NCBI GenBank assembly: GCA_009774145.1
Contig: VSND01000010.1
Location: forward strand, 14,335-78,334
Reading direction: 5' to 3'
DNA: 64,000 nucleotides
DNA from: Lachnospiraceae bacterium
Lineage (GTDB): Bacteria > Bacillota > Clostridia > Lachnospirales > Lachnospiraceae
Shown here: in pieces, positions 1 to 64,000 of the stretch
Layout of the letters: every line of letters begins with the position of its first letter
How positions within the stretch are numbered: the first letter of the stretch is position 1
Translations under genes and position numbers: made by a program
The notes under the pieces: generated by a model
What the model was told of the DNA's origin: nothing
What the model saw: only the letters and a program-made list of their open reading frames with translations
The model's database searches: none

Positions 1-237
1 GAAGAAGTATTCAGTCTGGAAAAAAGTCAGGTGGAAAAGATGAAAAAGGATGTCATGGAAAGCTACCGGATTGCTTCCGATACATTTGCAGACGCTCCTG
101 AGGAAGAACAGCAGTTTCTTCACATCTTCTCTTTTATCTGTCTGCTGAGCTTTGATGTCTATGTGAAAAAGCAGGTCATCGAAAAGCTGATTGACGGACT
201 GCCAAAGAAGGAGACCGCGAAAAAACGCAGGGAATAG
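1..237 (+). CDS. C-terminal fragment of a hypothetical protein (5' end outside window)
   Basis: Frame 1 is open from base 1 to the TAG at 235-237. The listed ORF 31..237 begins at an internal GTG. No family recognised. Confidence 0.35.
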   Translation, partial: EEVFSLEKSQVEKMKKDVMESYRIASDTFADAPEEEQQFLHIFSFICLLSFDVYVKKQVIEKLIDGLPKKETAKKRRE

Positions 238-285
238 AAAAAAGCCGTATAAAAAGGAAGTCTGACTTCCTGGCATACGGCTTTC
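238..285. terminator. Bidirectional intrinsic terminator hairpin between convergent genes
   Basis: AAAGCCGTAT (241-250) pairs with ATACGGCTTT (275-284), with a nested AGGAAGT/ACTTCCT stem. An A-run lies upstream and T-rich sequence downstream. Confidence 0.5.
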
Positions 286-287
286 AT

Positions 288-584
288 CTATACATTTTCC
301 TCCATCCTCCGAAACACCATATCATATCCGTCGTTCCCGTAATTCAGGGACCGGTTCACCCGGCTGATCGTTGCAGTCGAGGCGCCTGTCTTCTCAGCAA
401 TCTCCAGATATGTTTTCTTCTCCCGAAGCAGCTTCGCCACCTCAAAACGCTGAGATAACGACTGAATCTCATTGATCGTACATACATCCTCAAAAAAAGT
501 ATAGCATTCCTCCATGTTCTGAAGGCTTAAAATCGCATGAAACAGCCCATCTGTCGCTTCGTTTTGAATCCTTTTGCTCATCAT
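288..584 (-). CDS. YerC/YecD-type TrpR-like DNA-binding protein
   Basis: ORF 288..629 trimmed to the ATG at 584, which is preceded by a GGAGGG RBS. It is ~98 aa with the helix-turn-helix TYLEIAEKTGASTATISRVNRSL, typical of the Trp-repressor-like YerC family (recalled). Confidence 0.7.
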   Translation of the reverse strand: MMSKRIQNEATDGLFHAILSLQNMEECYTFFEDVCTINEIQSLSQRFEVAKLLREKKTYLEIAEKTGASTATISRVNRSLNYGNDGYDMVFRRMEENV

Positions 585-676
585 CAAACCCTCCGTCTGA
601 ATCTTTTCCCTGCAGCTTCTGTCTGTCATTTTAGCACAGTAAAATCGTAAAGTCCAGACTTTTCAGGAAGAATACC

Positions 677-1396
677 CTATTGCGCGTACTTGTTGATATA
701 GGCATACAGCTTCTTTTTGTCCGTATTTACTACCAGCTCTTCTGGAAAATCGCTCTCCCGCAGAAGCTCATATGCAAAATCGTGATTGAGAATATCCTTA
801 TAATAATGCGCATCGCTCCCCAGAATCACAGGGACCTGATATTTTTTACAAAGCTTCAGGATCTTCAGATCATTCTCTCTGGCATTCATGCGGAATCCCC
901 TGGGATTCAGAGAATTGTTATTGATCTCAAGGAGTGTATGGTATTCTTTCGCCGCCTGAACAACTGCCTCATAATCCAGCGGATACCGTCCGTCATCCGG
1001 ATGTCCGATCACATTCACATGCGGATTTTTCATCGTCTGAATCAGGCACTCCGTATTCCGTCCCCGGCTCCCCGGTGCAATACAGGGAATATGCAGGCTG
1101 GCAATCGTAACATCCATCCTGCCCAGATAAGGCTCGTCCAGATCCACATTTCCCCTCTCATCCAGAATGTTCAGTTCGATTCCCAGCAAAACCTCCAGAT
1201 CCCCATGCTGCCGCTCCACCACCTTCAGATTATGAAAGTAAAAATCATGGCACGTCCCCGGCATCCGGGGCGCATGCTCCGTGATTCCATAGACCTCCAG
1301 TCCCTTTTCCTGCGCCGCATGGATCATCTCCATCATTGTATTATACGCATGCCCGCTGGCAATCGTATGCGTGTGTACATCCAGTACGTCTTTCAT
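677..1396 (-). CDS. PHP-domain phosphoesterase (YcdX-like)
   Basis: Carries the His/Asp metal-ligand strings of the PHP fold: DVHTHT, ITEHAP, IGHPDD, GSDAH. 239 aa. Confidence 0.8.
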   Translation of the reverse strand: MKDVLDVHTHTIASGHAYNTMMEMIHAAQEKGLEVYGITEHAPRMPGTCHDFYFHNLKVVERQHGDLEVLLGIELNILDERGNVDLDEPYLGRMDVTIASLHIPCIAPGSRGRNTECLIQTMKNPHVNVIGHPDDGRYPLDYEAVVQAAKEYHTLLEINNNSLNPRGFRMNARENDLKILKLCKKYQVPVILGSDAHYYKDILNHDFAYELLRESDFPEELVVNTDKKKLYAYINKYAQ

Positions 1397-2007
1397 GGCA
1401 TCTTATCTCCTTCCAGCAACCTGATAAGCTCCTGCTTCGCCTGCTCTGCATCCCTGACATGGATTCCATACATCCCCAGCCTTCTCGCCGTGTCCACATT
1501 CGCCTCTGTATCGTCCAGAAATACCGATTCTTCTGCCAGAAGCCCGTATTTTTCCAGCAGCATCCGGTAAATCGCCGGTGCGGGCTTGATTTCCCGCACC
1601 GCATACGACATGATCCCGCCGTCCATCTCTTTCAGAAACGAAAGTTCTGCCGCTGCTTCCTGCTTTACCCGTTCAGAAAAATTGGACAGATAATACACCC
1701 GATACCCTTCTGCTTTCAGGGAACGAATCCAAGGCAGGGAGCCTTCCTTTTCCTTCACCAGCGTACTCAGATCCGAAAAAACCGTGCGGATCTCCTGCTC
1801 CAGACCCGGATCATTGGCGATAAAGCCGTCCAGAAGCTCTTCATTCGTCCATACCCCGCGGTCCAGTTCATTCCATACCGGACTCTGCATCATGGCTCTC
1901 CCCAGCCTCTTTGCCGTCTCTCCCTGGAATCCCATGCCCTGAATATGCTCTCTCCAGCAGAAATCTACCAGTACATTTCCGATATCAAATACAATATTTC
2001 TGATCAT
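1393..2007 (-). CDS. HAD-superfamily hydrolase
   Basis: N-terminal FDIGNVL (DxG/DxD motif I) and FLDD motif IV. Overlaps the downstream PHP gene by 4 nt. Confidence 0.8.
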   Translation of the reverse strand: MIRNIVFDIGNVLVDFCWREHIQGMGFQGETAKRLGRAMMQSPVWNELDRGVWTNEELLDGFIANDPGLEQEIRTVFSDLSTLVKEKEGSLPWIRSLKAEGYRVYYLSNFSERVKQEAAAELSFLKEMDGGIMSYAVREIKPAPAIYRMLLEKYGLLAEESVFLDDTEANVDTARRLGMYGIHVRDAEQAKQELIRLLEGDKMP

Positions 2008-2009
2008 AC

Positions 2010-3293
2010 TTATCTCTTCCGGAATATGATATCGTCTCTGCCCGGCCCGTTGGATACCATGGTAATCGGAAATCCGATCTGTTCTTCAATAAATTCCACG
2101 TATTTCCGGCAGTTTTCGGGAAGCTCATCATAGTTCCGGATACCGCGGATATCGCATTTCCAGCCCGGCAGCACCTCATAAACAGGCTTCGCCTTTTCCA
2201 GCAGACGGGTCACCGGAAACTTTGTTGTCACCTTCCCGTCAATCTCGTAACCCGTACAGACCGGGATCTCATCCAGATAGCCGAGTACGTCAAGCACCGT
2301 GAATGCCACATCTGTAGTTCCCTGAAGCCGGCAGCCGTATTTGGATGCCACACAGTCAAACCACCCCATACGCCTTGGACGCCCGGTGGTCGCACCGTAC
2401 TCCCCGCCGTCTCCGCCGCGGTCGCGCAGCTCATCCGCTTCGGCTCCAAAGATCTCGCTGACAAATGCGCCTGCACCGACCGCGCTGGAATATGCCTTGC
2501 ACACGGTAATGACCTGCTGGATCTCATACGGCGGGATCCCCGCTCCAATCGCCCCATAGGCCGCCAGCGTCGAAGATGAGGTTACCATGGGATAGATTCC
2601 GTGATCCGGATCCTTCAGCGTCCCAAGCTGACCCTCCAGAAGAATGTTCTTCCCGTCCTGTACGGCATTCCAGAGGTAAGCAGACACATCACATACATAC
2701 GGCTCCACCATTCTTCTGTATTCCATCAGTTCCTTATAGATCTCCTCCGCCTGAAGCGCCGGCGCATGATAGAGATGCTCCAGTATGACGTTTTTCTGTA
2801 AAATCACCCGTTCGATCTTTTCCTTCAGCCCGCTCTCCTCCATAAACAGCTCGCTGACCTGGAAACCGATTTTCGCATATTTATCGGAATAGAACGGTGC
2901 AATCCCCGATTTGGTAGAACCGAAGGATTTCCCCGCCAGACGCTCCTCCTCCAGTTTATCAAAAAGAATATGATAAGACATCACAATCTGTGCACGGTCC
3001 GACACCAGAATCCGCGGAGCAGGAACTCCGCGATCCACAATCCCGCGGATCTCCTGAAACAGTACCGGAATGTTCAGTGCCACACCGTTTCCAATAATAC
3101 TGGTAGTATGGTCATAAAATACTCCAGACGGAAGTGTGTGCAGCGCAAACTTTCCATAATCATTTACGATCGTATGCCCTGCATTGGCTCCTCCCTGAAA
3201 CCTGACGATAATATCCGACTCCTTGCCAAGGGCATCTGTAATCTTACCCTTGCCTTCGTCTCCCCAGTTTGCGCCTACAACTGCTCTTACCAT
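2010..3293 (-). CDS. purA: Adenylosuccinate synthase
   Basis: GANWGDEGKGKITD P-loop, GGANAGHT and TTGRPRRMGWFD. 427 aa. ATG at 3291-3293. Confidence 0.95.
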   Translation of the reverse strand: MVRAVVGANWGDEGKGKITDALGKESDIIVRFQGGANAGHTIVNDYGKFALHTLPSGVFYDHTTSIIGNGVALNIPVLFQEIRGIVDRGVPAPRILVSDRAQIVMSYHILFDKLEEERLAGKSFGSTKSGIAPFYSDKYAKIGFQVSELFMEESGLKEKIERVILQKNVILEHLYHAPALQAEEIYKELMEYRRMVEPYVCDVSAYLWNAVQDGKNILLEGQLGTLKDPDHGIYPMVTSSSTLAAYGAIGAGIPPYEIQQVITVCKAYSSAVGAGAFVSEIFGAEADELRDRGGDGGEYGATTGRPRRMGWFDCVASKYGCRLQGTTDVAFTVLDVLGYLDEIPVCTGYEIDGKVTTKFPVTRLLEKAKPVYEVLPGWKCDIRGIRNYDELPENCRKYVEFIEEQIGFPITMVSNGPGRDDIIFRKR

Positions 3294-3464
3294 ATGTTAT
3301 GTTCCTCCATTTCACAGGTCATACAGACCTGCACTGCATGTTCATAAGTGGCCTGTTTCGTAGCATCAGCCACGCATCCTATAGTATAACGTAAAAAGAT
3401 ATGCAAGTAAAGCGTCTGCATAAAATATTCCGCAAAGTTGCTGTGCAGGAGTTACTGTTCAGCA

Positions 3465-3509
3465 CCTGCCATGGGTATCTGTTCCTGAAAGACCCATGGC
3501 AGGGTGCCG
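3465..3509. repeat. Solo copy of a dispersed hairpin-forming element (related to 39933..39977)
   Basis: 38 of 45 nt are identical to 39933..39977. It has a perfect 11-bp stem, CTGCCATGGGT (3466-3476) with ACCCATGGCAG (3492-3502). Lies in the purA/PBP divergent spacer. Confidence 0.5.
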
Positions 3510-3638
3510 ACTGAGTGTAAAAAGAAACATACATTCAGGTTTTCTTTGCATACGGCACAGGTTTGTATTATAATTGCATAGAGGCAGGCAGCTTTACCCG
3601 CTGCTCCAAATTGGCCTGTCAGATACGAAGGAGTCATC

Positions 3639-5588
3639 ATGCATAAATCATCTGTCAAAAAAAAAGTTAAGAAAAAGCCCGGAAAGAGGCCGCAGAAAAA
3701 ACAGAAGGACATGGGAAGTTTTTTCTTCCGCCTGACCCAGATTGCCATGCTCTGCATTGTCGCCGGCGCCTGTTATATCTTTTATCAGGCCGGCTATATC
3801 CAGACGGTTCTGCTTCTGCACGAGGAAGCGCAGACCGTTATGAAAAACTCCTCCATTGAGGATTTCCGGACAAACCAGCGCGGAGAGGTATATGATACGG
3901 ACGGCAATCTGATCGCCCTGCTGAAAAATGACAAAAACATTATCTATCTGTCCGGCGAGGACATACCGGAACAGGTAAAAAATGCATTTATCAGCATTGA
4001 GGACAAACGCTTTTACAAGCACAGCGGTTTTGATCCGTTTGCAATCCTGAGAGCTGTGCAGTCCCTGATCTCCAAAAACAGCATTACGCAGGGCGGAAGC
4101 ACGATCACCCAGCAGCTGGCCAGAAATATCTATCTGACCCATACCGTCAAATGGGAACGTAAAGTAGAAGAGATCTTTATCGCCGCTGCCCTGGAAAAAA
4201 AATATTCCAAGGAAGATATTCTGGAATTTTATATTAACAATATCTATTTTTCCAACGGTTATTATGGCATCCAGGCAGCAAGCCAGGGATATTTCAGCAG
4301 GGACGCCGGCGAACTGACGCTTTCAGAAACCGCGTTTCTCTGTGCCATTCCCAACAGTCCCGGAAGCTATGACCCGCTGCTCCACATGGAAAATACCTTA
4401 AAGCGCCGGAACCTGATCCTCAAGAGCATGCTGGAGCAGAAAATGATCTCCGACGGCGAATATGAACAGGCTCTGGCGGAAACCATCACTTTGAATCCGT
4501 CCAAAATCACATTCACACGTACCTGGGCGCACACCTATATCTATGAATGCGCCACCCGGGCTCTGATGGAAGCCACCGGTCTGGATTATGATACCTGCCG
4601 CAGCAGGCTGTACACCGACGGATACCGTGTCTATACTTCCATCAACATGGATACCCAGGAAACACTTCAGAATACCATTGATGAAAACCTCTCCGGCTAT
4701 AATACGCTGAACAGCAATGGAACCTATGCGCTTCAGGCATCGGCCGTCTGCATGAACAATGAAAGCGGTCTGGTAACCGCCATCGTAGGAGGACGCACAC
4801 AGGAGGGCATACTTCCGGAGTACAACCGGGCATATATGAGTTTCCGGCAGCCCGGTAGCGCCATAAAGCCCCTGATTGTATACACGCCGGCGCTGGAACG
4901 CGGCTACACAGCTTCCTCCACTGTGATCGACTCCAAAGAGAAAGACGGCCCTTCCAATTCTTCAGACCGGTACGCCGGCGCCATCTCTCTTCGGACTGCC
5001 GTAGAGCAGTCCAAAAATACGGTTGCCTACAAGCTGTTCCGGGAACTCACCCCGGAAGTCGGGCTTTCCTATCTGTTGGATATGAATTTTTCATCGATTG
5101 AAACGGAGGATTACACGCTTTCCTCCGCACTGGGCGGAATCACCACCGGGGCAAGTTCTCTGGAAATGACTGCCGCCTATGCCGCCCTCGCCAATGAAGG
5201 CGTCTACCGTCAGCCCACCTGTATCACCATGATCACCGATATGCAGGGAAACATCGTCTTCATGCCGGAACAGGAAGAACGCCAGGTCTACGAACCGGAT
5301 GCCGCACGCAGGATGACCGATATTCTCGAAGGCGTCCTCACCCGCGGAACCGCCAGAGGAAAAGGCATTCCGGATATGCCCTGCGCAGGCAAGACCGGAA
5401 CGACCAACGACAATATTGACGGATGGTTTGTCGGTTATTCTGCCTACTATACGACCGGGGTCTGGGTCGGTTTTGACTCCCCCCGCGGGAACAGCGCTGT
5501 GGCCGGCTCCACCTATCCGGTAAATATCTGGCAGTCCTTCATGACCAGGCTGCATGACGGCCTTCCCTCCAGACCGTTAAATGACTGA
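3639..5588 (+). CDS. Class A penicillin-binding protein (glycosyltransferase + transpeptidase)
   Basis: Lys-rich N-tail plus a TM helix. GT51 motifs ISIEDKRFYKHSGFD and GGSTITQQLAR. Transpeptidase SAIK (SxxK) and KTGTT. Confidence 0.9.
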   Translation: MHKSSVKKKVKKKPGKRPQKKQKDMGSFFFRLTQIAMLCIVAGACYIFYQAGYIQTVLLLHEEAQTVMKNSSIEDFRTNQRGEVYDTDGNLIALLKNDKNIIYLSGEDIPEQVKNAFISIEDKRFYKHSGFDPFAILRAVQSLISKNSITQGGSTITQQLARNIYLTHTVKWERKVEEIFIAAALEKKYSKEDILEFYINNIYFSNGYYGIQAASQGYFSRDAGELTLSETAFLCAIPNSPGSYDPLLHMENTLKRRNLILKSMLEQKMISDGEYEQALAETITLNPSKITFTRTWAHTYIYECATRALMEATGLDYDTCRSRLYTDGYRVYTSINMDTQETLQNTIDENLSGYNTLNSNGTYALQASAVCMNNESGLVTAIVGGRTQEGILPEYNRAYMSFRQPGSAIKPLIVYTPALERGYTASSTVIDSKEKDGPSNSSDRYAGAISLRTAVEQSKNTVAYKLFRELTPEVGLSYLLDMNFSSIETEDYTLSSALGGITTGASSLEMTAAYAALANEGVYRQPTCITMITDMQGNIVFMPEQEERQVYEPDAARRMTDILEGVLTRGTARGKGIPDMPCAGKTGTTNDNIDGWFVGYSAYYTTGVWVGFDSPRGNSAVAGSTYPVNIWQSFMTRLHDGLPSRPLND

Positions 5589-5599
5589 CAAGACAGCAG

Positions 5600-5685
5600 A
5601 ACAGGGACCATTGCAGATCGCATCCCTGTCCGTGTACGGAACACCTGGACAGGACTGCATTCTGCAATGGTCCCTGTTTCTTTTG
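5600..5685 (+). terminator. Large stem-loop terminator after the PBP gene
   Basis: An 18-bp perfect stem, AACAGGGACCATTGCAGA (5600-5617) with TCTGCAATGGTCCCTGTT (5661-5678), and a nested CCTGTCC/GGACAGG hairpin. Followed by TCTTTT. Confidence 0.55.
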
Positions 5686-5774
5686 ATCTGTTTCTTCTGA
5701 TCTGCCTCTGCACTGTGAACCGACCGGTCCCAAAGGCAAACGCATGGAACTGCCGCCGCAGCGCCTTTCCTGCT

Positions 5775-6728
5775 CTAGCAGGCAGCTCCGCCTTTGGTAT
5801 GCAGGTTTGCTGCCAGAATCTCCTCTTTTCTGGACAGGATATCATCGGACAGAAGCTGTGCCTCCACATTCTCAAAGCCGAGCCGGTCGATGGTCTGTGA
5901 CAGGCGTTCGCCGGTCTTTCCCTGTTCCCTGAACAGCAGGATCGTCTTCTCGATCACGGACAGCGCCTCTTCCCTGTCGGTAAATATTTTGCCGAGCGCA
6001 CGGCCCTGTGCCACCTTCTTGCCCCAGCGGCCTCCGATATAGATCTTGTATCCATACGTTCCGTCTTCGATCGCATCAAACGGACATTTTTCCACGCAGC
6101 GCCCGCAGTTGTTGCATACGCTCCTGTCGATCTCCAGAACACCGTCCACAACCTTCGCCGCTCCTACCGGACAGTTTTTCTCAATGGCGCATTTTTTGCA
6201 TCCGTTGCAGGAATCCTCATCAAAGTTCGGAATATGCTGTCCGATAATTCCCAGATCGTTCAGATCCGGTTTCACACAGTTATTCGGACATCCGCCCACT
6301 GCGATCTTGAATTTGTGCGGGAGCAGCACCTGCCTGTATCCTTCATAAAATCTTTCATGGATCTCTCTGGAAAGCTCAAAAGAATCCAGAAGTCCATACT
6401 GACAGGTCGTTCCTTTGCAGGCAACAACCGGACGTACTTTGGAACCGGTTCCTCCTGTCACCAGCCCTTCCTTCGCAATAAACTGCTGGAATTCCTCGAT
6501 TTTGTTATAAGGAATGCCCGGTACTTCCACCGTCAGACGGGTGGTAAAGACCACCTCGCCGTTTCCAAATTTTTCCGCTGCCTCTGCAATACATCTCTGC
6601 TGAGCCGCCGTGATCTTGCCGTTTACGGTGATGATACGCCCGTTAAAGTTATCCGTTCCCTTGTTGTTCAAAAAGCCCATGCCTTTGACTCTCTTCTCAT
6701 CTGCTGCGCTTACTGTTAATGCTGACAT
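5775..6728 (-). CDS. Small sulfite/nitrite-reductase-like siroheme/[4Fe-4S] protein with inserted 2x[4Fe-4S] ferredoxin domain (AsrC/Dsr-like architecture)
   Basis: ACKGTTC and GGCPNNC cysteine motifs, plus CNGCKKCAIEKNCP and CNNCGRCVEKCP ferredoxin motifs. 317 aa. Confidence 0.65.
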   Translation of the reverse strand: MSALTVSAADEKRVKGMGFLNNKGTDNFNGRIITVNGKITAAQQRCIAEAAEKFGNGEVVFTTRLTVEVPGIPYNKIEEFQQFIAKEGLVTGGTGSKVRPVVACKGTTCQYGLLDSFELSREIHERFYEGYRQVLLPHKFKIAVGGCPNNCVKPDLNDLGIIGQHIPNFDEDSCNGCKKCAIEKNCPVGAAKVVDGVLEIDRSVCNNCGRCVEKCPFDAIEDGTYGYKIYIGGRWGKKVAQGRALGKIFTDREEALSVIEKTILLFREQGKTGERLSQTIDRLGFENVEAQLLSDDILSRKEEILAANLHTKGGAAC

Positions 6729-6782
6729 ATCTTTCCTCCTGATTTAATTTCTGCACGGTAGTTCCTGTGTTGTCTGCAGGTA

Positions 6783-8408
6783 TTATTCTGCTTCCACTTC
6801 GTTAAAGGTCAGTCCGCCTTCCAGAACTTTCGTATTAGTATAACCATAATATTTCATGCGATTCTGCGTCATATATCCGCGTTTTCCTTTCGCACATACC
6901 AGAAGAATCGGCTCATCCTTTGCAAAGCCGTCCACCTCGCCTTCGATCTTTGTCAGATCCACATAAGGCGCGCCGGCAATGGAAGGCTGCGGGGACACAT
7001 CCATCACTTTATACCCTTCTGCCTCACCTGCCGCATATTCCGCAGGCGTCATGGTTTCCAGCGTGCCGTCCATCTTGTTCATCAATACGTTCACTGCATG
7101 CGCCAGCGGATGAATCGCTGTCGAAAACGGCGGCGCATACGCAAAATCCATATCCGCAATCTCGTCCACGGTTGCCTTCATGGCGATGGCTGCCACACAG
7201 GTATCCACTACTTTGTCAACGGCTCCTTTTCCAAGTACCTGCACGCCCAGAAGCCTTCTGCTCTCCCGGTCTGCGATCAGTTTGATGATAAAGCTGTCTG
7301 CCCCCGGCATATAGTGCGCCTTGTCATCCGTCACCATAATCACGCTGACGGCGTCAAAGCCCGCTTCCTTTGCCTGTGCCTCGGACATGCCGGTCCTGCC
7401 TGCATTCAGCTTCGGAAGCTGGCAGACGGCCGTACCCATGGCGCCGTGATAGGCCGTATCCTTACCGGCCATGTTCTTTGCCGCCATACGCCCGGTGATA
7501 TTTGCCGTAGAGCCCATCGGCGACCATGCAGCTGCGCCTGTAATGCGGTTCGTAACCATCGCACAGTCCCCTACTGCGTAGATATCCGGATCGTTTGTCT
7601 GCATATGGTCATTGACGAGCACCGTCCTGTTGGGCGCCAGCTCAATCCCCGTATCTGCCAGAAATGCCGTATTGGCACGGATACCAATGGAAAGAACCAC
7701 CATATCCGCCTTCAGCGCACGCCGGTCAGTCTGCACCTTCTCAACCTTTCCTTCACCAAGCACACCCTCGAATCTGGTACCGGTCATGGTATGGATGCCG
7801 TGCTCCGCCAGATGATTTTCCACAAATACCTGTACTTCCTCATCGAATCCCGGAAGCACATGAGGAGCCATATCCAGCACATTACAGCGTACACCCATGG
7901 AGGTCAGATTTTCCGCAATCTCCAGACCGATAAAACCGCCGCCCACTACAACGGCCTTCTTGATCCCGCCTGCTTCCACTGCTGCACGAAGGCTGACCGC
8001 ATCATCGGGTGTTCTCATAAAGAATACCTGAGGCAGGTCCAGACCCGGAAGTGCCGGCCTGATCGGTGACGCACCGGTAGCAATAACCAGTTTGTCATAA
8101 TCCCACGTACTCGTTTCCCCATTCTCATGAACGGCTTCCACTGTCTTTGCTGCGCGGTCCAGTTTTGTCACTTCCATGCCGGTAACAACCCTGGCGCCGG
8201 TCAGCGCCGCGAATTTCTCCGGCGTATTCACCACCAGACTCTCCCGGTCCGGAATCACCTTCCCCACATAATAAGGAAGTCCGCATCCTGCATAGGAAAT
8301 ATCTTTCCCTTTGGTCAGGATCGTCACTTCTGCACTGCGGTCTTCTCTCTTCAGTTTCGCAGCAACCTTGGTGCCGGCTGCGACACCTCCAATAATGATT
8401 ACTTTCAT
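6783..8408 (-). CDS. CoA-disulfide/persulfide reductase-type FAD oxidoreductase with C-terminal rhodanese domain
   Basis: N-terminal GGVAAG dinucleotide fold, redox-Cys motif YAGCGLPYY, and C-terminal rhodanese loop VCAKGKRG. 541 aa. Confidence 0.85.
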   Translation of the reverse strand: MKVIIIGGVAAGTKVAAKLKREDRSAEVTILTKGKDISYAGCGLPYYVGKVIPDRESLVVNTPEKFAALTGARVVTGMEVTKLDRAAKTVEAVHENGETSTWDYDKLVIATGASPIRPALPGLDLPQVFFMRTPDDAVSLRAAVEAGGIKKAVVVGGGFIGLEIAENLTSMGVRCNVLDMAPHVLPGFDEEVQVFVENHLAEHGIHTMTGTRFEGVLGEGKVEKVQTDRRALKADMVVLSIGIRANTAFLADTGIELAPNRTVLVNDHMQTNDPDIYAVGDCAMVTNRITGAAAWSPMGSTANITGRMAAKNMAGKDTAYHGAMGTAVCQLPKLNAGRTGMSEAQAKEAGFDAVSVIMVTDDKAHYMPGADSFIIKLIADRESRRLLGVQVLGKGAVDKVVDTCVAAIAMKATVDEIADMDFAYAPPFSTAIHPLAHAVNVLMNKMDGTLETMTPAEYAAGEAEGYKVMDVSPQPSIAGAPYVDLTKIEGEVDGFAKDEPILLVCAKGKRGYMTQNRMKYYGYTNTKVLEGGLTFNEVEAE

Positions 8409-8509
8409 TCCCTTCTCCTTTCTGAATAACCTGAATGGATATCAACTGCATTGTTAACATTATACCACTTGTTTCATACTAAGAAAAATGATATTATTCT
8501 ATCATCTTT

Positions 8510-8524
8510 ATAGGTAATACCTAT
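8510..8524. promoter_or_regulatory. Candidate LysR box (T-N11-A palindrome)
   Basis: ATAGGTA-A-TACCTAT has perfect 7-bp arms. It lies in the 149-bp divergent spacer between the LysR gene and the oxidoreductase operon. Confidence 0.4.
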
Positions 8525-8557
8525 AACTATCTTCCAAAAAACGAAAGAGGGATATTT

Positions 8558-9478
8558 ATGACGATCCGACATCTGAAGATTTTTATTACCGTTGCAGAAT
8601 GCGGCTCCATGAACACTGCCGCAAAAGAACTGTTCCTCTCCCAGCCCACCATAAGTCAGGCGATCCGGGAGCTGGAAGAATATTATGACACACGGCTTTT
8701 CGACCGGTTATCCAGACGTCTCCATATCACCCCCGCCGGACAGGAACTTCTAAACAATGCCTATCCGGTCGTTGCACAGTTCAACCAGCTGGAACGCAAT
8801 ATGGAAAAAGGACGCCAGAAAGACATCATCCGCATCGGCTCCACGATCACCGTGGGCTCCTGCCTGATCTCCAACGTCCTGAACGATTTTGACCGGCTGA
8901 TGCCCGAGACAGAGACCTGTACCTTTATCGGCAACACCCATACGATCGAAGAGAAGCTTTTAAAATCCGAGCTGGATATCGCCCTGGTAGAAGGGGAGAT
9001 CCACCATCCGGATCTGGTTATGGTTCCGGGCATCCGGGATTTCCTCGTCCTTGGATGCGCTGCAAACCACCCCTTTGCCGGCCGCGACGCGATCCATGTA
9101 AAGGATCTGGAAGGCCGGAAATTCGTCATGCGGGAGCAGGGAAGCGGCACCCGGGCGCTGTTTGACCGTTTTATCAAGCGCCACAGTCTGAACATCCGCA
9201 CCTCCTGGGAAGCGACCTGCCCGGATGCTTTCCGCAATGCAATCCTGTACAACCAGTGTCTTGCAGTGATATCCGTAAGGCTTCTGGAACGGGATATCCG
9301 CAGCGGTCAGATCCGGATCTTTAATCCGCATACCAACGAACTGGAACGATTCTTCAGTCTGGTATACCACAAGGACAAGGTCTTTACTCCTGCCATGAAC
9401 GCCGTCCGGAACATCATCGCCCACTACCGGCAGCCGGACTGGCTGGACAATGTTCCGGTTGGTGTTCTCAACGAGTAG
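8558..9478 (+). CDS. LysR-family transcriptional regulator
   Basis: N-terminal wHTH (IRHLKIFITVAECGSMNTAAKELFLSQPTISQAIRELE) plus a LysR substrate-binding domain. 306 aa. Confidence 0.9.
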   Translation: MTIRHLKIFITVAECGSMNTAAKELFLSQPTISQAIRELEEYYDTRLFDRLSRRLHITPAGQELLNNAYPVVAQFNQLERNMEKGRQKDIIRIGSTITVGSCLISNVLNDFDRLMPETETCTFIGNTHTIEEKLLKSELDIALVEGEIHHPDLVMVPGIRDFLVLGCAANHPFAGRDAIHVKDLEGRKFVMREQGSGTRALFDRFIKRHSLNIRTSWEATCPDAFRNAILYNQCLAVISVRLLERDIRSGQIRIFNPHTNELERFFSLVYHKDKVFTPAMNAVRNIIAHYRQPDWLDNVPVGVLNE

Positions 9479-10346
9479 TTGTCTGAAGAAGCATGGCCTG
9501 TTCATTGGCGGCATCCAGCCAGTCCAGATACAGCTTTTCTTCCACAGCCTCCTCTACAGCGGCATTGATCTCTGTAAGAAGCTCTGTCTCTCCTTTGACT
9601 ACGCCGCCCACGATGCCTTCTGCATCATAAGGTAATTCTGCCCCGGAGAGAACCAGCTCCGGGCGTTCTTTCATAATTTTCTGTGCCATCGCTTCATCCA
9701 GAACCGCCCCTGCCGCTGTTCCAAGCCTCAGCATCAGAACCGCTCCGGTAGCCCGCTCCGTCAGTTCCAGATAAGAGCCGGGAAGCTGTTCCGCTACCAG
9801 CTGTGCCTGAAGGCTTCCGTACTGTGCCGCTACTGTCTTCCCTTCAAAATCCTCCAGCTTCGACAGCTTTCCTTTCTGCGACTCCTTCACCAGCAGCACC
9901 TGCCGCCCCGGCTTATAATACACTCTGGTAAAATCCATTTTCTCCTCACGCTCAGCTTCCGGAAGCATGCCCAGAAGCACCAGATCCACGCTGCCTTCTT
10001 CCACGGCATTCATGCATGCCTCAAAATCCATCTCGACAAATTCTGCTTCCACTCCCAGTTTCTGCGCAATATATGTACCCAGTTCGATGTCGCTCCCGCC
10101 ATACGGAATCCCTCCGGCCTCTCCCGGTATCTCAAATGCAAACGGCGCATAATCCGCAGATATCCCGATCCGGAGTTTTCCCAGCTGCTGCACGGCTTCC
10201 AGCCTGTTTCCGGCAGTTCTCTGCCCCGCCTCTTCCGATGCTCCGGATGCTGCTGTCAGAGGGAATCCTCCGGAACATCCGCTCCCAGACAGCGCCAGGA
10301 TTCCCGCCAGGCAGACTGCAGCCATCTTCTTCCCTTTTTTACCCAT
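9468..10346 (-). CDS. Amino-acid-type ABC substrate-binding lipoprotein (SBP family 3), orphan
   Basis: Signal peptide with a lipobox-like LSGSGC and an SBP_bac_3-like core (LRIGISADYAPFAF). No permease or ATPase gene is adjacent. Confidence 0.75.
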   Translation of the reverse strand: MGKKGKKMAAVCLAGILALSGSGCSGGFPLTAASGASEEAGQRTAGNRLEAVQQLGKLRIGISADYAPFAFEIPGEAGGIPYGGSDIELGTYIAQKLGVEAEFVEMDFEACMNAVEEGSVDLVLLGMLPEAEREEKMDFTRVYYKPGRQVLLVKESQKGKLSKLEDFEGKTVAAQYGSLQAQLVAEQLPGSYLELTERATGAVLMLRLGTAAGAVLDEAMAQKIMKERPELVLSGAELPYDAEGIVGGVVKGETELLTEINAAVEEAVEEKLYLDWLDAANEQAMLLQTTTR

Positions 10347-10450
10347 ATATCATGTTCCTTTCCTGTCTGAATAGAACACTTCCATCTTTCCTTTACACTT
10401 TCTCCATACTCGATTTCCACAGTACACGAACCGGTGACTGCCAGACATAT

Positions 10451-10480
10451 AAAAAGGCTCCGGAAACCGTTTCCGAAGCC
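10451..10480 (-). terminator. Intrinsic terminator after tRNA-Trp
   Basis: The minus strand reads GGCTTCGGAAAC-G-GTTTCCGGAGCC followed by TTTTT. Confidence 0.65.
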
Positions 10481-10484
10481 CGAA

Positions 10485-10557
10485 CAGGGACAGAAGGACT
10501 CGAACCCTCGACATTTGGTTTTGGAGACCAACGTTCTACCGACTGAACTATATCCCT
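10485..10557 (-). tRNA. trnW: tRNA-Trp (anticodon CCA)
   Basis: Hand-folded cloverleaf: acceptor AGGGATA/TGTCCCT, D-arm GTTC..GAAC, anticodon stem TTGGT/ACCAA with loop CTCCAAA, T-arm GAGGG-TTCGAGT-CCTTC. 73 nt, with no encoded CCA. Confidence 0.9.
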
Positions 10558-10632
10558 GTATCTTTGACACTCGGATAATATACCACATAATCTCGATCAT
10601 GTCAATATTTTTCCAAAATTTTTATCCGTGTT

Positions 10633-12000
10633 TCATATCACCCGCAGTGCATCCCTTACCGTCGCAACTCCCGCCAGCTCGATTCCGGTGATGTTTTTCA
10701 CCTGCTCCAGACTGCTCTTTGGAAGGACTGCTTTTGTAAACCCAAGCTTCTTCGCTTCCTGAATCCTCTGCTGCACCATACTGACCGCACGGACCTCTCC
10801 GCTTAATCCCACCTCTCCGAAGACGATCGTCTTTTCGGAAACCGGGACATCCTTATAGCTGGAGATCACCGCAAGGACCAGCGCCAGATCCATGGCAGGC
10901 TCATTCAGGCGTATTCCGCCTGCAATGTTCACATAAGCATCATAGCTGGACAGCGGAAGGTTCAGCCGCTTCTCCAGAACCGCCATCAGAAGGTTGACCC
11001 GGTTGTAATCGATCCCTGCGGACGTACGCCTTGGAAGCCCGAAATTCGTCTTGCAGACCAGTGCCTGCACTTCCAGAAGCATGGGCCTTGTACCCTCCAT
11101 GGTACAGGCAACTACGGAACCGGAAGCCCCTTCCGGCTTCCCGCTCAGCATATATTCCGAAGGGTTCGCAACCTCTCTTAAACCGTCCTCCCGCATCTCA
11201 AACACGCCGATTTCATTCGTGGAGCCAAAGCGGTTCTTTACTCCGCGCAGAATCCGGTAGGAGGCATGACGGTCTCCTTCAAAATAAAGCACCGTATCCA
11301 CCATATGCTCCAGCACCCGGGGACCGGCCACCGTTCCTTCCTTCGTCACATGGCCCACAATAAATATGGTAATCCCCTGTTCCTTTGCCAGACGCATCAG
11401 TACTCCGGTGGCTTCACGGACCTGAGAGACGCTTCCGGGCGCGGAAGAGACCGCCTCCTGATACATGGTCTGTATGGAATCAATGACCACCGCCTCCGGC
11501 TTTTCCCTGAGGACAATTTCTTCAATATCTGACAGATTTGTCTCGCACAGAAGCTTGAAAGATTCCTGAAAGTTCCCGATGCGCAGAGCACGCAGCCTGA
11601 TCTGCTGCAAAGATTCCTCTCCGGATATATAGAGAAGATTCTGCATCCGCTCCGCCAGATTCCTGCACACCTGCAGAAGCAGCGTGGACTTTCCGATTCC
11701 CGGATCTCCTCCTACCAGAATCAGGGAGCCGGGTACGATCCCGCCGCCCAGCACCTGGTCCAGTTCTGCCATTCCGGTGGAAACCCGCTCCTGCTCCCCG
11801 GATGGAATGCGGGCAAGACTGACCGGACTGCTTCTGGCCCTTCCCTGACCGTTCCTGCCGGCGGCCGCTCCCCTGGTCTTTCCTGCCTTTGGTTCTTCTA
11901 CGAAGGTATTCCATTCGTGGCATGCCGGACACTGTCCTGACCATTTGGCTGATTCATATCCGCAGTTCTGACAGAAGAATACCATACTGCCCTTTTTCAT
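10633..12000 (-). CDS. radA: DNA repair protein RadA/Sms
   Basis: C4 zinc finger CQNCGY..GQCPAC, Walker A GGDPGIGKST, KNRFG motif, and a Lon-like C-terminal domain. Overlaps the clpC stop by 4 nt. Confidence 0.95.
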   Translation of the reverse strand: MKKGSMVFFCQNCGYESAKWSGQCPACHEWNTFVEEPKAGKTRGAAAGRNGQGRARSSPVSLARIPSGEQERVSTGMAELDQVLGGGIVPGSLILVGGDPGIGKSTLLLQVCRNLAERMQNLLYISGEESLQQIRLRALRIGNFQESFKLLCETNLSDIEEIVLREKPEAVVIDSIQTMYQEAVSSAPGSVSQVREATGVLMRLAKEQGITIFIVGHVTKEGTVAGPRVLEHMVDTVLYFEGDRHASYRILRGVKNRFGSTNEIGVFEMREDGLREVANPSEYMLSGKPEGASGSVVACTMEGTRPMLLEVQALVCKTNFGLPRRTSAGIDYNRVNLLMAVLEKRLNLPLSSYDAYVNIAGGIRLNEPAMDLALVLAVISSYKDVPVSEKTIVFGEVGLSGEVRAVSMVQQRIQEAKKLGFTKAVLPKSSLEQVKNITGIELAGVATVRDALRVI

Positions 12001-14423
12001 GCCGGTTCCTCCGGACGGACCGTCACACGAACCTTGCCGTTTACCACCTTTACATCCACATGGCTGCCCTCCGGTATCTGTCCTTTCAGAATCTCATCCG
12101 CCAGCACATCCTCCAGCCGGTTCTGGATCACACGCCTCAGGGGCCTTGCGCCATATTTTACATCATATCCGGTCTCTGCCAGCCATTTTCTTACAGAATC
12201 CTTAAAAGATACCCGGATGGAAAGCTGACGGTAACAGCGCTTTTCCAGTTCCAGCAGAAGCATCCCTGCAATGCGTGAAATCTCTTCCTTCTGCAGTGCA
12301 TGAAATACGATCGTTTCATCAATCCGGTTTAAAAACTCCGGACGGAAAATCTTCTTCACCTCATTCATAACACTGTTTTTCATGAATTCATAATCCTGTC
12401 TGGCGTTTTCCGCAGAAGCAAATCCCAGCTTCTTCGGCGATATGATAGCGCCGGCGCCTGCATTGGAAGTCATGATAATAACCGTATTTTTAAAATTCAC
12501 TTTTCTGCCCTGTGAATCCGTAATATGCCCGTCATCCAGCACCTGCAGCAGAATGTTAAATACATCCGGATGCGCTTTTTCGATCTCATCAAACAGCACG
12601 ACCGAATAGGGATTTCTGCGGACCTTCTCGCTCAGCTGCCCGCCGTCATCATGCCCCACATATCCCGGCGGGGAACCGATCATCTTCGACACGCTGTGTT
12701 TCTCCATATATTCGGACATGTCTACCCGGATCATGGCATCCTCCCTGCCGAACAGGACTTCGGCAAGCGCTTTGGAAAGCTCCGTCTTCCCCACACCGGT
12801 GGGACCCAGGAACAGAAAAGAACCGATGGGGCGTCCGGGATCCTTTAATCCCACCCGTCCGCGTTTGACTGCTTTGGCCACTGCAGTCACGGCCTCCTCC
12901 TGGCCGACCACTCTTTTATGAAGTGTCTGCTCCAGACGGCGAAGCTTCTGGGATTCCGCTTCCGCCAGCCTCTGTACCGGGATCCTGGTCCATTTGGAGA
13001 CTGTCAGAGCAATCTGTTCTTCGGTCACGGTATTGGCGGTCCTTCTTGCTTTTTTGCGGTCTCTTGCTGCCAGTTTTTCTTCCAGTCTCTTCACTTCCTG
13101 CCGGCAGGACCGTGCTTTTTCCAGATCGCCTTCCATGAGGGCATTTTCCAGCTCCTCCTTCGCCTGGCCCAGTTCCTGCAGCACATCGAAGCGGCTGTTT
13201 CCCGGGCTGTACTGCCCCATGCGAAGTCCTGCGGCCGCTTCATCCATCAGATCGATCGCCTTATCCGGCAGAAAACGGTCATTGATATAACGTTCCGACA
13301 GTCTGGCCGCCGCCTCCAGCGCCCCATCCGTGATCTTCACCTGATGATGCTTCTCATAATACGGACGCAGTCCTTTCAGAATCTCCACCGTCTGACCCAC
13401 ATCTGCTTCTTCCACCATCACAGGCTGAAACCTGCGTTCCAGCGCCGCATCCTTTTCAATATGTTTCCGGTATTCCTCCAGTGTCGTCGCGCCGATGATC
13501 TGGATCTCACCTCTGGCCATGGCGGGTTTCAGAATATTCGAAGCATCCATGGCGCCTTCCGCCCCGCCTGCTCCGATGATCATGTGAAGCTCATCAATAA
13601 ACAGCAGAATCTCTCCCGACTGCCGCACTTCGTCGATCACATTCTTGATACGCTCTTCAAATTCTCCCCGGTATTTGGAACCGGCTACCATTGCCGTCAG
13701 ATCCAGAATGCACAGCCTTTTTCCCAGAATGTTTTCCGGCACCTGCCCGGCTGCGATCCTTGCCGCCAGCCCCTCTACAACAGCTGTCTTGCCGACTCCC
13801 GGTTCCCCGATCAGGCAGGGATTATTTTTGGTCCGGCGGCTTAGTACCTGGAGCACTCTCCGGATCTCTTCTTCCCTTCCGATCACCGGATCCAGCTTTC
13901 CGTCCCTGGCCAGAGCGGTCAGGTCCCTGCTGTACTGGTCCAGCGTCTGCGTACCGCGGCCCCTGCTGTCCTCTTTGTACTCGGATGCTTTCTCTCCCAT
14001 CGAAGCGATCAGCTCCGTATACACTTCCCGCAGACGGATATTCATCGTATTTAAAAGCCGGGAACCCACGCATTCCCCGTCCTTCAGAATCGCAATCAGA
14101 ATGTGCTCCGTTCCGACCAGGGCTTCGCGGAAGCGCCTTGCCTCGGCGGCGGCATCCTCCAGAATCTTTCTGGCTCTTGGAGTATAAGCCCGCTTCCCGC
14201 CTGAAACCACATCATTTTCCGGCGCAATCAGCTGCCGGATCATATCGGTCAGCCCTTCTTCCGTGACGCCGACTCCGGACAGCACCTGCCCGGCCGAGCC
14301 GGACGATTCTTTCAAAAGCCCGATCAGTATATGTTCGGTCCCGATATAGGGATGCTTCAGTTGGGCAGATACTTTTCTGGCCAGTTTCAGCGCCTGTTCC
14401 GCCCTCTCTGTATAAATCTGCAT
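11997..14423 (-). CDS. clpC: ATP-dependent Clp protease ATP-binding subunit ClpC
   Basis: Two Clp_N repeats and two AAA+ modules (GEPGVGKT and GPTGVGKT). 808 aa. Confidence 0.95.
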
Positions 14424-14432
14424 AATCTCCTC

Positions 14433-14804
14433 CTACTCCCCATATTCTGCATAAATGTCATCGATCAACTCATGAACTTCTTCCCGGGTAATATTTTTAC
14501 AGCTTCCCTTGGCCAGTATGACCAGAAGCTCTCTTTTCATCTCATTGACTGCCTTCCGCTTATCTGCATCGACTGCCACGACTGCCCCGCTCCGCCGGTC
14601 CAGACGGATATAGCCCTCCTGCCTCAGGAGGCTGTAGGCTTTGTTGACCGTATGCATGTTGATGCCGATCTCATCCGCCAGCTGACGCACGCTGGGAAGC
14701 GTATCTCCTTCCCGGAGCCTTGATGTGGCGATCCCAATGATGATCTGATCGCAGAGCTGTACATAAAATGCTTTATCACTGTTAAAATCAATCTCCAGAT
14801 ACAT
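14433..14804 (-). CDS. Short GntR-family (YtrA-like) transcriptional regulator
   Basis: ORF 14433..14861 trimmed to the ATG at 14804, where the family-typical N-terminus starts. wHTH: LPSVRQLADEIGINMHTVNKAYSLL. 123 aa, 9 nt upstream of clpC. Confidence 0.85.
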   Translation of the reverse strand: MYLEIDFNSDKAFYVQLCDQIIIGIATSRLREGDTLPSVRQLADEIGINMHTVNKAYSLLRQEGYIRLDRRSGAVVAVDADKRKAVNEMKRELLVILAKGSCKNITREEVHELIDDIYAEYGE

Positions 14805-14821
14805 TTTGCCACCTGTCCTTT

Positions 14822-14855
14822 GTAAAATCAAAAGGCATCCATGGTCTGCCTTTTT
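14822..14855 (-). terminator. Terminator-like hairpin in the GntR-clpC leader
   Basis: The minus strand reads AAAAGGCA-GACCATGGA-TGCCTTTT followed by GATTTT, ending about 18 nt before the GntR start codon. It could terminate the upstream gene or act as a leader attenuator. Confidence 0.35.
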
Positions 14856-15057
14856 CTGCATGGATTGCGTATGTTATATACACAGTATAACAGTTTTGCT
14901 GCATTCGGTCAACCCGACAATCAAGACACACTAATGCAGATTTCATTTCAAAATTACTGTTCAGGCGTCCGGACGAAAGCAGCAAATACGGCTTCGGAAT
15001 CCGGCAGCGCCCAAAGGCGCTTCCTGATACCCAAAGCCGCATGACAAACAGCACCTG

Positions 15058-16392
15058 CTAGTTTTCATCATCCAGATCATCCAGATCGATAATCTCCAGA
15101 TCCAGATCATCCTCTTCGTCCTCTTCCTCTTCCCAGTGCACAGGCTCCTGAAAATCAGACTCGTTCTCCTCCAGGTTTCCGGTTACGTAGGAACTGGACC
15201 CCGACTGGTCCCCGGATTCCTCCATCTCTTCCTCTTTTGGCATCTCCATCTTTCTCATGCGAAGGTACATCAGAATCAGCACGTTCAGCAGCACCACAAC
15301 GAGAATGATGAGGATCAGAATCGTATACAGCCTCCTGGCCATGATCCGGTCATAACGCTGAGCCTGTTCGCTCGCTTCCGCCCGCAGCCCGATTTCCTTT
15401 TCCTCCAGTTCCAGAATATAATTCTGTTCTCCCTGATATGCCACATCGTCAAACAGCTGCAGGGAATTCTTGTCATAGTCATAGCTGTACCATGCTTTTT
15501 CCCCGTCCTGGTTGATCCCATAGATCAAATATCTGTTTGTATCATCCTGAATCTCGTCCACTCCGTCAATGATCACATGCTTCAGAGCCGGAATCTCGTA
15601 CTTGGGGCCCCACCCCAGATTCACCGGTGTGTAACGGGTCGGTACATGAACACCTTCTTCCGGTTCAATGAAGATCACATCATCGTTCCCGCTCTCCATC
15701 TGTACAAAAGGAATCACGTTCCCGGTATCCGGGTTATAGACAAAATCATCCCGGTAGCTTCCGTTGTCGCTCCTGAGCCTTACCACATACAGATCCAGCG
15801 TATTGTGCTTCAGCACCCGGCTGTCAATTCCCTGAATGTCCAGATGGACGGCCTCAAAGCCTTCGATGTTATCCGGACGACGCACATAAAAGGTTCTTTC
15901 GTCAATCACGAAACTGGCACGGGTTCCATCCTCTTCTTCCCCGCTCTCTTCCTCCGTCTCTTCCGAAGAAACCGGCTCTCCGCTCAGCACATCGATCTCG
16001 GTTCCGTCCACAACAATCGTACATGCCGTGACGGCAACCGCAGCATTTCCGTCTTCATTCCCCTGAAACCTCACAGAAAAGGAAACCTCTTTGCTGTCAG
16101 GCCTGCTGCTCAGCTGAACGCTTCCATTTCCGCCGTTTCCGGAGAAATTATCCCCGCCGCTTCCGGACACATAGGTCAGAAGCTCCCGGTCATAAGAAAG
16201 AGTCAGGGTTACGCTCTCCATTGCCTCATCATTTGTAATCGTATATTCAGCAGCAACCATTTCATCAGCCGTTACCGTCAGTTCGGTATCTCCTTCCACG
16301 GAAGGCGCCGCCAGAACCGTTATACCGGAACATAACAAAAAGCCCGCCATCAGAATTCCTGCCAGTCCTGATAAATATCCTCTACTTTTCAT
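15058..16392 (-). CDS. Secreted/membrane-anchored protein of unknown function (N-terminal signal peptide, C-terminal TM helix, poly-acidic tail)
   Basis: Signal peptide MKSRGYLSGLAGILMAGFLLCSGITVLA, a single TM helix LYTILILIILVVVLLNVLILMYL, and the tail EEEEDEEDDLDLEIIDLDDLDDEN. Confidence 0.6.
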   Translation of the reverse strand: MKSRGYLSGLAGILMAGFLLCSGITVLAAPSVEGDTELTVTADEMVAAEYTITNDEAMESVTLTLSYDRELLTYVSGSGGDNFSGNGGNGSVQLSSRPDSKEVSFSVRFQGNEDGNAAVAVTACTIVVDGTEIDVLSGEPVSSEETEEESGEEEDGTRASFVIDERTFYVRRPDNIEGFEAVHLDIQGIDSRVLKHNTLDLYVVRLRSDNGSYRDDFVYNPDTGNVIPFVQMESGNDDVIFIEPEEGVHVPTRYTPVNLGWGPKYEIPALKHVIIDGVDEIQDDTNRYLIYGINQDGEKAWYSYDYDKNSLQLFDDVAYQGEQNYILELEEKEIGLRAEASEQAQRYDRIMARRLYTILILIILVVVLLNVLILMYLRMRKMEMPKEEEMEESGDQSGSSSYVTGNLEENESDFQEPVHWEEEEDEEDDLDLEIIDLDDLDDEN

Positions 16393-16499
16393 ACAATATT
16401 CTCTCTTTCCAAGCCTGTTTTGCCTTGAACCACTACAATAAGGCTTTCACAGGAGAAAGTCAACCGGTTTCACAAAACTTTCATGAAACTTTTACGTTT

Positions 16500-17783
16500 T
16501 CAGAGCGCCTGATCTGCCTCATCAATGGCTTTTCCAATATCAGATCGGCAGTATTTGTTGTCAAAATCCACCCATTTTACCGCTTCATAGGCATTGGCGC
16601 GTGCCGTCTTCAGGTCTTTTCCGGTGGCCGTCACGCCCAGGACGCGTCCGCCGTTTGTTACCAGCTTCCCGTCCTTCTTCATGCTGGCTGCATGGAAGAC
16701 ATTGTATCCTTCCCGGTTCTTAAAGTTCTCCAGACCCCGGATCTCATAGCCCTTCTCATAGCGGACCGGATAACCTTCGGATGCCAGCACCACACAGACT
16801 GCCGCGTTATCCTCGAACTCCAGTTCGATTCTGTCCAGCGTCCCGTCCACACATGCTTCCAGCACTTCCACAATGTCATTTTTCATGCGCGGCAGCACCA
16901 CCTGCGCCTCCGGATCGCCGAAACGCGCATTGTATTCCAGGACCCTGGGCCCCTTTTCCGTCAGCATGAGGCCAAAGAAGATCACTCCTTTGAATGCTCT
17001 TCCTTCTGCCGCCATGGCGTCTACCGTCTTCTGATAGATATATTCTTTACAGAAAGCATCCACTTCATCCGTGTAAAAAGGACTGGGGGAAAAGGTCCCC
17101 ATACCGCCGGTATTCAGCCCCTGGTCCCCATCCAGCGCCCGCTTGTGATCCTGGGCAGAGGTCATGGTTTTGATCGTCTTTCCGTCCACAAAACTCAGCA
17201 CCGATACTTCCCTTCCGGTCATAAATTCTTCGATCACCATCCGGCTGCCGGCCTCGCCGAATTTTTTGTCCGTCATGATGGATTTTACGCCTTCCCGGGC
17301 TTCCTCCAGCGTGTTGCAGATAAGAACGCCTTTTCCAAGCGCCAGCCCGTCCGCCTTCAGAACGATGGGCATGGAAGCCGTCTCCAGATAAGCCAGCGCT
17401 CTGTCCGGATCGTCAAAATTCTCATATGCCGCTGTGGGAATCCCGTATTTCTTCATCAGGTCTTTGGAAAACGCCTTGGAACCCTCCAGGATTGCCGCAT
17501 TTTTCCGCGGTCCGAATACCCGGATACCTTTTGCCTCGAACACATCCACGATGCCGCCCACCAGCGGGTCGTCCATGCCGATGACCGCCAGATCAATCTC
17601 TTTTTCCTTTGCAAATGCAGCCAGGCGCTCAAATTCCATGACGCCGATGTCCACGCATTCTGCACATTCTTCGATTCCTGCATTGCCCGGCGCACAGTAG
17701 ATTTTGTCCACCTTCGGACTCTGCGCCGCTTTCCATGCGATGGCATGCTCTCTGCCGCCGCCGCCTACGATCAATATCTTCAT
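16500..17783 (-). CDS. purD: Phosphoribosylamine-glycine ligase
   Basis: MKILIVGGGGREHA start (ATG at 17783, GGAGGA RBS) and an ATP-grasp core. Confidence 0.95.
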   Translation of the reverse strand: MKILIVGGGGREHAIAWKAAQSPKVDKIYCAPGNAGIEECAECVDIGVMEFERLAAFAKEKEIDLAVIGMDDPLVGGIVDVFEAKGIRVFGPRKNAAILEGSKAFSKDLMKKYGIPTAAYENFDDPDRALAYLETASMPIVLKADGLALGKGVLICNTLEEAREGVKSIMTDKKFGEAGSRMVIEEFMTGREVSVLSFVDGKTIKTMTSAQDHKRALDGDQGLNTGGMGTFSPSPFYTDEVDAFCKEYIYQKTVDAMAAEGRAFKGVIFFGLMLTEKGPRVLEYNARFGDPEAQVVLPRMKNDIVEVLEACVDGTLDRIELEFEDNAAVCVVLASEGYPVRYEKGYEIRGLENFKNREGYNVFHAASMKKDGKLVTNGGRVLGVTATGKDLKTARANAYEAVKWVDFDNKYCRSDIGKAIDEADQAL

Positions 17784-17795
17784 ACTGTCCTCCAC

Positions 17796-18422
17796 TTACT
17801 GTATCTCCATGACCTTTCCATCGGCCACCCGGATCTTCCCGTTTGCAATCAGATCGATCGCCTTTGGCATGATCACCCATTCTGCTTCTTCCATCACCCG
17901 CTGCTGCAGCGCCTTCGGCGTATCTCCCGGTTGGACTTCCACTGCCTTCTGAAGGATGATCGGGCCGGTATCGGTCCCTTTGTCTACAAAATGCACCGTG
18001 GCGCCGGTCACCTTTACCCCCCGCGACAGGACGCCCTCATGCACCTTCAGTCCGTAATAATCCGTTCCGCAAAAAGAGGGAATCAGCGACGGATGGATAT
18101 TGATGATCCGGTTCTCGTACCGTTCCACGATCTTTTCCGGAAGAACCACAAGGCACCCGGCCAGAACCACCAGATCCGCTCCTGACCGCTGAAGCGCCGC
18201 CAGAAGGGCATCGTGGAAGGCTTCCCGGTCCTCATAGTCTTTCGGCGTGATGCAGCATGCGGGGACTCCCGCCTTTTTTGCCCGTTCCAGCGCATACGCA
18301 TTCCGGTTGTTGCTGATCACCGTCTCAATCTTCGCATTGGTGATCCGCCCGTCGTCAATGGCATCCATGATCGCCTGCAGGTTCGTTCCGCCGCCGGATA
18401 CGAGGACCGCCAGCTTTAACAT
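17796..18422 (-). CDS. purN: Phosphoribosylglycinamide formyltransferase
   Basis: [13 protein letters not shown] and [10 protein letters not shown] motifs. 208 aa. Confidence 0.95.
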
Positions 18423-19441
18423 AATACGACTCCTTTTTCTCCCTTTTCGACAATTCCCACCACATAAGGATCTTCGCCGGCGGCCCGAATGGCTTCCATG
18501 GCCTTCTCCGTATCCGCCGGATCCACTGCCAGTACCATGCCAAGCCCCATATTATAGGTATTGTACATCATATCTTCTGCGATGTTTCCGTCTGTCTGCA
18601 GCATGCGGAAAATCGGAAGCACCGGGTAGCTGTCCTTCTTTACCACGGCCCGCACGCCGTCCGGAAGCATCCGCGGAATGTTCTCATAGAACCCTCCTCC
18701 GGTGATATGACTGCAGCCCTTGATGGTAACGCCTGCCTCTTTGACCCCGCGCAGCGCCTTCACATAGATCTTCGTGGGACGAAGCAGCGCTTCCCCAAGC
18801 GTGCTGCCAAGACTGTCGTAGTATGTATGCAGCGCTTCTTCGCTCATCCGGAATACTTTGCGCACCAGAGAAAAACCGTTGCTGTGCACGCCGGAAGACG
18901 CGATACCGATCAGGGTGTCTCCCTCTTTGATATCCGCTCCGGTAATCAGATCCTTTTCATCCACAATCCCGACGGCAAAACCCGCCAGATCGTATTCATC
19001 CTCCGGGTAGAATCCCGGCATCTCCGCGGTCTCCCCGCCGATTAACGCCGCGCCTGCCTGCCTGCAGCCCTCTGCCACACCGCTTACGATGGTCGCAATC
19101 TTCTCCGGATAATTCTTTCCGCATGCGATATAGTCCAGAAAAAACAGCGGTTCTCCGCCTGCACAGGCAATATCATTGACGCACATCGCCACGCAGTCGA
19201 TGCCGACGGTATCATGCCGGTCCATCAGAAATGCCAGTTTCAGCTTCGTTCCCACACCGTCCGTGCCGGACACCAGCGTCGGTTTTTCCATATTCTTGAA
19301 AGCACTCATGGAAAATGCTCCCGAAAAACCGCCCAGGCCTCCCAGTACTTCCGGCCGCATGGTCGCTTTTACATGCTCCTTCATCAGTTCCACCGATCTG
19401 TAACCGGCCTCAATGTCAACACCTGCGTTCTTATAATCCAT
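18416..19441 (-). CDS. purM: Phosphoribosylformylglycinamidine cyclo-ligase
   Basis: [11 protein letters not shown] start and GTDGVGTKL. 341 aa. Confidence 0.95.
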
Positions 19442-19569
19442 CTGCTATCCTCCTGTCAGAGTCCTGCACCTGCCGTTCACAATCTCCCGGATCCGTAAAA
19501 GATTCCGAACCGCCCCTGCATCTGCAAAATCCTTTCGGGCGTCGTCCCGGCAGCTGCTGTTATTATGTT

Positions 19570-20085
19570 TTACCTCATCTGCGCCAGATACGCCTGATAT
19601 CCCATCTCATCCAGCTTTTTGGCTTTTCCTTCCACTTCCTGCTTCATCTCTTCCGAACAGGCCTTCAGCCGCTTCAGAAGCTCTGCATCCGACGTTGCCA
19701 GGATCTTTGCCGCCAGGATTCCTGCGTTGGCGCCGCCGTTGATCGCCACCGTTGCCACCGGAATACCGCTGGGCATCTGCACAATGGAATACAGAGAGTC
19801 CACGCCGCCCAGATCCGAAGTCTTCATGGGAATGCCGATGACCGGCATCGGAAAGATCGCCGCACACATGCCCGGAAGATGCGCCGCCTTGCCTGCTCCT
19901 GCGATGATCACTTTGAAGCCTTTTTCTTCCGCGCCTCTGGCATACTCAAAAAATACATCCGGCTCCCTGTGAGCGGAGATGATCGTCATCTCATAATCCA
20001 CTCCCAGCTTCTCCAGTACCTCTGCCGCCCTGCTCATAACCGGAAGATCCGAATCGCTGCCCATCACAATTCCTACTCTTGCCAT
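19570..20085 (-). CDS. purE: 5-(carboxyamino)imidazole ribonucleotide mutase
   Basis: ORF trimmed to the ATG at 20085 (AAGGAGA RBS). Motifs VGIVMGSDSDLPVM and GAGKAAHLPGM. Confidence 0.95.
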   Translation of the reverse strand: MARVGIVMGSDSDLPVMSRAAEVLEKLGVDYEMTIISAHREPDVFFEYARGAEEKGFKVIIAGAGKAAHLPGMCAAIFPMPVIGIPMKTSDLGGVDSLYSIVQMPSGIPVATVAINGGANAGILAAKILATSDAELLKRLKACSEEMKQEVEGKAKKLDEMGYQAYLAQMR

Positions 20086-20176
20086 TTTCAGTCTCCTTTT
20101 CTCCAATGGTTTATTATGACATTTTATAAGTGCTGCTAATAAATAAATCGTGATCATTTATTTTAACTTATGAGTT

Positions 20177-20205
20177 ATCTTACCGTGACTCCTCCGGCTT
20201 GTCAA
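20177..20205 (-). promoter_or_regulatory. Candidate sigma-70-type promoter for the pur operon
   Basis: The minus strand reads TTGACA (20205-20200), a 17-nt spacer, then TAAGAT (20182-20177). It lies about 90 nt upstream of purE. Confidence 0.4.
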
Positions 20206-20215
20206 GACGGAACTG

Positions 20216-22276
20216 TCACGCATCAAAAGGCCGGTTCAGTTCTTCCGTCCCAGGCAGAACAAATCTTCCGCTTTGAATCAGCAGCGTCCGGCTGCCGTCT
20301 TCGTGAACGACTGCGATCTCCTGAAGTTCGTCATAGGGAATCGTGATATCTGTGTGACAGTTAAAATATGCCTTCTGGATATCTTCTTTCCGAAGAGCGG
20401 AACACTCGTTTTCCTTTGCAATCATCCGCTTGCCGTCCGGATTGCAGGTTTTTACATCCTCTTCCCAGGAAAAACAGGTATCTCCCACTGCAAAATGCGG
20501 CCCCATCTTCTCTGCAATCAGAATCGGCATCCGGCCTCCGATCCCGTACTTTTCTGCTGCCACATAGGCGGTGGTATTGGTTCCGACGGCAAACTCGCCC
20601 AAGGGAAGCGTGTCATGGTGCATCAGTACATTTTCCCGGATATAACGGCGGTTTTCCTCCTCCTGCTCATAATTTCCGCAGGTATAATCCGTGACCATGC
20701 CGTCCCGGAAAGTGAGTTTCAGATCTTTATAAAACAGCCCGTCCAGATAAACGCCTGTCACATGGAGCACGCCCTCTGTTCCGGCAAGCACCGGCGATGT
20801 AAACACCTCTCCCACCGGTATGTTCACATCCGCCACACAGTTTTCAAAAACCGTCTCTTTTTCGGGTTCCTGAATTCCGGCAAGCATCACCCTGAGATCG
20901 GTATGGTTGTCCCCTTTTCCCAGAACGTGAACGGATACTCCCGTATCCAGCACATCGATCAGCTTCTGCTGAATCTGCTGCCACGTCCGGTAATCCAGCG
21001 TATTGATCTTCACGGTCTCCCGGAAAATCTCCTCAAACTGCGGACCGATGTCCGGAACCGGAAACGCAATGATCGTAAAACTTCGCTCCTCCCCGGGAAT
21101 ATACTCATTGACGATCTGTCCCGCACGGCTGTTAAGCGCCACCTGAATCTCCTGCTGCTTTGCATCCAGCTTCAGCGCTTCCGGCTTCGTCTTCGGTGCA
21201 AACGGAACCTCTCCGAAGACCTCCATCACCGCCGGTCCCGCATGCGTATGCGCCAGCTCCCTGTACTGTTCATAAACCGTCCTGAGTACGCCGGCCTTTC
21301 GTTCTGCAAACGCCCTGTCCATAAAAAGCGCCGCATCTCCCTTGTGGTCATAGTCATACTGCTTATTGGGAGAAGAACTGTAATACCCGATCTTACCGTT
21401 CTGCTGCCTGTTCACTCTGCCCACAGCCGCCCGGTATATGATACTCTGAAGCCCCATGGCTTCAAAATTCTTCACCGCCTGACGGATGATCCGTTCAAAG
21501 CCCAGACAGTAACGGATGTTGACCGTTTTCTTCCGGTGCAGCGGCTTTCCCGCCACCTCAAAACCGATCCGGTAGCCTTCCGTGAATACGGAGGCAATCC
21601 GGTCAATCTCTTCCTGAGAAAGCCCGGCCAGAAAACGGCTCATACGGATCTCCGTGTCGCTGACGTACTCTCCGAACTGATACAGATACCGCACATCCTC
21701 CAGATCCGCCTCCATAATAATATCCCTTGCAAAAGACAGGGACGGATCCAGCTGTTCCTGCACCCTTTTCGCCACCATCACATCGCTGTAATCGCTGATA
21801 AACCAGTATATATCCGATGCCAGCTGTTCTCTGGACGGAGCCTCTCCGCCTGTAAATTCACTGTGTATCTGCAGAAAAAGCTCCATGCAGATGAGCATCT
21901 CCTCCGTCCGGCGCTCACAGGCATAGACGATCATGCCCCGAAGCTCTGCATAGAGAAAGGACAGGATCTGGCCGTATGTATCCGAAAGCTCAGACACGGC
22001 ATACGCCGGATTGGCATAGCTGGATTCATAAGCCTCGCCCGTGATATCTCCATAAAGTCTGTCATTCCATGCCTGAAGCTGCCCCAGGGAAGCCGTCTTC
22101 AGCCAGCCCGTCTCCGCCTTTTCCAGGGCTTCCAGCATCAGAAGCACAAACTCTGCCGTCTTTTTAAAACAGGCTCCGGTCTTTCCTTCCACCTCCGGTT
22201 CTTCTGCAATCTCTCTGACCCGGTCACTGGCAAGCCTCCAGCGTTCCATCTGAATCTCTTCCATCTCTTTTGTCAT
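20216..22276 (-). CDS. M29 (aminopeptidase T/S)-like protein with ~300-aa N-terminal extension
   Basis: The C-terminal ~380 aa resemble thermophilic-metalloprotease M29 aminopeptidases (recalled: ..GEFAVGTN.. and ..HFAVGD.. strings). Start chosen at the ATG at 22276, which makes an ATGA overlap with the upstream gene. Confidence 0.6.
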   Translation of the reverse strand: MTKEMEEIQMERWRLASDRVREIAEEPEVEGKTGACFKKTAEFVLLMLEALEKAETGWLKTASLGQLQAWNDRLYGDITGEAYESSYANPAYAVSELSDTYGQILSFLYAELRGMIVYACERRTEEMLICMELFLQIHSEFTGGEAPSREQLASDIYWFISDYSDVMVAKRVQEQLDPSLSFARDIIMEADLEDVRYLYQFGEYVSDTEIRMSRFLAGLSQEEIDRIASVFTEGYRIGFEVAGKPLHRKKTVNIRYCLGFERIIRQAVKNFEAMGLQSIIYRAAVGRVNRQQNGKIGYYSSSPNKQYDYDHKGDAALFMDRAFAERKAGVLRTVYEQYRELAHTHAGPAVMEVFGEVPFAPKTKPEALKLDAKQQEIQVALNSRAGQIVNEYIPGEERSFTIIAFPVPDIGPQFEEIFRETVKINTLDYRTWQQIQQKLIDVLDTGVSVHVLGKGDNHTDLRVMLAGIQEPEKETVFENCVADVNIPVGEVFTSPVLAGTEGVLHVTGVYLDGLFYKDLKLTFRDGMVTDYTCGNYEQEEENRRYIRENVLMHHDTLPLGEFAVGTNTTAYVAAEKYGIGGRMPILIAEKMGPHFAVGDTCFSWEEDVKTCNPDGKRMIAKENECSALRKEDIQKAYFNCHTDITIPYDELQEIAVVHEDGSRTLLIQSGRFVLPGTEELNRPFDA

Positions 22277-22587
22277 CCCCCCATTCCCAACAGATAGATG
22301 CCGACAAATGCCATCAGCACCAGCCCGTTCAGCATACATCCCGCATAGGGAAATCCTTTATAAGTATCTTCCTCTCCAAGTGCCCGGACACCATGATACA
22401 GTCCCGTCAGTGCCAGAAGCAGCGCCAGTAATCCGAGAACCGCAATCGGTTTCCCTGCCTGACCGTATTCCGTATAGGCAGCGCCCACCATCCCTCCTGT
22501 CAGGAGCAGGGATATCACGCCGAGAATACTTGAGCGGATACCGGTGCGGGACTGATTTCTGACCGTAAATTTATATCGTCTCTTCAT
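22273..22587 (-). CDS. Small integral membrane protein
   Basis: Trimmed to the ATG at 22587 (MKRRYKF). About three predicted TM helices. No family assigned. Confidence 0.5.
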   Translation of the reverse strand: MKRRYKFTVRNQSRTGIRSSILGVISLLLTGGMVGAAYTEYGQAGKPIAVLGLLALLLALTGLYHGVRALGEEDTYKGFPYAGCMLNGLVLMAFVGIYLLGMGG

Positions 22588-23044
22588 ATATTCCCTTTTC
22601 TTTTTTCCAAAATACAATCCGGTAGACTCCATACCCGATGCAGCCGCCCAGGGTATTAAGGAGCATGTCATCCACATCACAGCTCCCTACCCGGAGAATC
22701 AGCTGTGAGACCTCTATGAAAAGCGTCAGTTCAAAGCTCAGCAGGGCAACCTTCCAAAACCCCATCCTTTTCTTTTGCATCGCCGGAAGAAGGGCGCCGT
22801 ACGGCACAAAGCCGATCACATTTCCCAGAAGATTCCAGAATACCATCCATGGACCGATCTGCCTGCGGTATGCGATATAGCGCCTGATCTCACGAAACGG
22901 AACCAGATTATAGCGATAATCTCCCTCCAGCATCGTACGTCCCCATTCCTCTGCAAAAAACATCAGATATACCAGAAGCAGAAGATAGAGGCCAAAGAAA
23001 ACACGGCTTGCCTGCCGGATATATTTTTCTGTCTCCCTTTTCAC
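22571..23044 (-). CDS. VanZ-family membrane protein
   Basis: 157 aa with 4 TM helices and VanZ-like strings (NLVPF.., GSCDVDDMLLNTLG). GTG start. Confidence 0.75.
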   Translation of the reverse strand: MKRETEKYIRQASRVFFGLYLLLLVYLMFFAEEWGRTMLEGDYRYNLVPFREIRRYIAYRRQIGPWMVFWNLLGNVIGFVPYGALLPAMQKKRMGFWKVALLSFELTLFIEVSQLILRVGSCDVDDMLLNTLGGCIGYGVYRIVFWKKEKGIYEETI

Positions 23045-23061
23045 ATAAAGCTCCTTCTATT

Positions 23062-23116
23062 ATATAAAAAGCTGCTGTAAACACTGCCCTCTGACCGGAC
23101 AGTCATCTACAGCAGC
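23062..23116 (-). terminator. Intrinsic terminator after the pyr operon / small membrane protein gene
   Basis: On the minus strand, a GCTGCTGTA ... TACAGCAGC stem is followed by TTTTTATATAAT. Confidence 0.5.
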
Positions 23117-23126
23117 CATCGTCCTG

Positions 23127-23282
23127 TCAGAACATCAGGTCAGATTTTCCTTTCAGCAGACGGGCCCCGTTGATGATCATCAGGATCCCCGTCACAATAC
23201 CGGTCACCAGCACAATGATGCCGATGGCCAGATCTCCGGCTCCCACATTTGCCATGGTCTTGTAGGTTTTCTCATTATTCAT
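23127..23282 (-). CDS. Small membrane protein (51 aa)
   Basis: The ATG at 23282 lies 8 nt after a GGGAGGA RBS. One TM helix, LAIGIIVLVTGIVTGILMII. Overlaps the pyrE stop. Confidence 0.45.
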   Translation of the reverse strand: MNNEKTYKTMANVGAGDLAIGIIVLVTGIVTGILMIINGARLLKGKSDLMF

Positions 23283-23970
23283 GTACATATCCTCCCTGTC
23301 GTACCCCATACTGTTCATAGTATGCGTCAATCGCTGTCTTTAATGCATCATCAATGATAACTTTTCCCTTATACGGGCGGTTATACAGGTGCTCCACCAC
23401 CTCCGCCATGGTCACGATCGCCGTCGTCTGAAGACCGTAGACCTCCTGAATCTCCTGCAGCGCGCTTTTTTCGCCCTGTCCTCTCTCCATGCGGTCCACG
23501 GACACCACAAGGCCTACAGGATGCACTTCTCCCTGCGCCCGGATGATCGGAAGCGTCTCCTGGATCGAAGTTCCCGCCGTCGTCACATCCTCGATGATAA
23601 CGACCCGGTCCCCGTCACCCATGGGGCTTCCCAGCAGGATACCCCGGTCCCCATGATCCTTGACTTCTTTTCGGTTGGAACAGTAGCGGATATCCCTGCC
23701 GTACTGTTCGCTGATGGCGATCGTCGCCGCAACCGTCAGCGGGATCCCCTTATATGCCGGACCAAACAGGACGTCAAAATCCAGTCCGAAATGATCGTGG
23801 ATCGCCTTTGCGTAATATTCCCCCAGCTTCCGAAGCTGCGCCCCGGTACGGTAAAATCCGGTATTTACAAAAAACGGAGTCTTTCTGCCGCTCTTTGTCA
23901 CGAAATCTCCGAACTTCAGAACCTGGCAGTCGATCATAAATTCAATAAATTCCTGCTTGTACTGTTCCAT
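23275..23970 (-). CDS. pyrE: Orotate phosphoribosyltransferase
   Basis: PRPP-binding motif VVIIEDVTTAGTS. 231 aa. Confidence 0.95.
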   Translation of the reverse strand: MEQYKQEFIEFMIDCQVLKFGDFVTKSGRKTPFFVNTGFYRTGAQLRKLGEYYAKAIHDHFGLDFDVLFGPAYKGIPLTVAATIAISEQYGRDIRYCSNRKEVKDHGDRGILLGSPMGDGDRVVIIEDVTTAGTSIQETLPIIRAQGEVHPVGLVVSVDRMERGQGEKSALQEIQEVYGLQTTAIVTMAEVVEHLYNRPYKGKVIIDDALKTAIDAYYEQYGVRQGGYVHE

Positions 23971-24070
23971 CTATCTCATAACCTCCATCCACTTTGTTCA
24001 GGATCATTGTAAATTTCCTCCATCTTACCATAGATAAAGAACATTTTCAACGCAGGATTTTCAGCAGAAA

Positions 24071-24170
24071 GGGGCTTTTGCAATACAGAACTCTGCCTGT
24101 GCCCTGTGTCTGCTCCAATCCGCACAGCGTTTCAGGACGCACCATCCGCATTCTGTTTTGCAAAAGCCCC
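24071..24170 (-). promoter_or_regulatory. 100-nt structured spacer (terminator/attenuator-like) between pyrD and pyrE
   Basis: On the minus strand, GGGGCUUUUGCAAAACAGAA pairs with UUCUGUAUUGCAAAAGCCCC (19 of 20 bp), followed by UUUCU. The loop carries CAGACACAGGGCA, a 13-mer shared with the pyrF-pyrK repeats. Confidence 0.35.
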
Positions 24171-24185
24171 TCCGTACCAGAACCT

Positions 24186-25088
24186 CTATCGGACCGCGCC
24201 GATCAGCTCCCGGATATCCTCCACCTGATACTGCCGCATATAGGCTTCGATCCCTTCCGCCACCTTCTTTGCCGCATATGGATCTGCAAAATTCGCCGTT
24301 CCCACCGATACGGCCGTGGCGCCCGCCAGGATAAATTCCACGGCGTCCTCCCCGGTGCAGATGCCCCCCATGCCGATGATCGGGAGCTTTACCGCCTGCG
24401 CCACCTGATACACCATACGGACCGCCACCGGCTTAACCGCAGGGCCGGACATGCCGCCTGTCTTATTGGCAATGGCAAAAGTTCTTCTGTGGATATCGAT
24501 CTTCATGCCTGTGATCGTATTGATCAGAGAGAGTACATCCGCCCCTGCGGCCTCTGCCGCTCTTGCCATCTCCGTGATGTCCGTCACATTGGGACTCAGC
24601 TTCATGATCACCGGCTGACGGGCATGCTTTCTGACTTCCCGGGTAATAGCCTCCAGCGCCTTTGGATCCTGCCCAAAGGCAATGCCGCCCTCTTTGACAT
24701 TGGGGCAGGACACATTGATCTCCAGCAGATCCACCGGCTCTGAAGCCAGACGTTCTGTCACTGCGCAGTAGTCTTCCACCGTTTTTCCGCATACATTTAC
24801 AATAATCTTTGTATTGTATTTCTTTAAAAACGGAAGGTCCCGCTCTATAAAGACATCAATCCCAGGATTCTGAAGCCCGATGGCATTGAGCATGCCGCAC
24901 TTTGTCTCCGCAATGCGCGGCGTGGGATTGCCCGGCCAGGGAACGCTGGCAACGCCCTTGGTCACTACGGCTCCCAGAACGCCCAGATCGTAAAATTCAC
25001 TGTATTCCGCGCCGGAGCCGAAGGTCCCGGAGGCGGTCATGACCGGATTCTTAAGCTCCACGCCCGCAAGTGTTACTTTTGTATTCAT
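24186..25088 (-). CDS. pyrD: Dihydroorotate dehydrogenase, class 1B catalytic subunit
   Basis: Trimmed to the ATG at 25088 (MNTKVTLAGVELKNPVMTASGTFG). NVSCPNV active-site Cys. Confidence 0.95.
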   Translation of the reverse strand: MNTKVTLAGVELKNPVMTASGTFGSGAEYSEFYDLGVLGAVVTKGVASVPWPGNPTPRIAETKCGMLNAIGLQNPGIDVFIERDLPFLKKYNTKIIVNVCGKTVEDYCAVTERLASEPVDLLEINVSCPNVKEGGIAFGQDPKALEAITREVRKHARQPVIMKLSPNVTDITEMARAAEAAGADVLSLINTITGMKIDIHRRTFAIANKTGGMSGPAVKPVAVRMVYQVAQAVKLPIIGMGGICTGEDAVEFILAGATAVSVGTANFADPYAAKKVAEGIEAYMRQYQVEDIRELIGAVR

Positions 25089-25855
25089 TACAGCTCCACC
25101 TCCGTACTTAAGAATACCGGACCGTCCTTGCACACTCTCTTATTCTGTACATGGGTGTGTCCGTCCACCTCTTTCGACTGGCATATGCAGGCAAGACATG
25201 CGCCGATTCCGCACGCCATCCGCTCCTCCATGGAGAGCCAGCAGGGGATCCCTTTTTCTTCTGCATAAGCCTTGACGGCGCGCAGCATGGGCTTTGGCCC
25301 GCACGCATAGATGATGTCCGCCGTCAGACCATGCTCCCTGACGGCATCCATGACATTTCCCTTCGTTCCGGCGCTTCCATCCTCCGTCGCCACATAGAGC
25401 GTGCCGTTCTCTGACAGCTCGTCCGTCAGAAACTGCTCATCCCGATAGCCGGCGATCACCTGAACTTCCAGATTCAGTTCTCTGGCAAGCTGTACCATGG
25501 GCGGAATCCCGATGCCGCCTCCCATGAGAAATGCCTTTTTTGCTCCGGTATCCAGAGGAAACCCATTCCCCAACGGGCCAAGTACCTCGATCCGGTCTCC
25601 GGATGTCAGACGGGAAAATTCCTCTGTTCCCTTCCCGACCACCCGGTACACCATACGGATTCGGCCGCCTTCCCGATCGATCTCGCAGATGCTGACAGGA
25701 CGCGGGAGCATCCGGCTCTCCTCCCGGCTGTACAGGGACAGAAACTGCCCCGGCTTCGCCTCCCCGGCGATCTGTTCCGTCCGGATCCACAGGCTGTATA
25801 TCTCTGACGCAATCTGTTCCTGTTCCATCACTGTGGCTGATTCTTTGTATTTCAT
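25088..25855 (-). CDS. pyrK: Dihydroorotate dehydrogenase electron-transfer subunit
   Basis: True start taken as the ATG at 25855 (AGGAGA RBS). C-terminal 2Fe-2S motif CGIGACLAC. The 128 upstream codons of the listed ORF are translated tandem repeat. Confidence 0.9.
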   Translation of the reverse strand: MKYKESATVMEQEQIASEIYSLWIRTEQIAGEAKPGQFLSLYSREESRMLPRPVSICEIDREGGRIRMVYRVVGKGTEEFSRLTSGDRIEVLGPLGNGFPLDTGAKKAFLMGGGIGIPPMVQLARELNLEVQVIAGYRDEQFLTDELSENGTLYVATEDGSAGTKGNVMDAVREHGLTADIIYACGPKPMLRAVKAYAEEKGIPCWLSMEERMACGIGACLACICQSKEVDGHTHVQNKRVCKDGPVFLSTEVEL

Positions 25856-25871
25856 CTTTTTTCTCCTATTA

Positions 25872-26201
25872 GAGTTCCGCCCATGGCCGGGCGATGCCCT
25901 GTGTCTGGAACGCCTTTCGGCCCTTCCCGTCCGAAAAACGTTCCGGCATCTCCCGCACATGGGCTGTATGGGATCGAGTTCCGCCCATGGCCGGGCGATG
26001 CCCTGTGTCTGGAACGCCTTTCGGCCCTTCCCGTCCGAAAATCGTTCCGGCATCTCCCGCACATGGGCTGTATGGACTGCGTTCCGCCCATGGCCGGGCG
26101 ATGCCCTGTGTCTGGAACGCTTTTCGGCCCTTCCCGTCCGAAAATCGTTCCGGTATCTCCCGCACATGGGCTGTATGGGCTGAGTTCCGCCCATGGCCGG
26201 G
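25872..26201. repeat. Tandem repeat: 3 full units (104/103/103 bp) plus a 20-bp partial unit
   Basis: Units start at 25872, 25976, 26079 and 26182 and are near-identical. They fill the whole pyrF-pyrK spacer. Confidence 0.95.
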
Positions 26202-27131
26202 TTAAAGTTCCGCTTCCAGTGCTCCGCGGATATCCACAATCATGTCTTCTACGGCTGCTCTGGATGCTTCTGCAAAATGCGCTTCCCCATACTTTGCATA
26301 GGCTTCCTGTTTATATGCTGCGATAATCCCTCTGGAAGAGTTCACGATCGCACCAAGACCGTCCTCGTTAAAAAAGTGCACCAGGTCCTTTCCTTTGCCG
26401 CCCTGAGCCCCGTAGCCCGGCACCAGGATAAAAGACTTCGGCATCACCTTTCGGAGAGTTTTTCCCTGCTCCGGATAGGTGGCGCCTACCACAGCGCCGA
26501 TATAGCTGTATGTATCGCCGCAGTGGGCTTCCCCCCACTCGGCCACTTTCTCGCCCACCAGCTCATAGAGCGGCCTGCCGTCCACCAGCCTGTCCTGAAA
26601 TTCTCCGCTGGACGGATTGGATGTCTTTACAAGGATGAACAGGCCCTTCTTCTCTTCCTTACATACCTCAATAAAGGGATTCACCCCGTCCGAACCCAGA
26701 TAGGGATTGACTGTCGCAAAATCCTCGTCAAATCCGGCATACACTCTGCTGCCCACCTGTACCTTTCCCAGATGGCCCGCCGCATAGGCCGCCGAGGTGG
26801 AACCAATGTCGCCCCGCTTTACGTCTCCGATAACAACCAGCCCTCTGGATTTGCAGTAATCCACCGTCTTCTTATATGCCTCCAGCCCTTTCACGCCGAA
26901 CTGCTCATACATGGCGATCTGAGGCTTTACCGCAGGAATCAGGTCAAACGTATGATCCACGATCTCCTTATTAAACTGCCAGATAGCCTCTGCCGCTCCC
27001 CGCAGCGTCTCTCCATACTCCTCGAACGCCGCCTTCTGCACATGCTCCGGCACATACGAAAGCATCGGGTCCAGCCCCACCACAATGGGCGCTCCTGTCT
27101 TCTGGATTTTTTCAATCAATCTGTTAATCAT
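26202..27131 (-). CDS. pyrF: Orotidine 5'-phosphate decarboxylase (long, type 2)
   Basis: Trimmed to the ATG at 27131 (GGAGA RBS). Motifs VVGLDP and DVKRGDIGST. Confidence 0.9.
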   Translation of the reverse strand: MINRLIEKIQKTGAPIVVGLDPMLSYVPEHVQKAAFEEYGETLRGAAEAIWQFNKEIVDHTFDLIPAVKPQIAMYEQFGVKGLEAYKKTVDYCKSRGLVVIGDVKRGDIGSTSAAYAAGHLGKVQVGSRVYAGFDEDFATVNPYLGSDGVNPFIEVCKEEKKGLFILVKTSNPSSGEFQDRLVDGRPLYELVGEKVAEWGEAHCGDTYSYIGAVVGATYPEQGKTLRKVMPKSFILVPGYGAQGGKGKDLVHFFNEDGLGAIVNSSRGIIAAYKQEAYAKYGEAHFAEASRAAVEDMIVDIRGALEAEL

Positions 27132-27254
27132 GTTGTGTCTCCTTTTCATCTGTCTCTCTTGATATGCTGCCTGTAAGCTCTCAATATATAAAGAACAGCC
27201 CTTCTTTGTATACCTGCCATGTGACATCTATCCCTCCGCAAACCAGAAGTTTAC

Positions 27255-27593
27255 CTATCCCAAATCAAACCAGTAATCCAAAGTTTCCTGTTCATTATAG
27301 TAACTGTTCAAAAATTCTTTCAGTTCTTGTATCCTGTTTTGAATATATTTCATATCTCTGCCGCCATTATGATTCACCCAGTCAAAAACAGAGTCCAACT
27401 CTGCTAATACACCTGGAATGGTATTTATTGAAAACATCCCGCCGCATACAAATATTTTGATTTTACATTCAGAAATGGCTTTTTCCCATGTTTCCTTCCA
27501 GACCCTTTGAAATGAAACCGGCATTTCGTCAACTATCCGGCTTTCTGGATAATTAAAATCCTCGCCTTTAAAAACAAATAAAGAAACTGACAT
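27255..27593 (-). CDS. Hypothetical protein (AT-richer orphan)
   Basis: ATG at 27593. 112 aa with no TM helix or signal peptide. No family recognised. Confidence 0.45.
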   Translation of the reverse strand: MSVSLFVFKGEDFNYPESRIVDEMPVSFQRVWKETWEKAISECKIKIFVCGGMFSINTIPGVLAELDSVFDWVNHNGGRDMKYIQNRIQELKEFLNSYYNEQETLDYWFDLG

Positions 27594-27635
27594 TGTACCG
27601 CTCCGCAAATCCTTAATTGTCAACGTTATTATAGC

Positions 27636-28655
27636 CTATTTTACTGATACACCATTTCGAAAAGAAAGTTTCCCAAACAGCAGAAAGCGAACCGGAGCAA
27701 TCCGGTCAATAAGCCAGATAAGCGCCGCTGTGATTCCGCTCATAACCGCAAAGGCCGCCAGACTGTACAGCAGTCCTTCCGGACTCCAGAAAAGAAACGT
27801 CTTTTTGTCCGGATTCAGTATGGCAGCAAACTGATAGTGCAGTACATAAATCTCCAGTGTATAATGCCCCAGCCGCGCCAGCTTTGATTTCATGCGGTTT
27901 TCCTTCCAGTCCAGTACCAGCCGGATGACTGCCAGACATCCCAGAAAGGAAGCGGCCGTCTGAATGCCGAGCATCACGATCCCGGTTACGGTCACCAGAT
28001 CAAGAAACACTGCCATTCCAAGAAATACCAGCCCGCCCATATACGCCCCCCATCTTTGCAGAAACTCCGGTATCCGTCCCCGAAGCAGTTCCGGATGCAG
28101 ACCGCAGAAATACGCACTCACATAATACGGCAGATAGATCACCAGAAGCGACGGACTCAGAAATGTCACTCCTGCCAGATAAGCCGCAAGGATCACGCCG
28201 CATCCCCCGAAGATCACAGCCCACAATCCCCACTCGCTCTTTGTCTTCGCCTGAACCAGCTGCGCCGTGTATGCGATCCAGGTAAACAGGAATAAGGTCA
28301 TCAGAAACCAGAGACCATAATCCAGCTGGAACAGCGCTGTCTTCCATGCCCGCGGCACATACGTGATATGCTGTATGGTGAGCCAGGAGAAAAACGGAAT
28401 CAGATAGGAAACGGCGCGCCTGCCCATCCGCCCCCGGTACTGCCTTACAGTCTCCACCTTCGCGCCCGCTCCCGCCAGATATCCGCTGATCAGGAAAAAA
28501 AGCGGCATCTGCAAAGATTTGATCACATCATACAGATACGGATCTGTCATATGGTTATGCACCTGCACATGCCCGAACATGACCAGAAGGATTGCGATGC
28601 CCTTCAGGCAGTCCAGCGTTTCGTTTCGCTCTTTTATCAAAAATCCTGCCTCCAT
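27636..28655 (-). CDS. Acyltransferase family 3 membrane O-acyltransferase
   Basis: N-terminal LDCLKGIAILLVMFGHV motif and about 10 TM helices. Confidence 0.85.
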   Translation of the reverse strand: MEAGFLIKERNETLDCLKGIAILLVMFGHVQVHNHMTDPYLYDVIKSLQMPLFFLISGYLAGAGAKVETVRQYRGRMGRRAVSYLIPFFSWLTIQHITYVPRAWKTALFQLDYGLWFLMTLFLFTWIAYTAQLVQAKTKSEWGLWAVIFGGCGVILAAYLAGVTFLSPSLLVIYLPYYVSAYFCGLHPELLRGRIPEFLQRWGAYMGGLVFLGMAVFLDLVTVTGIVMLGIQTAASFLGCLAVIRLVLDWKENRMKSKLARLGHYTLEIYVLHYQFAAILNPDKKTFLFWSPEGLLYSLAAFAVMSGITAALIWLIDRIAPVRFLLFGKLSFRNGVSVK

Positions 28656-28833
28656 GACGAATTATTAAACATTTTATCACAGGATTTGACCGCAAACAAG
28701 GCATATGTTACACTAACCACTGATAACCCTGCAAATCAGACCACTGTTTCTACTTAATTACCAGTCAGGACATACAGGCTGCAGACTGAATGGGGACAGG
28801 TGTCTGAACAACCACAGAACCGGAGCATTTATC

Positions 28834-30015
28834 ATGACAGAAAAACTGCGTCGTTCCCCTTTATACCCTGTACTTGCCAAACTGTACCCTCTGCTGCATA
28901 AAACCCTGATCTGGTGGGCATGGCAGATCTGTTCTCTGTTTCCCGTCCAGAGGCAGAAAATCGTATTCAGCAACTTTAACGGAAGCGGCTTCGGGGATAA
29001 CACCCGGTACATTGCGGAGGAATGCATCCGCCGGAGGATTCCTCACAGGCTCTACTGGGTCTGCGAAAAACCCGGGTGCACCTTTCCGCCTGAACTTATC
29101 ATCATACGCCCCAACACGCTTCGTTTTGTCTACCACATGTCCACTGCAGGCATCTGGGTGGACAACACAAGAAAGCTGTATTATTTTAAAAAGAAAAAGA
29201 ACCAGACCTACATTCAGACCTGGCACGGAGGCCCCGGACTGAAGCGCATTGAACGGGATGCCGGCAACGGACTGAGCCGGGAATATATTGCCTATGCCAA
29301 AAAGGATTCTGAACATATTGATCTGCTTTTGAGCTGCTGCGGTTTTTGCACCCGCTGTTACCGAAACTGTTTCTGGTATGACGGACCGATTCTGGAAAAA
29401 GGCATCCCCAAAAACGACCTTTATTTTCGTAATATTCCCTCCATGCGCCGGATGGTCCGGGCATATTATCAGTTCCCGGAAGAAGTAAATCTGGTGCTCT
29501 ACGTCCCTACCTGGCGGGAAGACCGAAAGCTTCATGTATACCATCTGGATTTTGAAGGCTGTCTGGATGCTTTTGAAAAACGGTTCGGCGGAAAGTGGAT
29601 CATGCTGGTGCGTCTGCACCCCAATGTCAACGCCGCAGATTTTGATATCCAGTATACAGACCGGGTATGGAATGCGTCCCCTTACGACAATGTACAGGAA
29701 CTCCTTGCCGCCGGCGATGCAGTCATTACCGATTATTCCTCCTGCGGCTTTGACTATATCCAGATCAACCGGCTCTCTTTCTTCTACGCGGAAGACTATG
29801 AAGAGATGAAGCGGGACAAGGGATATTATCTGGAGCTGGATGAACTGCCCGTTCCAAAAGCTTTTTCCAACGGGGAGATGATCCGGAATATACTGGCATA
29901 TTCGCCGGAGTTCTGGGAAGAGAAACGGGAAATATTTATGGAAATGATGGACTATTGCGATGACGGACACGCATCGGAAGCGGTGGTGGACTATATCGCG
30001 GAACGCTCCTTATGA
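28834..30015 (+). CDS. CDP-glycerol glycerophosphotransferase (TagB/TagF family)
   Basis: TagF-type strings YVPTWRE, LHPN and ITDYSSCGFDY. Confidence 0.85.
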   Translation: MTEKLRRSPLYPVLAKLYPLLHKTLIWWAWQICSLFPVQRQKIVFSNFNGSGFGDNTRYIAEECIRRRIPHRLYWVCEKPGCTFPPELIIIRPNTLRFVYHMSTAGIWVDNTRKLYYFKKKKNQTYIQTWHGGPGLKRIERDAGNGLSREYIAYAKKDSEHIDLLLSCCGFCTRCYRNCFWYDGPILEKGIPKNDLYFRNIPSMRRMVRAYYQFPEEVNLVLYVPTWREDRKLHVYHLDFEGCLDAFEKRFGGKWIMLVRLHPNVNAADFDIQYTDRVWNASPYDNVQELLAAGDAVITDYSSCGFDYIQINRLSFFYAEDYEEMKRDKGYYLELDELPVPKAFSNGEMIRNILAYSPEFWEEKREIFMEMMDYCDDGHASEAVVDYIAERSL

Positions 30016-30020
30016 ATTAC

Positions 30021-30051
30021 CGAAAGCTCCGGGATCGCCCGGAGCTTTTTA
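30021..30051. terminator. Bidirectional terminator between convergent genes
   Basis: AAAGCTCCGGG (30023-30033) pairs with CCCGGAGCTTT (30038-30048), with a 4-nt loop and a T-run. Confidence 0.7.
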
Positions 30052-30055
30052 TGGT

Positions 30056-30868
30056 CTATCTGTTTTTCTTTGCATAGTCGCAAATCAGGGAAACAAACGC
30101 CAGGATCAGCAGCAGAAAGGCAGACAGCATATCCCATACATCCAGAACAGGCTCTTCTGTCATTTTGGAAAGTATCCCATTGACGATAAACATAAACGGA
30201 ATGGCTGATAAAAAAGCGATTCCAAGAGCGGCCAGTTTTCTTTTTTTCCCGATCTGTTTAAAAACTGCGACCAGGATCCACAGAAAAATGATTGAAACCA
30301 CCGCTATCACTGCACCAACGGAATATACTTCCCGTACTTTTATGATGTTTCCCAGCAAAAACAAATATGGAACTGTAAAAATACTCCATGATACATAACT
30401 TAAAATAATTCCTCTCCTTCCAAGGATGAGTCCCGGAAACAATATGACCCATGCAAACACAATCGAGCTGACCGGAATCAGCGACCATGTCAGATGACCG
30501 GATACTGCAATATTACAAATGATGCATATCATAACAGCTCCCAGAAGCACTGCTGAAAAAAGTGCAGCGATAACCACATTCTTTGCCATATGATTTTCAT
30601 CTTTTCTTTTCAGAGCGATCAGATTTTCGTCTGCCTTTTTTTCATAGCTTTCCATGTCAATTCTCTCTCCGCTTAACAGTTCATTTACTGTGATGCCCAG
30701 TATCTCACAAAGTTCCAGCATAACAGACGAATCCGGCATACTTTTTCCGGTTTCCCATTTCGATACCGCTCTGTCCGTAATGTTCAGCTTTTCTGCCAGC
30801 TGCGCCTGCGTCATCCTTTTCTCTTTCCGGCATTCAGAAATAAATGTTCCAGTCTTTGTCTGATTCAT
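30056..30868 (-). CDS. XRE-family HTH regulator fused to a multi-TM membrane domain
   Basis: HTH: MTQAQLAEKLNITDRAVSKWETGKSMPD. About 5 C-terminal TM helices. Confidence 0.8.
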   Translation of the reverse strand: MNQTKTGTFISECRKEKRMTQAQLAEKLNITDRAVSKWETGKSMPDSSVMLELCEILGITVNELLSGERIDMESYEKKADENLIALKRKDENHMAKNVVIAALFSAVLLGAVMICIICNIAVSGHLTWSLIPVSSIVFAWVILFPGLILGRRGIILSYVSWSIFTVPYLFLLGNIIKVREVYSVGAVIAVVSIIFLWILVAVFKQIGKKRKLAALGIAFLSAIPFMFIVNGILSKMTEEPVLDVWDMLSAFLLLILAFVSLICDYAKKNR

Positions 30869-31012
30869 CCTGTTTTCCTTTCTTTTTTCTCTTTATATAC
30901 CGCATCGTATGTAATCTACACGAACCGGCGGTTGAATATGGGAGAATCAACCGGCAGTTGGGAAGCCGTCTTCGTTTTTTCTCCTCTTACCAGCAAATGT
31001 TTTTGAGTAACG

Positions 31013-31044
31013 AAAAAAACCGCCCTTCCTCATGAATGGGCGGT
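31013..31044 (-). terminator. Intrinsic terminator ending the glycopolymer operon
   Basis: The minus strand reads ACCGCCC-attcatgaggaa-GGGCGGT followed by TTTTTTT. Confidence 0.65.
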
Positions 31045-31076
31045 AAATTCAGCAGCCTGTCAGCCAGGAAAAATCT

Positions 31077-32105
31077 TTATCTTTTCATGTTCTTATGCCA
31101 GAACCACCCGACCCCTGTCAGCGTCGCCATGCTTCCGACCACCAGCAGAATCTGTGTCAGCACTGCCGGAAGCCCCAGCAGGGATGCGCAGGTTCGGATG
31201 AACATGAACAAAAACATATGGAAGCACAGAACCGTCAATGTTTCCTGACCTGCCAGCGAGCAGAGTTTCATAAGCGGAGGGCATTTTTTCTCCAGCCACA
31301 TGCCGGCCGCAAAGACCAGAAGAGAACCGGTCGTTCCGGCGGTCAGACAGAGCAGGATGCTGTGCCCGTAATCTCCGCTGGACAGATTCATACTCCCGTT
31401 CAGCTGAGAAGCCGTGATAAATGCCACCAGCAGCAGACCAAGAAACCACAGTTCTCCCAGAAGCTTTTCCTGCTTTTTCTCCCGCAGAAACTCCCCTGCC
31501 GCCATGAAGCAGGCAAACAGCGGAACCGCATCCAGACTCCAGGGCAGCAGAAGTTTTGTGCCGTAATGCCACAAAAACGCCATGACGGCGCCCAATGCCA
31601 GAAGCACATATTTCCATCTGCTCCGGTCGGCAAATCCATACCACGCACTGGTCAGGAACAGGGCGGTCAGAAACCAGAGCGGCGCATTTAACAGATTCAG
31701 AAGCACCGGATTCTCCCCGGCATACGCCATCGTGTGCATCTGATTTCTGGAATAAAAGATACCCAGAACAGAAAGCAGCTTCAGATCACCGGGCGTTCCT
31801 GCCAGAAGCGAATCCTTTACCCAGAAAAACAGCCACAGAAACGCGCTGGTCCCGGCGTAGGGCAGCAGCAGGCGCTTTGCCTTTTTTTTCAGATAAGCGC
31901 GGAAAGTCTCTCCTTCTTTGTGCCGGAACGTATACCCTGCCGCCACGAAAAAGACCGGCATATAGAACATGCCCCCATAAAAGGTCACCGGCCCCGGCGA
32001 ACCTTCCGCATGAACCAGAAGCACCACCAGGATTCCCAGAACTTTCCCAAAATCCAGCCACCCAAGGCGCTCTTTTGTCTTATCTCCTGTCAAAGATCCG
32101 TCCAA
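31077..32105 (-). CDS. Acyltransferase family 3 membrane protein
   Basis: LDFGKVLGILVVLLVHA motif, polytopic. Overlaps the upstream paralogue by 26 nt. Confidence 0.8.
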   Translation of the reverse strand: MDGSLTGDKTKERLGWLDFGKVLGILVVLLVHAEGSPGPVTFYGGMFYMPVFFVAAGYTFRHKEGETFRAYLKKKAKRLLLPYAGTSAFLWLFFWVKDSLLAGTPGDLKLLSVLGIFYSRNQMHTMAYAGENPVLLNLLNAPLWFLTALFLTSAWYGFADRSRWKYVLLALGAVMAFLWHYGTKLLLPWSLDAVPLFACFMAAGEFLREKKQEKLLGELWFLGLLLVAFITASQLNGSMNLSSGDYGHSILLCLTAGTTGSLLVFAAGMWLEKKCPPLMKLCSLAGQETLTVLCFHMFLFMFIRTCASLLGLPAVLTQILLVVGSMATLTGVGWFWHKNMKR

Positions 32106-33231
32106 TCAGCACCTCTCCTTTCTTGCTCAGCGGCTCCACATAACGGCAGGACAGTTCGGACAGCAAAACCGTGATCCCGCTGATCAGGATCAGATTCAGA
32201 AAACTGGTCAGATTATAACCCAGTATTTCATAAAAAGCGAGCAGAAACCACGCTCCAAATGTCGCCGTCACCAGAAAATGGATCAGATACAGCGAGTAGG
32301 AAATCCGGCCCAGGTACAAAAACCCCCGCATGGAAAAAAACTGCTGAAGCGGCTCCAGATTCAGCACTGCCGTCACAAAGCAGAGCGCCCCGAAAATATG
32401 GTAATAATTCACAAGCACCAGTGGAAGGCTCCCCCAGATCGTCCCCTCATAGCCGAAACCGGAGGACGGATAACTCATGAAATAAAGCCCCGCCGCCAGC
32501 AGAAGCCAGTTCAGCGGCCGGCAGCCGCACAGCCGTTTGCGCCAGGACCAGTCCGTATGCATCAGATCACAGAGCACATATCCAAGACAGATACTCAGAA
32601 AATCCGTGCGCAAAAGCGCCGCCGCCAGTACGCCGTACAGAAGCCAGCGAAACCGGAACCGGCTCACAAAGGCTGCCAGCGCATAGTCCAGATATGCCCC
32701 CAGAAACAGGATCTGAATCGTCCACAGCACACCGTTATAGTCATTGCTGCCAAACAGAAAACACCCGTACAGGGATTCCTTCAGCATACCGGAAAGAGAC
32801 GGAGCAAACGCATTAAAACCCGCAAACCACTTTTCCGATCCTGCCACCGCAGCCGCCGGCGTATTATAATACAGCCCCAGTTTCATGCACACAAAGATAA
32901 CCGCATTGACAGCCAGCACTGCAGGCATCAGACGAAGATACCGTTTCCAGGCGCTTTGGACAAGCCTGCTTTTATCCCCTGTGAGGAAAAAGTTCCTGCA
33001 GAGCAGATACCCGCTGATGACCAGAAAAAGCCGTACCGCTGTATTTCCGTTAAAAAACAGGTTCAGCGGCGATTTCCCGACTGCAATGTCCAGATTGCCC
33101 GGAAGATGACAGCTCTCCGGCTGAAAATGGTACATCCCGTAATAAAACGCATATACAAAATGGGTCAGGAACACGATCACGCATCCCAGGCCCTTCAGTC
33201 CGTCCAGATATACTATTTTTTTCGTTTCCAT
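32080..33231 (-). CDS. Acyltransferase family 3 membrane protein
   Basis: LDGLKGLGCVIVFLTHF motif, polytopic. 383 aa. Confidence 0.85.
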   Translation of the reverse strand: METKKIVYLDGLKGLGCVIVFLTHFVYAFYYGMYHFQPESCHLPGNLDIAVGKSPLNLFFNGNTAVRLFLVISGYLLCRNFFLTGDKSRLVQSAWKRYLRLMPAVLAVNAVIFVCMKLGLYYNTPAAAVAGSEKWFAGFNAFAPSLSGMLKESLYGCFLFGSNDYNGVLWTIQILFLGAYLDYALAAFVSRFRFRWLLYGVLAAALLRTDFLSICLGYVLCDLMHTDWSWRKRLCGCRPLNWLLLAAGLYFMSYPSSGFGYEGTIWGSLPLVLVNYYHIFGALCFVTAVLNLEPLQQFFSMRGFLYLGRISYSLYLIHFLVTATFGAWFLLAFYEILGYNLTSFLNLILISGITVLLSELSCRYVEPLSKKGEVLIGRIFDRR

Positions 33232-34247
33232 ATATAATTTCCCATTCCCGCATCTCTTAAAAGCTCTGCGCCCAGCCAGAGGATCACCAGAAGCTGCAGA
33301 ACGGCAAAGACCGCCATGGGCATCATGGATTCCCCGTTAAAACATTCCTGATATCCGGCAAAGGCCACGATCTGCAAAACCAGCGGCGTCAGAAATTCTC
33401 CCGGTGCGGTCATCATATAAAGTATTGCCAGAACACAGGGCAGATATCCATACGACTGGTCCATATACGGCAGAACGTATCCCGTAAAAAGTACGCAGAA
33501 CAGAAACAGGCGAAGAAGATGCAGGCCCTTTTGTTCCGGTTTTCCCATACTGAACAGATACAGAAACAGCACGGACAGACCGCCTGCAAGAAACAGTCCC
33601 ACCAGCGCCAGCGGATCGATCCGCTGTCCCTGCACCGCCTCTCTTCCCACGATCTCATAGACATTGGGCCAGTGAAAGGTAACCAGCGTATAGCCGGCGC
33701 CAAGCCATGCCCGACAGGCATGGAAAAATCTCGCTCCGCCTGCCGCCAGCAGCAGAAGAAGCTGCTCTGCTTTCAGCCTCCGGTTCTGCCACAGCACCAC
33801 ACATCCCGTCAGAAGCCCCGCATATCTCACGGACCACAGAAGCAGCACTGCTGTCACGATGGTGAACAGCCAAGCACCCCATGATTTTTCCGACTGCATC
33901 AGAAAAAGCAGCGCACAGAGAAACAGAAGGGCGCCCACACAGGCATTGCCGCGCAGGATCGTCCCCTCTGCCACGCCCACCGGCAGAATCAGAAGGAGCC
34001 CATAAGTCACCAGCGCCTTTTTTCGGCTTGCGGTCAGACGCTGCACCAGCGCCGCCGCCGCCGCTGCCAGATACCATTCCGCCAGCACATACGGCCAGTG
34101 GGGCAGCCCGGTCTCAAAGGGCGTGCGCAGAAGATATGCCGCGCCCGTGATGCAGACCGCCAGAAGCCCTTCCAGAAATTCAAACTGTACCGTTCCCATA
34201 CGAAACGTCCGGAACAGAAGTCCCCGGAGCAGATCATCCACACGCAT
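33213..34247 (-). CDS. Polytopic membrane protein, paralogue of the adjacent GT-C-like gene
   Basis: Shares FHWPNVYEIVG with IKFPNIYQVIG in the neighbouring gene. About 9 TM helices. No DD motif seen in the first loop. Confidence 0.5.
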   Translation of the reverse strand: MRVDDLLRGLLFRTFRMGTVQFEFLEGLLAVCITGAAYLLRTPFETGLPHWPYVLAEWYLAAAAAALVQRLTASRKKALVTYGLLLILPVGVAEGTILRGNACVGALLFLCALLFLMQSEKSWGAWLFTIVTAVLLLWSVRYAGLLTGCVVLWQNRRLKAEQLLLLLAAGGARFFHACRAWLGAGYTLVTFHWPNVYEIVGREAVQGQRIDPLALVGLFLAGGLSVLFLYLFSMGKPEQKGLHLLRLFLFCVLFTGYVLPYMDQSYGYLPCVLAILYMMTAPGEFLTPLVLQIVAFAGYQECFNGESMMPMAVFAVLQLLVILWLGAELLRDAGMGNYIWKRKK

Positions 34248-35466
34248 CCGTTATCCTCCCTTCTTCCTCCCTGTCCAGTCTCTGCCGGTCCCCTTCATAC
34301 CGGGGATACCGGTACAGGTCAAGTCCGATGACGATCAGTATGACCAGCTGCACAAAAGCCAGCACGCCGTAGGATACGCAGGGCGGCTTTTTTGTCAGAT
34401 ACTCCGCATAACCCACCACCGTCAGGAAACCCGTAGCGATAAACAGCCCGAAACGTTCCGGACGAATCAGCACGTAGATCAGCAGAAACGCATCCGTCAG
34501 ATACAGATAACGTTCATGCATATGAGGAATAAAATATGTGGTCAGCAGTCCGAAAAACACCACCATCAGAATCACATATTCCTTCGTAATCCGCACTTCC
34601 TGATACGCCATCCAGAACAGCACCATCATCAGGATCCCCAGAATCAGATACATGCCCGCCCCCACGTATTCATCCAGAAAATACTGATTGCCGATCACCT
34701 GATAAATATTGGGAAATTTGATCGACAAAGACCAGCGGTCCTTGCTCCCCTGAAAAGCATAGATCCCGATCAGTTCCGAAAACGGCCTTCCCGCCAGCCA
34801 TGCCGGAAGGATCCCCAGCAGATACATGACCGGTATGGTCAGAAAATGCTTCAGTTCTACTTTCCTGCGCACCCACAGAATCACAAGAAACGGGAAGATG
34901 AACAGTGTCTGCAGCTTCACGGCAAAGGCCGCGCCGTAAAACCACATGCCGGTCCAGTTCTTCCCCTTCAGCAAAAAGAGTACGCTGCACAGAATCAGAA
35001 AAGTATAGATGATATCGCACTGGGACCACACCGCCGCATTCAGGATCACGGTAGGCAGAAACAGAAAGAGACCGTACGCGAACTGCGCACGCTTCCGGCT
35101 TTTGGTGCATTCCGTCACGATCCCGGCGATGACCGCCGCTCCGGCAAATTCCAACAGACAGCAGATGCTTTTGAAAGCAGTCATGGCATTCACCGGAAGA
35201 AGCGTAATCCCGTACAGAAGGTACATAACCGGCGGCGCATAGTCATAAAAATCCTCCGCAAGTGCAGAAAATCCCCTGGTCCGAAGCTCCAGAAGCCAGC
35301 TGCTCCAGTAGATGCTCCAGTCATCCGCCACAAAAGAGCGCACCTGCACACGAACCAGGACTGCCAGCACACTGACCATTGCCAGAAAGAGGATTTCTGC
35401 GCCCTGTATCCTGTATGATCCAAAAGAAACTTCTTTTTTTATCCAATCTCTTACATATCGATCCAT
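34234..35466 (-). CDS. GT-C-fold (PIG-V/GT87-like) polyprenol-phosphate-sugar-dependent glycosyltransferase, putative
   Basis: Start moved to the ATG at 35466 (AGGAG RBS). Polytopic, with an acidic FVADDW in the first loop. Adjacent to a GtrB-like GT2 gene. Confidence 0.55.
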   Translation of the reverse strand: MDRYVRDWIKKEVSFGSYRIQGAEILFLAMVSVLAVLVRVQVRSFVADDWSIYWSSWLLELRTRGFSALAEDFYDYAPPVMYLLYGITLLPVNAMTAFKSICCLLEFAGAAVIAGIVTECTKSRKRAQFAYGLFLFLPTVILNAAVWSQCDIIYTFLILCSVLFLLKGKNWTGMWFYGAAFAVKLQTLFIFPFLVILWVRRKVELKHFLTIPVMYLLGILPAWLAGRPFSELIGIYAFQGSKDRWSLSIKFPNIYQVIGNQYFLDEYVGAGMYLILGILMMVLFWMAYQEVRITKEYVILMVVFFGLLTTYFIPHMHERYLYLTDAFLLIYVLIRPERFGLFIATGFLTVVGYAEYLTKKPPCVSYGVLAFVQLVILIVIGLDLYRYPRYEGDRQRLDREEEGRITDACG

Positions 35467-35535
35467 ATCCGCTCCTGTCTCATTTCCCCTGCTCCGTATA
35501 TCCGCCAACTTCATATGGTCCAAAACCTGTACGGT

Positions 35536-36501
35536 TTATCTGAGGAACTTTTCAATGATAAACCGGGGCCTTCTCTTTGTCTCCAGATAGATCTTCCCGA
35601 TGTATTCCCCGATCACGCCGATGGCCAGAAGCTGCAGGCCGCCGATGGCCCAGATGGACACAATCAGAGACGTCCAGCCGATGCTCGTATTGCCCAGAAA
35701 ATGCTGAATCAGGGAATAAGCCAGCATGGCGATGCTGCACAGAAAGATAAACATCCCGAGAAATACAATGAGCCGGATAGGCTTGATGGAGAGAGACGTG
35801 ATCCCGTCCACCGCCAGTGCCAGCATCTTCTTCAGCGGATACTTGGACTCTCCCGCAAACCGCTCATGGCGCTCGTAGGTCACCACATCGGTCTGAAAGC
35901 CGATCATCGGCACGATGCCGCGAAGGAACAGATTCACCTCCTGGTAGTTCTCCATCTCCTGAAGCGCCCGCCTGCTCATAAGCCGGTAGTCCGCATGGTT
36001 GAAGACCACCTCGCCGCCCATCCGGTTGATGATCCTGTAAAAGCCCTCCGCTGTGAATTTTTTGAAAAAAGTATCCGTATTCCGGGCGCTGCGCACGCCG
36101 TAGACGATCTCGCAGCCCTCATAGTATTTCTCCACAAACTGGTCGATGACATCAATATCATCCTGCAGATCCGCATCCAGAGAGATCACCATATCCGCAT
36201 ATTCCTTCGCCGTCATCAGGCCACCCAGCAGGGCGTTCTGATGCCCGCGGTTTCTGGAAAGCTTCACGCCCAGAAAGACGGGATTCTCCCGGTGCAGCTC
36301 TTCGATCATCTCCCAGGTCCGGTCTCTGGATCCGTCATTGACAAACAGGATCCGGCTGTCCTTCGAGATCATTTTTTGCTCCATCAGACTTTCAAGCTTC
36401 TCCAGAAGCCTCTTTGACGTCTCCGGCAGAACCTCCTGCTCATTGTAACATGGGATGACCAGATACAGAATCTGCCCCCTTTGATTTCTCATATCTTCCA
36501 T
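35536..36501 (-). CDS. GT2 polyprenol-phosphate glycosyltransferase (GtrB/DPM1-like) with two C-terminal TM helices
   Basis: LVIPCYNEQEVL, VNDGSRD and LDADLQDD motifs, plus a C-terminal membrane anchor. Confidence 0.85.
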   Translation of the reverse strand: MEDMRNQRGQILYLVIPCYNEQEVLPETSKRLLEKLESLMEQKMISKDSRILFVNDGSRDRTWEMIEELHRENPVFLGVKLSRNRGHQNALLGGLMTAKEYADMVISLDADLQDDIDVIDQFVEKYYEGCEIVYGVRSARNTDTFFKKFTAEGFYRIINRMGGEVVFNHADYRLMSRRALQEMENYQEVNLFLRGIVPMIGFQTDVVTYERHERFAGESKYPLKKMLALAVDGITSLSIKPIRLIVFLGMFIFLCSIAMLAYSLIQHFLGNTSIGWTSLIVSIWAIGGLQLLAIGVIGEYIGKIYLETKRRPRFIIEKFLR

Positions 36502-36506
36502 CGTTT

Positions 36507-36899
36507 TTATTCCTCTTCCTGTTCTTTTCCTGCCTTTGCCCTCTCCAGCTCAGCTTCCAGTTCCTGCAGCCGCTTTTCATTCAGCGCCACCATCTGATCC
36601 AGCGTCCGGATGCTGTTGGACATCCTTGAGAGCGCTACGGTCAGAGAAAAAATAATCACCAGCGAAAAACAGAAGCCCAGGAAAAAAATCATGTTCACCG
36701 GCGCATAGATGCCCAGAAAATCCGATACCACGATCAGAAGCTTCGGCACACAGTCAAAAAGCAGAAGCGCACACAATACCGCCATCCAGGACAGCGCATA
36801 TTTCAGTTCCAGACTCCGCCTGCGTATCATATTTACCAGAATCGCAAAGACAATCAGAATCGCAATCCCGATCACAATCTGTAATTTTACCGTCATCAT
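36507..36899 (-). CDS. DUF2304-like small membrane protein with C-terminal coiled coil
   Basis: Four TM helices followed by LNEKRLQELEAELERAK. The family typically follows a GT2 gene (recalled). Confidence 0.55.
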   Translation of the reverse strand: MMTVKLQIVIGIAILIVFAILVNMIRRRSLELKYALSWMAVLCALLLFDCVPKLLIVVSDFLGIYAPVNMIFFLGFCFSLVIIFSLTVALSRMSNSIRTLDQMVALNEKRLQELEAELERAKAGKEQEEE

Positions 36900-36962
36900 T
36901 GTTTCCGTTCTCCCGCCTCTATCTGCGCAGCCGTTCCATCAGGATCATCCGCGCCGCCCTTT

Positions 36963-37652
36963 CTATCTGCGCAGCCGTTCCATCAGAATCGCCAGCGTCA
37001 CTTTGATCATATAGTAAACCGACCGGAGCCCTCCGATGGAGGAAGTTCCTTCCTTCCGCTCCTTCATCACCACCGGCATCTCCGTCACTTTTTTTCCCAT
37101 ACGCAGGATCGCCATCACGCTCTCCGGCTCCGGGTAGTCCTTTGGATAGCTGCCCGCATAGATCCGCATCACATCCCGGTTCACCATCCGCATCCCGGAG
37201 GTGGGATCCGTCACCCGCTTTCCGGTCAACAGCCGGATCAGTGCGGAAAAATACCGGATTCCGATCCTGCGGAGTCCGGAGGACTGAAAGCCTTCTTTCT
37301 CGATAAATCGGGAACCAATGACCATATCGCTCTCTGTCTCCGCCAGCTCCTGCGCCATCCGCTCCAGATAGGCGGCATCGTGCTGTCCGTCTCCGTCAAA
37401 CTGTACCGCCGCATCATAGTCATACTGGCAGGCGTAGATGTAACCGGTCTGCACGGCACCGCCGATCCCCAGGTTCACCGACAGATTCACATGATTCAGA
37501 CCGTATTTCCGGCAGATATCCAGCGTCCCATCGGTGGAACAGTCGTTGATGACCACATAGTCGAAGTCCGGCGCGTGTATTTTAATGTCATCCACTGCCT
37601 TCAAAATGCTTCTGCATTCATTGTAGGCAGGAATAATCACAAGCTTTTTCAT
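36963..37652 (-). CDS. Glycosyltransferase family 2
   Basis: VIIPAYNE, INDCSTDGT and FDGDGQHD motifs. 229 aa. Confidence 0.85.
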   Translation of the reverse strand: MKKLVIIPAYNECRSILKAVDDIKIHAPDFDYVVINDCSTDGTLDICRKYGLNHVNLSVNLGIGGAVQTGYIYACQYDYDAAVQFDGDGQHDAAYLERMAQELAETESDMVIGSRFIEKEGFQSSGLRRIGIRYFSALIRLLTGKRVTDPTSGMRMVNRDVMRIYAGSYPKDYPEPESVMAILRMGKKVTEMPVVMKERKEGTSSIGGLRSVYYMIKVTLAILMERLRR

Positions 37653-37783
37653 AAATCATACTCCTTCGCATCCAGTCTCCGTTTCTCATGTATCAACAGA
37701 ATATGCTTCTGGTTCATAAAGTACCGATCTGTGATTCTGTTGATCGTGTATTGTGACATTCTACCACAAACCGGAAAATATTG

Positions 37784-39745
37784 CTACTTTTTTACAAACT
37801 GCACCAGCACCCGCGCAATCCGGCACAGATCGGTAACCCATGCAAAGAGCACCTGATTTTCCCGAAGCGCCCGGTGTCCCTCTCTTAAGGACTCCAGATA
37901 GGCATGAAGGCTTTTGCTGCTTGTCCCGCCATAGGACATATAGATCAGGATCTCCGGAAGATAGGAAAGACTTACCTGTCTCCGGTATAAAATGCGGACC
38001 ATGAATTCATAATCCGCCGCAATCCGGTAGTCGGTCCGATAGACGCCGAACCGGTCATACACTTCTTTTCTCAGATACATGGTAGGATGTCCCGGAAGCC
38101 AGCCGGTCCGGATGCTTCCCTGCCCCTGATGCCAGCGGCGCACGATCCGCTCTCCTTCCATATAATAGAGATCTCCATGGACTCCGTCCGTCCCTTCCGC
38201 CTCCATCACCTGTACCATCCGGGTAATCACATTGTCATCTGCATACCGGTCAAAGCAGCACCCGATAATGTCCCCGGAAGCCAGCCGGATCCCTTTGTTG
38301 ATGGCGTCATAAATGCCGCCGTCCGGCTCGGAGATCCATATCACCCGGCCCGGCATCCGCTCTTCCATCCGGCGGATCAGTTCCATCGTCCCGTCTGTGG
38401 ATCCGCCGTCCACAATGATATATTCCAGATTTTCATAATCCTGCCTGGCAACCTGATCCATGACACGTTCCAGATTGACGGCATCGTTGTACGTCGTCGT
38501 AATGACCGACACCTTCGGTAATGTACTCATCTGTTCTCCCCGGCCTGCCAGTTCGTGATACAGCTTCACATATTCCTGAAAACGGCCGTATTTTTCATAT
38601 TGTGCTGCCCGCCTGAGACAGGCTTTCCGGCTCTTTGGCTCCTCTTTTTCCAGAAGAACCGCCTGAAGAAGCGCTTCTGAATCCCCTTTGGGTACCACTC
38701 TGCCGCAGCTTTCATCCAGGCTCTCCGGGCTGCCTCCGGTATCAAAGGTGATGACCGGCGTCCCGCAGGAGAGCGCTTCCAGATTCGTAGTCGGAAAATT
38801 GTCCTCCAGCGTGGCATTGACGAACACATCCGCCATGGAATAATATTCCGCCAGCTCTCTGACCGAAGAAGTTCTCTCCAGCCCGATAACCTTCCCCGGA
38901 AGCCCTCGAATCTGCTTTTTCGAAAGTCCGATCAGAATGACCTGATATCCTTCGGGAAGACGCTCCGCCAGCCACAGCAGATACGAAAGGCCTTTGCGCC
39001 GCTCCCACACGTTCGCCACACCCAGAATCACGAATGTTCCGGAAAGTCCCAGAGTTTCCCGAAGCCGGCTCTCTGTCGGGCAGAACTGCTGCCGGTCGAT
39101 TCCGTTCGGAATTACTTTTATTGGATATTCTTTCAAAAACGACTGCTCCGCCTCCGCCTTCAGCCATCTCGACGGCACCGCCAGCACCAGATCCGGCACG
39201 CCGGTATAAGCGGCCTTCTTTCTTATATAATTCCTCTCTGTCCGGTTTTTAAACAATGCGTAGGGATAAGTTCTGCGGTATTCCCTGCAGCCGCTGCAGC
39301 CGGTCTTCCACCGGTCGCAGCCATGATAATCATAAAAAGCACAATGCCCCGTATAGGGCCAGCAGTCATGCAGGGTCCAGACAACCGGCTTTCCCGCTTC
39401 CTTCAGATATTCGAACAGGAGTTCTGTCTGAAGGATAAAACCGTGAATATTGTGCAGATGAATCACATCCGGATCCCACCTGCGAATCTGGCGGATGAGA
39501 CGCCTGGTCTGTCCCTTCGAGGCAAACCCGTGCTCTCCTTTGAAAAACGTAGAGAGCACATGCAGCGCCATATCCGGCACCGATCCGAAACGGTATGCAT
39601 GAATGCCTTCCGGCGCTTTCCGGCGGCCGTAGGCTACTAGAGGCACGTCCCCGTTTTTTTCCAGCGTATGACAGATATCCACCAGAATCCGGCCCACACT
39701 TCCGCTGCCGCATACGGTGCTGATCTGTAAAACTTTTATACTCAT
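37784..39745 (-). CDS. Bifunctional glycosyltransferase (N-terminal GT4/GT-B module fused to C-terminal GT2 module)
   Basis: The N-terminal ~400 aa are GT4-like (..EDNFPTTNLEALSCGTPVI..). The C-terminal ~250 aa are GT2-like (VSVITTTYND, VDGGSTDGT). Confidence 0.8.
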   Translation of the reverse strand: MSIKVLQISTVCGSGSVGRILVDICHTLEKNGDVPLVAYGRRKAPEGIHAYRFGSVPDMALHVLSTFFKGEHGFASKGQTRRLIRQIRRWDPDVIHLHNIHGFILQTELLFEYLKEAGKPVVWTLHDCWPYTGHCAFYDYHGCDRWKTGCSGCREYRRTYPYALFKNRTERNYIRKKAAYTGVPDLVLAVPSRWLKAEAEQSFLKEYPIKVIPNGIDRQQFCPTESRLRETLGLSGTFVILGVANVWERRKGLSYLLWLAERLPEGYQVILIGLSKKQIRGLPGKVIGLERTSSVRELAEYYSMADVFVNATLEDNFPTTNLEALSCGTPVITFDTGGSPESLDESCGRVVPKGDSEALLQAVLLEKEEPKSRKACLRRAAQYEKYGRFQEYVKLYHELAGRGEQMSTLPKVSVITTTYNDAVNLERVMDQVARQDYENLEYIIVDGGSTDGTMELIRRMEERMPGRVIWISEPDGGIYDAINKGIRLASGDIIGCCFDRYADDNVITRMVQVMEAEGTDGVHGDLYYMEGERIVRRWHQGQGSIRTGWLPGHPTMYLRKEVYDRFGVYRTDYRIAADYEFMVRILYRRQVSLSYLPEILIYMSYGGTSSKSLHAYLESLREGHRALRENQVLFAWVTDLCRIARVLVQFVKK

Positions 39746-39932
39746 ATGATTCCTTTACATCTTTGTACGGCCCGTCTGTCAGAAATCTGTTCCTGCCGTA
39801 TATGCCGCTTTCTTATTTTTCCAAACGGACGCCGCTACAGACGGAGTATGCTCCGCCTGCAGCGGCTGGTCCCGGAAGAATTTATATAAAACAGCACATG
39901 GCGTTGCTGTTCCGATGTCTTCCGGCTTTCAG

Positions 39933-40069
39933 CCTGTTATGGGCATATGTTCCTGAAAGACCCATTGAAGGGCGCCGGTCCTTAGGCGCGGTCTTTTCGC
40001 GCCTTAGTACCGCTGCTGCCCTTCACTAAGCGCAAGCGGGGTCTGGGAGGAACATATGCCCATGGCAGG
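39933..40069. repeat. 137-bp composite palindromic (MITE/REP-like) element
   Basis: 25-nt arms at 39939-39963 and 40039-40063 are complementary at 22 of 25 positions. Nested stems GAAGGGC/GCCCTTC and AGGCGCG/CGCGCCT. The left 45 nt are homologous to 3465..3509. Confidence 0.55.
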
Positions 40070-40222
40070 CGTCCGGGGCAGAGCAGGTAATCAGAAGTTC
40101 ATGATCATGAAACCGTGCGTTGCCCGTACCTTCTTTCTATGCTATACTTGCATTAACTGTTCATCTGCATCCTCAGATATCAGTGACACAGATTCAATAT
40201 ATAGTATAAGCGAGGTATCTCA

Positions 40223-41005
40223 ATGATAATCATACAACCTTCCGGCGGTTTATGCAATAGAATGCGCGTGATTAATTCCGGATGGAGGCTTGCACGGGAG
40301 CGGCAGGAGAAGCTTCTCGTACTCTGGAACTGCAATCCGGAGCTGAACTGTCCGTTCGAAGCACTGTTCCGGCCGGTGACGGAATTTAAGATCACCAGCA
40401 TTCATTCTGTAGCAGATCCGCGCAAGTTATTCTACCAGAAAACCGCCCGCAGTTACCTGACCAATGAAGAGCTGCTCGCCCACAGAGACCAGAACGGAGT
40501 CCTGAACCGGGACTATGTAACCGGTCTGAAGAGCAATCTTTATATTTTTACATGGGAATGGTTTTATCCTTCCGAAGATTACCATCTGTTTGTGCCCACA
40601 GAAGCGCTGCAGATGCGGATCCATCAGATGACCGCCCGGTTCGGACGGTCCTGTGTAGGTGTGCATATCCGGAGAACAGACAACCAGCCTGCCATCGGGA
40701 AAAGTTCTACCGATGCATTTCTGGATTCCATGAAGAAAGAGATCGCCGCCGATCCGGATACCATGTTCTATCTGGCGACGGATGACATGAGGGAAGAAAC
40801 ACGGCTCCGGGAAGTCTATCCGGACCGTATCCTCTCCAATCAGAACCGGTGTCTTCGAAGAGACAGCCAGGAGGGCATGCAGGATGCCCTCCTGGATCTC
40901 TACTGCCTCGCCGCCACCCGAAAGATCATCGGCAGCTATTTCAGCTCCTTTACCGATATTGCCGCAGATATGCACGGAATCCCTCTGTGCATTGCCGGGG
41001 AATAA
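40223..41005 (+). CDS. Putative glycosyltransferase of the fucosyltransferase superfamily (GT11/GT23/POFUT-like)
   Basis: N-terminal SGGLCNRM and an HIRRTD motif (compare HxRRxD motif I of alpha-1,2/1,6-fucosyltransferases). 260 aa. Confidence 0.45.
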   Translation: MIIIQPSGGLCNRMRVINSGWRLARERQEKLLVLWNCNPELNCPFEALFRPVTEFKITSIHSVADPRKLFYQKTARSYLTNEELLAHRDQNGVLNRDYVTGLKSNLYIFTWEWFYPSEDYHLFVPTEALQMRIHQMTARFGRSCVGVHIRRTDNQPAIGKSSTDAFLDSMKKEIAADPDTMFYLATDDMREETRLREVYPDRILSNQNRCLRRDSQEGMQDALLDLYCLAATRKIIGSYFSSFTDIAADMHGIPLCIAGE

Positions 41006-41018
41006 AGGACAGCCTTTT

Positions 41019-42500
41019 CTATACGGTTTTGCAGGATCTCTGGATCATCTGGTAAACTTCCTGATAGTCCCTGCCATGCTTCCTGCACAGGGAAACCACA
41101 CTGTTGTATTCCGGAAAATACCGTTCCATACCGCCGTACCTGCATACCTTTACCTGTGCTTCTCCAAGAATGGTCTGTACCGTGCGAAGCTCCCGCCGCA
41201 GAATCGTACGTTCCATGGGAATCCGGCGGATGCCGATCGTCGTAGTCTCCTTGAAGATGATCTCTTCCATGCGCGCAATATCCGCTCTGGTGCAGATCAC
41301 ATTCAGCTGATAGGCCGGACGGTTTTTCTTCATGTAAACCGGCATATAATGCACGTCTCTGGCGCCGGCTTCCATCAGCCGTTCCATCGCATAACCAAGG
41401 CCTTCTCCGGTACAGTCATCAATATTGGTCTCCAGCTTATAGATGAGGTCTTTCTCCTCTGCCTGATCCTCAATCAGCATGGCGCGGAGCATGCTTGGAC
41501 GGTCATAGGTCCTCTTTCCGGCGCCCATTCCCATCTTTTTTACCGAAAATATTTCCGGAAGCCGGTCGCCGGTCCGAATTGCCGCTGCGATGGCCGCTCC
41601 TGTGGGCGTCACCAGTTCGCCTTTTGTCTCCGTGATATGCAGCGGAAGTCCATGTGCCTGTACGATATTCATGACCGCAGGCACCGGCACCGGCAGGATC
41701 CCGTGCTGGCAGCGGATGGTCCCCTGTCCTTCGTTCAGTTTCGTAATTATTACATCCGTAATCCCCAGATTGTCCAGGCAGACCGCAGCAGCTACAATGT
41801 CCACGATGGAGTCCACTGCGCCCACTTCATGAAAATGCACCTGATTTTCCGGCACTCCATGGGCTTTCGCTTCCGCCTCTGCCAGAATCCGGAAAATCTT
41901 TTCCGCCGTTGCCTTCGCACGCTCCGTCAGATCCGCATGCGCTATGATATGCAGAATTTCCGGAAGTCCTCTGTGCCCATGCACACGGCCCCCTTCGTGG
42001 CGATGCAGCTCTGCTTCGTCATGAGTATGCCCATGGACATAACTGCCGGCTTCCTCCTGATGATGCCCATGAGCATGCAGCACATCCGCTTCCTCGCGAT
42101 GATATCCATGGGCATGCACATCCGCTTCCCCGTGATGATGCCCATGGGCATGCACATCCGCTTCCCCATGATGATGCTCATGAGCATGCACATCTGCTTC
42201 CTCGTGATGATGTCCATGAACATGTCCATCCCCTGCTTCATGGCTGTAATCGTGTCCGTGCAGATACTCCATATCATGATCATGGTTCTCATATCTTTCA
42301 TCCAGAACCACATCAAAATCACACATATCAAGTCCTGATTTTTTTACCCGGCTGATAACCGTTCGAAACCCTCCCACCGGAAGGCTCTTCAGCGCCCGCT
42401 CCAGCACCTCCTGGTCCGCGCCCAGATCCAGAAGCGCCGCCACGGTCATATCGCCGCTGATTCCGCTCTCACATTCCAGATATAATAGTTTCTTCTCCAT
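41019..42500 (-). CDS. larC: Nickel-pincer cofactor biosynthesis protein LarC (nickel insertion) with expanded His-rich region
   Basis: Start trimmed to the ATG at 42500 (MEKKLLYLECESGISGDM, the LarC N-terminal signature). Contains a His-rich insert with about four (E/G)EADVHAHxHHH repeats. Confidence 0.85.
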   Translation of the reverse strand: MEKKLLYLECESGISGDMTVAALLDLGADQEVLERALKSLPVGGFRTVISRVKKSGLDMCDFDVVLDERYENHDHDMEYLHGHDYSHEAGDGHVHGHHHEEADVHAHEHHHGEADVHAHGHHHGEADVHAHGYHREEADVLHAHGHHQEEAGSYVHGHTHDEAELHRHEGGRVHGHRGLPEILHIIAHADLTERAKATAEKIFRILAEAEAKAHGVPENQVHFHEVGAVDSIVDIVAAAVCLDNLGITDVIITKLNEGQGTIRCQHGILPVPVPAVMNIVQAHGLPLHITETKGELVTPTGAAIAAAIRTGDRLPEIFSVKKMGMGAGKRTYDRPSMLRAMLIEDQAEEKDLIYKLETNIDDCTGEGLGYAMERLMEAGARDVHYMPVYMKKNRPAYQLNVICTRADIARMEEIIFKETTTIGIRRIPMERTILRRELRTVQTILGEAQVKVCRYGGMERYFPEYNSVVSLCRKHGRDYQEVYQMIQRSCKTV

Positions 42501-42677
42501 TTGTCTCTGATCTCCTGTCATCTCAATCTGGAAACCAGTATACCATTAAGTCCTTCTTTTTGCCAATACATTATACCCAAACGTTATCCGTGCCAAAACA
42601 GATCGCTGCTGTTCACTCCTGTTTAGCCCAGGGCTCCCGTCATGAGCATATATTCCTTACTTTCTGACTGATACCTC

Positions 42678-42716
42678 AAAAAAGAGGGTGTTGTATCAAA
42701 CTCTGATACAACACCC
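42678..42716 (-). terminator. Intrinsic terminator after the giant-protein / K/E-rich-protein unit
   Basis: The minus strand has a 13-bp perfect stem, GGGTGTTGTATCA with TGATACAACACCC, a 5-nt loop, then TCTTTTTT. Confidence 0.7.
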
Positions 42717-42764
42717 CCTGACTGCATTCCTGAACGGATGGCCCAAGTGCAGGTAATAAACCTC

Positions 42765-43793
42765 TTACGCCCGCCGGATACAGGATTTTTTCTCCTTCTG
42801 CTGATCCGCAAGCTCCGGCATATACGCAGCCGCACGATATGCCGCATACCCGCTGGAGCTTCCAAGGGAAGGCACAGACGGGATGGAATCCTCCGTACCC
42901 TCTGCCTGACCAAAGGCCCGAACCTCTTTTGCCTTTTCATCCATCATTCCGGCTGCGATCATAAACTTTGCAATCTGCTCTGCTGACATCTCGCTTTCCG
43001 TCATCCGTTCGGAAACAACAGAATCCTCGATGCGTTCTTCCTCCAGCTGCCTTTCCTCCATCAGCTCTTTCACCTTTTCCCTCTCGATCATCTGCCTCCT
43101 TATGGCCTCTTTCTGCGCCGCCTCCTGTCGAATCTTCTCTTCCATCTTTTTCTTCCTGTATGCCTCCTCTCTGCGCTTCTCCTCCGCCTTTTTCTTTCTG
43201 GCTGCTTCCTCTCTGCGCTTTTTCTCCGCCTTTTTCTTCTTTATCTTTTCGTCTTCTTTTTTCCTGTTCTTTTTATATATTTCCAGACGCTTCCGATCCA
43301 GCTCCTGCTGCCAGGGTTTCCGCAGAATGACAGATGCCAGCTTCTTCTCCACCTCCCGCATCCGGTTCAGACGGGCCAGCATATAAGCAGCATCTTCCTT
43401 TTTCATATTTGCCGCCAGTTCCGCCAGCTTTTCTGTCTTCGCACGCTCTGCGTCATTTCTGGTCCGGCTCTGTTTCAGACGCTCTGCGTAAGCCTCCTCT
43501 TCCTCTTCCAGAGCCATAACCTTACTGTAAAGCTGGGGATCGTGCTTTTTCAGATATTCTTTTTCCGCACCGGTAAGTCTGGCGCCTGACTGCAGTTTCG
43601 CCCGTATTTTGCCGAGTTTTTCCTGCACCGCCATCTCTTCGCTGCTCTTCATACCCGGAGAAAGAGCCTGTGTGGGAGAAACACCCGGATCAATCTTATC
43701 TGTCCAGAACAGGTCACCGGATGTTTTCATCTCCAGATAGCTCAGCATCTTTTTCTGCTTCAGATACTGATATGCATTGCTGTAATATTCCAT
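42765..43793 (-). CDS. Lys/Glu/Arg-rich coiled-coil protein of unknown function
   Basis: 342 aa. The central ~150 aa are almost entirely K/E/R/A, with a 42-bp internal tandem duplication at 43166-43249. GGAGG RBS. Confidence 0.6.
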   Translation of the reverse strand: MEYYSNAYQYLKQKKMLSYLEMKTSGDLFWTDKIDPGVSPTQALSPGMKSSEEMAVQEKLGKIRAKLQSGARLTGAEKEYLKKHDPQLYSKVMALEEEEEAYAERLKQSRTRNDAERAKTEKLAELAANMKKEDAAYMLARLNRMREVEKKLASVILRKPWQQELDRKRLEIYKKNRKKEDEKIKKKKAEKKRREEAARKKKAEEKRREEAYRKKKMEEKIRQEAAQKEAIRRQMIEREKVKELMEERQLEEERIEDSVVSERMTESEMSAEQIAKFMIAAGMMDEKAKEVRAFGQAEGTEDSIPSVPSLGSSSGYAAYRAAAYMPELADQQKEKKSCIRRA

Positions 43794-43891
43794 ATGGTCA
43801 GGTCACCTCCTGACTGTGCTGCTTTATGAATCGTTTCCCTGTAATAATACTTCGACTGCATCAGCAGCAGAGATAAGCAGCGCCGGTAATT

Positions 43892-46800
43892 CTACCGGAT
43901 CTGATCCAGGATTGACGGATCCTTGATCTTCTTATCTTCAGCGAGCAGCACGATCTTGGACATGATCTCTGCGGTCTTCGGGTCTTCATCCACAAAGGGA
44001 AGGAAGATCCTGCCCCGCTTCTGGCTGTGAACCGGCAGAATATGCAGCATGGCGCCGCCCTCCTGATGGACCACGCCGCTTCCCAGATGCACATTGTAGG
44101 AAGCTCTTGTCCCCTGAATCTTTGCATGGCTTTCCGTCAGCGTCACATTTTGGAAGCCGAACAGAGACAGGTTCAGTTCCACGATAACACGGCGCATCTC
44201 GATGGTGGAATGGCTGGTTTCCGGATCCACACCTCCTGCATGAGCCACGCTCACCGCCAGATCCACATCCCGCATGACCTCGCTGTAGATCAGCTTTGGC
44301 ACCTCCCGGATCGTCAGGGATTCAAACGTCTTCCGGTTGAAAAATTCCACCCACTCCAGCGTAGGCGCCTCCACATCGCTGGGAGAGAACCAGTCTGCCA
44401 GCGCATAGATGCGGGCAACGATATTTTCTTTATAATAGACTTTCTGCAGGCCTTCCTCATAGTCCGCCACCCAGCGGCGCCCCTTCAGGCAGCCCACGGT
44501 TCTCTGGGGCTGGATCTGATTGCCTGCGAACATCCGGGAAGCCTTCTGGCCCAGCTCCTCATCCAGTTTCACATACAGCTCCCGGAACACCTGCTTGAAG
44601 GGCTGGCGGATCCTGTGATCGAACAGATGTTTCTGATATGCATGCCAGACGCCTGCCTCATACAGATGGAGCGGATGGGCGATCTGAAGTTCTTCCTCTG
44701 CTTCCACCGCCAGCGGTTCTCCCTCCAGCGGTATCAGACAGAGCGTTCCTTCCGGCAAAAGCTTCAGAAAACCGGTCTGATCTCCCCGCAGGAATACCAG
44801 CGGGCTTAAGATCGCACACACCACCGGATTGTCAAGAAGCGCCGCCAGTTCCGATCCCTGGAACCGGTCGCCGTTCTCCATGGATTCTTCCATCATCTTC
44901 CGGGTCCTCGCATACTGCTCTTTCAGGTTCTTGTGAGCCTCTTTCAGCTGCAGCACATGGGGCTGCTTTCCAAGTCTGGAAGGCACGGATTTCAGCTCCT
45001 TCTCCTCCCTGCGGCACCGGATCGCACTCTTTCCTTCCTCATCCACGCACAGACGGACCTCCACATCCTCGACTGCCGTCCACTCCATGAGCGGCTTCAT
45101 GGCCTCAATGAGCCGCGCTTCCATGGTCAGCTTCAGACGGGTCACATCTGCATACCCCGCCCGGACGCTTAAGTTCACAAGGGCAATATCCGCCGCCTTC
45201 CCTTCGTTTGCGCGCCGCTGGGCGCCGAACTGACGGCTTTCTTTACGGAATTTTTCGATAAACTGATAGCGCTCCAGCAGATCCTGCTCCCGGTCCTTCC
45301 GGAAGGGGGCAAGGCCGTAGCTCATGAGCAGATCCTTATTCCTCTTCTCTGTAATCTCCTGTGCCAGAGCGGAAAGTTCCGTCTTTCCTCTGGCGGCATC
45401 CGCATATTTTCTGGCGCGGGAATGCTTCTGCCCGTCCGAAATGTATTTTGCCGCCTCATAGAGCTTGTTGAAATTCTCCTCTCCCAGCTGGCCGTACGCC
45501 TCCTCAAACCACGACACATCAAAGGCGCCGTCCTGCAGTTCCTCCGGCGTCAGCGGCGTATAGCGGGCGATGACCGCCTTCTTCTGGTCGTCAAACCGCT
45601 CATTCATATGCGCCATGAAATAATAGCAGCCGCTCTTAAGGCCGGCCCAGCCCAGATAATCCTGAACAATATCGATCCACTGGGGCGCATACATGGCAGC
45701 TTCCACAAAACGGTCCTCCCGGATCCGGGTTCCCTTCACCGCCTCCTTCAGGTCTGTACCGGTCTCATCAGGCAGCGGATAACACACCTTCAAAAGGCTG
45801 CACAGCACGTCCCGTTTGGTACGCAGCCCACCATTGTAGTGCCAGGAATAATAGGAATCTCTGCTCAGCTTGTCCTTTCCAAGAGCCATCAGAATCCGGA
45901 CCAGGTAATCAACCCCGCGGATATAGGAGACACCGCGCATATCCCAGGAAAATTCCGTCTCCGCTTCGCCTCTTCGAAGCTCCGTATCCACCAGCACCGG
46001 CACAATCTTTTCATACAGCCGGCGAATCAGCGCTCCAATCCAGGTATCCTCTGCAAAATACGCCTCGCCTGTCTCATAGATTTCCTTTGCCGGCGCTTCT
46101 CCGAAAAACAGGTTCATAATCCGGCGGTTCAGCGGCTTGACTCCCTCGCCCTTTGTCACCATACAGAGCACCGCCAGCGTGTCCTCACGGGCAAAATATT
46201 CCATCACTGCTTTCGTCAGGCTGTCCTCCGAGATCATCCCCATATGAAACGCCTTTAAAAACCAGTAGGGCCGCATCCCGGTCATGGGGGTGTCCTGCTG
46301 CCCGTAGACGCCTCTGGGGGCGATAAAATCCCGCCTTCTGCGGCCTTCCCGGCAGCGGATCTCAAAGCTCCATGCAAGGGCGAAGACTCCGGCGAACTCT
46401 TCGTCCGTCTCCCAGTACTGCAGGCCTTCAAAATACCGGTTGAACAGCGGCATCTCGCAGATCAGCTTTATCACGTCGTTCATGCGTCCGTTCCACCCGG
46501 GTGTCTGATAATAAATCTGTTTGTTTTCTGAGCTGACATGGGGAAGCAGCGCGCTCACCACCTGCATCCCGGTCTCAAAGAGCGCCTTTTTGTCCAGATA
46601 CTGCCAGCGGAAGACATTTCTCAGCGCTCCGGTCTGTCCGGAATACGTGAGCCCCAAAGACGCCCCCGTAAGAGGCATCTGCCCAAAGAGCTTTTCATAA
46701 AACGGCTTTGCTGCCTTCAGCCCCTCCGCACTGAACCCGAGCATAATCGCTTCCAGTACGATCATCTTATGGTAATCGCCGATCTGTGTCTCATAAAACT

Positions 46801-55338: not shown

Positions 55339-56241
55339 TTAAGTCTTCTGATACTGTTTCAGGGCTTCCACATAGATTTCACCAAGTCTGGACAACTCCC
55401 GGTCTTTATTCAGAATATATCCGATCCTCATCATTTCATCCTCATAAAGCGGAACGGAAATAATCGCATCTCCATGAAGGTATCTGGGAAAAATACCGCT
55501 TGATATCGTATAACCGTCCAGTCCGATCATAAAGTTTACAATGGCGGCGCGGTCACTGATCCTGATGCTCTTCTCTGCGGCCTCGCTGCTGAACAGTTCT
55601 TCTGCAAAATTAGAAGATTCATACGCCCCCTGGACAAAATTCAGCCTTGGATACGGTTTCAGATCTTCCAGCCGGATCTTCTCCTGCTCCGCCAGCGGAT
55701 GGCCTTTTCGTAAAAACACATGGGGAGCCGCAGTAAACAGTTCATAAAATTCCAGACCATATTCTTCAAACGTCTTTCTCAGTACCTGTTCATTGGTTCT
55801 GCCAAGATAGAGAATTCCAAGATCACTGAACCGGTTTCTGACGTCCATAATAATCTGATGCGTCTGTGTCTCATTCAGAATAAACTCATACCGTTCCTGC
55901 CCGAACTGCCTGACCAGTTCCACAAAAGCATTGGCGGCAAATGTATAATGCTGTGTGGAGATGCAGAACCTCTGCTTTTCCGGCCGATGCTCAATATACC
56001 GTGACTCCAGAAGTTCCATCTGCTGCACGACCTGCCTGGCATATCCCAGAAATTCCATGCCCTCCGCTGTCAGCGCAACGCCTGCCCGACAGCGGTGAAA
56101 AATCGTGATTCCTGCTTCATGCTCCACTTCCTTGACCGCTCCGGAAAGGCTCGGCTGTGAAAGGAACAGTTCTTTTGCCGCTTCTGTAATAGAACCCTTT
56201 TCCGCTATGGTTATCATATATTTCAGCTGCTGTAATGTCAT
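55339..56241 (-). CDS. LysR-family transcriptional regulator
   Basis: Trimmed to the ATG at 56241 (GGAGGAG RBS). wHTH: LQQLKYMITIAEKGSITEAAKELFLSQPSLS. Confidence 0.9.
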   Translation of the reverse strand: MTLQQLKYMITIAEKGSITEAAKELFLSQPSLSGAVKEVEHEAGITIFHRCRAGVALTAEGMEFLGYARQVVQQMELLESRYIEHRPEKQRFCISTQHYTFAANAFVELVRQFGQERYEFILNETQTHQIIMDVRNRFSDLGILYLGRTNEQVLRKTFEEYGLEFYELFTAAPHVFLRKGHPLAEQEKIRLEDLKPYPRLNFVQGAYESSNFAEELFSSEAAEKSIRISDRAAIVNFMIGLDGYTISSGIFPRYLHGDAIISVPLYEDEMMRIGYILNKDRELSRLGEIYVEALKQYQKT

Positions 56242-56375
56242 ATCCGCTCCTCCAGTCATGTTCCTTTTCCGTTATTCTTTTTCTGCATTTTTCTCCTTGC
56301 TTCTCAGCAGAAACTCCTGAACGTTTTTCAGATCCTCTTCGCGCAGAAGATAATCTATGTATCTGGCGTTTAAAT

Positions 56376-56590
56376 ATGTTCGATGTTTCCATTGATACAA
56401 ACAGAAATCTGCTCAGCAGCATGCTGTATACCATAAAATCACTCTGCAATTCAGTTGCCCATAACAATATGTTTTTTGATACCAGATTCAAAGACAGAAA
56501 AATCAGCCCTGTACTTAAAAAGTGGATGGAAAAAGAAACAGGTATACAAAATAATACCTTATATTCTCTGATTGACTACATAATAACTGT
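56376..56590 (+). pseudogene. Abi_2 (AbiD/AbiF)-like C-terminal fragment
   Basis: ..IKSLCNSVAHNNMFFD.. resembles the LRNxxAHHxRxW core of Abi_2 proteins. The N-terminal ~150-200 aa are missing. The 3' boundary is uncertain, as it runs into the DUF262 gene's 3' end. Confidence 0.3.
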
Positions 56591-57442
56591 ATGCTGCTTA
56601 CTGAAACGCATATCCTCATTATCTTTTGCAAGCCAGCAGATTTTCTGTAAAAACTCAGAATTTTCAAATTCCTTATCCTTTATCATCTGCGGATAGAAAT
56701 CTGGCTTCACAGCTAAATGACAGAAATAATCCACAACCTTCCGAAGCATATTTCCGCCATGTGCTGTGTCCGATGCCATTTTTGACATTACAAAATCTGA
56801 TTGACTAAGCGGTGTTCCCTTAGAATTAATTCTTATGAATATTTCTGTTACTTCGTCAATATCAAGAAAGTGATCCAGTTCTATTACACCAATCTGTCGG
56901 TTTACAACGCCCTTCAGCTTAAGCAAAGTTTCTGAAAGCTCATCCAAATCAACACCTTCATTTGTCCGTGCATATTCATTCTCGAAGGCTCTCTGTCTGA
57001 AATCCGGCTTGAATAATTCAGAAATATCCGGAATCCACTTTTTGTCCTTGAGATGTGATGCATCTTGAACTGCAAACCTCTTGGTAGGATCATCTGTCAG
57101 AGGATTAAAGGCAATTTTAATTCTTCCCCGGTTAAAATCCTCATCAAGCACTTCCAGTCCGGAAACAGCTGCCATAAGTGCAGTAATTCTCTGCTGTCCA
57201 TCGATAAGAACATGTTTTCCGTTTGCCATAGTGCCATCTTTGGTCTGGACATCCGGATTCTTCCATGTAATTATGTATCCGGTTGGATAGCCATTATACA
57301 GAGAATCTATCAGGTCTCTTACCTGACTTCTCTTCCATACAAACTGCCGCTGAATCTCGGGAATTACAAACTGCCCCGCTTCTATCAGACCAAGAACAGC
57401 ACTGACCGAATATTGCATTAAAGTAAATTTCTCTCCAACCAT
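56576..57442 (-). CDS. DUF262 (ParB-like, GmrSD N-terminal domain) protein, apparently lacking a C-terminal nuclease domain
   Basis: FVIPEIQRQFVW and LIDGQQRITAL motifs. 288 aa, with no DUF1524/HNH-like region. Confidence 0.8.
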   Translation of the reverse strand: MVGEKFTLMQYSVSAVLGLIEAGQFVIPEIQRQFVWKRSQVRDLIDSLYNGYPTGYIITWKNPDVQTKDGTMANGKHVLIDGQQRITALMAAVSGLEVLDEDFNRGRIKIAFNPLTDDPTKRFAVQDASHLKDKKWIPDISELFKPDFRQRAFENEYARTNEGVDLDELSETLLKLKGVVNRQIGVIELDHFLDIDEVTEIFIRINSKGTPLSQSDFVMSKMASDTAHGGNMLRKVVDYFCHLAVKPDFYPQMIKDKEFENSEFLQKICWLAKDNEDMRFSKQHTVIM

Positions 57443-57654
57443 AGTCTTGTCACCTCAACTTTATTTTTTATACCTCAGCAGATACCTGATACTGAACAGA
57501 TTCTGCTGCATCATCTGTTCTCACGCAACCAGTGATAGAAATACAGAAGCAATTCAGGATTCTCCGAATTTATTCGGACCAGTTTACGCCTTCCATTACC
57601 TTTATGATCGCCTGTTTCATCTTATCATGCAAATAAGCTTCATTCAGCTTACTT

Positions 57655-58407
57655 TTACTGTATTTGAGATACTGGTCCTGTGTGTATTCCACCAGCAGTG
57701 CTGTAAAAAACCGCTCCCGGCTTATGGTGCATTAACTGATAGAGTTCGTTCATTTCAGAACCAATTGCCGCACCATCTGTTATGACCAGAGCCGGTTCCT
57801 GGTTCAGATTACTCATAACTGTTTTCAAATTGGGCTTGCCGCCTGCGCTGCTGCAGGCAATCTCTCTTTCATTACAGACGGCACGAAAAAATTCATAGCC
57901 GGAATGGGAATCTTCCACCACAACAGCCAACGGCTTCTTCCTTCCACAAAACTCTTCCGTACTGTAAATATGATACAGTTCATTATAAGTCCGTTTCAGA
58001 TCATGATACCTGCCTGAAGTATGGATGCCATAAATCTCTTCCACCGAGTATGGCAGGTTGGGAAGATCCTCCCTCGTAATGATTACAAAATAATCATCTG
58101 AAGCCTTCACTGCAGCAGCAAATTCCTGTGACTTTATAAATTTGTTCTCCTCATCCAGAAAAATAATCTCTTCATGGATATTGGGCAGCACGAGATTCCA
58201 GTCCTGTCCGCCAAGTGTTCTGCATGGGCGTTCACAGAAAATCTCTACACCCGAACCGTCCCCAAAAGCGGCCGCCTGCTCCAGCAGTTCGATCAGCTTC
58301 GTCTTCCCTGTCGCACTGTCTCCACGGATAATTGTAATATTTCGCCGGATATCCAGTTCATAGCGGAGCCTGTTATTCTGTACGATAATATGATATTTCC
58401 CTTTCAT
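57655..58407 (-). CDS. Compact P-loop NTPase fused to a TOPRIM/DUF4435-like domain (possibly frameshifted; restored frame ends at 57570)
   Basis: Walker A GDSATGKT, IIFLDEE, then VVVEDSHSGYEFF and LVITDGAAIG. Its AAGGAG RBS lies inside the upstream gene. An A6 run at 57705-57710 precedes a 44-codon open alternative frame. Confidence 0.7.
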   Translation of the reverse strand: MKGKYHIIVQNNRLRYELDIRRNITIIRGDSATGKTKLIELLEQAAAFGDGSGVEIFCERPCRTLGGQDWNLVLPNIHEEIIFLDEENKFIKSQEFAAAVKASDDYFVIITREDLPNLPYSVEEIYGIHTSGRYHDLKRTYNELYHIYSTEEFCGRKKPLAVVVEDSHSGYEFFRAVCNEREIACSSAGGKPNLKTVMSNLNQEPALVITDGAAIGSEMNELYQLMHHKPGAVFYSTAGGIHTGPVSQIQ

Positions 58408-58411
58408 AATA

Positions 58412-58861
58412 TCAACGCTCCTTTATCTTCAGTGCTTCTTCCAGATACTCTCCATAGCTGTGTACCGCTGTTCCTGTATTAACGATGACAGCTTCAAAAT
58501 CCGGAACAGCACTAAAATCCATCACATGATGCAGATTGATGGTCAAATCCTTCTTCCTGCCAAGCTCTGCAATCCATTTCGCACAGTTATCCCCACAGGC
58601 CGAGGCGTTGAAGATCCTTCCGCTCTCATCAAAAGCCATCAGAATCAGTGTTTTGACACCGCCGGAAATCTCTTTCGTAGAAATCGGTCCAAGCACAGGA
58701 CCCTGAATCAGATGCGGAGCAACTACATCCAAACGGTCAATCTCTTTGATCATGGCAACTGTCAAAGGCTCCGTGATCCACTCATCTTCATATCGATTGT
58801 CAAAATATGTCGGAGGATGGTAAACTGCGTTTTCCACTTCTCCAAATATGATTTTCAGCAT
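58412..58861 (-). CDS. DUF4869-like protein
   Basis: Trimmed to the ATG at 58861 (GGAGGA RBS). MLKIIFGEVENAVYHPPTYFDNRYEDEWI and ASACGDNCAKW match the recalled DUF4869 family. Confidence 0.6.
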   Translation of the reverse strand: MLKIIFGEVENAVYHPPTYFDNRYEDEWITEPLTVAMIKEIDRLDVVAPHLIQGPVLGPISTKEISGGVKTLILMAFDESGRIFNASACGDNCAKWIAELGRKKDLTINLHHVMDFSAVPDFEAVIVNTGTAVHSYGEYLEEALKIKER

Positions 58862-59527
58862 TGCTTTTTCCTCCTTCCAGACCATAGATACGATATCGGA
58901 TTTCTGTGCATACAGAATTTTGGTCCATGTGCCGCTTCCTGTATTTCTCAGATCATCTACCAGATTCGTATTCTGATATTCCGTATAACACAGGAGCAAA
59001 AGAAACGCGAGAAAGATCATGCATTCGCATCATATGCTTTTCCCCATTCGCACAGCGCCCCACAACCGGTTCCGGCGCAGCACCCGCTTCGCTCAGCGAA
59101 TATTCAGTCCCGGCTCCATCGGACACTGTCCGTCCGCTGCACTTTCTCCATATTTGACTGTTTCCTTCTGTGAATTTCAGCAGGCAATTTTTCGTGGTTT
59201 GCAGAACCGCATCTTCTGTGTCTGCACCTGAAACTTTTCCCATAATGCACCCCAAACTTCCCACAAACAAAAGGAACCGGCTTAATTTCCCGACCGCCGG
59301 GAATTTCATATATGCTTGAACCGATCTGCATTCCATGTTATACTTTCCCCATATCAGATCATTTGATGGTGAGATTCATGTGTAAAAATAAAAAAAGAAG
59401 AAACAAAGCACGGCTCCATGCAAAGCCAGTATAAGCGACACCTGCATGGAGCAGTATTCCGTCGCTGAACAGAACTGCTGGCTTTGCCGCCTGATTTTAT
59501 AAACGAAATCAAGGAGGAAGCCCGCAT

Positions 59528-59791
59528 ATGAAATACATCAATGCTGCTGCCATTCTCCCGGACGCACTGGTCAAAGAACTGCAGAAATATGTGCAGGCAG
59601 GATATATCTATGTTCCAGCCAGCGACGGGCAGCGCAGGACATGGGGAGAACGGTCCGGCTATCGAAAGGAACTTCAGAAGCGTAACGAAAAAATCCTTGC
59701 AGAGTATCAACAGGGCGCATCGGCAGACGATCTTGCCGACCGTTACCACCTTTCCGTATATGCCATCAGAAAAATCATCTATCAGAAATGA
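59528..59791 (+). CDS. CD3324-family small DNA-binding-like protein
   Basis: MKYINAAAILPDALVKELQKYVQAGYIYVP... and a C-terminal HTH-like LADRYHLSVYAIRKII. Family recalled. Confidence 0.6.
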   Translation: MKYINAAAILPDALVKELQKYVQAGYIYVPASDGQRRTWGERSGYRKELQKRNEKILAEYQQGASADDLADRYHLSVYAIRKIIYQK

Positions 59792-59797
59792 CCCGAA

Positions 59798-59843
59798 GAG
59801 CCGCTGTATACCGGAGGAAAAATGCTCCGTATGGCAGCGGCTC
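59798..59843. terminator. Bidirectional terminator hairpin between convergent genes
   Basis: GAGCCGCTG (59798-59806) pairs with CAGCGGCTC (59835-59843), with an inner CGGAG/CTCCG stem. Confidence 0.5.
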
Positions 59844-59863
59844 TGGTTCTACAGATATCTTTT

Positions 59864-60163
59864 TTACAGCAGATAGTTATTCTCTTTGTCCGCCACCTGC
59901 AAAGCCGCAAGGGTACAGGTTGCATATCCTTCGGCAACAAGCGGCTCCAGCCTGCACAGGGCTTCGGCCTCTTCCCGGCTCTGAGTTTTGAAAATAACCA
60001 TACCGGCTACGCCAGGATAACCTTTCAGCGGACCGCACAGTTCTATCTTTCCTTCGGCATCCAAATTTCTCAGATTTTCTACATGCCTTGTAATTACAGC
60101 TTTTGTAACCCTGTTGTACGACTTTCCCCTTTTTATCATCATTACGTACAGCCATTTTTCCAT
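59864..60163 (-). CDS. YciI-family protein
   Basis: Trimmed to the ATG at 60163 (AGGAGG RBS). 99 aa. The ..HVENLRNLDAEGKIELCGPL.. pattern is typical of YciI. Confidence 0.7.
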   Translation of the reverse strand: MEKWLYVMMIKRGKSYNRVTKAVITRHVENLRNLDAEGKIELCGPLKGYPGVAGMVIFKTQSREEAEALCRLEPLVAEGYATCTLAALQVADKENNYLL

Positions 60164-60544
60164 GTTTTTACCTCCTGTTTCATAATTGATTCTGTCAGCT
60201 TCGGACATAAGCAGCACGAAGAACTGACCTGGAATTACGTGTAGATTTTCAGAATATCCATCACCCGCTCTTTGAACATGATCCGCGCCGTTTTTGGCTC
60301 CATGATTTCGACATACTTCCCAAACGACAGAAGATAGCGAATCGTCCGGAGGTAATTCAATGACAGACACTCCCAATCCTGTAAAAGATTATAGCATATC
60401 TAATATGACATGTAGCTGTCACATTAGATATTTATTTTAGATTCTTATTTTACTGATTATGTCTGTACGGTTCTGTATATGGAAACTGCTTTTGAAAACA
60501 GGTAATATAATCCTGTCAAAACCAGCCGAAAGGAGACTTACCGC

Positions 60545-61177
60545 ATGACAGATACAAAGAATATCTATCCTCGCACCGGCGATCGGCAGACCATCTATCT
60601 TGGAAATGTCATCACCAGTCCTTATATTGAGGTGGGCGACTACACGATGTACCATGATTTCGTCAATGATCCGGTAAATTTTGAACATAACAACGTGTTA
60701 TACCACTACCCCGTCAATCAGGACCGCCTCATCATCGGAAAATTCTGCTCCATTGCCTGCGGAGCAAAATTCCTTTTTAACAGCGCCAATCATTCGCTGA
60801 CTTCTCTCAGTACTTATCCTTTTTCGCTCTTTTTTGAAGAATGGGAACTGGATAAGAGAAACATTGCACAAAGCTGGGACAACAAAGGGGATATAATCAT
60901 CGGAAACGATGTATGGATCGGATTTGAAGCCGTTATTCTTGCAGGCGTCACCATCGGAGACGGCGCCATCATCGGCGCCCGCGCGGTCGTTACCAGAGAC
61001 GTACAGCCTTACACGATCGTGGGCGGCGTCCCTGCACGCCCGATCCGGACACGTTTTGATGACAATACGGTCGCCAGACTGCGGAACATGAAATGGTGGA
61101 ACTGGCCGAAAGAAAAGATTGCCAGGAATATCCAGGCCATCCAGTCCGGCTGCCTGGAACAGGTCAGGGAGAATTGA
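60545..61177 (+). CDS. Vat-family streptogramin A / xenobiotic O-acetyltransferase (hexapeptide repeat)
   Basis: N-terminal [14 protein letters not shown].., a left-handed beta-helix repeat region ([27 protein letters not shown]) and a C-terminal WWNW. 210 aa. Confidence 0.85.
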
Positions 61178-61223
61178 ATACTTCCAGCTTATCAGATTCA
61201 CTGTATCCATCTTCCTTTTCCGC

Positions 61224-61252
61224 TTGACAATTACTATAAATTATAGTAATAT
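61224..61252 (+). promoter_or_regulatory. Candidate sigma-70-type promoter of the MATE gene
   Basis: TTGACA (61224-61229), a 17-nt spacer, then TAATAT (61247-61252). Confidence 0.5.
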
Positions 61253-61285
61253 AGGTTCTGCCGAAAACTACTATAATTTATAGTA
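61232..61285. promoter_or_regulatory. Two copies of a 17-bp palindromic operator
   Basis: TACTATAAATTATAGTA (61232-61248) and its exact reverse complement TACTATAATTTATAGTA (61269-61285). The first overlaps the -35/-10 spacer. Confidence 0.5.
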
Positions 61286-61326
61286 ATATAAAAAACATTA
61301 TAAGTCAGGCGAAAGGAGAAAATGAT

Positions 61327-62742
61327 ATGAACGAGCAAAGCAGGAAAATGGAACTTCTGGGGGCTGTGCCAGTACCAAAGGCTCTTTTGGCGCTGGGACT
61401 GCCGACCATGACAGGTATGCTGATCAACGCACTTTATAATCTGGCGGACACCTGTTATGTGGGCGGACTGGGAACGGATCAGATGGGAGCAGTCACGGTG
61501 GCCTTTCCTTTGGGACAGACTGTCGTCGGACTGGGACTGCTTTTCGGGAACGGCGCGGCGGCATATCTTTCCAGGCTGCTGGGGCGCGGGGACAAGGATA
61601 CCGCCGATCAGGCAGCCAGCACAGCTTTGTACAGCAGTGTATTGATCGGAGCGATTGCCATCCTGTGCTCTCTCCTGTTTCTGAAACCCATATTAAATCA
61701 GACAGGCGCACTGGAAAGCGTGATGCCTTATGCGGTTTCCTATACCCGCATTTACCTTACGTTTTCCATTTTTAATGTTTTCAATGTCACAATGAACAAT
61801 ATCGTATCCAGCGAAGGGGCCGCAAAGACGGCCATGTGTGCATTGATGGCCGGTGCTGTCCTGAATGTGATATTAGACCCCGTTTTTATCTATGTCCTGA
61901 ATCTTGGAGTCGCCGGCGCAGCCATTGCTACCGCTGTCTCGCAGATGATTTCCACAGCAGTTTACCTGCTCTATCTCTTCCGGAAAAAGAGTATCTTTCA
62001 TTTTCGTATAAAAGACTGCTGCTTTTCAAAGGAAATCATGTCTGAAATTTTGAAAGTAGGGATTCCCACTTTACTGTTTCAGGTTCTGACCAGTATGTCC
62101 ATCAGCATGATAAACAACGAGGTAAAAGAATATGGCAGTTCTGCTCTTGCCGCAATGGGGCCGCTTACAAAAATCATGTCTATGGGAACCCTGATTGTTT
62201 TTGGTTTTCTGAAAGGATTTCAGCCAATCGCCGGATTCAGCTATGGGGCAAAAAAGTTCGGCCGCTTATCTGAAGCGATAAAAACCTCTGTTTTGTGGTC
62301 AACTGTATTTTGCGCGGCCTTTGGTCTGATTACAGCGGTATTCCCCTCACAGATCATGGCGTTATTCACAAAAGAGGATGCAGAAATGATTCGGATTGGA
62401 GCAGCGGCGTTACGGGCAAACGGCCTGTCATTTATATTCTTTGGATTTTATACCGTGTACTCTTTTTTATTTCTTGTATTGGGAAAAGCAAAAGAAGGCT
62501 GCTTTCTTGGTGCCTGCCGGCAGGGAATCTGTTTTGTTCCGGTTATCCGGTTCCTGCCAGGGATTGCAGGTTTGAACGGCGTCATTTATGCCCAGCCTGC
62601 CGCTGATGTTCTGACTGCCATGATCACCGTTTTTATGGCTTTCAATCTTCATAAGAAACTGTCCGCTGAAGAATCCCATATGGCTTCGCAGTCAGGAGCG
62701 CAGGAAAACAGTGAACCGTCACAAATGAGTAGGATATGCTGA
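61327..62742 (+). CDS. MATE-family efflux transporter
   Basis: 471 aa with 12 TM helices and MATE-type N-terminal strings (ALGLPTMTGMLINALYNLADTCYVG). Confidence 0.9.
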   Translation: MNEQSRKMELLGAVPVPKALLALGLPTMTGMLINALYNLADTCYVGGLGTDQMGAVTVAFPLGQTVVGLGLLFGNGAAAYLSRLLGRGDKDTADQAASTALYSSVLIGAIAILCSLLFLKPILNQTGALESVMPYAVSYTRIYLTFSIFNVFNVTMNNIVSSEGAAKTAMCALMAGAVLNVILDPVFIYVLNLGVAGAAIATAVSQMISTAVYLLYLFRKKSIFHFRIKDCCFSKEIMSEILKVGIPTLLFQVLTSMSISMINNEVKEYGSSALAAMGPLTKIMSMGTLIVFGFLKGFQPIAGFSYGAKKFGRLSEAIKTSVLWSTVFCAAFGLITAVFPSQIMALFTKEDAEMIRIGAAALRANGLSFIFFGFYTVYSFLFLVLGKAKEGCFLGACRQGICFVPVIRFLPGIAGLNGVIYAQPAADVLTAMITVFMAFNLHKKLSAEESHMASQSGAQENSEPSQMSRIC

Positions 62743-62753
62743 GACGCAGGATC

Positions 62754-62792
62754 TCAAAAATCTGCCGGGCGTACTGCGGCGAACTGCCCGGC
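62754..62792 (-). terminator. Terminator-like hairpin after the FGGY kinase gene
   Basis: On the minus strand, a GCCGGGC ... GCCCGGC stem is followed by AGATTTTTGAG. Confidence 0.4.
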
Positions 62793-62833
62793 CGGCGCCT
62801 CCCTTTTTCTCTTCCTTCTGCCCAAAACCGGCG

Positions 62834-64000
62834 TCACACAAGCGGACGCACTGCTTCATATATTCTGCAGTAGCGCTCATACACCTGCATATACTGCCCG
62901 TGCATGTCCTGACGGGGCATATAGGTAACGGTCTTCTCCACCATATGTTCCGCCGCCTCCTTAAGATCCCGGAACACTCCAATGGCCACGCCGGTCAGCA
63001 TTGCGCTTCCCACAGTTCCTGCGTCCATCGTCTTCAGCGCCGTGATCGGAAGATTCAGGACGTCTGCCTTCATCTGCATCCATACGGCAGAACGGGCGCC
63101 TCCTCCGGTGGCATGCAGCTTCTCAAAATGGATCCCGGTCTGTGCAAGCGCCTGATAATTCAGGTACATCTCATATGCGACCCCCTCCATGCAGCCCCGG
63201 TAGATATCCGCCGCCGTGGATTCCGTGGTCAGCCCCAGAATCACGCCTCTGGAGCCGGTATCCATGTAGGGCGTCGCCGCGCCTGCAAAATGCGGCAGCA
63301 CCAGAAGACTGCCCGGACCGGCATTCCCCTTTTCCAGATATGTCCGCTCCAGCAGTTCGTTGACGGACAGGCCAAGCTTTTGAGCCTGCTCCTGCGCGCC
63401 GCCGGCAAGCTTTTCTGCGCACCACTGGATCAGCGCGCCGCCGGTATAGGAAAAGGCATACGCCACATAAGTTCCCGGAACCACATACGGCACAATGGAA
63501 AAATACCCTTTGTACATCCGGTCAATATCCGGCATGGCATCATAGACCGGTATGAGACATTCCACGGTTCCCGCACCGTCCACCGCCACGCTTCCGTCAA
63601 AAGCTCCCGCACCGACAGCCGCCGCCACCTGATCGTGACTGACAGAGACGATCAGGGTCCGCCCGGACAGCCCTGTCCGCTCTGCCGCCGCAGGAAGAAT
63701 GGCGCCTGCCGGACTTCCGGTTGGAACACATACGGAGAAAAGTCCCCGGTCGATCCCGGCAGCTTCCAGCACCTGAGCGCTCCAGTCCAGCGTATGGATA
63801 TCAAAAGCCATGGTTCTGGTCGCCAGCGAATAATCGATCTGCGCCTTCCCGGTCAGATGGAAGACCACATAGTCCTCCATCTGAAAGACATGCCTGGCCG
63901 CATGCCAGATCGATGGCCGATGCTTTTTTATCCACATCAGCTTGCAGATACTGTACATTTCATGGGGACGCAGCCCGGTGATCCGGGCAATGGATTCCGC
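62834..64000 (-). CDS. FGGY-family carbohydrate kinase (5' end outside window)
   Basis: FGGY_C motif HATGGGARSAVWMQMKADVL. The frame stays open to the window edge, and about 110 N-terminal residues are missing. Confidence 0.85.
   Translation of the reverse strand, partial: AESIARITGLRPHEMYSICKLMWIKKHRPSIWHAARHVFQMEDYVVFHLTGKAQIDYSLATRTMAFDIHTLDWSAQVLEAAGIDRGLFSVCVPTGSPAGAILPAAAERTGLSGRTLIVSVSHDQVAAAVGAGAFDGSVAVDGAGTVECLIPVYDAMPDIDRMYKGYFSIVPYVVPGTYVAYAFSYTGGALIQWCAEKLAGGAQEQAQKLGLSVNELLERTYLEKGNAGPGSLLVLPHFAGAATPYMDTGSRGVILGLTTESTAADIYRGCMEGVAYEMYLNYQALAQTGIHFEKLHATGGGARSAVWMQMKADVLNLPITALKTMDAGTVGSAMLTGVAIGVFRDLKEAAEHMVEKTVTYMPRQDMHGQYMQVYERYCRIYEAVRPLV

Follow-up and report, generated by a model that had tools for sequence, protein, structure and literature searches.

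A two-gene cassette of gut Clostridia, present here as a decayed copy, that pairs DUF4869 with a candidate ABC-type ATPase fused to an α/β domain

Introduction

Machines that combine an ABC ATPase with a Toprim domain, such as Old, Gabija, PARIS, the retron-associated OLD proteins and Wadjet, are recurrent in prokaryotic immunity, and how ATP gates the nuclease in these machines is still being worked out. In the OLD family, one protein of ~520–600 aa joins Toprim to an entire ABC ATPase that includes a dimerisation insert (PMC10568477). The ATPase and nuclease functions can also sit on separate polypeptides, as in PARIS (PMC11464382, PMC10568477).

We analyzed a two-gene locus of a Lachnospiraceae bacterium which an earlier note, made from the letters alone, had picked out as a candidate conflict module with an architecture matching no named system. 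Indeed, PADLOC profiles claimed neither protein as a system component. No named system that matched the pair was found in PADLOC v2.0.0, Pfam, NCBIfam, PHROGs or the literature, and the component HMMs of PARIS, Gabija, Septu, Lamassu and other PADLOC-DB v2.0.0 systems were not matched by it. Searches with gene 2 (full length, 88 members and 37 C-terminal domains) against Pfam, NCBIfam, PADLOC and PHROGs gave generic P-loop matches or none, and the full OLD architecture was not present in the gene 2 family.

Organization of the locus

Both genes are located on the minus strand of the window, i.e., the whole 64,000-nucleotide stretch of DNA that was analyzed. The features of the locus are as follows.

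58870..58875, minus strand: AGGAGG ribosome-binding site of gene 1, 8 nt before its ATG (sequence)
58412..58861, minus strand: gene 1, intact, coding for a DUF4869 protein of 149 aa (Pfam PF16163 and family alignments)
58418..58423, minus strand: AAGGAG ribosome-binding site of gene 2, within the final codons of gene 1 (sequence)
57655..58407, minus strand: 5' part of gene 2, a 250-aa ORF (ORF and family profile positions 1–234)
57718..57719, minus strand: junction of a 131-nt deletion in gene 2, between CATAAGCC and GGGAGCGG (DNA alignment with intact relatives)
57570..57731, minus strand: 3' remnant of gene 2 in another reading frame, ERFFTALLVEYTQDQYLKYSKSKLNEAYLHDKMKQAIIKVMEGVNWSE followed by a stop (profile positions 272–321, E 1.6e-21)

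The layout agreed with the earlier description: the ORFs 58412..58861 and 57655..58407 were present, the gap between them was 4 nt (TGA-tatt-ATG), and the AAGGAG at 58418..58423 lay inside the 3' end of gene 1. Each of the motifs that had been quoted (GDSATGKT, IIFLDEE, VVVEDSHSGYEFF, LVITDGAAIG and ISGGVKTLILMAFDES) was found in the window. For gene 1, the AGGAGG at 58870..58875 and the length of its relatives favored the 149-aa start over that of a 202-aa ORF (59020); most of the relatives listed had 145–149 aa and the N-terminus ML[KN]I. The spacing between the two genes was 2–5 nt in most loci measured (a rough count). A promoter and terminator scan of positions 57300..59600 gave promoter-like matches at approximately the level of shuffled sequence and nothing interpretable.

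The pair had been placed by eye in an AT-richer block flanked by LysR and CD3324-type genes, with a DUF262 gene and an Abi_2-like fragment nearby. The GC content was 51.1% in the window and 45.2% in the pair (7th percentile among 1.2-kb windows), and the DUF262/Abi block had the lowest value within the window (38.8%). The LysR neighbor was supported by the Pfam scan, and the other two named genes by matches to the CD3324 family (E 4.9e-32) and to GmrSD_N/DUF262 (E 4.7e-35), respectively. The latter, GmrSD-type gene is truncated. The Abi_2-like fragment did match PADLOC AbiD, but the match was weak (E 2.9e-4).

Deletion in the window copy of gene 2

Gene 2 had been taken to code for a protein of ~250–280 aa, which proved incorrect: full-length members of its family have 320–322 aa, and the window copy carries an internal deletion. 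Compared to the four closest intact relatives (L021, L005, L007 and L006, each of which has exactly 131 nt at this place), the window gene contains a clean 131-nt internal gap. As a result, gene 2 profile positions 1–234 are found in the frame 57658..58422 and positions 272–321 in the frame 57573..57731. The deleted segment corresponds to ~44 codons (KCYLPESFEW...YFSW), including the invariant or nearly invariant residues E238, E241 and W274, and the near-invariant PESFEW and SWE motifs are lost with it. Past the deletion, the 250-aa ORF continues out of frame into ~19 unrelated residues. The identical deletion allele was detected in at least 8 independent assemblies. Neither a sequencing error nor a programmed frameshift would account for a loss of 131 nt that independent assemblies share, and both were rejected. 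Gene 2 of the window is a deletion pseudogene, in which the 131-bp loss cuts off the nuclease-like domain of the effector and puts it out of frame, and to judge from its sequence the window cassette is almost certainly non-functional. Independent gene 2 lesions were observed in other lineages (loci P0099, P0112, L011 and L012).

Pairing, distribution and genomic context

In a one-genome-per-species collection of 185,579 species, gene 2 relatives were detected at at least 597 places, mostly in Lachnospiraceae, and some genomes had two copies of the cassette. The suggested co-occurrence of the two families was borne out: all 81 loci that could be tested had DUF4869 next to gene 2 and in the same orientation, directly upstream of it in 80, and the two trees mirrored each other (r 0.78; Mantel 0/999), showing that the two genes co-diversify. 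Mean pairwise identity was 0.59 for DUF4869 vs 0.54 for gene 2. A search for a conserved third gene around the cassette found none. DUF4869 and gene 2 form a real, widespread two-gene cassette of gut Clostridia, and an obligate, tightly coupled pair is supported by these data.

The proposed defence-island context was seen in this window, but elsewhere the neighbors of the cassette were mostly housekeeping genes that differed between genomes, and therefore the cassette has no general defence-island context. The 145 immediate neighbors included 3 integrases and 3 type I R-M specificity subunits. In phage and plasmid collections the cassette was nearly absent, the occurrences being 5 uncultured fecal contigs, 3 megaplasmids and one IMG/VR locus. 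At the sole prophage locus found, the pair was located right behind the endolysin gene. Low GC content, variable context, double copies, the prophage locus and the gene 2 lesions are consistent with a costly conflict gene.

The DUF4869 protein

Gene 1 had been assigned to DUF4869, and Pfam PF16163 indeed matched it with an E-value of 7.9e-49 and 165.2 bits (cut-off 28.9). Residues 13–141 covered profile positions 1–127 of 128 and the gathering score was passed, so by its profile match the protein is a bona fide DUF4869 member. The typical length in the family is ~147 aa, and identity was 76–89% among the best 120 clusters listed. The family alignment showed invariant SGG-KTL, FNAS-CGDNC and TINL-H motifs, with S66, G67, K70, T71 and L72 invariant. 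The window protein deviates by S44L and S54G, at sites at least 98% conserved among relatives. There is no Walker A or P-loop in DUF4869. The string MAFDES, which had been read as Walker-B-like, was not conserved across the DUF4869 alignment and was rejected as a conserved Walker B. DUF4869 had 0 matches in PADLOC v2.0.0 and none in a sequence-profile search of PDB, and a literature search for DUF4869 or PF16163 found no mention.

The earlier note had also speculated that the two proteins assemble a split ABC/SMC-like ATPase head. Several observations gave this idea some support. The SGG-KTL motif is invariant in DUF4869 and absent in gene 2. An hhalign comparison of DUF4869 with an ABC profile aligned 126 columns in register from the signature to the H-loop (P 0.0034), and 3 of 200 column-shuffle controls reached this score (empirical p ~0.015). 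In a Foldseek search with the DUF4869 structure model, which is of low confidence (pLDDT 63), ~31 of the best 50 matches were ABC/SMC/Rad50/RecF heads, but all had E > 0.1 and none was individually significant; PtuA heads were also among the matches. The Walker-B position of DUF4869 reads F-N-A-S, without D-E. No relationship between DUF4869 and the gene 2 family was detected by hhalign, and comparisons of DUF4869 and of either gene 2 domain with P2 Old, taken as a single sequence or as a 6-sequence alignment, were not significant. The resemblance of DUF4869 to the C-terminal half of ABC/SMC heads is weak, and the link of the family to ABC ATPases is only suggestive.

The N-terminal domain of protein 2

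The gene 2 family was represented by an alignment of 88 cluster representatives, 32–55% identical to the reference, in which G34, K35, E86, R112, D166, D211, E241 and E275 are invariant. The N-terminal domain comprises ~150 aa without an insert. In the window, the 5' ORF holds the Walker A GDSATGKT and the string IIFLDEE, and the P-loop claimed for this gene is conserved, as seen from the invariant G34 and K35 and from the ABC-profile match: hhalign of the domain against the ABC nucleotide-binding-domain profile gave 96% probability and an E-value of 4.2e-9 (reversed control, 0.15). AAA_23, AAA_29 and ABC_tran were matched by 52–56 of the 88 members. PADLOC matches of gene 2 were weak and confined to the P-loop region (the N-termini of LmuB, PtuA and GajA, and also PbeC; E ≥ 5e-4), and the sequence-profile search of PDB likewise gave P-loop matches only. 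By these profile matches, the N-terminal domain has an ABC-type P-loop.

No ABC signature motif (LSGGQ) is conserved in gene 2, and only ~45 residues separate Walker A from the IxFIDE motif; the 'LGG' of the window gene was not conserved in the 88-member alignment. In IxFIDE, E86 is invariant, and the strand at the H-loop position has the invariant R112, not His. The placement of IxFIDE differed: hhalign matched it to the Q-loop strand of ABC transporters, the Old and MgsA alignments to Walker B. The model of this domain is of low confidence (pLDDT 30–50). In databases the gene 2 family is labelled 'translation initiation factor 2'.

The C-terminal domain of protein 2

The C-terminal segment had been described as TOPRIM/DUF4435-like. 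An α/β domain with conserved acidic residues at Toprim-like positions was found, but membership in a Toprim, DUF4435 or RloB family was unsupported by HMM, profile–profile and fold searches. The AlphaFold2 model of the domain (pLDDT 70–94) has a β-α-β-α-β-α-β core with acidic residues at strand ends; in both model and alignment, strand β1 ends in E165 and D166 and strand β3 in D211. Strands β1–β3 are retained in the window copy (VVVEDS, GGKP and VITDGAAIG). The canonical Toprim DxD is absent, as gene 2 reads D-G-A-A-x-G and the second Asp is replaced by Ala in nearly all members.

Among 37 isolated C-terminal domains, the Pfam scan matched DUF4435 in one (E 0.03, a chance level) and the PADLOC scan gave nothing relevant. 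A PDB profile search with this domain yielded no significant match; the top sequence match, with E 0.046, was to a hybrid two-component protein and fell on β1. Comparison with Old by hhalign gave an E-value of 0.12, with an Old profile that was shallow (6 close sequences), because IMG/VR gave only close Old relatives, and could miss distant kinship. A Foldseek search of PDB and BFVD with the gene 2 model returned nothing below E 0.01 and no Toprim match below E 0.7, although the poor model of the N-terminal domain probably made this search less sensitive, and the best fold matches were CheY-like receiver domains, all with E ≥ 0.01. A MAFFT --add alignment of gene 2 to Old, whose register conflicted with that of the topology-based alignment, was discarded as evidence. 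The acidic residues and the four-stranded α/β fold of the model fit Toprim or receiver domains, and the assignment to Toprim is unproven.

Function of the cassette

We infer a defence role for the cassette. Our preferred reading, which is tentative and falls somewhat short of probable, is that the locus represents, in decayed form, a self-contained cassette whose intact pair is an OLD/Gabija/PARIS-like ATP-controlled nuclease that acts in conflict. DUF4869 (~147 aa) would be what is left of an ABC/SMC-type ATPase after loss of all but its C-terminal lobe, with the signature-like SGG-KTL still in place, and the ~320-aa protein would be a minimal Walker A/Walker B domain fused to a four-stranded α/β domain with acidic residues at strand ends (ED, D and E-x-x-E) and a WE motif in the next helix. 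The two proteins may assemble into a complex in which the Walker A/B site of protein 2 binds ATP, perhaps with the signature motif of DUF4869 completing this site in trans, and bound ATP would control a metal-dependent Toprim-like nuclease domain. Such an ATPase sensor with a nuclease effector could serve in defence or abortive infection by a logic like that of OLD, Gabija and PARIS. In the window, the gene of this putative effector is broken by the 131-bp loss and lies in a low-GC islet beside the truncated GmrSD-type gene and the weak Abi-like fragment. Against a conflict role count the conservation of both proteins, unusually high for defence genes, the mostly housekeeping neighbors and the near-absence from phage and plasmid collections. 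A more specific version appears rather unlikely to us, namely that the intact cassette is an asymmetric split ABC ATPase with the DUF4869 signature acting in trans and a Toprim-like fusion, and that it represents a new miniature class of OLD-like ATP-gated nucleases in phage and plasmid defence.

Other explanations share part of this evidence. The compact two-gene operon with the small gene leading and 2–5 nt spacing, together with the patchy distribution and shifting location, would also suit a toxin–antitoxin-like addiction module, in which protein 2 is an ATP-dependent toxin neutralised by DUF4869 and the pair persists selfishly rather than through phage defence. The large gene is broken and DUF4869 intact in the window as well as in L011, L012, P0099 and P0112, but this asymmetry is weak evidence, since the larger gene is the larger mutational target. 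Antitoxins usually evolve faster, whereas DUF4869 is more conserved than its partner (0.59 vs 0.54), and Pfam, NCBIfam and PADLOC scans found neither a DNA-binding domain nor an established antitoxin domain in it; we consider this explanation unlikely. Improbable in our view is that the pair is no conflict system at all and has a role in chromosomal DNA metabolism, e.g., in repair or recombination, where it would act as a minimal ATPase-nuclease of the Rad50/SbcC/RecF kind. High sequence conservation, a chromosomal location with frequent housekeeping neighbors (tRNA synthetases and sugar-metabolism genes), near-absence from phage and plasmid collections, and SMC, Rad50 and RecF heads among the DUF4869 fold matches are in its favor. 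However, synteny is not conserved and the location differs in nearly every genome, the at least 597 places in the 185,579-species collection sometimes include two in one genome, the GC content of the pair is below that of host flanks, and a decayed allele is fixed in the window lineage.

The C-terminal domain could instead be a receiver-like (CheY-fold) phospho- or metal-binding switch, making the pair an NTP-dependent regulatory module. In the fold search with the protein 2 model, response-regulator receiver domains came first (e.g., 2qxy_B, probability 1.00 and TM 0.53 over 77 columns), the hybrid two-component protein was the top PDB sequence match (E 0.046), and strands β1 and β3 end in acidic residues (E-D and D, respectively), as they do in receivers. 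Yet the fold E-values were all ≥ 0.01, the modelled domain has four strands only and lacks β5 and its lysine, the loci contain no kinase or output-domain partner, and the extra invariant acidic residues E238, E241 and E275 would be easier to reconcile with the metal site of a nuclease than with a phospho-acceptor pocket; we consider a receiver-like switch very improbable.

If the preferred reading of an ATP-controlled nuclease is true, the ~470-residue cassette, whose signature motif apparently resides on a subunit of its own (150 aa), would rank as the smallest machine of this kind and be a convenient system for dissecting ATP–nuclease coupling. It would also provide a function for DUF4869, a Pfam family of thousands in human and animal gut Clostridia, and correct the label given to the gene 2 family. 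For this locus the message is more modest, namely a pseudogene in a decaying low-GC islet.

Comparison with known systems

The cassette resembles type II toxin–antitoxin operons in that the small gene comes first, the two genes are coupled in translation, the occurrence is patchy and mobile, and decay strikes the large gene. Unlike these, DUF4869 lacks a DNA-binding antitoxin domain and is the better conserved partner, and scans of Pfam, NCBIfam and PADLOC assigned neither protein to an established family of toxins or antitoxins. PARIS, composed of the AriA ABC ATPase and the AriB DUF4435 Toprim nuclease, likewise consists of two genes with an ATPase and a (here putative) Toprim effector. However, gene 2 fuses the P-loop to the Toprim-like domain, and the 150-aa partner encoded separately has no P-loop; AriA and AriB were not matched in PADLOC, and DUF4435 was matched by 1 of 37 C-terminal domains (E 0.03).

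SMC/Rad50-type ABC heads are formed from separate N- and C-terminal halves. DUF4869 has a comparable order of elements (signature-like SGG, β-strand, helix and H-containing strand), and its fold matches include the SMC head of P. furiosus (its isolated C-terminal half, 1xex_B and 1xew_Y), Rad50, cohesin, condensin, JetC and RecF, although all these structural matches had E > 0.1 for a model of pLDDT 63. Gene 2 contributes the N-terminal β-hairpin and Walker A. In contrast to these heads, the cassette has no coiled coil, its two parts are separate genes, DUF4869 has F-N-A-S in place of hhhhDE at the Walker-B position, and gene 2 carries its own hhhhDE.

Compared to OLD, represented by P2 Old, Thermus scotoductus OLD and GajA, the gene 2 protein is shorter (~320 aa vs ~520–600 aa), lacks the helical/signature subdomain and the dimerisation insert, has an invariant Arg in place of the H-loop His and D-G-A in place of DxD, matched the Toprim domain of Old significantly in neither profile nor fold comparisons, and has an obligate DUF4869 partner that is missing from OLD. 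Class 1 OLD genes are likewise not located beside other defence genes (PMC10568477). The segment from Walker B to the 'H-loop strand' can be overlaid on that of P2 Old (LIFIDEPE...YQVIISTH in Old and ILFLDEEN...YFVIITRE in gene 2), an overlay that is not significant. As in OLD, an N-terminal ABC-type P-loop region in gene 2 is followed by a C-terminal α/β domain whose strands β1 and β3 end in conserved acidic residues.

A conserved two-gene module and its state in the window

The DUF4869 (PF16163) gene (gene 1) and its P-loop partner (gene 2) both lie where they had been read from the sequence, and their motifs are real. The following features were identified in this region:

58412..58861, minus strand: gene 1, DUF4869 (Pfam E 7.9e-49, in agreement with the family named in the earlier note)
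57655..58407, minus strand: gene 2, with its start at 58407, 4 nt past the gene 1 stop codon
59528..59791, plus strand: CD3324-family protein (NCBIfam E 4.9e-32; weak Pfam Mor-like match)
56576..57442, minus strand: DUF262/GmrSD_N gene, 288 aa, matching PADLOC HEC-05 and GmrSD-type profiles of 550-620 positions
56235..56696, plus strand: ORF with an AbiD/Abi_2-like segment (PADLOC AbiD E 2.9e-4, residues 52-113)

An AGGAGG sequence is located 8 nt ahead of the gene 1 start, and the AAGGAG of gene 2 is within the final codons of gene 1. Relatives of gene 1, of 145-149 aa, share this ML[KN]I start, and therefore a 202-aa version of this ORF is an over-extension. GC content was 51.1% in the window, 45.2% in the pair and 38.8% in the adjacent DUF262/Abi stretch, the lowest in the window, bearing out an AT-rich block that had been judged by eye. 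The neighbours proposed in the earlier note also stood for the LysR regulator, the GmrSD_N/DUF262 gene and the CD3324-family gene, and only weakly for the Abi_2-like fragment. The CD3324-family gene is divergent from the pair, with a spacer of ~660 bp, and in other genomes it did not recur beside the cassette.

The two genes form a genuine and obligate two-protein module. When one genome per species was scanned, gene 2 relatives were encoded at no fewer than 597 places, which among the matches listed were mostly in Lachnospiraceae and other Clostridia, with a few in Selenomonas, Phascolarctobacterium and Atopobiaceae; some genomes had two cassette copies. A DUF4869 ORF was present at 81 of 84 loci examined, and in the remaining three a contig end falls just where it would be. 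It was directly upstream of gene 2 on the same strand in 80 loci, with a spacing of 2-5 nt in most loci measured (a rough count), and directly downstream in a single locus. Pairwise identities of the two proteins were correlated (r 0.78; 0 of 999 permutations as high). There was no conserved third gene: 145 immediate neighbours matched 165 Pfam families, none more than three times. Of 79 loci, only L011 and L012 had a gene 2 that was not intact; selection therefore normally maintains the module.

Two unusual arrangements were observed. In the reversed locus (L006, 5998..7504), an extra C-terminal DUF4869 fragment is present 3 kb downstream (10399..10485). In an uncultured Blautia contig (L028, 2001..2920), two tandem DUF4869 paralogues, one per clade, precede a single gene 2.

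Gene 2 had been regarded as a whole protein of ~250-280 aa; its homologues have 320-322 aa, and the window copy has instead suffered a deletion. Protein alignment showed that ~44 residues (KCYLPESFEW...YFSW) are missing. At the DNA level the gap is 131 nt, exactly 131 nt being present in each of the four closest intact relatives, and the junction joins CATAAGCC to GGGAGCGG at 57719/57718. Because 131 = 3×44−1, the frame is shifted too; the C-terminal 47 residues lie in another frame, which ends at 57570. The deletion removed β4 of the C-domain, including P237, E238, S239, F240 and E241, as well as W274, all of which are invariant or nearly so in the family. In at least eight independent assemblies, several labelled mouse gut, this 250-aa allele again has the 288-aa truncated DUF262 gene beside it, and the corresponding protein cluster comprises 84 members; window gene 2 is therefore a fixed pseudogene rather than an assembly error.

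The window DUF4869 gene is intact, with two deviations from the consensus (S44L and S54G) at sites conserved in ≥98% of relatives, which may hint at relaxed constraint. The original observation was thus confirmed in part, the pair and motifs being real and gene 2 a deletion pseudogene. Under every reading the cassette in the window is almost certainly dead; the gene 2/DUF4869 family is worth experiments, but this copy is not.

Domains of the two proteins

The first ~150 residues of gene 2, its N-domain, form a pared-down core of ABC type. Among 88 cluster representatives (32-55% identical to the reference), G34 and K35 of Walker A, E86 in IxFIDE and R112 were invariant, and no conserved signature motif was detected. 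Family members matched AAA_22, AAA_23, AAA_29 and ABC_tran around the P-loop, and profile-profile comparison with ABC nucleotide-binding domains from the fetched loci gave 96% probability (E 4e-9; reversed control 0.15) over the N-terminal β-hairpin, Walker A and subsequent strands. Walker A and IxFIDE are only ~45 residues apart. The AlphaFold2 model of this domain was poor (pLDDT 30-50).

The C-domain (about 155-322) gave a good model (pLDDT 70-94) with the order β-α-β-α-β-α-β followed by helices. Conserved residues include E165/D166 at the end of β1, G190/K191 after β2, D211-G-A-A-x-G after β3, P-E238-S-F-E241 after β4 and W274-E275 in a helix. Toprim and receiver-type metal-binding domains have this layout, though here D-G-A stands where the canonical motif is DxD. 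No attempt to place it in the Toprim family by Pfam, PADLOC, PDB profiles, comparison with Old or Foldseek succeeded: DUF4435 matched 1 of 37 C-domains (E 0.03), PADLOC and PDB profile searches found nothing, and comparison with Old gave E 0.12. The best Foldseek matches of the gene 2 model were CheY-like receivers (E ≥ 0.01).

DUF4869 has no P-loop. Across two clades ~48% identical, its invariant residues include S66, G67, K70, T71 and L72 (SGG-KTL), F84, N85, S87, C89, G90, N92 and C93 (FNAS-CGDNC), and T107, I108, N109, L110 and H112. The MAFDES string, previously read as Walker B, is not conserved, the second clade having MKNERSK or IKNVPDK there. The motif order is that of an ABC head (signature, Walker-B strand, D-loop helix, H-loop strand), and profile comparison aligned 126 columns with ABC nucleotide-binding domains in that register (P 0.0034), with 3 of 200 column-shuffled controls scoring as high. 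ABC-type heads made up ~31 of the 50 best PDB matches (all E > 0.1) of a mediocre model (pLDDT 63); these were SMC (including the isolated C-terminal half 1xex_B), Rad50, cohesin, condensin, JetC, RecF, PtuA, ABCF proteins and transporters. Assignment as an ABC lobe is suggestive, not established; equally, the two invariant cysteines and H112 could form a metal site. The Roseburia hominis protein (L001 in CP159990.1, 9428..9997), missed by the public gene call, has a ~40-aa insertion after TINLHHVMDF, a Cys-containing repeat (CQACPSEGPVDLHLG CQACLSEDPVDFHLG).

Genomic context and decay

Nearly every genome had its own cassette neighbourhood, frequently with housekeeping genes on both sides. 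The 145 immediate neighbours included three integrases and three type I R-M specificity subunits, which exceeds expectation, although the counts are small. Occurrence on mobile elements was rare: five uncultured fecal 'Bacteriophage sp.' contigs, three megaplasmids and one locus (L103) among 2.9 million IMG/VR contigs. In this last prophage contig (5592..15635), the cassette directly follows an endolysin gene; a reverse-transcriptase gene, apparently split or frameshifted, lies upstream. The cassette is followed by two large ORFs (1227 and 319 aa) that matched nothing in PHROGs or NCBIfam and may also have accessory or defence roles.

Independent gene 2 lesions include an in-frame deletion (P0099), a frameshift after PESF (P0112) and the breaks in L011 and L012. 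No truncated DUF4869, which is also the smaller mutational target, was found among the 240 closest clusters. In the window, the DUF262/GmrSD_N gene looks truncated because the C-terminal nuclease half is absent. The AbiD-like ORF, on the opposite strand, overlaps its 3' end, also runs into the beginning of the LysR gene and was probably left behind where a rearrangement took place. Taken with the disrupted gene 2, it makes the islet look like a decaying defence-gene set.

Elsewhere in the window, a DegT/DnrJ/EryC1 aminotransferase gene (53482..54771, minus strand; 429 aa) corresponds to a 71-92 aa fragment between LysE and LytTR genes in otherwise syntenic same-lineage assemblies (L085, 12372..12650), suggesting a strain-level deletion of ~0.85 kb.

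Possible function and relation to known systems

The module consists of a protein with an ABC-type P-loop and an acidic α/β domain, together with a P-loop-less partner bearing a signature-like motif, and the interpretation in the earlier note is partly supported. Protein 2 and DUF4869 would form a complex in which a metal-dependent nuclease is gated by nucleotide bound to protein 2; the SGG motif of DUF4869 may complete that binding site in trans. OLD, Gabija and PARIS have the sensor-effector logic proposed here (PMC10568477, PMC11464382). The pair may tentatively be seen as an ATP-gated nuclease complex of this kind. Its distribution is patchy, its location varies, its GC is low and the putative effector has been lost repeatedly, all of which fits a costly conflict gene.

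A toxin-antitoxin-like addiction module appears unlikely. A chromosomal DNA-repair ATPase-nuclease is less probable still, and a receiver-like regulatory switch we consider slightly the most doubtful of the three. Compared with these, the costly conflict gene is our preferred reading.

Gene 2 relatives are labelled 'translation initiation factor 2' (NCBI names of P0012, P0024, P0042, P0072 and P0110) or 'hypothetical protein' in databases. The former name had no backing from any family model searched and appears to be a propagated mis-annotation. DUF4869 and PF16163 were not mentioned in any paper of the library searched, neither protein is modelled in PADLOC v2.0.0, and AriA and AriB profiles matched neither. 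The module would be of the ABC-type ATPase plus Toprim-like effector kind. It would work like the OLD family, but fails the tests of OLD membership; a complete ABC domain, the dimerisation insert, DxD and a significant Toprim match are absent. Nor is the module PARIS, which has its ATPase and nuclease as two separate proteins.
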